From IMG/VR virus record IMGVR_UViG_3300010262_000019: a DNA stretch of 23,885 nucleotides. The stretch is one strand, 5' to 3'. Of the stretch, positions 1-23,885 are shown piece by piece. Under the pieces are notes generated by a model that searched no databases, was not told the origin of the DNA, and saw nothing but the letters and a program-made list of their open reading frames with translations. The DNA is from a virus. Taxonomy: Duplodnaviria > Heunggongvirae > Uroviricota > Caudoviricetes. Numbering within the stretch: position 1 is the first letter of the stretch; every line of letters starts with the position of its first letter. The position numbers and the translations under genes were made by a program.

Positions 1-7
1 GACTAAA

Positions 8-214
8 ATGCCAAACGGTGCTGTGGATGCGTTAAAGGAAGAATTAACTCGACGCATCAGTAAGCGTTATGACGATGTAGAGGTGATCGTAAAAGCCACC
101 AGCAACGATGGCCTTTCTGTTACACGCACCGCAGATAAGGATTCTGCAAAAACTTTTGTTCAGGAGACTCTGAAAGATACCTGGGAATCTGCTGACGAGT
201 GGTTTGTTCACTAA
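8..214 (+). CDS. DinI-family (DNA-damage-inducible protein I-like) protein; 5' end probably lies upstream of the window
   Basis: 68-aa ORF whose C-terminal part (...[17 protein letters not shown]) resembles the conserved DinI C-terminus as I recall it (...ETWESADDWF...). The frame stays open back to position 2, so the true start is probably outside the window. Confidence 0.7.
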
Positions 215-273
215 TTAACACGTAAAATCGGTAACGGCTGGAAATCATTCAATACTCGCACTATCGAAAGTTC

Positions 274-320
274 GCCAGCCAGCCGCAGCACGTTCTTGCA
301 TACGACGTGGCTGCGGCTTC
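274..320. terminator. GC-rich hairpin between the convergent DinI-like and invertase genes (candidate bidirectional terminator; no clear U-tract)
   Basis: Inverted repeat agccgcagcacg (281-292) / cgacgtggctgcggct (303-318) forming a stem of about 12 bp with one bulge, sitting between two convergent stop codons (214 and 358). Confidence 0.3.
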
Positions 321-357
321 CAACATTAGACAAATAACTCTTTAAATTGCTTTTAAA

Positions 358-921
358 TTATTTCGTTTGAATGCCAGTAACAGGAAATCGTTTATATAGG
401 GTTGATAGCCCAACGTTATAGATACGTGCAACATAACGCCGTGATTTCCCTGCCGCTATGAGCGCTCCCATCTGTTGCCACTGCTCGTCGCTAAACTTCG
501 GTCTACGCCCACCAATCCGGCCTTTGGATCTGGCAATAGCCAAACCAGCTAAAGTTCGCTCTCTATTCAAATCAGATTCATACTGCGCAGCAGAAAGAAT
601 ATTACGGAAATTATAGCGACCACTTGCTGTTTTCAGGTCTACACCATCTGTAATACTCCGAAAATTAACGCCTTTTTCGTGCAGATTTTGAAACATCAAT
701 AGCGCATGTAGCACATTTCTCCCTATCCGATCTAGCTTCCAGACAATCAACTCATCTCCACTTTTCATCACCGAAATTAATTCCTTTAACACAGGGCGAT
801 TAGCTGTTCTGCCACTGGCATATTCTTCATAAATTCGCTCACAGCCAGCTGACTCAAGTGCAAGACGTTGCAACTCTGTATCCTGATGATTTGTTGATAC
901 ACGAACATACCCGTAAATCAT
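358..921 (-). CDS. pin: Serine recombinase, site-specific DNA invertase of the Pin/Gin/Cin/Hin family
   Basis: 187-aa ORF with N-terminal MIYGYVRVSTNHQDTELQ (catalytic-serine resolvase/invertase motif) and a C-terminal helix-turn-helix region (GKSRRYVARIYNVGLSTLYKRF). It lies immediately beside a tail-fibre invertible segment, as gin does in Mu and pin in e14. Confidence 0.9.
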   Translation of the reverse strand: MIYGYVRVSTNHQDTELQRLALESAGCERIYEEYASGRTANRPVLKELISVMKSGDELIVWKLDRIGRNVLHALLMFQNLHEKGVNFRSITDGVDLKTASGRYNFRNILSAAQYESDLNRERTLAGLAIARSKGRIGGRRPKFSDEQWQQMGALIAAGKSRRYVARIYNVGLSTLYKRFPVTGIQTK

Positions 922-926
922 GAGTG

Positions 927-953
927 CTTCTCCTGTTGTAAAAACAGGAGAAG
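927..953 (-). promoter_or_regulatory. Perfect 11-bp inverted repeat overlapping the invertase Shine-Dalgarno sequence (candidate RBS-sequestering hairpin or operator)
   Basis: cttctcctgtt (927-937) and aacaggagaag (943-953) are exact reverse complements with a 5-nt spacer. On the minus-strand mRNA the GGAG of the invertase RBS lies inside one arm, a few nt upstream of the ATG at 921. Confidence 0.4.
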
Positions 954-980
954 AGGCGAAATATCACCTGATTCAGAAAA

Positions 981-1006
981 ATATTTGAAAGGTTGGTTTG
1001 GGAGAA
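981..1006. repeat. Left crossover site of the invertible segment (gix/hix-like 26-bp site)
   Basis: atatttgaaaggTTggtttgggagaa; positions 993-1007 are the exact reverse complement of 2854-2868 (15 bp). The site has the half-site/2-bp-core layout typical of Gin/Hin-family recombination sites. Confidence 0.6.
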
Positions 1007-1489
1007 GGCTCTGCATTACCGGTTGGGGTGCCTGTTCCGTGGCCTTCAGCCACTCCGCCAACAGGCTGGTTGAAATGCAATGGTGCGGCTTTTTCTGCTG
1101 AAGAATACCCGGAACTGGCAAAGGCTTACCCGACCAATAAATTGCCTGATTTACGTGGTGAGTTTATTCGTGGCTGGGATGATGGACGTGGAGTGGATAG
1201 TGGGCGAACGCTGCTTTCAGCGCAAGGAGATGCTATTCGAAACATTACTGGCGGTTTTGGTCAGTTGCGCGTAAACAGCGAAATTAATGCAATTGTCGAT
1301 GTTCAAGCTGTAAGTGGGGCTTTTTACGGAGGTACCTAAGTCCGGAATAACATCAATGTATCTATGACATACGCTAATGACCGAAAAATCCGACAAGATG
1401 TTCACTTCTCGGCGGCAAATGTTGTTCCAACAGCAAATGAAAATCGTCCACGTAACATCGCCTTTAATTATATTGTGAGGGCCGCATGA
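987..1489 (+). pseudogene. Promoterless alternative tail-fibre C-terminal cassette (silent orientation), interrupted by an in-frame TAA at 1337-1339
   Basis: The frame opens right after a stop at 986-988 with no ATG, and the crossover site lies at its 5' end, so it can only be expressed after inversion fuses it to the constant fibre N-terminus. It encodes ...PVGVPVPWPSATPPTGWLKCNGAAFSAEEYPELAKAYP..., a motif typical of fibre C-terminal domains. After the TAA the same frame stays open for 49 codons and ends ...RPRNIAFNYIVRAA, which resembles the C-terminus of the expressed fibre (...[12 protein letters not shown]). Confidence 0.5.
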
Positions 1490-2091
1490 TGAATAAAGCT
1501 GTATTAAATAGTGAACTCATTGCCATAAAAGCGGGAGACATTATCATTTATAATTATGATGGTGAAACGCGTGAATATATTTCTACATCAACTGAATATC
1601 TCGCTGTCGGCGTCGGTATCCCGGCATGTTCTTGTTTGGATGCACCAGGTACACATAAAGCTGGTTATGCAATCTGTCGCTCTGTAGATTTAAATTCATG
1701 GGAATATGTGCCAGATCATCGCGGTGAAATCGTCTATAGCACCGAAACAGGAGAATCGAAAGAAATCACAGCTCCGGGTGATTATCCTGAAAATACAACC
1801 ACTATCGCCCCGTTAACGTCATACGATGAATGGAATGGTGAGAAATGGGTGACAGATACCGAGGCACAGCACGGCGCAGCAGTAGATGCAGCAGAAGCAC
1901 AGCGCCAGTCACTGATTGATGCAGCAATGGCTTCCATTAGTCTGATTCAGCTGAAATTACAGGCCGGACGGAAGTTGACGCAGGCAGAAACAACCCGACT
2001 TAACGCCGTGCTGGATTACACTGACGCGGTGACGGCAACAGATACCAGCACCGCGCCGGATGTCATCTGGCCTGAACTGCCGGAGGCGTAG
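1486..2091 (+). CDS. Tail-fibre assembly protein (chaperone), alternative copy inside the invertible segment
   Basis: 201-aa ORF whose ATG overlaps the stop of the silent fibre cassette (ATGA). Its C-terminal ...TSTAPDVIWPELPEA matches the conserved C-terminus of tail-fibre assembly proteins; the N-terminal half is AT-rich. Confidence 0.75.
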   Translation: MMNKAVLNSELIAIKAGDIIIYNYDGETREYISTSTEYLAVGVGIPACSCLDAPGTHKAGYAICRSVDLNSWEYVPDHRGEIVYSTETGESKEITAPGDYPENTTTIAPLTSYDEWNGEKWVTDTEAQHGAAVDAAEAQRQSLIDAAMASISLIQLKLQAGRKLTQAETTRLNAVLDYTDAVTATDTSTAPDVIWPELPEA

Positions 2092-2506
2092 GCCATTCAA
2101 TATCTGGCGCACTGGAAGTATCGACCAGTTCCAGTGCGTCCAGATAATCCAGCCACAGATTATATTGCGCCAGTTCCTCGCCTTTCAGACGACCAATAGC
2201 GGCTTTACCGGGCCACTGCTTGTTATTCATGAATTCGTTTGCGGCATCAATACGGCGTTGTTTTTCTCGTTCAGCCTCAGCAATAATCTCTGCATGGGTT
2301 GGTGGTGGAATATCTCCCCACCTCGGCATCCCGTCACTCCCGGCAATACGAATTTTGCCATCAGGCGGATTCCCTATAAAAGTAACGGCCACATCAGCAT
2401 CAACCTCCCTGGCATCATCCGGGAATGTGCCAGCCTTTTTGTACTGTTCTTCCAGCACTGCGGGAAAAAACGCGTTTTCAGACGCACTGTAGTAATAATG
2501 AGTCAT
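2063..2506 (-). CDS. Tail-fibre assembly protein (chaperone) for the currently expressed fibre
   Basis: 147-aa ORF directly downstream of the fibre gene on the minus strand (4-nt gap). Its C-terminal ...TSSAPDIEWPTPPAVQAR is homologous to the other chaperone copy. Confidence 0.75.
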   Translation of the reverse strand: MTHYYYSASENAFFPAVLEEQYKKAGTFPDDAREVDADVAVTFIGNPPDGKIRIAGSDGMPRWGDIPPPTHAEIIAEAEREKQRRIDAANEFMNNKQWPGKAAIGRLKGEELAQYNLWLDYLDALELVDTSSAPDIEWPTPPAVQAR

Positions 2507-2509
2507 TAT

Positions 2510-3157
2510 TTATCTTCCGATCGCTAAATAGCCGAAAGCAGCTGTCGTTACTGGCGTTACGCCGCTAAAACCCAGCACTCGTGTCCCTGTTCTGGACCGA
2601 CGTAATGAGTCCTCCTGAACAGTGCCAATGAAAGCCGTTGATGCTGAACTACGTGGCATTGCTATAAAAATCATGCACTGTGATGGAAACGGTATGGGAA
2701 AGGTAATATCTGTGTTTGAAGCTCCAATCGCCCCCATCTGGATAATTGTCCCGTCTGGAAACCTGATCCAGATTGCATCCGTTGAGATTCCCTTTGTCCA
2801 CGAACTCATATCAGGGATCTGATTTGCACCTATGCCAACATCCCTTTTTGCCGCTTCTCCCAAACCAAGGTTTTCGAGAGCCGTTTTCACCGTGCCATCC
2901 GATTTGATATCACCAAACGGATTCTTGCGGCTTAACAGCAGCGCACGAAGCGCGGTAAGCAGCTGGTCGTGCCGCGCCTTCTCCAGACTGGCACCGGATG
3001 CCTCCACCACGCTGCAAAGCTCCTCCTGCAACATGTCAAAGTAGTCATCATCCAGATCGGTGGCAGGCGTGCCGGTCTGGGGGTTACCACGGGTAAAACC
3101 GTTCTTACCCGCGCCGAACTTATCCTTCTGCGCGGTTTTCGTGTCTATACGATGCAT
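2510..3157 (-). CDS. Short tail-fibre protein: constant N-terminal part (about 97 aa, outside the invertible segment) fused to a variable C-terminal part (inside it)
   Basis: 215-aa ORF with GGAG about 8 nt upstream of the ATG at 3157. The crossover site falls in the codons for ...ALENLGLGE..., and the C-terminal end ...[12 protein letters not shown] is fibre-like. Position matches the last structural gene of a Mu-like tail cluster. Confidence 0.7.
2855..2880. repeat. Right crossover site of the invertible segment, located inside the fibre gene
   Basis: ttctcccaaaccAAggttttcgagag: an imperfect palindrome (9 of 12 half-site positions) with a 2-bp core, whose left half is the inverted copy of 995-1006. 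Confidence 0.6.
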
Positions 3158-3160
3158 GAA

Positions 3161-3745
3161 TTACTCCGGATATTTAAAAATTACGTAGGTATGCGACGGG
3201 CAGAGTTTGTTAAGCACACACTCGACAACGGTGTCCCCCCAGATACGCAGTGCGGAATCACAGGGATCGCCACATGTCATCCAGGTGGTGTTGGTGGCGG
3301 CTGGCATGTTGACCTGCCAGTAATACCGCCATTCCGGCGCATTCACCGCGTCAGTACAGGCCGATGAGCAGGTGAACGTGCTTTTGTCGTATCGCGTGAT
3401 GGTGGCATCTGGTCTGCCCAGGGCAGCAAGCTGTGCAAGATAAAAATCCTCGTTGATGCCGCCCGCCAGGTTAACCTTCGCATCCAGCCGTTGCTGACGC
3501 TGGCGAAGGGTCTGTGTCCCTGCGGGAATACATTCATCCGGCAGACCGCACAGACGCTCCCAGCGGTTTATCAGTTCAGTGGTGGTGCGCGGATCCAGCT
3601 CCCGCATCAGGGCATCCGCACGCTGATGAACGCGGGTTAATGACGGTGCCGCACCGGCAATCGCCGGATCGCTGGCTGACCACGCCGGACCGGGGGGCAA
3701 CAGTGCCGACAACAGACGGATGTAATCATCGTTTGTCACGTCCAT
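3161..3745 (-). CDS. Mu gp48-like / YmfQ-like tail protein (DUF2313-type)
   Basis: 194-aa ORF just upstream of the fibre gene on the minus strand; length, position and sequence are consistent with the e14 YmfQ / Mu gp48 family. Confidence 0.6.
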
Positions 3746-4794
3746 GAAATCGTCCCCAGAACCGCCAGTTCATTTTTCGCAATGGAGATATTGTCTGCCG
3801 GTGCAAGCAACTGATGGCTATATTCCCCGTTCGCACCGGAAATCGCTTCACTGATACGCGATACCTTCAGTTCTCCCTGCGGATAACCATCACGCAGAAG
3901 AAACGAACGCAACTCCGCGGTGATGGCGGCTCGTATTTCTGGTGTGTCCGGCGTCACGCGGATATGAAAATCCACCGTATGTGCCACCGGCCTGAATACA
4001 TACAAATCAGAGCCTGCCACCGGGGCCAGTGGCACGATATGTTGTCTTGCTGCCGTTTCCGTTGATTCTTCCGGAATGGGATTAATCAGGTCACTGCTGG
4101 CAATCATCACACCGACAGTTCCCGTTCCCATCCAGTGACGGTATGTCCATGCGCGGGTAATGCCGGGCACTTCTTTAGCCCAGACGACATAGTCCCCGTC
4201 AGCCCCGCCCTGAGGCGTCCAGTAATACCGCTCAATGACGCGGGCGCGCCACGTTTCCAGCTCTTCAGTATCAAATCCGCCTGTAAGGGTGTCAGCCACA
4301 CCGGAAGACGGCAGACCATTCACCGGCGTGACCAGGATTAATGCCGTACCGTCGTCAGCGTTACCGACCGCACCTGCACTTGAGCAGGCGATCGGCACGC
4401 GCAGGACACCACCGGAGCTGGTTGCATCGGCAGTTGCCGTGTACTGAACCAGGTCATCGCGCTGAATAACACTCCCGGCGGTCACCTTCAGGCCATCGCT
4501 GACACCTTCCCAGCGCATATACCCGCTGGCAGCCGTGGCCCCCTTGCGCGGACACCGTTTCATCGCAGCATGTCGCGCCAGCCAGGACTCATCGCACAGG
4601 TCAGGCAGCATGTTCATTGCCAGATAATCGATGTAACCGTAAACCGTATGCAGCGCCGCCGCATACACCTTTGCCCGCACGTCTTCATCCATGCGCCGGA
4701 GCGTGTCGCTGACGTCCAGCCTGGCGAATAAATCGTTACGGAGCATACTGATATTTTCTGCCAGCGTCGGGCGCTGAAATTCACTGTCCGCCAT
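3736..4794 (-). CDS. Baseplate J-like protein (Mu gp47 family)
   Basis: 352-aa ORF in the baseplate cluster between the gp46-like and gp48-like genes; size and position typical of baseplate J/gp47 proteins. Confidence 0.7.
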
Positions 4795-5209
4795 GCGTTA
4801 TCGCACTCCACAGATCATCAAAAGAAATCATTACCGGTCCGTCACGACGCCAGAGAATGATACTGTTACCCAGTTCATTAATCCCGGTGCGGCGGATATC
4901 CAGATCAATACGGGACACCACGCCGTCATCAATCATCCATTGCAGGCATTCGCGGATATACCCCCTTACCGTCTGCACCAGCTGATTGGTCAGTTTGCTG
5001 CGCTGAAGCAGCCACAGTCGGGAGCCGTAACGGTCATTCTGTACCGCAGGCCAGGTATCCCCCCACCATCCCATCGGGACGTCGGCGTTGTCATCAGGCT
5101 CCGCCCGCCGCCAGGTAAACAGGGAAATCACCACGGCGCGGGTCAGCGGATCCAGTTGTGCGCTGGCGCAGGTGCGTTTACCGTTCACCGTCAGCCACAG
5201 TTCCATCAT
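4781..5209 (-). CDS. Mu gp46-like baseplate protein
   Basis: 142-aa ORF whose ends overlap both neighbours (translational coupling); conserved position between the V-like and J-like genes. Confidence 0.6.
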   Translation of the reverse strand: MMELWLTVNGKRTCASAQLDPLTRAVVISLFTWRRAEPDDNADVPMGWWGDTWPAVQNDRYGSRLWLLQRSKLTNQLVQTVRGYIRECLQWMIDDGVVSRIDLDIRRTGINELGNSIILWRRDGPVMISFDDLWSAITHGGQ

Positions 5210-5754
5210 GCCTCCATCGCTTTATCAGGTTTGTCGGTGTTACTGCCCTGACCGTTCTCTCTGTGACGATGCCCGTTATAGGCAAGCCGCATCGCTGACA
5301 TGGTGGTGCCGGTGGAGTCGCACAGGTCTTTCACCTGTCCGGTCACTTCCAGGTCCATTTCAAAACGTGCCTTAGGCGCATTGCGAAACGTGATCGTTTT
5401 ACCTGCACCGTCCACCACGATCCCCTCCCGGGCCAGCGTCACGGACTGCCCCTGATCGTCATAGACAGCCACCTCACCCGTCTGCAGCCCTTTCAGGCGG
5501 TAGCGCCGGTCCGACACCGTAACAACCACCGCATGAGAACGGTCGCCATCCGGAAACAACACCACCGCTTCCGCACCGCTGTTTGCCCTTGCGGTAAAAC
5601 CGTAGGGTTCAAGATGTTCAACCCCGGCTTTGGGTTCACCGGCAATCAGGGACACATCCACGGTCTGACATTTCGTGGCGGCACTGATGCTTTTCACCAC
5701 TGCCCGCCCAATCAGGCCGAGGAGTTGTCGCTGCATGGCTTCAATCGTCCTCAT
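5206..5754 (-). CDS. Baseplate assembly protein V-like (Mu gp45 family, spike)
   Basis: 182-aa ORF following the hub gene in the baseplate cluster; size and gene order fit gpV/gp45. Confidence 0.6.
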   Translation of the reverse strand: MRTIEAMQRQLLGLIGRAVVKSISAATKCQTVDVSLIAGEPKAGVEHLEPYGFTARANSGAEAVVLFPDGDRSHAVVVTVSDRRYRLKGLQTGEVAVYDDQGQSVTLAREGIVVDGAGKTITFRNAPKARFEMDLEVTGQVKDLCDSTGTTMSAMRLAYNGHRHRENGQGSNTDKPDKAMEA

Positions 5755-6833
5755 CAGAACGGGTCCTCCTGTACTCTGGCTTTTTTCTTTTTCCGCGCGC
5801 CGGGGGCTTCGGGTTCAGGCAGATAAGCATCAGGTGGGCCGACACGGATTTCCGTCATGGTGCCGTTCTGGTCCTGAGTGAACGTGACTTCCGAGACAAG
5901 CAGTTCGGTATTGTCGAAACCACAGACCGGATCGAAGACAATCACCCGCTGGTTGGGCTGCCACAGCGTACCGTTACCCTGTCGCCAGCCCTGCACCACA
6001 TAGGTGGTTTCATCCGTCCGCGCCGCCCGTTGTCGGGCTTCAAAGTCCGCACGGGCAATACAGCCTGCCCCCGTAGCCTGCCCTGTCTGCCTGATATACA
6101 TCGGACGGTAACGGGCAATAAATGCGTCCTCTGTGCGGGCCCGCAGCGCGGTGGTGGTGGCCTCACCGAAATCATCGTCGTTTCCGGCACGCTGCCCCGC
6201 CACCTGGTAAACAGAAAACCGCTCCCGGATACTCTTCTCCGTATCGCAGGAAAGGATGTTTTCCCCGAGTACCAGCGCAGTATGTGCCCGCGTTGAGCCA
6301 ATACCGCCAATCACCAGCCTGCCGTGCGGGTCGTCGTAAGCCAGTGCCTGCTGCTGACCGAGTATTTTGTTGATTACCTCAATCACCGTTTCACCGTGAT
6401 CAGGCTGGACATCAGGAATAACACCCGACGGCGCACCGCTGTTCACCACCTCAATGCCGAAAGGCGCAGCAAGCGCCTGCGCAATCTGTACCAGCGTTCG
6501 TCCGTTAAACTGTGTCGGTTCGGCTGCACAGTCAATCAGGTCAGCGGTCAGACTGCGTCCGGCAATACCGGTGCTGACCGAACGGGCATCGTAACGAACG
6601 GGCGTCGCCTCCACCCAGCCGGTGATCACCAGCTCATCACCAATCAGCACTTCCACTTTTGAACCGTTTTTAATGCGCGGCTGAAGCGTGGTGATACCCT
6701 CATCTCCCGGCCACTGGCGGGTGATCTCCACACTGAAATCCCGCGCCAGCCGTTCAATACCGGCACCGATGCGCACCGATGTCCAGCCATTCCACTCCCG
6801 GCCATTTACCCGTAGCGTGACATTGTCGTTCAT
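5754..6833 (-). CDS. Mu gp44-like baseplate hub / late-control gene D-like tail protein
   Basis: 359-aa ORF between the DNA-circulation and V-like genes; gene order matches Mu gpP / P2 gpD family. Confidence 0.6.
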   Translation of the reverse strand: MNDNVTLRVNGREWNGWTSVRIGAGIERLARDFSVEITRQWPGDEGITTLQPRIKNGSKVEVLIGDELVITGWVEATPVRYDARSVSTGIAGRSLTADLIDCAAEPTQFNGRTLVQIAQALAAPFGIEVVNSGAPSGVIPDVQPDHGETVIEVINKILGQQQALAYDDPHGRLVIGGIGSTRAHTALVLGENILSCDTEKSIRERFSVYQVAGQRAGNDDDFGEATTTALRARTEDAFIARYRPMYIRQTGQATGAGCIARADFEARQRAARTDETTYVVQGWRQGNGTLWQPNQRVIVFDPVCGFDNTELLVSEVTFTQDQNGTMTEIRVGPPDAYLPEPEAPGARKKKKARVQEDPF

Positions 6834-8158
6834 TGCACTGGCACCTTCAGAGGGATCACCGGCACAAAGCCGGGATGCGTAATGGCATTACGCCGGATAA
6901 TGTCCGCGTCACGCGCCGCGTTATCAAACCAGGTCGCCGCCAGCACCAGCGCGGGTAAAACTTCATCCGGCGTGCGCTGAATGATCCGAGCAGACTGTTC
7001 AAGGCGCGTGTTGATATCCGCATTCAGATCTGCTTTCACCCGGCGCAGCGCCAGAAACAGCGCATCACTGGTTGTACGGGACAACTCCTTATCAATTGCC
7101 GTATTCAGTGTGTCGCGAATGTCAGTCAGTTCTTCCCACGTCGGCAGGTCAACCGTGTTTTTCACCGCCGGTGCATTGTTCAGTGCCGGATGCGTGACGG
7201 AAGGCCAGCCAGTGCTCTGCGCGGGTGTTGTTGCCTGCCCCACTGCGGAATTCTGCATCACCGCGGAAGTTGTTGGCGCAGGCAATCGGGTGACGGCATA
7301 CGCCGCTTCGCTGATTGCGGTCGTACGAAGGGTGCTGGCAACCACGTTACGCTGCTGCGTCGCCGTGGCGGTGGTTTTACTATCCGTTTTCCAGACGCCG
7401 CGCGGTTGCAGATCGCTGCCGAGGCTGACACCGGAAAGCGTTTTGATCATGGTGACCAGGTCACTGGCGTTACCATAAAGGCGTTTCCCGGTACGCCACA
7501 TTTTCTGCACCTGCTCAACGAAATTTTTGCCTGACGATGGCGGCGGCAGAAGTACCGAGATATCCCCCTGCAACAGCCTGGCGGCATCCGATACGGCAGA
7601 ATCCACCACTTTCATCGCATCAGAAACATACCCCAGCATTATGCTGGCATTACCGATAACGTCGTTCTGCACGAAATCCGCCACACCATCGATACTGAAA
7701 CCGCTGAAGCTGTCACTGATGCAGTCATCCAGTGCAGAACAGGATGACATCAGCGTCTGCGCCGTCGCCGCACCTGATGTGGGGTAAGAGAGTTCTCCTG
7801 CTTCGACAAACTTCAGGTCAAAGCGGACAATACGCCCTTCACTTTTCGATGTGCTGACCCGAACTTCCCCGTCAACACAGACTTTCAGCTCACCATATGT
7901 CGGGTGGACAAGCGTGCCGGGACCGGGTTTATTCAGCGCTTCAATCAGGCGATCGCGCTGGTCAAAGCAGTCATCTCCCACCACATAAGCTGTGATGGAC
8001 GGGCGGAAAGTGACTTTTCCCAGATCTTCGGTATAGGGCTTGTCGCGGTTCGGATATTCGTGTGTTTCCACACGGCGACCGGTTCCCGCACTTTCTTCTT
8101 CAACCTTAAACGGTACGCCGCGAAATGACGCATCCTGAAGCCTGTCTTTCCACGTCAT
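6830..8158 (-). CDS. DNA circulation protein (Mu gp43 / N family) tail protein
   Basis: 442-aa ORF with N-terminal MTWKDRLQDASFRGVPFKVEEESAGTGRRVETHEYPNRDKPYTEDLG..., typical of the Mu N DNA-circulation family; GGAG 6 nt upstream of the ATG. Confidence 0.7.
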   Translation of the reverse strand: MTWKDRLQDASFRGVPFKVEEESAGTGRRVETHEYPNRDKPYTEDLGKVTFRPSITAYVVGDDCFDQRDRLIEALNKPGPGTLVHPTYGELKVCVDGEVRVSTSKSEGRIVRFDLKFVEAGELSYPTSGAATAQTLMSSCSALDDCISDSFSGFSIDGVADFVQNDVIGNASIMLGYVSDAMKVVDSAVSDAARLLQGDISVLLPPPSSGKNFVEQVQKMWRTGKRLYGNASDLVTMIKTLSGVSLGSDLQPRGVWKTDSKTTATATQQRNVVASTLRTTAISEAAYAVTRLPAPTTSAVMQNSAVGQATTPAQSTGWPSVTHPALNNAPAVKNTVDLPTWEELTDIRDTLNTAIDKELSRTTSDALFLALRRVKADLNADINTRLEQSARIIQRTPDEVLPALVLAATWFDNAARDADIIRRNAITHPGFVPVIPLKVPVQ

Positions 8159-8173
8159 ATAAACTCCGGATAT

Positions 8174-8229
8174 AAAAAACCCGCCAAATCTGCTTTGTCA
8201 GTTATTTACATCGCAGAAGATGTGGCGGG
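8174..8229 (-). terminator. Rho-independent terminator downstream of the moron gene
   Basis: On the minus-strand RNA: cccgccacaucuucugcg ... agauuuggcggg followed by UUUUUU (plus-strand A-run at 8174-8179). The GC-rich stem plus U-tract sits between the moron stop (8249) and the RBS of the DNA-circulation gene. Confidence 0.6.
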
Positions 8230-8248
8230 AACCTAATATTTTTAATTA

Positions 8249-8743
8249 CTATCTGAGTTGAACATCAATGGAATAAATATCACCACTCTTTATAAATTTA
8301 GAATCTGTCCTTTCATCAAAAGATTCAAATGACTGTACCTTTAAAAACTTTTTCATTTTATTTTCAAAAATACTTTCATTAACACCAGTTAAATACTTGA
8401 ATGCTCTACCAGCAAGGACCTCATTACTTAAATCCATTGTGTTTTTATTGTCTTTGAAAAACCAAACAATAACCTTTTGTGGGCATGATGGATTATAAAC
8501 AGATATATAAAACTGCGGTTCATATTTTTCATCAGCGTCATCACTAAGCATTTCTTCAGAAGATAATTCTCTTCTGAATTCATATTGCCGCTTAGTTATT
8601 CCTTCATCCTTTATTATCTCTTGTTTAACTGGTGCAATACCTATAGAAGAGATTAATTCTGACTCATTAAAGCTGAACTTACACTCTTCCGCAGCCAAGT
8701 TAAAAGATAAAAGTGCAGATATAAAAAAAACAAAGATACGCAT
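8249..8743 (-). CDS. Hypothetical secreted protein encoded by an AT-rich moron; function unknown
   Basis: The ORF lies in a roughly 0.6-kb AT-rich island inside an otherwise GC-rich structural operon. The preferred start is the third ATG (MRIFVFFISALLSFNLAAEE...), which has GAAGGG 6 nt upstream. The N-terminus is a typical signal peptide (basic n-region, hydrophobic core, Ala-rich cleavage region). The mature protein is acidic/Lys-rich with two Cys residues. Confidence 0.6.
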   Translation of the reverse strand: MRIFVFFISALLSFNLAAEECKFSFNESELISSIGIAPVKQEIIKDEGITKRQYEFRRELSSEEMLSDDADEKYEPQFYISVYNPSCPQKVIVWFFKDNKNTMDLSNEVLAGRAFKYLTGVNESIFENKMKKFLKVQSFESFDERTDSKFIKSGDIYSIDVQLR

Positions 8744-8773
8744 AATCATCCCTTCAATCATTTGTAAGGAATG

Positions 8774-8802
8774 ATTATATTAACTACTTAAATCTGAAAA
8801 CC
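8774..8802 (-). promoter_or_regulatory. Candidate sigma70 promoter for the moron gene
   Basis: A perfect TATAAT (minus strand, 8779-8774) about 30 nt upstream of the preferred start, with a weak -35 (gttttc) 17 bp further upstream in an AT-rich tract. Confidence 0.35.
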
Positions 8803-8842
8803 CAAATTATGCCAGACAAAAACACATTAATCATTTTGTACA

Positions 8843-10675
8843 CTACCTGAACCGCGTATAGCCAACATCATGGCTGACATCAAAACCGCTGGATCGCGTT
8901 TCCATAACCCGCATACCCGGAGGCGAATTCACAAAAGATACCTTGATCTCACCATCAACTTTTGGCACAGAAGCTTTGTTAATCATGAAGGGATTCGAGC
9001 CTGTGGCATCGGAGGCGTTGTTTGCCTGAGCCGGATCCACCGCCGGATAAGGAGTGTATCCCCGTGGCGGTATTCCCGTCCCATAAGCATCATAAGCACC
9101 CGCGCCCCACTGCGCCGAGTTAATGGCATCGACCGTGTCACCGGAACTGTCGGTAAACCATTCAATAATCGGCTTCAGCTTACCCCACATATCCTGAAAC
9201 CACTTAACAACCGGTCCCCAGTTATTGATCACCATCCCCAGCGGCGACCAGGCAAAAACCTTCTTCAGAAGTTCCCAACCTGCCTCAAAATAAGGACCAA
9301 TGGTTTCCCAGAGCTTCTTGAAATAAGGTCCGACAACATCCCAGTTAGTGATAATTAATCCCGCAGCCAGAGCAATCGCCGTCGCAATCATGCCAATCGG
9401 CGTCATCGACATGATCCTGCTGACAATACTGATGGCACTGCCCACGCCCATCAATCCCAGTTTCAGAATCGCAAGACCGGCAGCAAGCCCGACGACGCCG
9501 CGAATAACCCGGGGATTTTCATCCGCAAACTTCGTGAATTTCTCCCCCAACTCCCCCAGCCATTGTGTGATATTTTTAGCGTCACCAGAAAATGCGCCGC
9601 CAATAGCCGCAAGGCCGTTAGTTGCGGTCCCTGTCATTGCCTCCCACAGGTTGGACAGCGTACCAAGCTGTGCCTGAACACGTTTATTCAGGCTGGCCTG
9701 TTTATTCATCTTCTGCTGGATCTGATCGTAGCCATCCTTTCCTTTATCGATTAGTGCATTGACCACCTGAAGGGTTTCGGCATCATCACCAAATATTGCC
9801 TTAAGTACACCTGTTCGCTTAACGTCGGTCAGTTTTCGCAGCTTTGCCAGTTGCCTGAACATGTTATCAAGACCGCCAAAACTTCCTTTGCCGTCAGTAA
9901 AATCGAGCTGTACCCCGAGTTTCTGGCGGGCCATAACTTTATTAACGTCCCTGATTTTCTTAACGCTTAATCCGGACTGGATAACTTTTCGCAGGGCATT
10001 ACCTGCCGACTCCCCGTTCATCCCCATCTGATCCATCATGACGCTGATGGGGGCAAGGCTCTGTGCAGCCTGAAGACCATCCTTGTTCACCATCTTCAGA
10101 ACAGAACTGGTTTTAGTGAAGAAGGACAACATGTTGGTATCGTCAACGCCCAGATAAAACGCCTTCTGGATAGTGTCGAACAGCCCCATCATGTCTTCTG
10201 ACGCCGTTCCGGTAGCATCCTGCATCTTTGCAGCAAACTCAGCAGCCGCTTCCGGTGTTTTTTTCAGTTGTACCGCAAGATAAGCTGTCGCTTTACCCAC
10301 ACCACCCAGAATGTTTTCTGCCGGGATCCCCTGACGCACCAGCATCTGCATCATGTTCTGGAAATCAGCCGTTGTACCGGGTAGCTGGTTACCCAGGCCA
10401 ATAGCCAGTTTATTGATGTCCTGAAAGCTCTTTCCAACCTCGCCGTTCGCATCCATCATGGCGACTTTCAGCCCGGTGGCGGCGTTTTCCTGATCGGCAT
10501 AAGATTTCAGGGAAAGCGTCAGACCCGCTGCCAGTCCGCCACCAAGCGCCAGCCCACCCTGTGACGCTTCTTCCGCCTGGCGTTTAAATCCCCGGATTTT
10601 CTTTTGCATTTTCGACAGCGCGGGAGAAAGCCTGTCGACACCGGTGATCAACGCCTTAAGCTCAAATTCAGCCAT
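8843..10675 (-). CDS. Tail tape-measure protein
   Basis: 610-aa ORF immediately downstream of the tail assembly chaperone pair, with a Gly/Ala-rich, helical-looking sequence and an internal hydrophobic stretch; position is diagnostic. Confidence 0.8.
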   Translation of the reverse strand: MAEFELKALITGVDRLSPALSKMQKKIRGFKRQAEEASQGGLALGGGLAAGLTLSLKSYADQENAATGLKVAMMDANGEVGKSFQDINKLAIGLGNQLPGTTADFQNMMQMLVRQGIPAENILGGVGKATAYLAVQLKKTPEAAAEFAAKMQDATGTASEDMMGLFDTIQKAFYLGVDDTNMLSFFTKTSSVLKMVNKDGLQAAQSLAPISVMMDQMGMNGESAGNALRKVIQSGLSVKKIRDVNKVMARQKLGVQLDFTDGKGSFGGLDNMFRQLAKLRKLTDVKRTGVLKAIFGDDAETLQVVNALIDKGKDGYDQIQQKMNKQASLNKRVQAQLGTLSNLWEAMTGTATNGLAAIGGAFSGDAKNITQWLGELGEKFTKFADENPRVIRGVVGLAAGLAILKLGLMGVGSAISIVSRIMSMTPIGMIATAIALAAGLIITNWDVVGPYFKKLWETIGPYFEAGWELLKKVFAWSPLGMVINNWGPVVKWFQDMWGKLKPIIEWFTDSSGDTVDAINSAQWGAGAYDAYGTGIPPRGYTPYPAVDPAQANNASDATGSNPFMINKASVPKVDGEIKVSFVNSPPGMRVMETRSSGFDVSHDVGYTRFR

Positions 10676-10850
10676 GTGTGCGTTTCTCCTGCTCTATCCT
10701 GTTTGCCTGACTGACCAGTAAGGGAATTTCACTGATCGGCATATTCAGCAATTCGAAAGGATTAATGCGCCAGTAGCTGGCGCAGTCAAAGAAGCGATCA
10801 GTGAGGTATTCAGCCGTCAGGCCTGGAGGAAAAAACCAGCCACAAGCCAC
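10668..10850 (-). CDS. Tail assembly chaperone frameshift extension (GT-like; expressed only as a -1 frameshift fusion with the upstream ORF)
   Basis: This ORF is in the -1 frame relative to 10817-11086, overlaps its 3' end, and has no RBS of its own. The slippery heptamer U UUU UUC (plus-strand 10829-10835) lies in the overlap. Confidence 0.6.
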   Translation of the reverse strand: MACGWFFPPGLTAEYLTDRFFDCASYWRINPFELLNMPISEIPLLVSQANRIEQEKRTHG

Positions 10851-11086
10851 GCCGCTGCATTCAGGTCTGCCGGAGACATCTGGTCGACAGAGCTTTGCGG
10901 CACTTTCGCCAGCCGCACAATGTATTTCGATACCACATGCGCCAGAAGTCTGACGGACTCATCCTGATTCATCTGGTAGGGATATCCCAGCTCGCGGACA
11001 TCTTTCCCGGTGGGTTCATCAAACTCCAGTACGGAGAGTGTCTCGCCATGAGCAGTAATCGGTTTCTTTAACTCAAGCTCTTTCAT
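10817..11086 (-). CDS. Tail assembly chaperone (G-like short product)
   Basis: 89-aa ORF between the tube and tape-measure genes; it ends just downstream of a slippery run (GGTTTTTTC). Confidence 0.7.
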   Translation of the reverse strand: MKELELKKPITAHGETLSVLEFDEPTGKDVRELGYPYQMNQDESVRLLAHVVSKYIVRLAKVPQSSVDQMSPADLNAAAWLVAGFFLQA

Positions 11087-11442
11087 TACTGGTAATCCCC
11101 TTCTTCACCGTGGAACTCAAGATCAACCGTGCCTTCTTCGGCATTATGGTTCGCTTCGCCGTGCAGCCAGGCAGACGACAGTACATAGACCTGACCGTTA
11201 GCCAGCTCGGCAGTGATGGTCATCTCATCAGACGAGGTGATTTTGCTCACCGGAAAATTCTTCGGCACCTTGAAGGTCCCTTTGACATAAGGTGCACGGT
11301 GAGTTTCCTTGCGGTCCACTGAACCGTCCAGGCCGATGATGTCATCATTAACCGTCCTGTTCATGGGCACCTCAATGCCGCCGGTCAGCGATAGCTGCTG
11401 ACCGTCAATTTTGAAATAACAGGTTCCCCCGATACGGGCCAT
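11086..11442 (-). CDS. Contractile tail tube protein (Mu gpM-like)
   Basis: 118-aa ORF directly downstream of the sheath gene; size and position typical of a myovirus tube protein. Confidence 0.75.
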   Translation of the reverse strand: MARIGGTCYFKIDGQQLSLTGGIEVPMNRTVNDDIIGLDGSVDRKETHRAPYVKGTFKVPKNFPVSKITSSDEMTITAELANGQVYVLSSAWLHGEANHNAEEGTVDLEFHGEEGDYQ

Positions 11443-12938
11443 TATGCAGACTCCTCTGAATACTGAAGACGGAACTGGTTAACCACGGCAAAGACACGCA
11501 ACTGGTTAACATAGTCAGGCGGGAACAGCGTGTTCAGGCGGTTCGGATCGCTGGCATCACGCTCCACAACCAGGTACTGCTTAAACAGTTCGTAGTTTTC
11601 CACGATCCCCGCACGCTCAAGCTGACGGTAGGTTGCCAGCAGTTCCCCTTTGATCACCGCCGGGGTGACAATCGCCTGACCGGGACCAAAGCGGGTACCG
11701 TCACTGGCAAGCTTGTGACGCCCGTACTTACTGGTAATGACGGATTTCAGTTTGCGCAGTACATACGCGCTGGTATGCAGCGTCTCACTGTCGAGGTAGC
11801 TGTTATCCGCAACCCCGTAAGCGTTTTTCCTGTACGTGGTGACATCACGCTGAATGCGTAGTACCCCGCTTTCGACATACGCCGTTGCCACGCCATGAGA
11901 CAGCAGGGTCTGTTGTTCGGTCATCGTGAACCGTTTCCCCTTCGGCGCAGGCAGCATACCCACCAGCTCACCGGTCTGCGTGGGACGTGCCGGATCGTTG
12001 CGAATAAACACCGCTGCGCGGGCGGTACGGCTTGCCGCCAGCTCGTCGGCAGGCGTCTGGGTCTCTTTTTCGTACCCCGCCAGGGTAATGTGCTGCTGGT
12101 TAAACTGATCACCTGCGGTCACCAGTTCTGACAGCGTGCCGATCTTTGCCGTATACACATGACCATACAGCTGACGTGCATAGCTCCAGCGACCGCTGGT
12201 ATCGTTCATCTCGGTCACCAGCGTGTTAACGGAGGCCGTGTCGTTGAACGGCAGACCGATATAATCAAACGGCTCATCCGCCATTGCAGCCACCGCGCCG
12301 GTGAGAACAGGAGCGCCCGTTCCGGCGGTCCCCGCCGCCACGGCAATCTGTACGCCCGCTGGCAGCACTTCGCCCCCACCAAAGCCGTAGTAATTGAGGC
12401 TGACAGGAATTTCATTCCCGCAAAGCCCCTTATGACGCGCGGTCAGCGTGACCACGCCTGCCGAAGATGAGGCCGTAAACGGCAGAGCCGGAACGGCATT
12501 GATGGCATCCTTGATACTGCTGGCAATCGTCGCGACGTTATCGCCGTTGGTCACCGGTGCCTGCACGCGGGTACGTCCCACATAAACATTTACCGTGCCG
12601 GTTTCGGTTGCCGCCCCGGTCACCGTCAGCGTAACCGTTGCCGCCGCGCCCGTGGATTCAGGAACGGCAATCACATACAGCTCACCAAACGGGTCGGTCT
12701 GGCGATAAGCCTCGACCATACGCGCCAGCTGACTTCCCGCACCACAAATCTGACGTGCATAGTCTGCCGACGGCATCAGCACCAGACTGTTGGCAACAAT
12801 CTCTGCACCGTTATTGGCGTGACCAATCAGCAGCGATGCCCCGCTATCCTGGGCGGTGTTCGCCGCCGAGTTATCCATTTCCGCATAAAACAACGGAACC
12901 AGCGTATTCGACGGAATGGTGTTAAAGCTTATCGTCAT
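11442..12938 (-). CDS. Contractile tail sheath protein (Mu gpL-like)
   Basis: 498-aa ORF followed by the tube gene; size and sequence are consistent with the phage tail sheath family. Confidence 0.8.
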   Translation of the reverse strand: MTISFNTIPSNTLVPLFYAEMDNSAANTAQDSGASLLIGHANNGAEIVANSLVLMPSADYARQICGAGSQLARMVEAYRQTDPFGELYVIAVPESTGAAATVTLTVTGAATETGTVNVYVGRTRVQAPVTNGDNVATIASSIKDAINAVPALPFTASSSAGVVTLTARHKGLCGNEIPVSLNYYGFGGGEVLPAGVQIAVAAGTAGTGAPVLTGAVAAMADEPFDYIGLPFNDTASVNTLVTEMNDTSGRWSYARQLYGHVYTAKIGTLSELVTAGDQFNQQHITLAGYEKETQTPADELAASRTARAAVFIRNDPARPTQTGELVGMLPAPKGKRFTMTEQQTLLSHGVATAYVESGVLRIQRDVTTYRKNAYGVADNSYLDSETLHTSAYVLRKLKSVITSKYGRHKLASDGTRFGPGQAIVTPAVIKGELLATYRQLERAGIVENYELFKQYLVVERDASDPNRLNTLFPPDYVNQLRVFAVVNQFRLQYSEESA

Positions 12939-12957
12939 CGGTGTTCACCTTTTTATT

Positions 12958-13092
12958 CACGCGCCGGATATCACCCGCTGCTTCACGGCGCAGCCAGTAG
13001 TTGTTCTCATCAACATTTCGCCCCTCGGCGGGCAAAAGGTCGCCGCGGGCAGGGTCAGGCACTGACCGCCCTTTAACAGGTTTCACAAACAT
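12958..13092 (-). CDS. Possible small ORF (44 aa) between the gp37-like and sheath genes
   Basis: ATG at 13092-13090 to TGA at 12960-12958, read by hand as MFVKPVKGRSVPDPARGDLLPAEGRNVDENNYWLRREAAGDIRR. It fills the only gap in this part of the operon but is too short to judge. Confidence 0.2.
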
Positions 13093-13100
13093 GAGGATCC

Positions 13101-13661
13101 TCAGGAAGGAAGGGTTATTTCGGTGTGATGTTCGATATCGCCGTCAGGCCCGTTACCGGGATCGAGATAATCAACATCAATCGCCAGCGTTTGCAGTTCA
13201 TCCAGACTGTTCAGGTCATCCTGCTGGCGGGTATCGTCTTCGGTCAGCTCGCTGATGACCGAAAAATCGAACTGATAAATCAGCTCATGACGATTCAGAT
13301 CCAGCAGCGTGCCGCCGTCATAGGTAATCGGGTTACCGCACGCTTCCGGGTTCCAGCCCAGCAGGGCCTTAAAGAGCATCTGCCGGACATCGTCCACCAC
13401 ATCATACGAAGCAAACTGACCGCGCTCATCACGCCCGTTACTCAGTATGATAACCACGGAGAAGCCCTCTTTCAGCTCCTGCCAGTAGTCGGTCTGGCTT
13501 TTGTTTTCTCCCGGAGAGTCATCACCCGGTACCACATACGCCGCCGGGAGTCTCAGCTTTCCGACCTCCGGCAGATTTTTGAACTGTGCCGCGCCTGCCA
13601 CCCGGTTTTCAAAATACGGGCAGCGGGCACGCAGCGCAGCAATAACAGGCGTCAGTTTCAT
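13101..13661 (-). CDS. Mu gp37-like virion protein (putative tail completion/terminator)
   Basis: 186-aa ORF between the head-tail joining genes and the sheath gene; the family assignment is from memory of Mu-like gene order and sequence. Confidence 0.5.
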   Translation of the reverse strand: MKLTPVIAALRARCPYFENRVAGAAQFKNLPEVGKLRLPAAYVVPGDDSPGENKSQTDYWQELKEGFSVVIILSNGRDERGQFASYDVVDDVRQMLFKALLGWNPEACGNPITYDGGTLLDLNRHELIYQFDFSVISELTEDDTRQQDDLNSLDELQTLAIDVDYLDPGNGPDGDIEHHTEITLPS

Positions 13662-14164
13662 CTGCGTCGTCGCTCCGGCTTCAGTGATTTACGTAATTCT
13701 CGCGCCAGAAAATAGCGTGTCCAGCTGCGGTTCTTTTCAAGAGTTTCCACCATAAAGTTATTACGTGGAGCCAGCCGCCAGCCGCTGCCACCGGATGCAC
13801 CACGATGATGACTACGACGACGTTTTGCTCCTCCCCGGACACCAAAAAACAGAAACGCCGGATAGAAGTCACCAGAGATCATCCGGTTCCCCTTCCCGTT
13901 GCGCTGGTTAGGGGCAATGCGTGTCATAAAACCGGCTCGCTTTTTACTGGCTCTCGGCACCATGTAACCAATCGAACGAGCCAGGCGTCCGGTCTGATAA
14001 CCGGGGTTTTCACCCGGTGCCGACCGCGCACGGCGCATCACCAGCCGACGGGCATCACGCATATGACGCTGCCCAATCGTGACAAACGCCCGCCGGACAC
14101 GGGCGCGGTTAAAGCGCATCTCGGCGGGCTGCTGAACATCAACGTGAAAAAAGGGAGTCGCCAT
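13658..14164 (-). CDS. HK97 gp10-like head-tail joining / virion morphogenesis protein
   Basis: 168-aa basic ORF following the head-tail adaptor gene. The start may be the internal Met (MRFNRARV...) because the first ATG overlaps the upstream gene by 26 nt. Confidence 0.45.
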   Translation of the reverse strand: MATPFFHVDVQQPAEMRFNRARVRRAFVTIGQRHMRDARRLVMRRARSAPGENPGYQTGRLARSIGYMVPRASKKRAGFMTRIAPNQRNGKGNRMISGDFYPAFLFFGVRGGAKRRRSHHRGASGGSGWRLAPRNNFMVETLEKNRSWTRYFLARELRKSLKPERRRR

Positions 14165-14549
14165 TGCTGCCTCCGTGACTCTGCGTAAATTCGCCCAGTT
14201 CCGTACACTCCAGCAGCAGAAAGCGCCGCGCCCCGTTCAGATCGCGCTGACGTTTCACCCGGTACACACTGTCATCACAGACCACCTCATAATCAGCAGT
14301 GATCCCGCGGCGGTAGCGAATGGTGATGTAATGGGTGATGGCATCTCCGGTCTGCGCGGTTTCCTGCCAGGTGGTGGCACTGGTCTGGATAACCTTCGCC
14401 CATGCCCGGAACGCAACCGGGTATTGAGGCTCCACGCCAAAGTTATCCGCGGGCATATCCACCCGCTGGCGGATCAGGACGCGTTTATTCAGTTCGCCGG
14501 GGTCCGGCAGTATGTAGGTTGCGCTGGTCTGCGCCTGACGAATTTTCAT
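14139..14549 (-). CDS. Head-tail adaptor / head closure protein
   Basis: 136-aa ORF directly after the gp6-like connector gene; position and size fit the head closure family. Confidence 0.55.
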   Translation of the reverse strand: MKIRQAQTSATYILPDPGELNKRVLIRQRVDMPADNFGVEPQYPVAFRAWAKVIQTSATTWQETAQTGDAITHYITIRYRRGITADYEVVCDDSVYRVKRQRDLNGARRFLLLECTELGEFTQSHGGSNGDSLFSR

Positions 14550-14869
14550 AGTGGTATAAGGCGATAAGGAGCAACCAACCAGTTAAAGCTCATTGGCAAC
14601 TCCATTTTCTCAACGTCTGTAACCGTTGAGCGGTTTTCGTAGAAATGGCTGACAAGTAGCAGGAGCGCCAGCTTCACATCATCAGATATCACAAGCCCAT
14701 CAGGATCATCCGCAGGCCTGTCATCTGCGGTTGCATACAACGTACGGTTAAGGAAGTTTTCCGTCCGACTCTGAGCGGCCTTCCCAAGTAGTTCAAGCAA
14801 CTCATCTTCATCAGAGAAATCATCATCCAGACGAAGCTGAAGCTTAATCTCTTCCATTTTTAACAGCAT
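14546..14869 (-). CDS. gp6-like head-tail connector protein
   Basis: Preferred start MLLKMEEIKLQ... has AGGAGG 4 nt upstream; the longer ORF in the track (to 14914) would begin inside a hairpin. It is the first gene after the major capsid gene. Confidence 0.6.
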   Translation of the reverse strand: MLLKMEEIKLQLRLDDDFSDEDELLELLGKAAQSRTENFLNRTLYATADDRPADDPDGLVISDDVKLALLLLVSHFYENRSTVTDVEKMELPMSFNWLVAPYRLIPL

Positions 14870-14879
14870 AAAACCTCCT

Positions 14880-14923
14880 GTGCCCGCCAGAACGCGGGCA
14901 CAAAAAAACCGCATTACGCGGCG
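14880..14923 (-). terminator. Hairpin/attenuator region downstream of the major capsid gene
   Basis: On the minus-strand RNA a short hairpin (ccgcguaaugcgg) is followed by UUUUUUU, then a perfect 8-bp GC stem (gugcccgc-guucug-gcgggcac) directly before the AGGAGG of the next gene. Confidence 0.35.
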
Positions 14924-14947
14924 TGCTGTATTACGTAAAAAGACTAA

Positions 14948-16177
14948 TCAACCACCAACGCTACCTTTCCCCACCAGCGCTTTAATGGCAGAGGTGTCTT
15001 CCAGAATACAGTCAAAACGATGGAAGGCCAGAAAACCGGTCTGATCATATTCTGCGTAACGCTCAACCAGACGTTTAAGAATCATGTATCGCACACGACG
15101 GATAATGAAGCGATCAAAGTCACCACAGAACATGAATTTTTTACCCGCCCCGATATCATCAATTTCCTGATCAATGACATACGGTACATTCAACACTGAA
15201 GCAGGTGCCACACCAACAATATCCGGCAACCATAAAGGGCGTCCCTGACCGTCTTCCATCTCACTGATCAGTTTCAGCGTATTATCGTTAAACGCCAGGC
15301 GGAATTTCGGTCCGCGACGATATGCAGGATCAATGCTGTGTTTCAGAGCCAGAATTTCCTGCCACTTCACCGCATTTGCCGCGGCAGTCTGTGTTGTGCC
15401 GGTCACTGATGCTGCCAGCCCTTTGGGTTGTTTAGGCGTACCAGCCCCCGTCCCCTGAATCAGATAACGGGCTTCACCACGACCAATACGTTCAGCAATG
15501 CGACGGGCAAGATAAGCTTCCATATCGATCGCACTGTCCTGCAGCAACTCATTAGACACACGAATTATTTTCGATGTCATTTTGAGCGCCCCAAGGCTTC
15601 CCATACCGAAATCGGTGTCTTCTTCACCGGCTTCTTCATTTTCGCCCAGCAGAACACCAACTTCGGAAGTACCATCAGCTGTTGCCCACTCCATAGTGCG
15701 ACCGTCAGAAGTGGTAAGAATCTGCGCCACACTGGCGATGCCACCGTAGGATTTCATCTTCTCAACAACTTTCGCCAGGAATGTTTCTGGTACGGTATAT
15801 CCGCCCTTTTCATCCTGAGCTACGCCCTGGGCACGAAGTTCACGCAACGCCTTTCGTTCTTCTGATGTCAGCTCACTGGCACCGTGACGCATCCACTTAT
15901 CAAAAACCTGAGCTCGTTTCTCATCCTGTTGCGGATTGTTTTCCGGATCAAGATTCTGACGCTGCTCTTCCTCATTGCTTTCAATGTACGCCTGATCCTG
16001 ACGACGCAGTTCTTCTTCGCGTGCAATTCGTTCATCAAGCGCTTCCAGTTCGGATTTTGCTTTGTTCCACTCAGTGCGCTGCTCTTCCGTCCATGCGTTA
16101 TCACCAATTTTTTCATTCAGGGCGCGCATGTCAGTTGCGATAGTATTACGTTTCTGTTTCAGTTCATGCAGTTTCAT
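14948..16177 (-). CDS. Major capsid protein, HK97 family
   Basis: 409-aa ORF with a long N-terminal coiled-coil-like delta domain (residues about 1-100, rich in E/K/R/Q) followed by a capsid core, located after the prohead protease gene. Confidence 0.85.
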   Translation of the reverse strand: MKLHELKQKRNTIATDMRALNEKIGDNAWTEEQRTEWNKAKSELEALDERIAREEELRRQDQAYIESNEEEQRQNLDPENNPQQDEKRAQVFDKWMRHGASELTSEERKALRELRAQGVAQDEKGGYTVPETFLAKVVEKMKSYGGIASVAQILTTSDGRTMEWATADGTSEVGVLLGENEEAGEEDTDFGMGSLGALKMTSKIIRVSNELLQDSAIDMEAYLARRIAERIGRGEARYLIQGTGAGTPKQPKGLAASVTGTTQTAAANAVKWQEILALKHSIDPAYRRGPKFRLAFNDNTLKLISEMEDGQGRPLWLPDIVGVAPASVLNVPYVIDQEIDDIGAGKKFMFCGDFDRFIIRRVRYMILKRLVERYAEYDQTGFLAFHRFDCILEDTSAIKALVGKGSVGG

Positions 16178-16187
16178 GATGTTTCCT

Positions 16188-16790
16188 TTACGCGTTAAGA
16201 AGGGTCAGGACGCGTTCACGCGCCATACGTTGATTAATGGCTTTCTGTAGCGCGCCGCTGTTGCGCGCCTCCTGCCATGCTTTCATGGAGCGAACAGCCG
16301 AGTCAGCCTCCTGATAGGCAGGATATGTCACAGGACTGACATCCAGCAGACGGGAAAAGCGGGTTATCTCGCGAATAACAACCCCGTCCTCATCCTGATA
16401 CCACTCCTCGCCGTCACGGGCGACACGGAAAGCAAAAGATGACTGGTTAATATCTCCACGTTGCATCGGGGCCAGCACCAGATCACGAATGGTCTGTGTC
16501 TCCGGAGCCTGGATGTCATAGCGTAATCCGCGCTCATCAACTGAAAGATTCAGCGTGCCTGCTGCACTACGCCCAAGAATAAAATTAGGATCGTGGTTAA
16601 ACAGTGCGCGGACATCATCACCAAGCACATCGTCAAAAGCGCCGGGCCGGATGATTTCGCGGAATGAACCGAATATCAGCTCAGAACGACAGTCAAACAC
16701 CGATCCATAACCGATAATGTGCGCCGGGTTATCGTCATGCCTCTCAGCACGCACCTCACCGCTGTAACAACGGATTTCACGGTCATTCAT
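16188..16790 (-). CDS. Prohead maturation protease, HK97 family
   Basis: Preferred start MNDREIRCY..., whose ATG overlaps the portal stop (ATGAATGA). Located between the portal and capsid genes. Confidence 0.8.
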   Translation of the reverse strand: MNDREIRCYSGEVRAERHDDNPAHIIGYGSVFDCRSELIFGSFREIIRPGAFDDVLGDDVRALFNHDPNFILGRSAAGTLNLSVDERGLRYDIQAPETQTIRDLVLAPMQRGDINQSSFAFRVARDGEEWYQDEDGVVIREITRFSRLLDVSPVTYPAYQEADSAVRSMKAWQEARNSGALQKAINQRMARERVLTLLNA

Positions 16791-18057
16791 TGGTTTTTCC
16801 CTCATCGTTTTTTGGGGGCTTAAAATCTCCTGCCGGGTTAGCAGCATTCACGCTTACCAGCATCTCGTCCAGCCCTTCAACCGGATTCATATCCTCGAAT
16901 GCGCGGGCCTCATTACGGCTCATCCATCCATCGGTAATAGCGAAGTGATAGAATTGCGCGCGCTCCTGCGGAGTTCCGCGTAAAAGCCCCGTCAGATTGA
17001 ACCTGACGTAATACCCGGCGGCTAACTCAGCGCGGGTAAACAAGCGACGGTTAAGCTCCTGCTCCCAGTTCGTCACCCACGGCATCATCGTGTAGCGGAC
17101 AAACTGAATCGCCTGCGCAGAAATATTGGAGAAGGTGGCTTTTTCGAGGTCATTAATCATGTGCGCAGGAATATTGAAAATACCGGCGATCATTGAACGG
17201 TTCAGCTTCATCATGTCAATGATCTGAGCGTCAACTGGCGACACAGTCAGTGCCTTGTAATCCAGATCGGCTGGCAGCAGCATGGTTTTGTTTTCCTGGC
17301 GGCGTAACGCCTGCGATGCCTTCTGCCACTGATCTTTAAGCCAGCCCCAGCTTTCCTTATTGAGTCCGCTTTTAACGGATACTATCCCCGCCGGACGGGC
17401 ATTACCGCTGAAGAAGCTTTCTGTGTACTTCTGACCGCTCATCCCCATGCCTATTGTTTCGGCATGTTGCATAATCGGACTCAGCCCCATCTTCTGATTA
17501 TTACCCAGCGCACGGATGTGGATCATATCGTCCGGACTGATCGCAAACGCCCCATATTCGTTGTACAAACCGTAGGTATATCGGCCACCAGTATTCATCA
17601 GCGTCGTTTCCCACGGCATACAGCAATCCAGGGATATGACTTCACCGCGACGATTACGTTTCACCCAGGTATACCCATTCCCCCAGCCAAGGATGTGACG
17701 TTGCTTCAGTTCGCGCCATTTGTAGCTGGTTTGCCAGGTATTGGGCTCATCATGAACCAGATAAAACGCCGGATGATCGCGTGCGGGTTCAACCTTCCCC
17801 TTGTGCCTGCGCATAACATGCAACGGCATCTGGGCAAGGCTGGAAGACAGGACATAGATACAGGAATACACCGCAGCCAGTTTCATCGCAGTCTCAGGAC
17901 TGACATAAACGTCTGCCCGGAACAGCCCATCAGTATCAACGGCATCCCCGGTTATCGGGGTGGAAGGATTCTCCAGTGATTTACTTCTGAACAGAGCATC
18001 AAGCAGCACGCGTCCCCCTTCTGGCCATAGCCAGTGCGCCCACCAGCAGTAAAGCAC
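16783..18057 (-). CDS. Portal protein, HK97 family (start codon uncertain)
   Basis: About 420-aa ORF after the large terminase gene. The track start is a GTG; an internal GTG/ATG further 3' is also possible. Confidence 0.8.
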   Translation of the reverse strand: MLYCWWAHWLWPEGGRVLLDALFRSKSLENPSTPITGDAVDTDGLFRADVYVSPETAMKLAAVYSCIYVLSSSLAQMPLHVMRRHKGKVEPARDHPAFYLVHDEPNTWQTSYKWRELKQRHILGWGNGYTWVKRNRRGEVISLDCCMPWETTLMNTGGRYTYGLYNEYGAFAISPDDMIHIRALGNNQKMGLSPIMQHAETIGMGMSGQKYTESFFSGNARPAGIVSVKSGLNKESWGWLKDQWQKASQALRRQENKTMLLPADLDYKALTVSPVDAQIIDMMKLNRSMIAGIFNIPAHMINDLEKATFSNISAQAIQFVRYTMMPWVTNWEQELNRRLFTRAELAAGYYVRFNLTGLLRGTPQERAQFYHFAITDGWMSRNEARAFEDMNPVEGLDEMLVSVNAANPAGDFKPPKNDEGKTNE

Positions 18058-18160
18058 CGGACAAAATCAGAGCCGGAGCCATACCAAACTGCAGGTAAAC
18101 CCCGCACGTAAGCAGGCCAAAACCAGCCAGCCCGATAACATCAGCAATTAGTGATTTCAT
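17999..18160 (-). CDS. Possible small hydrophobic protein (53 aa) between the large terminase and portal genes
   Basis: Read by hand: [53 protein letters not shown]. Its ATG overlaps the large terminase stop (ATGA) and it has two predicted hydrophobic helices, but it overlaps the annotated portal 5' end in another frame. Confidence 0.25.
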
Positions 18161-19890
18161 AGAATTAAGAGATCATCGTCCGGATCAAGAGATGAGAGGA
18201 AATCGTCAGGTTCTTTGAGCATTGCCCGACCGATCGTCATAATCAGTGCAACCGCACCATCGATTTTGTTTTCCGCCTGCTCCTTGACGGGCTTCACTAA
18301 ATCATCGTTACCAGGCATGTTTTTGCCGACCACATTGCCGATACACCAGGTCATGATGGGATTGCCGTCATGATGAAAGCGCCCCGATTCAATCGCTGCT
18401 TCCAGCTCTTTCATCGGGTCGGACATATTGGCGAAGTTCTGGACGATAGTAACGGGATTCAGGTCTTCATCAGCAAGGTCATGTGACAGCCCGGTCGCCC
18501 CGAAAGGGTCGATGGGTGACTCACTGACCGGGCTGATTTTGTTCGCCGCTTTGGCCTCTTCGAGGATGTAGCGATAATCCACCTCTGCACCATCGGTAAC
18601 GGTCAGGACGCCCATTTCCACCCATTTCTGAAAGCGTTCGGCTGTCCGGCGATCTTCATTTTTCTCGACGCTGTACACCGTGTCATACGGTACCCAGAAG
18701 CGCGGGGCCACACTGTAGTAATGCGTTTTACCGTCAATCTCGCGGGTATAAAGTCGCGCCATGCTGTTCATATCCAGCTTACGCGCCAGGTCAAAGGCCA
18801 GAATGCACGGTTGCCCCTCGAACTGCTCAAGGGTCAGTGATTTATCCTCGCAGCTCTGCCAGCTCACCAGATTAAAATAAGCCGAACGCGCCGACACCCA
18901 GATATTGAGGTGTTTTGTTTTAAAGACGTTTGCCAGACGGGCGTTATTTTTCGCACGCTGCTGCTGACTTAACAAAAATTCGCGATAAACCGACACGCCA
19001 ATATTTGGATTGGCTTTTTCCAGCACCTGCGGGTCGGTCCAGTCGTCACCTTCGTCAACGGTATAGATGATCCCGAACAGTTCATCGTTAGGCACCGAGC
19101 CGTTGAGCATCTCGATGACTTCCCGCCGCTTGTCGTAGCACGGCCCCTCAATGTTGTACCCGGCGGTGGTGATGGCCCACATCAGTGGCTGACGTCGCGC
19201 CCCCATCCCGGTAAGCATCGTGGTGTAAAGCGCATCGGTGGCGTGCTCGTGATATTCATCCACCACCGCACAGTGGGGTGATGAACCATCACCGGGGTTA
19301 CCGATCAGCGGTTCAAACCGCGCGCCATCCTCCGGACGGTTCATGTTTGAAGCGTTAACCTCAATCCCGAACGCTTCCGTCAGCATGGGTGTGCGTTTAC
19401 ACATCAGTCGCGCCGGGCGAAAGACTTCCCACGCCTGTTTCTCTGTCGTGGCACCGGAATACACTTCCGCGCCAAACTCGTTATCACAGGCAAAACAATA
19501 CAGGGCAACACCGGCAGAGATTGCTGATTTGCCGTTCTTACGGGGGATTTCGGTATACACCTCCCGGAAGCGGCGCAACCGGGTGCCTTTATTGACCCAG
19601 CCAAACGCACAGCAGATCACAAATAGCTGCCACGGCTCCAGCGTGATGGGCATCCGTTTGAATGCCCACTCACCCTTGGTGTGCGGCAACAGCTGAATAA
19701 ATTTCGCGGCCCGTTCAGCCAGGTCCTTGTCGAAGCGGTAACGAAACGACTTACTTTTTTCCGCCATCAGGTCATCAAGATGGCGCTGGCAGGCCTGAAT
19801 CACAAACTGGCAGGCCACAATCTTTCCGCGCACGACATCACGGGCATACTGATTGGCAGCATTTACGTTGGGGTAAGATTTCCGGCTCAT
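18157..19890 (-). CDS. Terminase large subunit
   Basis: 577-aa ORF with an ATPase region (...[17 protein letters not shown]..., ...[10 protein letters not shown]...) and a C-terminal nuclease region, immediately after the small terminase gene (ATGA overlap). Confidence 0.9.
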
Positions 19891-20390
19891 GATTCGATGA
19901 TTTTCAGAAACGGGTTAGTGGCTTTCTTCTGCCCCGCCAGGCCAATCAGACGCTGGCGGCTGCTGGGGTCGAGTCCGAGCATTGCCCCCGTGCTGCTCAT
20001 CTCGGACTCCTGTTCTTTTTTGGCGGTCAGCTCCGGATTTTTGACCATACCGCCCATTGCACCGGTGATGGTGTTGCCCTGTCTGGCAATATTTTTCACG
20101 GCACGTCGCCAGAACTCGTAGGCCACGCACCACCGCTCAAGCACCGCGAGGTCAGTCACGCACAGCAGGCCCTGACCGCAGAGTTCTTTAGTTGTCAGTT
20201 GCCACATGATCGTAGCGAGAGGGAGATCTTCTTCAGCGAACCACTCCGGTGGCTCAACACCTTTGATGGGCGTAAAAACAGGTTCATCTTTATTCAGGGC
20301 TCGCTTGCCGGGGTTTCCGGCCAGCGCCTTGCGCGCCGTTGGCTTGGGGCGACGCCCGGAACGCCCCGCCGTTCCAGCCATATGCGGCAC
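19887..20390 (-). CDS. Terminase small subunit (P27-like family)
   Basis: 167-aa ORF directly upstream of the large terminase gene, with AGGAG 8 nt upstream of its ATG. Confidence 0.75.
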
Positions 20391-20507
20391 TCCTGGTTAA
20401 ATTTCATTTTTCGCGGGTATAAAAAAACGATGGGGCGGGCAGTCCGGAAGACGTCAGGTCACAGGGATTTGACCCGCCCCTCCCTCACAGACAGTTGAGA
20501 ATTATTA
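20391..20507. other. Intergenic region between the HNH and small terminase genes containing a GC-rich inverted repeat; candidate cos/packaging site and/or terminator
   Basis: ggggcgggc (20439-20447) and its complement cccgcccc (about 20475-20482) are separated by about 27 nt; on the minus strand the downstream arm is followed by a U-run. In HK97-like genomes cos lies between the HNH gene and the small terminase gene. Confidence 0.3.
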
Positions 20508-20858
20508 TCACTTTAACCGTTCACGGGCCGTCTTCGCCTTATGGCAGGGCCAGCACAGACTCTGCAGATTACTGTCGGCATCAGTGCCGCCATGCGCTTT
20601 AGGGATGATGTGGTCAACGGTTTTCGCCTCGCGCACCACACCGGCACGCAAACACAACTGACACAGGCCTTTGTCACGCTTCAGTACTCGCACCCGGATA
20701 CCGTCCCACTTCGAACCATAACCACGCTGATGGCGGGACTGGCCCGACTTGTATTGCTTCCAGCCCTCGCTTTTGTGGCTTTCGCAGTAGCCTGACGGGT
20801 CAGTCGTGGTATTGCGGCAGCCGCGAACACGGCAGGCTTTTGGGATTCGAGGAGGCAT
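20508..20858 (-). CDS. HNH endonuclease (terminase-associated)
   Basis: 116-aa ORF with an N-terminal Cys cluster (CRVRGC...C.SH) and the HNH core ...VDHIIPKAHGGTDADSNLQSLCWPCHKAKT...; it lies immediately upstream of the terminase genes. Confidence 0.85.
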   Translation of the reverse strand: MPPRIPKACRVRGCRNTTTDPSGYCESHKSEGWKQYKSGQSRHQRGYGSKWDGIRVRVLKRDKGLCQLCLRAGVVREAKTVDHIIPKAHGGTDADSNLQSLCWPCHKAKTARERLK

Positions 20859-20884
20859 AAATATATTCCTGTTCTTTGTCCAGA

Positions 20885-21157
20885 CTATTTGCCTGCTGCC
20901 AGCAAAGCGTTACGGCGCATCTCGATACTTCGAATTCCCGCTTTGTCAATATTACATTGTCCCAACGCTGACAACAGACTCACATTCAACTCCAGACTGG
21001 CACCATACGTCAGCGGATTGGGTATAAACGGTACAGGAGTATCAGAAGTCAGGCTGGCTGGCAGTGGTGCCACCGGAACGCTCACGTAAACCGTTCGCGA
21101 ATTTCCGCAACCGGTCAGCAGCGGCAGCAGGCACAGGACGTGAAGCACAATCATCAT
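20885..21157 (-). CDS. Rz1-like o-spanin (outer-membrane lipoprotein)
   Basis: Read in the +1 frame relative to Rz, starting inside Rz. The preferred start MMIVLHVLCLLPLLTGC gives a lipoprotein signal with an LLTGC lipobox, and the mature part is Pro-rich. Confidence 0.6.
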   Translation of the reverse strand: MMIVLHVLCLLPLLTGCGNSRTVYVSVPVAPLPASLTSDTPVPFIPNPLTYGASLELNVSLLSALGQCNIDKAGIRSIEMRRNALLAAGK

Positions 21158-21434
21158 CCGCAACAGCCACTTTGATATCTTCCTGGGTTCTCTGTGACTC
21201 CAGTGCGATCTGCTGTTTTGCATGTTGATTCGCCTCCTGAATGATGTTCGTTATTGCCATAGTTCGCAGAACATTCGCGGTGATAGCCTCAGTAGAATCA
21301 GCTCGCTGTTCCGCAGCGTCAGCACGCTTCTGTTCCTCCAGAAACTTTCCGTGGTAGTGATTAGCTGACCAGATAAGACCACCAGCAATACAAGCAATAA
21401 ACGTTAAAATGAGCGCCCAATAACTCATCTTCAT
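21042..21434 (-). CDS. Rz-like i-spanin
   Basis: 130-aa ORF with one N-terminal transmembrane helix (YWALILTFIACIAGGLIW) and a charged helical periplasmic domain; it follows the endolysin gene with overlapping start and stop. Confidence 0.7.
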   Translation of the reverse strand: MKMSYWALILTFIACIAGGLIWSANHYHGKFLEEQKRADAAEQRADSTEAITANVLRTMAITNIIQEANQHAKQQIALESQRTQEDIKVAVADDDCASRPVPAAAADRLRKFANGLRERSGGTTASQPDF

Positions 21435-22045
21435 ACCAGCAGCGCCGCCCGCGCCTTGTTGTATCGAACCTTACGATCCTCAATACCGTTCAGACCGCCG
21501 TTAATGATGCGCGTAACACGATTAATATCAGCACCGTAGACCATGCAGCCTTTAGAGGTGTAGAACCATGCAGCTGAGCGCGCAGCCTGTAGCTCCTGCT
21601 CCAGTTGTTCAGGTGAGGTCACCAGATCTAACTTCAGCGCCGCGCCACAGATGCGATAATTATGAAGGCCAGTGATTTGAATTAATCCTCTACCACGATA
21701 TTTCCAGCCATCACCGGGTGCTTTGTTACCCAGTCGGTTGCTATACACCAGATTGGCAATAGCATCCTGACGAGCTGCATGTCCGGATGTTCTGCCAAGG
21801 GCATCAGCCTGCTGCTGTGTGATCCTCTTTCCGAACGTCGCCACCAGCGCAGATGGTGTGTAGTTAAAATTTTCAACTACGGCGCTAAACCCCATCGACT
21901 CATGGCCTACCTGAGCGATAAACATTGCCTGATCCGCTGGTGCTGTAATGCCGAATTCCTTCATCGCCGCATCAATGTGCGGATACCAGCGCGCAGCCAG
22001 CCCGGCGCTAATACCAGCCGCCTTTTGAAATAATTGTTGGTTCAT
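21431..22045 (-). CDS. Endolysin, glycoside hydrolase family 19 (chitinase-like) type
   Basis: 204-aa ORF with ...FIAQVGHESMGF... and ...YRGRGLIQITGLHNY..., motifs typical of GH19 endolysins; it sits between the membrane proteins and the spanins. Confidence 0.8.
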   Translation of the reverse strand: MNQQLFQKAAGISAGLAARWYPHIDAAMKEFGITAPADQAMFIAQVGHESMGFSAVVENFNYTPSALVATFGKRITQQQADALGRTSGHAARQDAIANLVYSNRLGNKAPGDGWKYRGRGLIQITGLHNYRICGAALKLDLVTSPEQLEQELQAARSAAWFYTSKGCMVYGADINRVTRIINGGLNGIEDRKVRYNKARAALLV

Positions 22046-22326
22046 TAGTGCCTCAGATGATCAACCAGACGTGCAACGTTGCCTCTGACGGCCACCAGCA
22101 CGGAAAGAAAAATAGTGTTCGCCACGATAATGGGCCATGAGGAATGAGGATAAATCCCACAGAGATAGGCCAACGGAACAGCACTGTATGTAACAGTAAT
22201 CAGCCAGGCTAAACGTGAAACCCAAGGACGATGCCGCGAATCACCACGACGATAAAACATCAGAGTAATAACAACACAAGCACATAACAGCGCATTTATA
22301 GTTGCTGTCGGGTCATTTAGCTCCAC
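22045..22326 (-). CDS. Small membrane protein of the lysis cassette (putative holin or antiholin component)
   Basis: 93-aa ORF with two to three hydrophobic helices, overlapping the upstream membrane-protein gene by 14 nt and abutting the endolysin start. Confidence 0.45.
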   Translation of the reverse strand: MELNDPTATINALLCACVVITLMFYRRGDSRHRPWVSRLAWLITVTYSAVPLAYLCGIYPHSSWPIIVANTIFLSVLVAVRGNVARLVDHLRH

Positions 22327-22699
22327 CTGAACCTCCCCGGCGCGTTATGAGCGCCACCAGCGAGCCGATATCCTGATTATTCAGGAACGTCAGGATTTTA
22401 ACGGCTAAAGCAGAGACGATTACGGCACCAATAGCATCCAGAGGTTTATCACTGTATCCGGTCAAGTTCGCCAGCTTGGAGCCAACCAACCCAGAGCAAA
22501 GAATCCCGGCAATATATGACACGATAAAATATGCCAGTCGGCGCGATGCACTCAGATCTGCTGCTGTTGCTATGTAGAATACAGCCCCTGCAAATGCGCC
22601 AAATACAACGCCGTAATCAGTTCCGGTCAGCAGTCCATAAACACTGGCACCCGTCAGGGCACCACCAGCCAGCCCAGTACCGGAAATCGGATCGGACAT
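22313..22699 (-). CDS. Putative holin (glycine-rich multi-pass membrane protein)
   Basis: 128-aa ORF with GAGGGGG 5 nt upstream of the ATG and several Gly/Ala-rich hydrophobic segments; it is the first gene of the lysis cassette. Confidence 0.5.
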   Translation of the reverse strand: MSDPISGTGLAGGALTGASVYGLLTGTDYGVVFGAFAGAVFYIATAADLSASRRLAYFIVSYIAGILCSGLVGSKLANLTGYSDKPLDAIGAVIVSALAVKILTFLNNQDIGSLVALITRRGGSGGAK

Positions 22700-22844
22700 T
22701 TAGCCCCCTCTTAATTGCTGTTGGTCCTCTCAGATATGAGGGGAAGGGATCTTAATGACAGTTTGTCTATTATTTCAGACAGACTAAAACCTGATTACAT
22801 ATCAGAAGAAGCAGCAGAATTTCTCCGCTCACTAAAACTTTCAG

Positions 22845-23102
22845 TCAAACACTACCCTGTTGATTCTTTCTCAGAGGCGGACTTGACTCCCAGGGGAAAC
22901 TCAACTTTCCGTTAAAACCACCAGCAGACATTCGTTCAATTTCCACAGAAATATCACTGAGCCGTTCTTCAAGCTCTGCTTTTTCTTTTACCAGACGGTT
23001 ATAGCGGCTTAGATGAAGCTTTTGCTGCTCCAGCCAGTCTTCAAGCTGTTCAACAGTCATACCAGGGTTAAAAAAATATGGCTGCTGCTTTTCGTCCTGC
23101 AT
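22845..23102 (-). CDS. Hypothetical small protein (85 aa) between the Q-like gene and the lysis cassette
   Basis: Preferred start MQDEKQQPYFFNPG... has GGAGG 8 nt upstream and lies immediately after the candidate terminator; the longer 108-aa ORF in the track would span that terminator. The product is helical and charged, and is not a recognisable lysis protein. Confidence 0.5.
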   Translation of the reverse strand: MQDEKQQPYFFNPGMTVEQLEDWLEQQKLHLSRYNRLVKEKAELEERLSDISVEIERMSAGGFNGKLSFPWESSPPLRKNQQGSV

Positions 23103-23115
23103 TATTGACCTCCAG

Positions 23116-23142
23116 AAAAGCAAAAACCCCGCCGAAGCGAGG
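23116..23142 (-). terminator. Candidate tR'-like rho-independent terminator downstream of the late promoter
   Basis: Minus-strand RNA ccucgc-uucg-gcgggg (6-bp stem including one G-U pair, UUCG tetraloop) followed by UUUUUGCUUUU. Confidence 0.5.
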
Positions 23143-23192
23143 TTTGTTATGATTTCGTTAACGGCAGACATACAAAGCCCATCGTTAGGAGA

Positions 23193-23221
23193 ACTCTAAC
23201 CAGATTTTTTGAAAAATACAA
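23193..23221 (-). promoter_or_regulatory. Candidate late promoter (PR'-like) just downstream of the Q-like gene
   Basis: On the minus strand TTGTAT, a 17-bp spacer, then TAGAGT, about 70 nt upstream of the candidate terminator. Both hexamers match consensus only partially, but the layout Q-promoter-terminator-late genes is that of lambdoid phages. Confidence 0.3.
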
Positions 23222-23252
23222 GAATCATGTCGCTATCTTCGGCGAAAATCAT

Positions 23253-23885
23253 TTATCTCGTCACTTTTCTTAATTGCGCCTCAGCATATGCTTCTTCCTG
23301 CCAGCACTTTGTCACCAGTTTATCAATGACATCTGCATATCCTTTGTACCACTGATAATCCGTCAGGTCTGGTACCAGCTTCTGGACATGATGCCGCGCC
23401 AGTGTGGTTGGTAAACGGCTAAACCGGTTTCCATTGCAACGCCCACAAATCTTATAAACAGGCGTGCCATGAAGCCGGGTCCTTTTTTCATCCAGGACAA
23501 TACCTTTACCCTTACACCCTCTGCACGCTGTGCTGACTTCTCCCTTACCATGACAATGCTGACATAGTTCCTTCACCCACTCTTCCTTGATAACAGATTC
23601 CCCGCTTCTGGAGTGTTTCACCACCTCGCGCAATACATTATGAAATCCCGTACCTGCACAATGCTCACAGCGAGCCTTACTTGCCGCAGACCTGGAATAA
23701 TCAGCAAAAGCAAAATTCACAAGGTAAGGGATGATCTGTAACCGGGTTTCTTCACTCAATTTGTTCAATGCCGGGTTATCCAGTGCCATCGCGTAATTGA
23801 GCAGACCTTCAATCGCAAACTGAGGCTCCTGAACACCAACTTTTGCCAGGAATAAGGCAAACCCAAGCGGTGCTTTCGACTGCAC
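23253..23885 (-). CDS. Q-like late-gene antitermination protein (5' end may lie beyond the window edge)
   Basis: The ORF runs to the window edge. It contains four Cys pairs (CEHCAGTG, CQHCHGKG, CRGCKGKG, CGRCNGNR), i.e. a zinc-binding cluster, and lies directly upstream of the promoter/terminator pair and the lysis genes. Confidence 0.55.
   Translation of the reverse strand: MQSKAPLGFALFLAKVGVQEPQFAIEGLLNYAMALDNPALNKLSEETRLQIIPYLVNFAFADYSRSAASKARCEHCAGTGFHNVLREVVKHSRSGESVIKEEWVKELCQHCHGKGEVSTACRGCKGKGIVLDEKRTRLHGTPVYKICGRCNGNRFSRLPTTLARHHVQKLVPDLTDYQWYKGYADVIDKLVTKCWQEEAYAEAQLRKVTR

Follow-up and report, generated by a model that had tools for sequence, protein, structure and literature searches.

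The question raised by this locus is whether a pair of short inverted repeats, one within a tail-fibre gene and the other close to a serine invertase gene, bounds a segment that can be turned round to exchange one fibre end for another, and, if so, which enzyme turns it and whether the copy at hand offers two working host ranges. The locus lies in a 23,885-bp viral sequence (IMG/VR record IMGVR_UViG_3300010262_000019), the whole of which is referred to here as the window. The preliminary description had proposed a Pin/Gin-type segment that swaps the fibre C-terminus together with its chaperone, in the layout of the e14 P, Mu G and P1 C segments, and this is borne out by the identity of one site to e14 pixL, by synteny with e14, and by a relative in which the segment is flipped. 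Very probably, positions 993–2868 are an e14 P-type site-specific invertible segment that swaps fibre ends and chaperones in an SfV/SKA5-like myovirus prophage, with a nonsense codon in the stored end. The mechanism is a known one, with a new invertase variant.

The features considered are listed in Table 1. Their order (YmfQ, fibre, two convergent chaperone genes, silent fibre end, serine invertase) is that of e14. The YmfQ-like product is 98.5% identical to e14 YmfQ, and its gene ties the cassette to the late operon. The constant part of the fibre is near-identical (about 98%) to residues 1–101 of e14 StfP; the TfaE-like chaperone is 90.5% identical to e14 TfaE, the TfaP-like chaperone 50% identical to e14 TfaP, and the silent fibre end 61% identical to e14 StfE. 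A dedicated Caudo_TAP chaperone gene comes after each alternative fibre end, the 201-aa Tfa after the collar end and the 147-aa Tfa after the gp53-like end, and the two chaperone genes overlap by 29 bp at their 3' ends. The serine invertase gene is directly outside the segment, as had been noted, starting 60 bp beyond the left site.

Table 1. Features of the fibre-switching locus, in window coordinates.
Feature	Position	Strand	Evidence or remark
Serine DNA invertase gene, 187 aa, outside segment	358..921	-	Pfam Resolvase 1.3e-36, HTH_7 7e-12; transcribed away from segment
11-bp stem-loop in invertase mRNA leader	927..953	-	3' arm holds Shine-Dalgarno AGGAG
Second small leader hairpin	954-969		
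Invertase-proximal 26-bp crossover site	981..1006	.	Core TT 993-994
Invertible segment, core to core, 1,876 bp	993..2868	.	Collinearity with E. coli 4114
Silent alternative fibre C-terminus, tail-collar type, StfE-like	995..1489	+	Pfam Collar 5.7e-16; no ATG
In-frame TAA nonsense codon (C to A at 1338)	1337..1339	+	Removes last 50 residues of silent end
TfaE-like tail-fibre assembly chaperone, 201 aa	1486..2091	+	Pfam Caudo_TAP 5.8e-32; pairs with collar-type end
TfaP-like tail-fibre assembly chaperone, 147 aa	2063..2506	-	Pfam Caudo_TAP 1e-32; pairs with expressed end
Expressed tail-fibre gene, 215 aa	2510..3157	-	Pfam Gp53-like_C 7e-12
Fibre variable gp53-like C-terminal part	2510-2866	-	Inside segment
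Distal 26-bp crossover site in fibre gene	2855..2880	.	Core AA 2867-2868; codes LENLGLGE
Fibre constant N-terminal part, codons 1-97	2867-3157	-	Outside segment
YmfQ / Mu gp48-like baseplate gene	3161..3745	-	Pfam Phage_Mu_Gp48 9e-27; directly upstream of fibre gene

The ends of the segment share an exact 15-bp inverted identity, CTTCTCCCAAACCAA, at 993–1007 and 2854–2868. With up to two mismatches allowed, this sequence is found just twice in the window, on opposite strands; the expectation from dinucleotide shuffles is 0.03, and none of 100 shuffles had two copies. The 26-bp sites built around it are as first described, and the 15-mer is far above chance. In a repeat search the pair (I3) could be extended to 20 nt at 90% identity, and two longer but imperfect inverted pairs (I1 and I2, 25 nt, 72–76%) were seen in the same region. 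The left site reads ATATTTGAAAGGTTGGTTTGGGAGAA and the right site TTCTCCCAAACCAAGGTTTTCGAGAG, and their central dinucleotides are reverse complements, as strand exchange requires.

Both sites can be aligned to known crossover sites, to different extents. The right one is identical at all 26 positions to pixL of e14 (Table 3 of PMC3241671) and has one mismatch to a generic Din-site pattern, for which no chance matches were found in 100 shuffles. It lies, as had been proposed, inside the expressed fibre gene at NLGLGE, where the translation reads L-E-N-L-G-L-G-E and the crossover falls in codon L97. The left site shares its inner half, GGTTTGGGAGAA, and its core with e14 pixR, and its outer half, ATATTTGAAAGG, is lineage-specific. 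It has four mismatches to the generic Din pattern, going undetected at a limit of three, and no match to it was found in the species-representative genome collection. Aligned by hand, its outer half differs from the dix consensus at three of seven positions (Table 3 of PMC3241671); the functional hixR differs at five of seven (PMC3241671). Decay of the left site, suspected from this odd outer half, was considered and rejected, since the motif CCTTT..ATA is kept with the invertase lineage across four genera and the functional hixR is more divergent. CCTTT..ATA co-occurs with the divergent invertase described below, while Pin-associated cassettes have CGTTTATGAAAA instead, which argues for a cognate enzyme–site pair. 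Of the published 16-bp e14 repeat, 15 bp are present at both ends of the segment. No further crossover sites, as in Min-like multiple inversion, were found within the 23.9-kb window, pointing to a simple two-state switch.

Natural relatives have the segment in the other orientation. E. coli 4114 has this prophage too, beside dusA, its invertase the same and its segment flipped: the left junction of the window, inverted in silico, matches it in one piece (601/601 bases, 99.2%), and BLAST collinearity between the two switches strand exactly at 1007/993 and 2854/2868, inside the 15 bp. E. coli PV16-126 encodes the predicted fusion of the constant part to a collar end, ...NLGLGEGSALPVGVPVPW..., with an intact homologue of the collar module. 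Among viral contigs, SKA5 and L031/L025 share a pair of modules, turned one way in the former and the other way in the latter. Both orientations thus occur among prophages that are 97–99% identical, as seen by comparing natural genomes with each other, and flipping is therefore evolutionarily recent. The slot for the silent end is also variable in content: among 28 loci with this proximal site it holds a gp53-like module in 17, a collar module in 10 (nine labelled by script, plus a collar variant, L022, judged by eye), and another type in one.

In the proposed mechanism, the cassette would be at the end of the prophage late operon, with the constant part of the fibre (codons 1–97) and the transcription and translation signals outside the segment, and the gp53-like and collar-type receptor-binding ends, each with its chaperone, face to face inside it. 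The serine invertase would bind both 26-bp sites, make staggered cuts at the central AA/TT, rotate and religate, joining either end and its chaperone in frame between ...LENL and GLGE.... The present orientation would express the gp53-like end and store the collar-type one, and the two junction types would be ATATTTGAAAGG-TT-GGTTTGGGAGAAGCGGC and GCAGAGCCTTCTCCCAAACC-AA-GGTTTTCG. This particular copy presumably still flips, and the adjacent enzyme is the likely driver.

What flipping would achieve in this copy is a separate matter. The left site was said to open a silent alternative fibre frame, and this is the case: the frame is closed upstream by a TGA at 986–988, three codons before GLGE, and then reads GLGEGSALPV... 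without an ATG. The further suggestion of two host-range states has to be given up for this copy, because of the nonsense codon in the silent allele. The codon at 1337–1339 is TCA (Ser) in all four relatives compared (KE58, ACN002, PV16-126, and EC2001) and TAA here, and the length open from GLGE is 114 codons, compared with 144–176 in other collar alleles. The flipped state would be expected to yield a fibre about 50 residues short. We infer that such a fibre is probably non-functional, which would make this an ON/defective switch and not a choice between two working host ranges. The SfV-like prophage family is marked as phase-variable in host range, with one state disabled in this copy. A frameshift in the silent allele was also considered and rejected; the ORFs at 998–1339 and 1364–1489 are in one frame, with a single TAA between them. 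A second copy of the nonsense allele was not found, its TAA-containing 38-mer being absent from the species-representative genome collection. A nonsense codon in a silent allele is what would be expected if the alternative state had not been under recent selection. A promoter and terminator scan of positions 1–3800 gave counts at chance level.

Judged by its sequence, the resident invertase is a member of a divergent lineage and not a Pin orthologue. Its closest solved relative is Gin (E=1e-56 over residues 1–181, PDB), and its identity to Hin, Gin, Cin, and PinE is 45–56% (PinE 55.6%, Gin 49–51%, Hin 45%). The catalytic residues S9, R42, D63, R64, and R67 are kept, aligning with Hin S10, R43, D65, R66, and R69. 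The Pin proteins of ACN002 and KE58 closely resemble PinE, with an identical helix-E block. Members of the lineage, annotated merely as “recombinase family protein”, make up more than 120 sequence clusters in Escherichia, Salmonella, Citrobacter, Enterobacter, Klebsiella, Serratia, Kluyvera, and Yokenella. The only NCBIfam matches were to unrelated serine recombinase families, all of them far below cutoff, leaving the invertase with no specific name, and in the open-access literature nothing specific was found on this lineage or on natural Fis-independent enteric invertases.

As far as is known, every well-studied enteric DNA invertase requires Fis together with an enhancer inside its own gene. 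The canonical recombinational enhancer lies in the 5' part of the invertase coding sequence, roughly 100 bp from the proximal site, and consists of two Fis sites separated by 48 bp. The canonical helix-E switch (MGRFFFHVMxALAEMEREL) keeps the dimer inactive until activation, and mutations that free Hin or Gin from Fis/enhancer control map to helix E. The preliminary description had suggested a search of the 5' part of the gene for Fis-binding enhancer motifs, but the pair seen in gin, cin, and pinE is missing. With a degenerate Fis consensus, KNNYRNNWNNYRNNM, by which sites are predicted from sequence, matches at 7/7 positions are centred at +30 and +78 in all five canonical genes (pinE, gin, cin, and another two of Pin type), whereas the scores at these positions are 6/7 and 4/7 in the window, with no pair at 47–49 bp anywhere in the gene. 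The +30/+78 pair is absent from six of six lineage genes (the window's and five others, from four genera).

The protein differs from the canonical pattern as well. Residues described as uniquely conserved for Fis/enhancer activation are Hin K47, R/K48, R/K51, Q151, R154, and L155 (PMC3798978). The window has K, E, and S at Hin positions 47, 48, and 51, and Q, A, and L at 151, 154, and 155; among 120 lineage representatives, a basic residue is found at position 51 in nine and at position 154 in 52. Helix E reads SGRYNFRNILSAAQYESDL in the window and in 120 of 120 lineage members, with the changes F104Y, F105N, H107R, M109I, L112A, and M115Y relative to the canonical block, and with F106 and F88 kept. 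In Hin, F105N alone leads to Fis-independent inversion (PMC4513852). With lower confidence, the missing pair and these residues suggest that activation in this lineage does not go through the canonical Fis/enhancer route. If the enzyme needed Fis as Hin does, the same features would predict low activity.

There may be control at another level. The Shine-Dalgarno sequence AGGAG, 8 nt before the invertase ATG, is part of a leader hairpin with a fold energy of -24.4 kcal/mol (z = -6.4; 0 of 200 shuffles equally stable). This hairpin is kept in Serratia, Klebsiella, and Yokenella members, with one compensatory C-G to U-A pair, and has no counterpart in the leaders of pinE and gin, where z is about 0. 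An Rfam search of positions 1–4000 gave only a sub-threshold match to CssrB (E=0.16, 22 bits vs. a gathering score of 76), so it is not a described RNA family. Translation of the invertase may be limited by the hairpin over its ribosome-binding site, although our confidence in this is again lower.

Taken broadly, the lineage could be a large fibre-switching group that has abandoned Fis/enhancer control, with its helix-B and DBD contact residues lost along with the Fis-site pair, is limited by the hairpin, acts on pix-type sites, and has cassettes interchangeable with those of canonical invertases. This is put forward tentatively, as a reading that is possible but on balance somewhat doubtful. 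The switch as such is textbook biology, and its value is mainly in confirmation and annotation; the lineage is of wider interest, as a widespread one in which the same sites are presumably flipped, the helix-E changes are fixed as wild type, and the enhancer signature is missing. If it does work without Fis, it would be a natural experiment on the restraint of serine invertases and might supply genetic circuits with invertases that need no host factor.

Of the alternatives, the one that survives best, though it is unlikely, is a frozen relic: a formerly invertible segment that no longer flips and has become a fixed fibre gene with dead spare parts, its invertase poorly expressed or inactive, its left site sub-optimal, and its silent allele decaying. 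The nonsense codon would fit such a history, as would truncated silent copies in related contigs (stopping at codon 64 in L016, L017, L027, L035, and L037, and at codon 35 in L019) and the relatives L005 and L010, in which IS elements have destroyed the system; yet the invertase ORF here is full length with all its catalytic residues, and both sites are intact with matching cores. The lack of a canonical enhancer and the burial of the ribosome-binding site in a stable hairpin could also be taken as signs of inactivity, but the hairpin and the proximal half-site are kept across four genera and so are features of the lineage and not of decay, and both orientations are found among the 97–99% identical prophages.

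A recently flipping segment might still owe its inversion mainly to canonical Pin-type invertases of other prophages, with the adjacent recombinase playing another or a minor role. Inversion of the e14 P segment has been reported for PinE, PinQ, and PinR alike, as has cross-complementation among Din invertases (PMC12529663). Since e14-type sites can be flipped in trans by other Pin-type invertases of a host, the adjacent enzyme may not act alone. The distal site is pixL, the inner half and core of the proximal site are those of pixR, and the same fibre modules adjoin canonical Pin in ACN002 and KE58. That the adjacent enzyme has so small a part is nevertheless quite improbable, given that the divergent invertase adjoins fibre/chaperone cassettes in E. 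coli, Serratia, Klebsiella, and Yokenella, and that its cassettes have their own proximal half-site, unlike those of Pin.

It is much less probable still that the “silent” copy is expressed alone, as an N-terminally short fibre tip on the host surface, so that the switch controls defence or exclusion in the lysogen. Such a role has been reported for e14 inversion products, of which StfE2 blocks adsorption of phage T2 (PMC12529663), and some relatives have an invertase-side frame that runs open from an upstream start and bears a gene annotation (L004, 2767–3300; L009, 3721–4152). In the window, against this, the same frame is closed by the upstream TGA, has no ATG, shows no promoter-like site above chance, and is interrupted by the nonsense codon. 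Finally, a chance origin of the inverted repeat, or its use in general (RecA) recombination instead of site-specific exchange, has next to no probability and is effectively refuted, for although pairs I1 and I2 show that weak repeats do arise by chance, natural inversions break exactly at this one, its sequence equals published pix sites, no shuffle had two copies, and efficient RecA recombination requires far more than 15 bp.

The preferred reading, a P-type invertible segment, can be set beside known systems. Besides the likenesses to e14 already given (gene order, YmfQ, TfaE, fibre constant part, and pixL-identical distal site), the 15/16-bp repeat TTGGTTTGGGAGAAG(G), the AA core, and the NLGLGE junction are shared. 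The e14 P segment is 1,797 bp long, compared with 1,876 bp here, and its inversion points have been shown experimentally at the same repeats (PMC12529663). The differences are the outer half of the proximal site (CCTTTCAAATAT here, CGTTTATGAAAA in pixR), the PinE-divergent invertase without a +30/+78 Fis-site pair, the Shine-Dalgarno-sequestering leader hairpin, and the nonsense codon in the silent allele. In addition, e14 is a cryptic remnant, whereas the host element here is a complete-looking SfV-like prophage.

The Mu G/Gin and P1 C/Cin systems have a similar layout, with a constant fibre N-terminus outside, two opposed variable ends and their chaperones inside, an invertase gene that adjoins the segment and is transcribed away from it, and 26-bp sites belonging to one family. 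BLASTP of the fibre and chaperone proteins against Mu S, U, U', and the variable part of S' gave no significant match. The gix core is GA rather than AA, the Mu segment is 3 kb, and Gin and Cin have the Fis-site pair in their 5' coding region that is absent here. Min of plasmid p15B likewise reassorts fibre C-termini, using Din-type sites whose core is AA, but by multiple inversion, where the window has two sites only. Hin of Salmonella, also a serine invertase, shares the catalytic residues and works at 26-bp sites with an AA core, but it flips a promoter and its gene is inside the segment; its Fis/enhancer residues R48, K51, F105, H107, M109, M115, and R154 are E, S, N, R, I, Y, and A here. 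As at hixR, one of the two sites in the window has a strongly diverged half-site ending in GG beside the core.

The gene order of the window is that of the P segment of prophage e14 in E. coli K-12 (ymfQ, stfP, tfaP / tfaE, stfE, pinE), as the preliminary description had proposed, and the serine invertase gene that it placed directly outside the segment is found there. A 2025 study demonstrated by experiment that the e14 P segment, 1,797 bp long, flips at the repeats TTGGTTTGGGAGAAGG / CCTTCTCCCAAACCAA (PMC12529663); the window has 15 of the 16 bases of this repeat at both ends of a 1,876-bp segment. The system is of a known kind, and the cassette is close kin of the e14 P segment.

Features of the invertible region and its surroundings, with amino acid identities to e14 counterparts
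Feature	Position	Strand	Remarks	e14 counterpart
DinI-like gene	8-214		window begins within gene	
Resolvase + HTH_7 protein (invertase) gene, 187 aa	358-921	minus	60 bp outside left site, reads away	PinE, 55.6%
Left site	981-1006		reads ATATTTGAAAGGTTGGTTTGGGAGAA	
Tail-collar-type fibre end	995-1489	plus	frame without ATG, begins inside left site	StfE, 61%
Caudo_TAP chaperone gene, 201 aa	1486-2091	plus	29-bp overlap with other chaperone gene	TfaE, 90.5%
Caudo_TAP chaperone gene, 147 aa	2063-2506	minus		TfaP, 50%
Fibre gene, 215 aa	2510-3157	minus	Gp53-like_C domain; like the 147-aa chaperone gene, at late operon end	StfP, 66% overall; constant part near-identical
Right site	2855-2880		reads TTCTCCCAAACCAAGGTTTTCGAGAG	
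YmfQ / Mu gp48-like gene	3161-3745	minus	late operon end	YmfQ, 98.5%
Baseplate J gene	3736-4794	minus	late operon end	

The two 26-bp sites share 15 bp of exact inverted identity (993-1007 vs 2854-2868), just as first described; in the repeat finder's pair I3 the inverted match grows to 20 nt at 90%. A search of all 23,885 bases that tolerates up to two mismatches finds exactly two copies of the 15-mer, one per strand; 0.03 matches are expected from dinucleotide shuffles, and two were reached in 0 of 100. Two longer inverted matches in the region (pairs I1 and I2) were rejected as noise, being 72-76% complementary and without counterpart in known sites. The right site does lie at the NLGLGE codons of the expressed fibre gene, where its translation is L-E-N-L-G-L-G-E and its central AA/TT falls in codon 97. 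The left site gives the same G-L-G-E in frame and, as had been claimed, starts an alternative fibre C-terminus; a TGA at 986-988 closes this frame three codons upstream.

Din-family sites are tabulated in Table 3 of PMC3241671, with pixL as TTCTCCCAAACC AA GGTTTTCGAGAG and pixR as TTCTCCCAAACC AA CGTTTATGAAAA. Window 2855-2880 is identical to pixL. Read in pix orientation, the left site is TTCTCCCAAACC AA CCTTTCAAATAT, with the same inner half and core as e14 pixR but a different outer half. Among cassettes with divergent invertases resembling the window enzyme (here, the lineage), E. coli has CCTTTCAAATAT as the outer half of the invertase-proximal site, Serratia and Klebsiella have CCTTTTTTATAA, and Yokenella has CCTTTTATATAT; in Pin-associated cassettes this half is CGTTTATGAAAA. 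Decay of the left site was rejected as an explanation, since the unusual half-site is kept alongside the enzyme across these genera. The hixR site of the Hin system is functional, yet more divergent than the window's left site.

Very probably, the fibre segment is genuinely invertible by site-specific recombination. The segment was inverted in silico, and the resulting left junction (invertase 5' end, site, gp53-like end) was searched against complete E. coli genomes. An unbroken match came from strain 4114, covering 601 of 601 bases at 99.2%; the locus is again this dusA-adjacent prophage, and it has the same invertase. In 4114 the silent slot, on the invertase side, holds the gp53-like end, and the constant part continues into a collar-type end. 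By pairwise BLAST, window and 4114 run in the same direction over 1-1007, in opposite directions over 1438-2868 and once more in the same direction from 2854, with the switch points inside the 15-bp repeat. The O103:H2 strain PV16-126 encodes MHRID...NLGLGEGSALPVGVPVPW..., exactly the fusion expected after flipping. Scanning viral contigs for the pattern of the invertase-proximal site added 22 loci; of 28 loci compared, 17 have a gp53-like end in the silent slot, ten a collar-type end (nine labelled by script, plus L022, a collar variant by eye) and one another type. Between phage SKA5 and contigs L031 and L025, the two modules are shared but their orientation is reversed. The case for inversion is comparative, drawn across genomes and not within the strain that gave the window. 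The invertase would exchange strands at the AA/TT cores, joining either variable end, with its chaperone, to the constant fibre part; in the current state the gp53-like end is on and the collar end stored, in broken form.

The two host-range states predicted earlier fail for the window copy, because its stored collar end carries a premature stop. ORFs 998-1339 and 1364-1489 share one frame, separated by a TAA at 1337-1339 where all four close relatives (KE58, ACN002, PV16-126 and EC2001, 98% identical over the silent-allele stretch) have TCA (Ser). Counted from GLGE, the window allele stops at codon 114 and other collar alleles run to 144-176; the flipped window fibre is predicted at 211 aa vs 261 aa for the intact fusion in PV16-126. 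The 50 residues lost are the extreme C-terminus, the part that in such fibres generally makes up the distal tip and depends on the chaperone. The flipped state of this copy is most likely defective. A base-calling error is possible, although the change is a substitution rather than a homopolymer-length error. Decay of the unexpressed copy seems to be common and not peculiar to the window, since shortened silent-slot ends recur in contigs L016, L017, L027, L035, L037 (stop at codon 64) and L019 (codon 35).

The closing TGA is created by a G at 987, where strain 4114 has C; there (L009 3721-4152) the silent frame is open to an upstream start overlapping that of the invertase and carries a gene annotation, as it does at L004 2767-3300. 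In Pin-type cassettes the silent copy opens with its own ATG (MPFARYF...), and a function has been claimed in e14 for a product of this kind (PMC12529663). In E. coli KE58 (L003 1978-5435), a collar-type end 98% identical over 1190-1500, with the same crossover site, belongs to a P2-like prophage whose long fibre is of the gpH type and whose invertase is a canonical Pin-type enzyme; by this evidence, fibre-end cassettes are exchanged both among unrelated tail types and among invertase lineages.

Identity of the window invertase is 45% with Hin, 49-51% with Gin, 53% with Cin and 54-56% with PinE; Gin, Cin and Pin are visibly much closer to one another. By sequence, it is not a Pin orthologue. 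At E <= 1e-30, 1,814 relatives turned up in a database search. For the best 120 cluster representatives, identity to the query is mostly 76-99%; they span E. coli, Salmonella, Citrobacter, Enterobacter, Klebsiella, Serratia, Kluyvera, Yokenella and others, and nearly all named members are called "recombinase family protein"; three lineage members from other genera also adjoin fibre/chaperone cassettes. Among these 120 (Hin numbering), catalytic S10, R43, D65, R66 and R69 are conserved, as are F88 and F106, and K47 is kept. Position 48 is E in the window and mostly R/K in other members; position 51 is basic in only 9 of 120 and position 154 in 52. The Fis contact consists of Q151, R154 and L155, which Fis-dependent invertases conserve (PMC3798978). 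The helix-E block MGRFFFHVMGALAEMERELI, exact in Gin, Cin and Pin and differing at one position in Hin (S for the second G), is replaced: F104Y, F105N, H107R, M109I, L112A and M115Y are present in 120/120. F105 and M109 keep the dimer in its inactive state, and with F105N inversion can proceed without Fis (PMC4513852). Some relatives are mosaic: in P0017 and P0019 the first 60 residues look canonical (with KKLLR in helix B) and the lineage core follows, and P0102, P0110 and P0112 have the lineage core followed by a Pin-like DNA-binding domain (AQAGRLI...). On this evidence the canonical and divergent lineages evidently recombine.

A look for Fis-binding enhancer motifs in the 5' part of the invertase gene had been suggested; the canonical signature is absent. 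The consensus used for the scan, KNNYRNNWNNYRNNM, is reportedly that of Hübner and Arber; Fis sites of the enhancer are spaced 48 bp apart. The enhancer lies roughly 100 bp from the proximal site (PMC3798978). The genes pinE, gin, cin and two further Pin-type genes served as calibration: counted from the start codon, each has perfect matches with centres at +30 and +78, a spacing of 48 bp, and the pair lies about 105 bp away from the proximal site; a perfect pair so spaced arose anywhere in the gene in 68 of 2,000 pinE shuffles. The window gene has 6/7 and 4/7 of the consensus at these positions and no consensus pair 47-49 bp apart anywhere in it. The canonical pair is likewise lacking from five further genes of the lineage, drawn from four genera. 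The motif is a permissive one, Fis could bind elsewhere, and this negative computational result falls short of proof of Fis independence. With enhancer, contact residues and helix-E block all departing from the Fis-dependent pattern, the enzyme is filed as working like the Hin/Gin/Cin/Pin family and not as a strict member. The switch itself is unsurprising; the invertase lineage is a concrete, testable lead on serine recombinase control.

The invertase leader, between site and start codon, has a stable minus-strand hairpin at 927-953 (z = -6.4), whose 3' arm is the AGGAG ribosome-binding site; a second, small one lies at 954-969. The 927-953 hairpin is present in all four genera (E. coli, Serratia, Klebsiella, Yokenella), with one compensatory C-G to U-A change, and has no Rfam match; no such structure is seen in the leaders of pinE and gin (z about 0). 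The hairpin may be a translational brake on invertase synthesis.

The nonsense codon in the silent allele and the missing enhancer would also suit a frozen relic, an unlikely reading with the enzyme and sites intact and near-identical relatives flipped. Inversion in trans by other Pin enzymes is less likely still: the window's sites are pix sites and cross-action between invertases is documented (PMC12529663), but the conserved pairing of enzyme and half-site speaks for the two being cognate. Expression of the silent copy by itself, which has been reported in e14, is quite improbable here given the TGA, the lack of an ATG and the nonsense codon. A chance repeat or RecA recombination is excluded.

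Over 80% of its length, the rest of the window matches Shigella phage SfV at 97.9% identity; over 72%, it matches Escherichia phage SKA5 at 99.4%. The prophage adjoins dusA in E. coli relatives, with an integrase and a DinI-like gene next to the invertase; the order dusA, tyrosine integrase, DinI-like gene, invertase (L001, L009, L011, 1500-3000) puts the fibre switch at the very edge of the prophage, by the attachment site. Between the converging 3' ends of the DinI-like and invertase genes, an imperfect GC-rich inverted repeat at 277-320 (AGCCGCAGCACGT ... ACGTGGCTGCGGCT) may be a bidirectional terminator, though without a T-run after it; an overlapping sub-threshold Rfam CssrB match (E=0.16) is probably meaningless. 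In EC2001 (L010 958-2078) the prophage integrase is split by an IS3 element, and in PV16-126 (L005 4356-5569) IS3-family insertions removed the invertase and one fibre end, freezing the flipped state.

Follow-up and report, generated by a model that had tools for sequence, protein, structure and literature searches.

In the Mu G segment (S/U versus S′/U′), which is turned by Gin, and the P1 C segment, which is turned by Cin, a constant fibre N-terminus is combined with one of two variable C-termini, and each variable C-terminus has its own chaperone. The e14 P segment of E. coli K-12 (stfP-tfaP-tfaE-stfE-pinE, 1,797 bp) with its invertase PinE has a layout of invertase, silent cassette of the collar type, a convergent pair of Tfa genes and expressed fibre. 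The same layout is found in the stretch of DNA analysed here (23,885 nucleotides, IMG/VR record IMGVR_UViG_3300010262_000019; referred to as the window), an SfV-like E. coli prophage in which 1,876 bp (993-2868) form an invertible tail-fibre segment of the Pin/Gin type. By its sites and layout this system is closest to the e14 P segment and by its enzyme to Mu Gin, on a backbone of the SfV/SKA5 type; it is a textbook Gin/Cin/Pin-type invertible host-range segment and no new kind of system. Like the Mu G and P1 C segments it pairs each variable C-terminus with its own chaperone, but its fibre, at 215 or 261 aa, is far shorter than theirs and belongs to an SfV-like backbone with a Mu-type baseplate. 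Whereas e14 is a defective element, the head and tail module of the prophage in the window is complete and SfV-like, and K-12-type genomes match the window cassette only over its first ∼200 nt at the megablast level. The window also differs from the e14 P segment in having a premature stop codon in its silent cassette, by which one of its two states, in contrast to those of Mu G and P1 C, would be defective.

The backbone is shared with SfV and SKA5 (Mu-like tail, HK97-like head), which are 97.9% and 99.0% identical to the window, respectively, each over 71% of its length, and a DinI-like gene (8-214) lies at its left end. SKA5 has the same invertase, its annotated DNA invertase gene being 97–100% identical to the invertase stretch of the window per 100-nt bin, and the same position of the invertible segment. 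Both cassettes of the SKA5 segment (OR670062.1) differ from those of the window, however, with only 43–60% identity per 100-nt bin in the cassette cores, and on this comparison of sequences the contents of the segment appear to have been replaced wholesale between two very close relatives. The window belongs to ERZ27241761:k141_6106, an ENA metagenome contig assembled from short reads by MEGAHIT, with which it agrees exactly over 7,157 bases. A second contig of 20–50 kb with the same fibre, invertase and chaperone as the source contig is on record. In a second sample the same invertase and cassette start are present at 99.8% identity (ENA ERZ27254724:k141_253155, equivalent to window 169-1296), and this contig breaks at window position 1296, 41 nt short of the stop site and within the stretch in which the cassette variants diverge, which may reflect co-occurring cassette variants in that sample.

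The invertase (358-921, minus strand, 187 aa) is a Pin/Gin-type serine DNA invertase with Pfam Resolvase (E = 1e-36) and HTH_7 domains; its residues 1–181 align with the Mu Gin structures 3uj3 and 4m6f (E = 1e-56), and the catalytic serine motif YVRVST is present. Two crossover sites bound the segment. The left one (981-1006) consists of an outer half at 981-992, a central TT at 993-994 and the inner half GGTTTGGGAGAA at 995-1006, and the right one (2855-2880), which lies within the fibre gene and is read in frame as ...ENLGLGE..., of the inner half TTCTCCCAAACC at 2855-2866, a central AA at 2867-2868 and an outer half at 2869-2880. The core common to both is a 20-nt inverted repeat (988-1007 and 2854-2873) of 90% complementarity. 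The sequence TTGGTTTGGGAGAAGG (993-1008) is identical to the repeat given for the e14 P segment (PMC12529663), and the e14 repeat from the same source agrees with the right site at 15 of 16 bases. Inverting the segment in silico joins the constant fibre N-terminus in frame to GSALPVGVPVPW..., and the inverted arrangement is found in L002 (a 261-aa fibre) and L017 (a 250-aa fibre), the window and L018 having the opposite orientation. The first of these, E. coli Res13-Sevr-PER07-33, is a close SfV-like relative in which the counterpart of the silent cassette is expressed as an intact, annotated 261-aa fibre. The features of a Gin/Cin/Pin/Hin-type switch that we looked for are therefore present as far as the serine invertase, the paired inverted sites, the in-frame fusion and one chaperone per cassette are concerned; the exception is the completeness of both alternative fibres, which is a defect of one member and no difference in the kind of system. 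A sequence-only reading of this locus had raised a locked switch as one explanation for the stop codon, a suggestion that finds no support here since the alignment of the invertase with Mu Gin runs from one end to the other, its serine motif is present and the two crossover sites seem undamaged.

In the assembled orientation the expressed tail fibre (2510-3157, minus strand, 215 aa) is composed of a constant part (2869-3157), which encodes the ∼98-aa N-terminus and lies outside the invertible segment, and a variable part (2510-2868) assigned to Gp53-like_C by Pfam. It is called as a gene on the source contig and follows a homologue of Mu Gp48/YmfQ. Its Tfa chaperone is encoded at 2063-2506 on the minus strand (Pfam Caudo_TAP, E = 1e-32), and that of the silent cassette, a protein of 200–201 aa, at 1486-2091 on the plus strand (Caudo_TAP, E = 6e-32). 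The exact protein of the silent-cassette chaperone occurs on 14 contigs, and wherever its neighbourhood is shown an intact collar cassette adjoins it, the source contig excepted. A recombinant cassette variant with a different middle (250-aa fibre) is joined to the same chaperone gene in L017, L019 and L024–L026.

The silent cassette before its stop (995-1336, plus strand) comprises the collar domain (Pfam Collar PF07484) and the start of a hypervariable middle. Its frame, entering at 989, reads KVGLGEGSALPVGVPVPWPS...AFYGGT, with the opening KVGLGEGSALP, and then meets TAA at 1337-1339. The cut-off remainder (1340-1489, plus strand) continues in the same frame for 49 sense codons (VRNNINVSMTYANDRKIRQDVHFSAANVVPTANENRPRNIAFNYIVRAA), ends in ...VVPTANENRPRNIAFNYIVRAA and is closed by a TGA at 1487-1489 that overlaps the ATG (1486-1488) of the Caudo_TAP chaperone gene as ATGA; in all this the sequence is as the sequence-only reading described it. 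A further claim, that the extension resembles the C-terminus of the expressed fibre, did not hold up, since BLASTP gives E = 0.19 over 9 residues, which is not significant. We rejected a kinship of the two fibre tips, which belong to different families (Collar PF07484 and Gp53-like_C PF21882). The silent-cassette chaperone has its own GAGG 8 nt 5′ of its ATG, so that it could still be translated without coupling. Promoter-like sites between 850 and 2200 number 4 against 2.3 expected from shuffled sequence, with no excess before the silent cassette, and separate expression of this cassette was rejected as these sites do not rise above the shuffled expectation.

If the cassette naturally ended at 1339, the open frame downstream would be a product of chance. 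The open run is indeed unremarkable when taken by itself, as its composition-based probability is ∼0.05 and 12% of the stop-to-stop intervals in all six frames of the whole window are at least 49 codons long, a chance expectation of 5–12%, and the gene caller used on the source contig called no gene there. The run is therefore weak on its own, and we count the extension as coding because homologues with TCA in place of the stop read on to the same ATGA junction. None of the homologues examined ends at 1339, the 49 codons are unchanged in two independent records described below, and the 22-residue end is invariant among cassette variants and matches the C-termini of T4 gp37 and gp12. These observations refute a natural end at 1339, which we regard as next to impossible.

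The homologous cassettes that we examined, among them those of 24 complete E. coli genomes, seven metagenome contigs, twelve IMG/VR contigs and four near-identical segments, all have TCA (Ser) at the position of the stop codon, and those that were read go on to ...VVPTANENRPRNIAFNYIVRAA. The two codons differ at base 1338, which is A in the window and C in every homologous locus read. Over the cassette, four aligned E. coli loci show TCA against the TAA of the window and no indels. Among 5,426 complete genomes of E. coli there was no 100% match to a 56-nt query spanning the stop; 24 of these match it with one or two mismatches, and PGAP annotates uninterrupted phage tail proteins there. TCA was read directly in all seven metagenome contigs and is present in 12 of 12 IMG/VR contigs, where it is followed by 50 codons to ...NIAFNYIVRAA. 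A 41-mer around the site, with the site itself left open, had no match in the species-representative genomes and is uninformative. The comparison with homologous cassettes that the sequence-only reading had proposed as a check thus gives one answer: all those examined have the serine codon and none naturally terminates at this place.

The closest records narrow the difference to a single base. TCA was read directly in the four near-identical segments (L014, L018, L020 and L022), and in two of them, E. coli CP098996.1 (L014) and Logan SRR33896482_213 (L018), base 1338 (C versus A) is the sole difference from the window over 1,876 bp, with zero differences in the stretch 1340-1489; L020 and L022 have one or two further differences besides this base. 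The 163-aa protein obtained by restoring the codon is exactly GenBank WGB59511.1, and the truncated 113-aa and 211-aa products have no exact match among ∼15 billion proteins, an absence that fits a private allele and is no proof that the base is real. There is no second record of the TAA allele among those examined. As two independent records are alike except for base 1338, we take the stop to be a nonsense change from C to A that is private to the window, the unexpressed cassette being intact in all other respects. This bears out the earlier proposal of a single nonsense mutation in a once-intact, chaperone-coupled cassette, with the intact 261-aa fibre of L002 as a further witness. The switch, the cassette and the 1.9-kb segment (99.95% identity) are already public, and what is new is the stop-creating base only.

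A lone C-to-A transversion without further decay nearby means that the change is either very recent or not real. If the A at 1338 arose by an error of sequencing or assembly, or came from a minority variant that entered the consensus, the true prophage would have TCA and its cassette would be intact. The sequence comes from a MEGAHIT short-read k141 metagenome contig, the TAA allele is unique among the records examined, and the base concerned is all that separates the window from two other records over 1,876 bp, all of which would be expected of an error. C-to-A changes are moreover a known oxidative-damage artefact of library preparation. About 4% of the possible single substitutions in the segment would interrupt one of its four ORFs with a premature stop, and ∼1% of them do so in this cassette. 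On the other side, 1–3 real substitutions per 1,876 bp separate the near-identical segments of other records from one another, the consensus substitution error of short-read assemblies is roughly 1e-5 per base, and the flanking sequence has no other anomalies. Because real variation at this level lies far above the error rate, a real change is likelier than an error, and we consider an erroneous base rather unlikely, though well worth keeping in mind. A real, recent and probably neutral nonsense mutation in the silent cassette is in our judgement the probable explanation, and we hold it with good confidence.

With the stop in place, the fibre formed after inversion would be 211 aa long as compared with 261 aa when intact, and it would stop 50 codons short of its homologues, in agreement with the expectation of the sequence-only reading that inversion would yield a truncated fibre, the in-silico fusion being in frame. 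In an alignment of three cassette variants, those of the window, L017 and SKA5 types, an invariant N-terminal collar part of ∼85 aa and the invariant last 22 residues (VVPTANENRPRNIAFNYIVRAA) are common to all. Between these invariant ends lies a hypervariable middle of ∼55–65 aa, which in collar-type cassettes is likely a receptor-contact region. The Collar domain (PF07484, E = 7e-16) occupies residues 108–155 of the post-inversion fibre. Since the stop falls in the hypervariable middle, the 211-aa product is without part of the variable region and the whole of the invariant C-terminus.

Over its full length the cassette can be aligned with 9cuy, a solved short tail fibre (E = 5e-28), and the cassette's C-terminal motif NIAFNYIVRAA matches the last residues of T4 gp37 (2xgf: ...NIAFNYIVRLA) and gp12 (1ocy). 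All three of these structures resemble the window cassette in having Collar at its start and the terminal motif ENxxxNIAFNYIVRxA. In contrast to these structures, the collar-to-C-terminus part of the window cassette measures ∼60 aa and has no HxH needle repeats, and the stop precedes its terminal motif. Tips of the gp37 type have a chain that turns back to the collar domain (PMC12609058). The C-terminal strand, (E)NxxxNIAFNYIVRxA, is encoded at 1424-1486, past the stop, and the ORF as it stands is without it. Judging from conservation and the solved homologues, we infer that the truncated chain could not complete its domain, fold or trimerise into a working receptor-binding tip, and that it would probably also lose the surface on which the chaperone acts.

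These observations suggest the following course of events. As assembled, the fibre gene (2510-3157, minus strand) specifies a fibre with the Gp53-like tip and is followed by the gene for that tip's chaperone, and the alternative collar-type tip and its chaperone are silent on the other strand. In the silent tip a private and very recent C-to-A transversion at 1338 would have turned TCA (Ser) into TAA. A flip of the segment by the invertase would then fuse the ∼98-aa constant N-terminus to a tip that ends at 211 aa, and from there on the switch would alternate between a working and a defective fibre. The simplest origin of such a mutation would be neutral decay, the cassette being unselected as long as it is silent in the prophage. 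If the base is real, the prophage makes one working fibre type only, virions of the other orientation are probably defective, and the locus illustrates on a small scale how alternatives in phase-variable systems escape selection as long as they are not expressed.

A real stop could instead be kept by selection, either because the segment serves as an on/off bet-hedging switch between virions with working and with defective fibres and not as a two-receptor switch, or because a truncated or chimeric fragment serves the lysogen, for instance by hindering the adsorption of other phages. The invertase and its sites look intact, so that flipping is still possible, and inversion products of the homologous Pin segment (StfE2, e14 P segment) reportedly prevent T2 from adsorbing (PMC12529663). 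StfE2, however, is a chimera of another kind, with the start of stfE and the end of stfP, and the allele occurs in one contig only. As the segment is otherwise unchanged relative to the intact alleles, nothing points to persistence or spread of the TAA allele. Selection for the stop, in either form, is in our view very improbable. Finally, readthrough, a suppressor tRNA or a programmed frameshift could carry translation past the stop, in which case the full-length fibre would still be made. Apart from the intact frame past the stop we found nothing in favour of a bypass; the homologues have a plain sense codon, TAA ends 8 of the 28 genes in the window, and there is no slippery sequence around GGT ACC TAA GTC. 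Since TAA serves as an ordinary stop in the window and a sense codon stands here in the homologues, we rejected recoding and give it almost no credence.

The segment itself was compared across its different surroundings. It is 99.84–99.95% identical across L014, L018, L020 and L022 despite different backbones, which include two SfV-like prophages with another invertase, a myovirus (Phage_Wedge1, Sheath_initiator) and a P1-like element. In the P1-like context (L022) it lies beside DarA and LydB genes. Identity to the other backbones ends 1–6 nt from the 2-bp crossover points, at 991/992 on the left and 2872-2874 on the right, and the segment therefore behaves as a module that is exchanged at the crossover sites themselves.

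The main import of the finding is correct annotation, with little beyond. The ORFs at 998-1339 and 1364-1489 should be annotated as one disrupted cassette and not as separate genes. The 41-aa ORF after the stop (1364-1489) is identical to GenBank MZR61096.1, which comes from a 524-nt contig and is labelled 'integrase, partial', evidently a mis-annotation of a cassette end. Cassettes in the silent orientation (window 998-1339 and its counterparts in L001, L004 and L014) are annotated as free-standing 'phage tail proteins' of 163–177 aa, with a TTG or other start within the crossover half-site; such genes are incomplete, being fragments that lack the constant N-terminus. The 90% cluster returned for the fibre fragments also contains NrdI proteins (P0004 and P0012), apparently an oddity of the clustering. 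At their 3′ ends (2063-2091), on opposite strands, the convergent chaperone genes share 29 nt, an overlap that is also present in related loci.

Follow-up and report, generated by a model that had tools for sequence, protein, structure and literature searches.

The 85-aa open reading frame (ORF) lying between the antiterminator gene Q and the lysis genes of this Caudoviricetes DNA is, on balance, probably the surviving half of a compact convergent two-gene module, the partner gene of which has been deleted here; expression of the two genes is proposed to be mutually exclusive. The anatomy of the region and its evolutionary history, as reconstructed from sequence comparisons, can be put forward with high confidence; that both genes are functionally coupled as proposed is tentative and at best evenly balanced. 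Gene structure, signal positions and the constraint to which each gene is subject can be read from the alignments, and it is from these that we infer the rest of the mechanism. What appears to be new is the recognition of a conserved convergent pair with interleaved signals, of which no description was found in the literature searched. A previous sequence-only reading of the region had noted the ORF, and overlooked both the minus-strand orientation of the genes and a conserved plus-strand frame in what it took to be a spacer.

All features were counted on one window, the whole stretch of 23,885 nt that was analysed, in which the run of genes from Q to Rz occupies the minus strand (Table 1). 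The Q gene has 97% identity to that of Salmonella phage 118970_sal3, and this phage and Escherichia phage SKA5 have 97-99% identity to the region as a whole, which was also matched at a coverage of at least 80% in 101 of 5426 complete E. coli genomes. The G+C content is 52% for the window, 45% for the 85-aa ORF and 40% for the interval between the ORF and the first holin gene. No tRNA genes were found within the window, and no Rfam family reached its gathering score anywhere along it; weak sub-threshold Rfam matches (istR and others), all of them at the terminator and leader (23110-23230), were taken as chance.

Table 1. Features of the region between Q and Rz, numbered on the 23,885-nt window
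Feature	Position	Strand	Basis or remark
Antiterminator Q, 3' part	23253-23885	-	PF03589 Antiterm, E 2.8e-45; phrog_127; gene cut by window end
PR'-like late promoter (predicted): -35 TTGTAT (23220-23215), 17-nt spacer, -10 TAGAGT (23198-23193)	23193-23220	-	Geometry of lambda PR'
AACGATGGG: predicted transcript start and sigma70-dependent promoter-proximal pause element (Q loading site)	23178-23186	-	9-mer identical to lambda
tR'-like intrinsic terminator: stem 23145-23124, U-tract 23123-23114	23114-23145	-	Terminator scan
Shine-Dalgarno GGAGG of the 85-aa ORF, 6 nt before the ATG at 23102, abutting the terminator U-tract	23109-23113	-	Sequence
85-aa late gene, phrog_3501 / ST64B Sb50 family	22845-23102	-	phrog_3501, E 2.2e-53; dN/dS; AlphaFold2 model
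Degraded relic of the partner's intrinsic terminator, antisense in ORF codons 39-48	22960-22989	+	Comparison with relatives
ECs1072-family gene remnant, C-terminal ~55-60 codons	22750-22915	+	NF033230 profile; tblastn, query 83-143; overlaps last 71 nt of ORF
Deletion junction TCCC between remnant and holin leader	22746-22749		ST64B similarity ends at 22750, holin-module similarity at 22745 (megablast)
Holin leader, Shine-Dalgarno AAGAGGGGG	22700-22745	-	Common to Chris1, Gifsy-1 and E. coli prophages without the ORF
Holin Phage_holin_8, lysis cassette gene 1	22313-22699	-	PF16931, E 1.2e-34
Holin Phage_holin_3_7	22045-22326	-	Pfam/PHROG profile match
GH19 endolysin	21431-22045	-	Pfam/PHROG profile match
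Rz spanin	21042-21434	-	Pfam/PHROG profile match

The ATG-initiated ORF is present as originally described, complete with its strong ribosome-binding site, and is already catalogued and still uncharacterised: its match to phrog_3501 is full-length (residues 1-84 on profile positions 1-84 of 85), and nothing functional on Sb50 or ECs1072 was found in the literature searched. Homologues form 60 clusters at 90% identity, every one of them labelled 'hypothetical', the named clusters coming from Enterobacteriaceae, with one from Pectobacterium. A profile search of 1.8 billion representative proteins recovered just 33 proteins, and on this basis the family appears to be small and to lack detectable distant relatives. 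Comparison of the ORF with the Pfam, NCBIfam and PADLOC models gave zero matches, and none of the PADLOC defence models hit its family at E≤1.

Evolutionary comparison indicates that the ORF is a genuine protein-coding gene, conserved as such across relatives, as the sequence-only reading had taken it to be. Across codon-aligned homologues dN/dS has a median of 0.21. For residues 1-16, which make up the KQQPYFFNPGMT motif, pN/pS is 0.07, and for the helix that follows it is 0.31, both scored outside the antisense overlap and with a pS of ~0.6, near saturation; in the C-terminal tail, which the partner gene overlaps, the ratio is 0.74 and pS is lowered. The start codon, Shine-Dalgarno sequence and length are conserved among homologues, and the codons of the YFF motif vary synonymously between TTT and TTC. 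Within the clade to which the window belongs there are five synonymous and 13 non-synonymous polymorphic sites in the ORF, mostly in the tail, along with frameshifts at four loci; these counts are compatible with relaxed constraint and too sparse to decide the matter.

The encoded protein comprises a conserved N-terminal QQPYFFNPGM motif, a coiled-coil helix (residues 17-60), a GKLSFPW motif and a variable tail. Its earlier characterisation as helical and charged was borne out: the sequence is highly charged, and the AlphaFold2 model consists of a single long amphipathic helix over residues 17-60 with heptad a/d periodicity, flanked by unstructured termini (mean pLDDT 77.6). The best reading of the model is a soluble coiled-coil oligomer bearing a strongly constrained N-terminal peptide motif. 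With a lone amphipathic helix of this kind the protein is not a holin, and the view that the protein is not recognisably a holin, antiholin or lysis regulator agrees with the searches conducted here, as no match to any of these was obtained with Pfam, PHROG or the other profile and fold methods; the real holins are the two downstream genes. Fold and PDB searches with the model returned coiled-coil noise and nothing more.

A number of other interpretations of the ORF sequence were considered and discarded. A 108-aa product starting from the ATG at 23171 would be initiated within the terminated leader, and it is the start of the 85-aa product that homologues conserve. The run of seven T residues in codons 9-11 (TAT TTT TTT) resembles a programmed frameshift site; however, TTC is found here in the homologues at loci L068, L070, L077, L080, L082 and L084, and a -1 shift would meet TAA at once. 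An 8-bp hairpin around the Shine-Dalgarno sequence and AUG (23086-23093 / 23115-23122) has apparently lost its pairing in divergent upstream sequences.

Between the stop codon of Q (23253) and the ORF, the minus strand has the arrangement TTGTAT-17 nt-TAGAGT-TCTCCT-AACGATGGG, for comparison with TTGACT-17-TAAATT-TGACTC-AACGATGGG at lambda PR'; the shared 9-mer lies at the same distance from the -10 in both, and we take its role to be that established for lambda PR', namely sigma70-dependent pausing and Q loading. The promoter itself is a prediction, since the site falls below the threshold of a consensus promoter scan. Approximately 40 nt downstream of the promoter and pause element, the terminator scan identified an intrinsic terminator that would end a leader RNA of ~68 nt unless Q were present. 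A PF03589 Q, the TTGTAT-17-TAGAGT-6-AACGATGGG signal and a terminator together have the sequence makeup of a lambda-type Q-dependent late transcription unit. As the ORF is the first cistron past this promoter and terminator, it should be translated only from Q-antiterminated transcripts.

The block formed by the terminator hairpin, U-tract and Shine-Dalgarno sequence is kept in 23 of the 30 distinct sequences found upstream of homologues, with compensatory changes in the stem (CCTCGC/GCGGGG, CCCTGCC/GGCGGGG and CCCCGCC/GGCGGGG). In two others the hairpin is situated ~35 nt further upstream, and five are Klebsiella variants in which a tRNA-Thr gene has been inserted there. No promoter-like site was detected between tR' and the ORF by the promoter scan, and the strong terminator precedes the ORF rather than following it, which is not the layout of a moron with its own promoter and terminator. 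The suggestion that this is an accessory gene expressed with the late transcript is hence retained as regards its predicted late position; as regards a free-standing moron it is not, the ORF appearing instead to be one half of a convergent pair with a deleted partner.

The 145 nt between the ORF and the holin gene (22700-22844) are indeed AT-rich, as had been reported, and do not constitute a spacer: they comprise ~95 nt of pseudogene and ~50 nt of holin leader. A plus-strand frame (22715-22915) aligns with positions 81-140 of the 142 in the NF033230 profile (E 2.1e-9), scoring 37.6 bits against a cut-off of 70; intact relatives of the ECs1072-family protein score 150-168 bits. The frame has 71% identity to intact partner proteins over the aligned part, is substituted at near-invariant residues (F96S, P121S and W135L) and is without an ATG start codon, Shine-Dalgarno sequence or promoter. 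Given the score below the cut-off, the partial cover of the profile, the lack of ATG and Shine-Dalgarno sequence and these residue changes, the window can be said to hold a pseudogene remnant and not a complete ECs1072-family gene.

Locus L068 combines an intact pair with the same downstream holin leader, and when aligned with it the window proves to lack ~390 nt. The lost segment contains the first 85-90 or so codons of the partner, its upstream region and a late-strand terminator; the deletion thus took the 5' part of the partner along with its predicted promoter. An inverted repeat within the holin leader (22705-22713 / 22735-22743), found by a repeat search, can sequester the holin Shine-Dalgarno sequence.

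An imperfect palindrome in the interval, to which attention had been drawn at about 22744-22771, actually occupies 22760-22768 / 22777-22785, ~16 nt away, with 9-nt arms containing one mismatch, and falls where the dead partner gene encodes its conserved SLFIISDRL motif. There is little to distinguish it: an equal or better palindrome arises in 19% of shuffles of the spacer, the window has a mean of 0.49 per 145 nt, and it is absent from the output of the repeat finder at seed 6. Nor is it conserved, as one arm is gone in most E. coli relatives through a 66-nt deletion between CTGAAA direct repeats. The interval was also considered as a structured RNA and rejected, its folding being no better than that of shuffled sequences (z = -0.84).

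Amongst relatives, the frame opposite the 3' end of the ORF is open and conserved in all the divergent homologues translated, and when extended it forms a gene of ~145-150 aa that is convergent with the ORF, the two sharing 71-110 nt at the 3' end of the ORF. Intact copies of this partner occur in ST64B and in numerous prophages of Klebsiella, Citrobacter, Enterobacter and E. coli. In ST64B the protein starts MSNYSDLFQIIK and ends ENSVFL, and it matches both NF033230, 'ECs1072 family phage-associated protein' (E 1.7e-49), and phrog_5286. The median dN/dS of the partner gene is 0.13, and AlphaFold2 models its product with confidence as an all-alpha protein (pLDDT 86.8, pTM 0.84). Neither the partner nor the 85-aa protein matched any Pfam family or any solved or predicted structure, PADLOC gave no match at E≤1 for the partner family, and a scan for a promoter of the partner's own found none.

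The pairing has gone unnoticed because annotation pipelines call just one of two overlapping genes. The partner is unannotated in the ST64B record and in the two Klebsiella phage records examined; in E. coli TUM1881, the one chromosome examined in this respect, PGAP annotates the partner and omits the small ORF. What looks like a 500-nt 'empty' interval in ST64B actually holds a strongly constrained gene.

In ST64B, the terminator scan located an intrinsic terminator on the strand of the partner, inside the ORF. Relatives with an intact partner have at this position AGCCGCTC..GAGCGGCT plus TTTTTCTTT, with folding energies of -12 to -24 kcal/mol. The hairpin, formed by the reverse complement of ORF codons 39-48 (KEKAALEERL), is found in every unique sequence outside the window clade, nearly all of which have an intact partner. 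In the window clade, each of the 16 unique sequences has AGCCGTTCTTCAAGCTCTGCT and no stem, the change of the 3' arm from GAGCGGCT to CTCTGCT resulting in the substitution A43E. Decay of the embedded terminator in this clade is expected once the antisense gene is dead; by the same token, the near-invariance of KEKAALEERL elsewhere is partly explained by these codons doubling as the terminator of the partner.

The two genes were recovered together at every locus, whichever was used for the search, the partner in some cases as a remnant. The ~85 loci found via the ORF divide into 32 with an intact partner, 53 with a truncated one and two in which it is independently disrupted in other ways; the break in the 53 truncated partners coincides with, or is close to, the window's own junction, leaving partner residues from 83-88 onward. 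Conversely, 80 out of 80 loci found via the partner have a convergent homologue of the ORF, which is intact in 71 and carries nonsense or frameshift changes, at several independent positions, in about seven to nine. A diverged E. coli pair (78 aa and 156 aa) with a lambda-type Q upstream has the same convergent overlap and upstream terminator. Such co-inheritance is partly trivial given the physical overlap of the genes, and is therefore suggestive of a functional link rather than proof of one. As nonsense and frameshift alleles of the ORF stand beside an intact partner, the partner is not lethal without the ORF, at least in lysogens; and as the ORF is intact in ~100 E. coli genomes that have no intact partner, it may have an independent role.

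The wider neighbourhood was surveyed in 80 IMG/VR loci and in phage records. The antiterminators encoded upstream of ORF homologues are of the PF03589 type (two sub-types, with ~37% identity to each other), the Sb49 type, which has no Pfam family, PF06530, DUF1133 and the lambda-type PF06323, the last of these preceding one very divergent E. coli homologue. Downstream, the lysis cassettes include Phage_holin_8 with 3_7, Phage_holin_3_1, Phage_holin_3_3 and a P21-type pinholin (Phage_holin_2_1), at a distance of 79 nt to more than 2 kb from the ORF, sometimes with tRNA arrays, transposase or IS-like genes or the partner gene between. With several antiterminator families upstream and four or five holin families downstream, the ORF is unlikely to be a holin-specific lysis regulator; it seems to be tied to the start of the late transcript and not to any holin. 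The interval between Q and the lysis genes had been thought to be a site of variable cargo, and this is amply confirmed: behind the same Q, phage 2H10 carries cspB/cspF and SfV carries orf47/orf48, and further relatives have uspF or tRNA arrays in this interval. Differing cargo behind the same Q makes it a true cargo hotspot.

Put together, the layout suggests a compact switch between lysogenic and lytic expression, in which the ORF lies behind a Q-controlled terminator and faces a gene that has its own terminator written in the codons of the ORF. In a lysogen, the partner would be transcribed from its own promoter and the late transcript would stop at tR'. Upon induction, Q-modified RNA polymerase would pass tR', the 85-aa protein would be made, and transcription would proceed head-on through the partner gene, which would be shut off by transcriptional interference and antisense pairing in the manner of a noncontiguous operon or excludon. 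In relatives the coding sequences of the two genes overlap and an antisense terminator lies inside the ORF, an arrangement of which the window retains only relics. During lytic growth, the 85-aa protein would most likely act on the partner protein or its target, binding and neutralising it or else cooperating with it, the constrained N-terminal motif most likely being the point of contact. In the window, the ORF would then be an orphan, either kept against the partners of other prophages or slowly decaying. A narrower version, in which the pair is an unrecognised immunity and counter-immunity system of enterobacterial lambdoid phages, is speculative and rather unlikely. Under it, the partner would be produced in lysogens and would interfere with incoming phages, until head-on Q-dependent transcription silenced it and the first late protein neutralised it; orphans would act as stand-alone counter-defence against resident prophages with an intact pair.

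The competitor to be taken most seriously is that the 85-aa protein is an independent late accessory acting on a host target, in takeover, anti-defence or cell division, and that its link to the partner is mere overlap. This is the lesser possibility, but a real one: the ORF persists intact without a partner in the window clade and ~100 E. coli genomes, it lies in a proven cargo hotspot, and its constrained N-terminal motif is of the kind expected for a short linear binding motif. It fits poorly, however, with the failure to find any lineage having the ORF without partner or remnant, or the partner without the ORF, with the persistence of the pairing even at ~40-60% identity and behind a different Q family, and with the encoding of the partner's terminator within the ORF. 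If instead the ORF specified a non-functional protein, its frame being kept by the terminator, the Shine-Dalgarno sequence, the antisense gene and that gene's terminator, then the near-neutral evolution of the C-terminal third, which overlaps the partner (ratio 0.74), the dual use of codons 39-48 and the existence of nonsense alleles would all be accounted for; yet residues 1-38, which overlap no other identified feature, are under the strongest constraint (0.07-0.31, with pS ~0.6), and the conservation of start, Shine-Dalgarno sequence and length, along with the synonymous TTT/TTC variation in the YFF codons, makes this explanation very improbable.

A role in the timing of lysis would be in keeping with the position of the ORF directly upstream of the holin in the window, with the small, soluble and helical nature of its product and with the predicted co-production of the two. 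T4 RIII, a small soluble helical cytoplasmic antiholin cofactor expressed with the lysis genes, is similar in size to the 85-aa protein; nevertheless, the two have no homology, and the ORF is not linked to one holin family, with no co-inheritance with one cognate holin as for a holin-specific regulator of the RIII type. Homologues precede at least four unrelated holin families, the pinholin included, and GH19, lysozyme or other endolysins; the spacing from the holin is variable, with the intervening genes listed above, and similarity to any lysis protein family is lacking. A cytoplasmic, RIII-like lysis-timing regulator is therefore improbable. The smallest probability of all, a very slight one, attaches to the 85-aa protein being the antitoxin of a classical toxin-antitoxin module. 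Two small adjacent genes, one of them encoding a small helical protein, have some resemblance to such a module, but those found here converge and do not share a transcript, the putative antitoxin lies behind a terminator that would keep it silent in lysogens, an intact partner is found alongside nonsense alleles of the ORF, and neither a toxin-antitoxin nor a PADLOC family was matched; the convergent orientation, the terminator and these alleles likewise set the pair apart from type II systems. The convergent module with a deleted partner is thus the reading we prefer. For this window its significance is modest, as there is an orphaned late gene and a pseudogene remnant where a regulatory spacer had been supposed.

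The closest known counterparts of the ORF are the other members of the Sb50/phrog_3501 family, found in ST64B, 118970_sal3 and SKA5 and in the Klebsiella phages KPP5665-2, KpF5 and the ST-OXA48 phi series, each following Q and a terminator as in the window. Identity to the window ORF is 75-96% for the Salmonella and E. coli members and 61-66% for those of Klebsiella. The partner is intact and unannotated in ST64B and the Klebsiella phages, whereas it is truncated in the window, 118970_sal3 and SKA5. Its namesake, ECs1072 of the O157 Sakai prophage Sp4, is only distantly related and located elsewhere, antisense between cII-like and replication genes. The possibility of a second pair around ECs1072 in Sp4 was entertained and dropped, as the similarity of the convergent ORF was not significant (E 0.07) and it had no relatives in the phage collection.

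The control region upstream of the ORF is comparable to the lambda PR'-qut-6S RNA-tR' region in promoter geometry, AACGATGGG and an intrinsic terminator, which in lambda is overridden by Q. The lambda leader, however, is 194 nt long, as opposed to ~68 nt in the window, and the Q of the window is of another family (PF03589). Unlike the lambda PR' region, moreover, the window has a translated gene starting 6 nt past a Shine-Dalgarno sequence that itself abuts the terminator.

In its proposed way of working, the pair has two precedents. In phi80 Tai/Ati, an antisense immunity protein becomes less abundant when Q is expressed, and is bound and inhibited by a small late protein (PMC11364771); in Tha/Ith of the S. 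aureus phage 80alpha, the noncontiguous-operon logic has been shown experimentally (PMC11087260). The immunity gene and its inhibitor are mutually antisense in both systems, with phase-exclusive expression (PMC11364771, PMC11087260). As in phi80, a gene is here transcribed against a Q-dependent late operon, beside a small gene of that operon, and the logic of exclusive expression that is proposed is the same. The phi80 pair is divergent and follows the lysis genes, whereas the present pair is convergent, with a 3' overlap and an embedded terminator, and precedes them; comparison with TaiEcA and AtiEcA revealed no homology (hhalign probabilities of 0.4% and 0.5%). With no sequence similarity and a different geometry, the likeness to Tai/Ati is one of operation and not of family. 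As this architecture is shared with two recently described prophage immunity and anti-immunity systems, it singles out two small proteins that are directly testable.

In relatives in which the convergent ECs1072-family partner gene is intact, its intrinsic terminator is encoded antisense within codons 39-48 (KEKAALEERL) of the 85-aa small ORF. The stem has been lost from the window and its close relatives with a truncated partner gene, owing to substitutions that include A43E. At the other end of the partner gene, a conserved palindrome or hairpin encloses its Shine-Dalgarno sequence, approximately 15-60 nt 5' of the start codon (L062, L064, L067, L082 and other related loci). The arms of this palindrome covary between lineages (CCCCGTTTGATAT with ATATCAAACGGGG, CCTGTCTGAT with ATCAGACAAGG and CCTGTCTGGT with ACCAGACAAGG), and either an operator or a structured RNA element could be at work here. 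The deletion has taken this palindrome out of the window.

Annotation of the pair is contradictory: records of ST64B and the Klebsiella phages call only the small ORF, leaving the 145-aa convergent gene uncalled, whereas the RefSeq/PGAP annotation of E. coli TUM1881 calls the ECs1072-family gene and omits the small ORF. Some prophages have independent nonsense mutations (W23*, Q27* and K41*) or frameshifts in the small ORF despite an intact partner gene, and four loci of the window clade (L056-L059) carry N-terminal frameshifts in it. Most E. coli copies (the SKA5 type) lack 66 nt, corresponding to 22779-22844 of the window, through a deletion between 6 bp direct repeats (CTGAAA). The dead partner gene has thereby lost another 22 codons, and the imperfect palindrome reported in the sequence-only reading has lost one of its arms.

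The eponymous ECs1072 belongs to prophage Sp4 of E. coli O157:H7 Sakai, and the partner family described above is no more than a distant relative of it (hhalign E value 2e-4). ECs1072 lies not after Q but antisense between a cII-like gene and a replication gene. A convergent plus-strand ORF beside it encodes SPHIWRGGLSDVELAEWL, resembling QPYFFNPGMTVEQLEDWL of the small ORF, although this match was not significant (E value 0.07). ECs1072 is listed with a 2.1-fold change during a growth transition in a 2007 microarray table (PMC2241611), which suggests that it is transcribed in uninduced cultures.

Through an inverted repeat in the holin leader of the window, CCCCUCAUA would pair with the holin Shine-Dalgarno sequence, UAAGAGGGG, on the minus strand; hence the repeat may act as a translational brake on the holin. 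Both the L068 prophage and prophages lacking the small ORF retain this leader. Downstream in the lysis cassette, the Rz spanin gene shares part of its length with an ORF that contains a lipoprotein-like LLTGC motif and runs past the Rz stop codon. This ORF resembles an Rz1 of the overlapped type, not the embedded one. Further on, beyond a candidate HNH endonuclease gene, lies a candidate ORF for the small terminase subunit.

Features of the window and of related loci (L-numbers)
Feature	Position	Strand	Remarks
Holin leader inverted repeat	22705-22713 / 22735-22743	minus	leader 22700-22745; 8/9 complementary
Rz spanin	21042-21434	minus	
LLTGC-motif ORF, candidate Rz1	20885-21223	minus	other frame than Rz
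Candidate HNH endonuclease gene	20508-20858		next after Rz/candidate Rz1
Candidate small terminase subunit	19887-20390		
Partner terminator or its relic	L001 2623-2643; window 22960-22989	plus (window)	embedded in small ORF
Partner gene, 145 aa	L001 (ST64B) 2688-3122		uncalled in record
Inconsistent annotation	L001 (ST64B); L002, L003; L091		
Disrupted small ORF	L101, L102, L111, L119, L140, L149, L153		Klebsiella-type prophages
ECs1072 (now ECs_5703)	L092 19361-19816		Sakai Sp4
tRNA-Thr	L074, L085, L087, L088, L089		~70 nt upstream of small ORF
tRNA arrays	L060, L077, L082		0.5-1 kb downstream of small ORF
407-aa ORF	L068 2659-3882		P-loop motif (GDRGIGKSS)

The interval between Q and the small ORF contains an inserted 407-aa P-loop ORF in one relative (L068), which is further cargo at the same hotspot. 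In some relatives the small ORF is adjoined by tRNA genes (Thr, Met, Phe and Gly). Stx phages likewise carry tRNA genes downstream of Q, an arrangement resembling that found beside the small ORF in these relatives.
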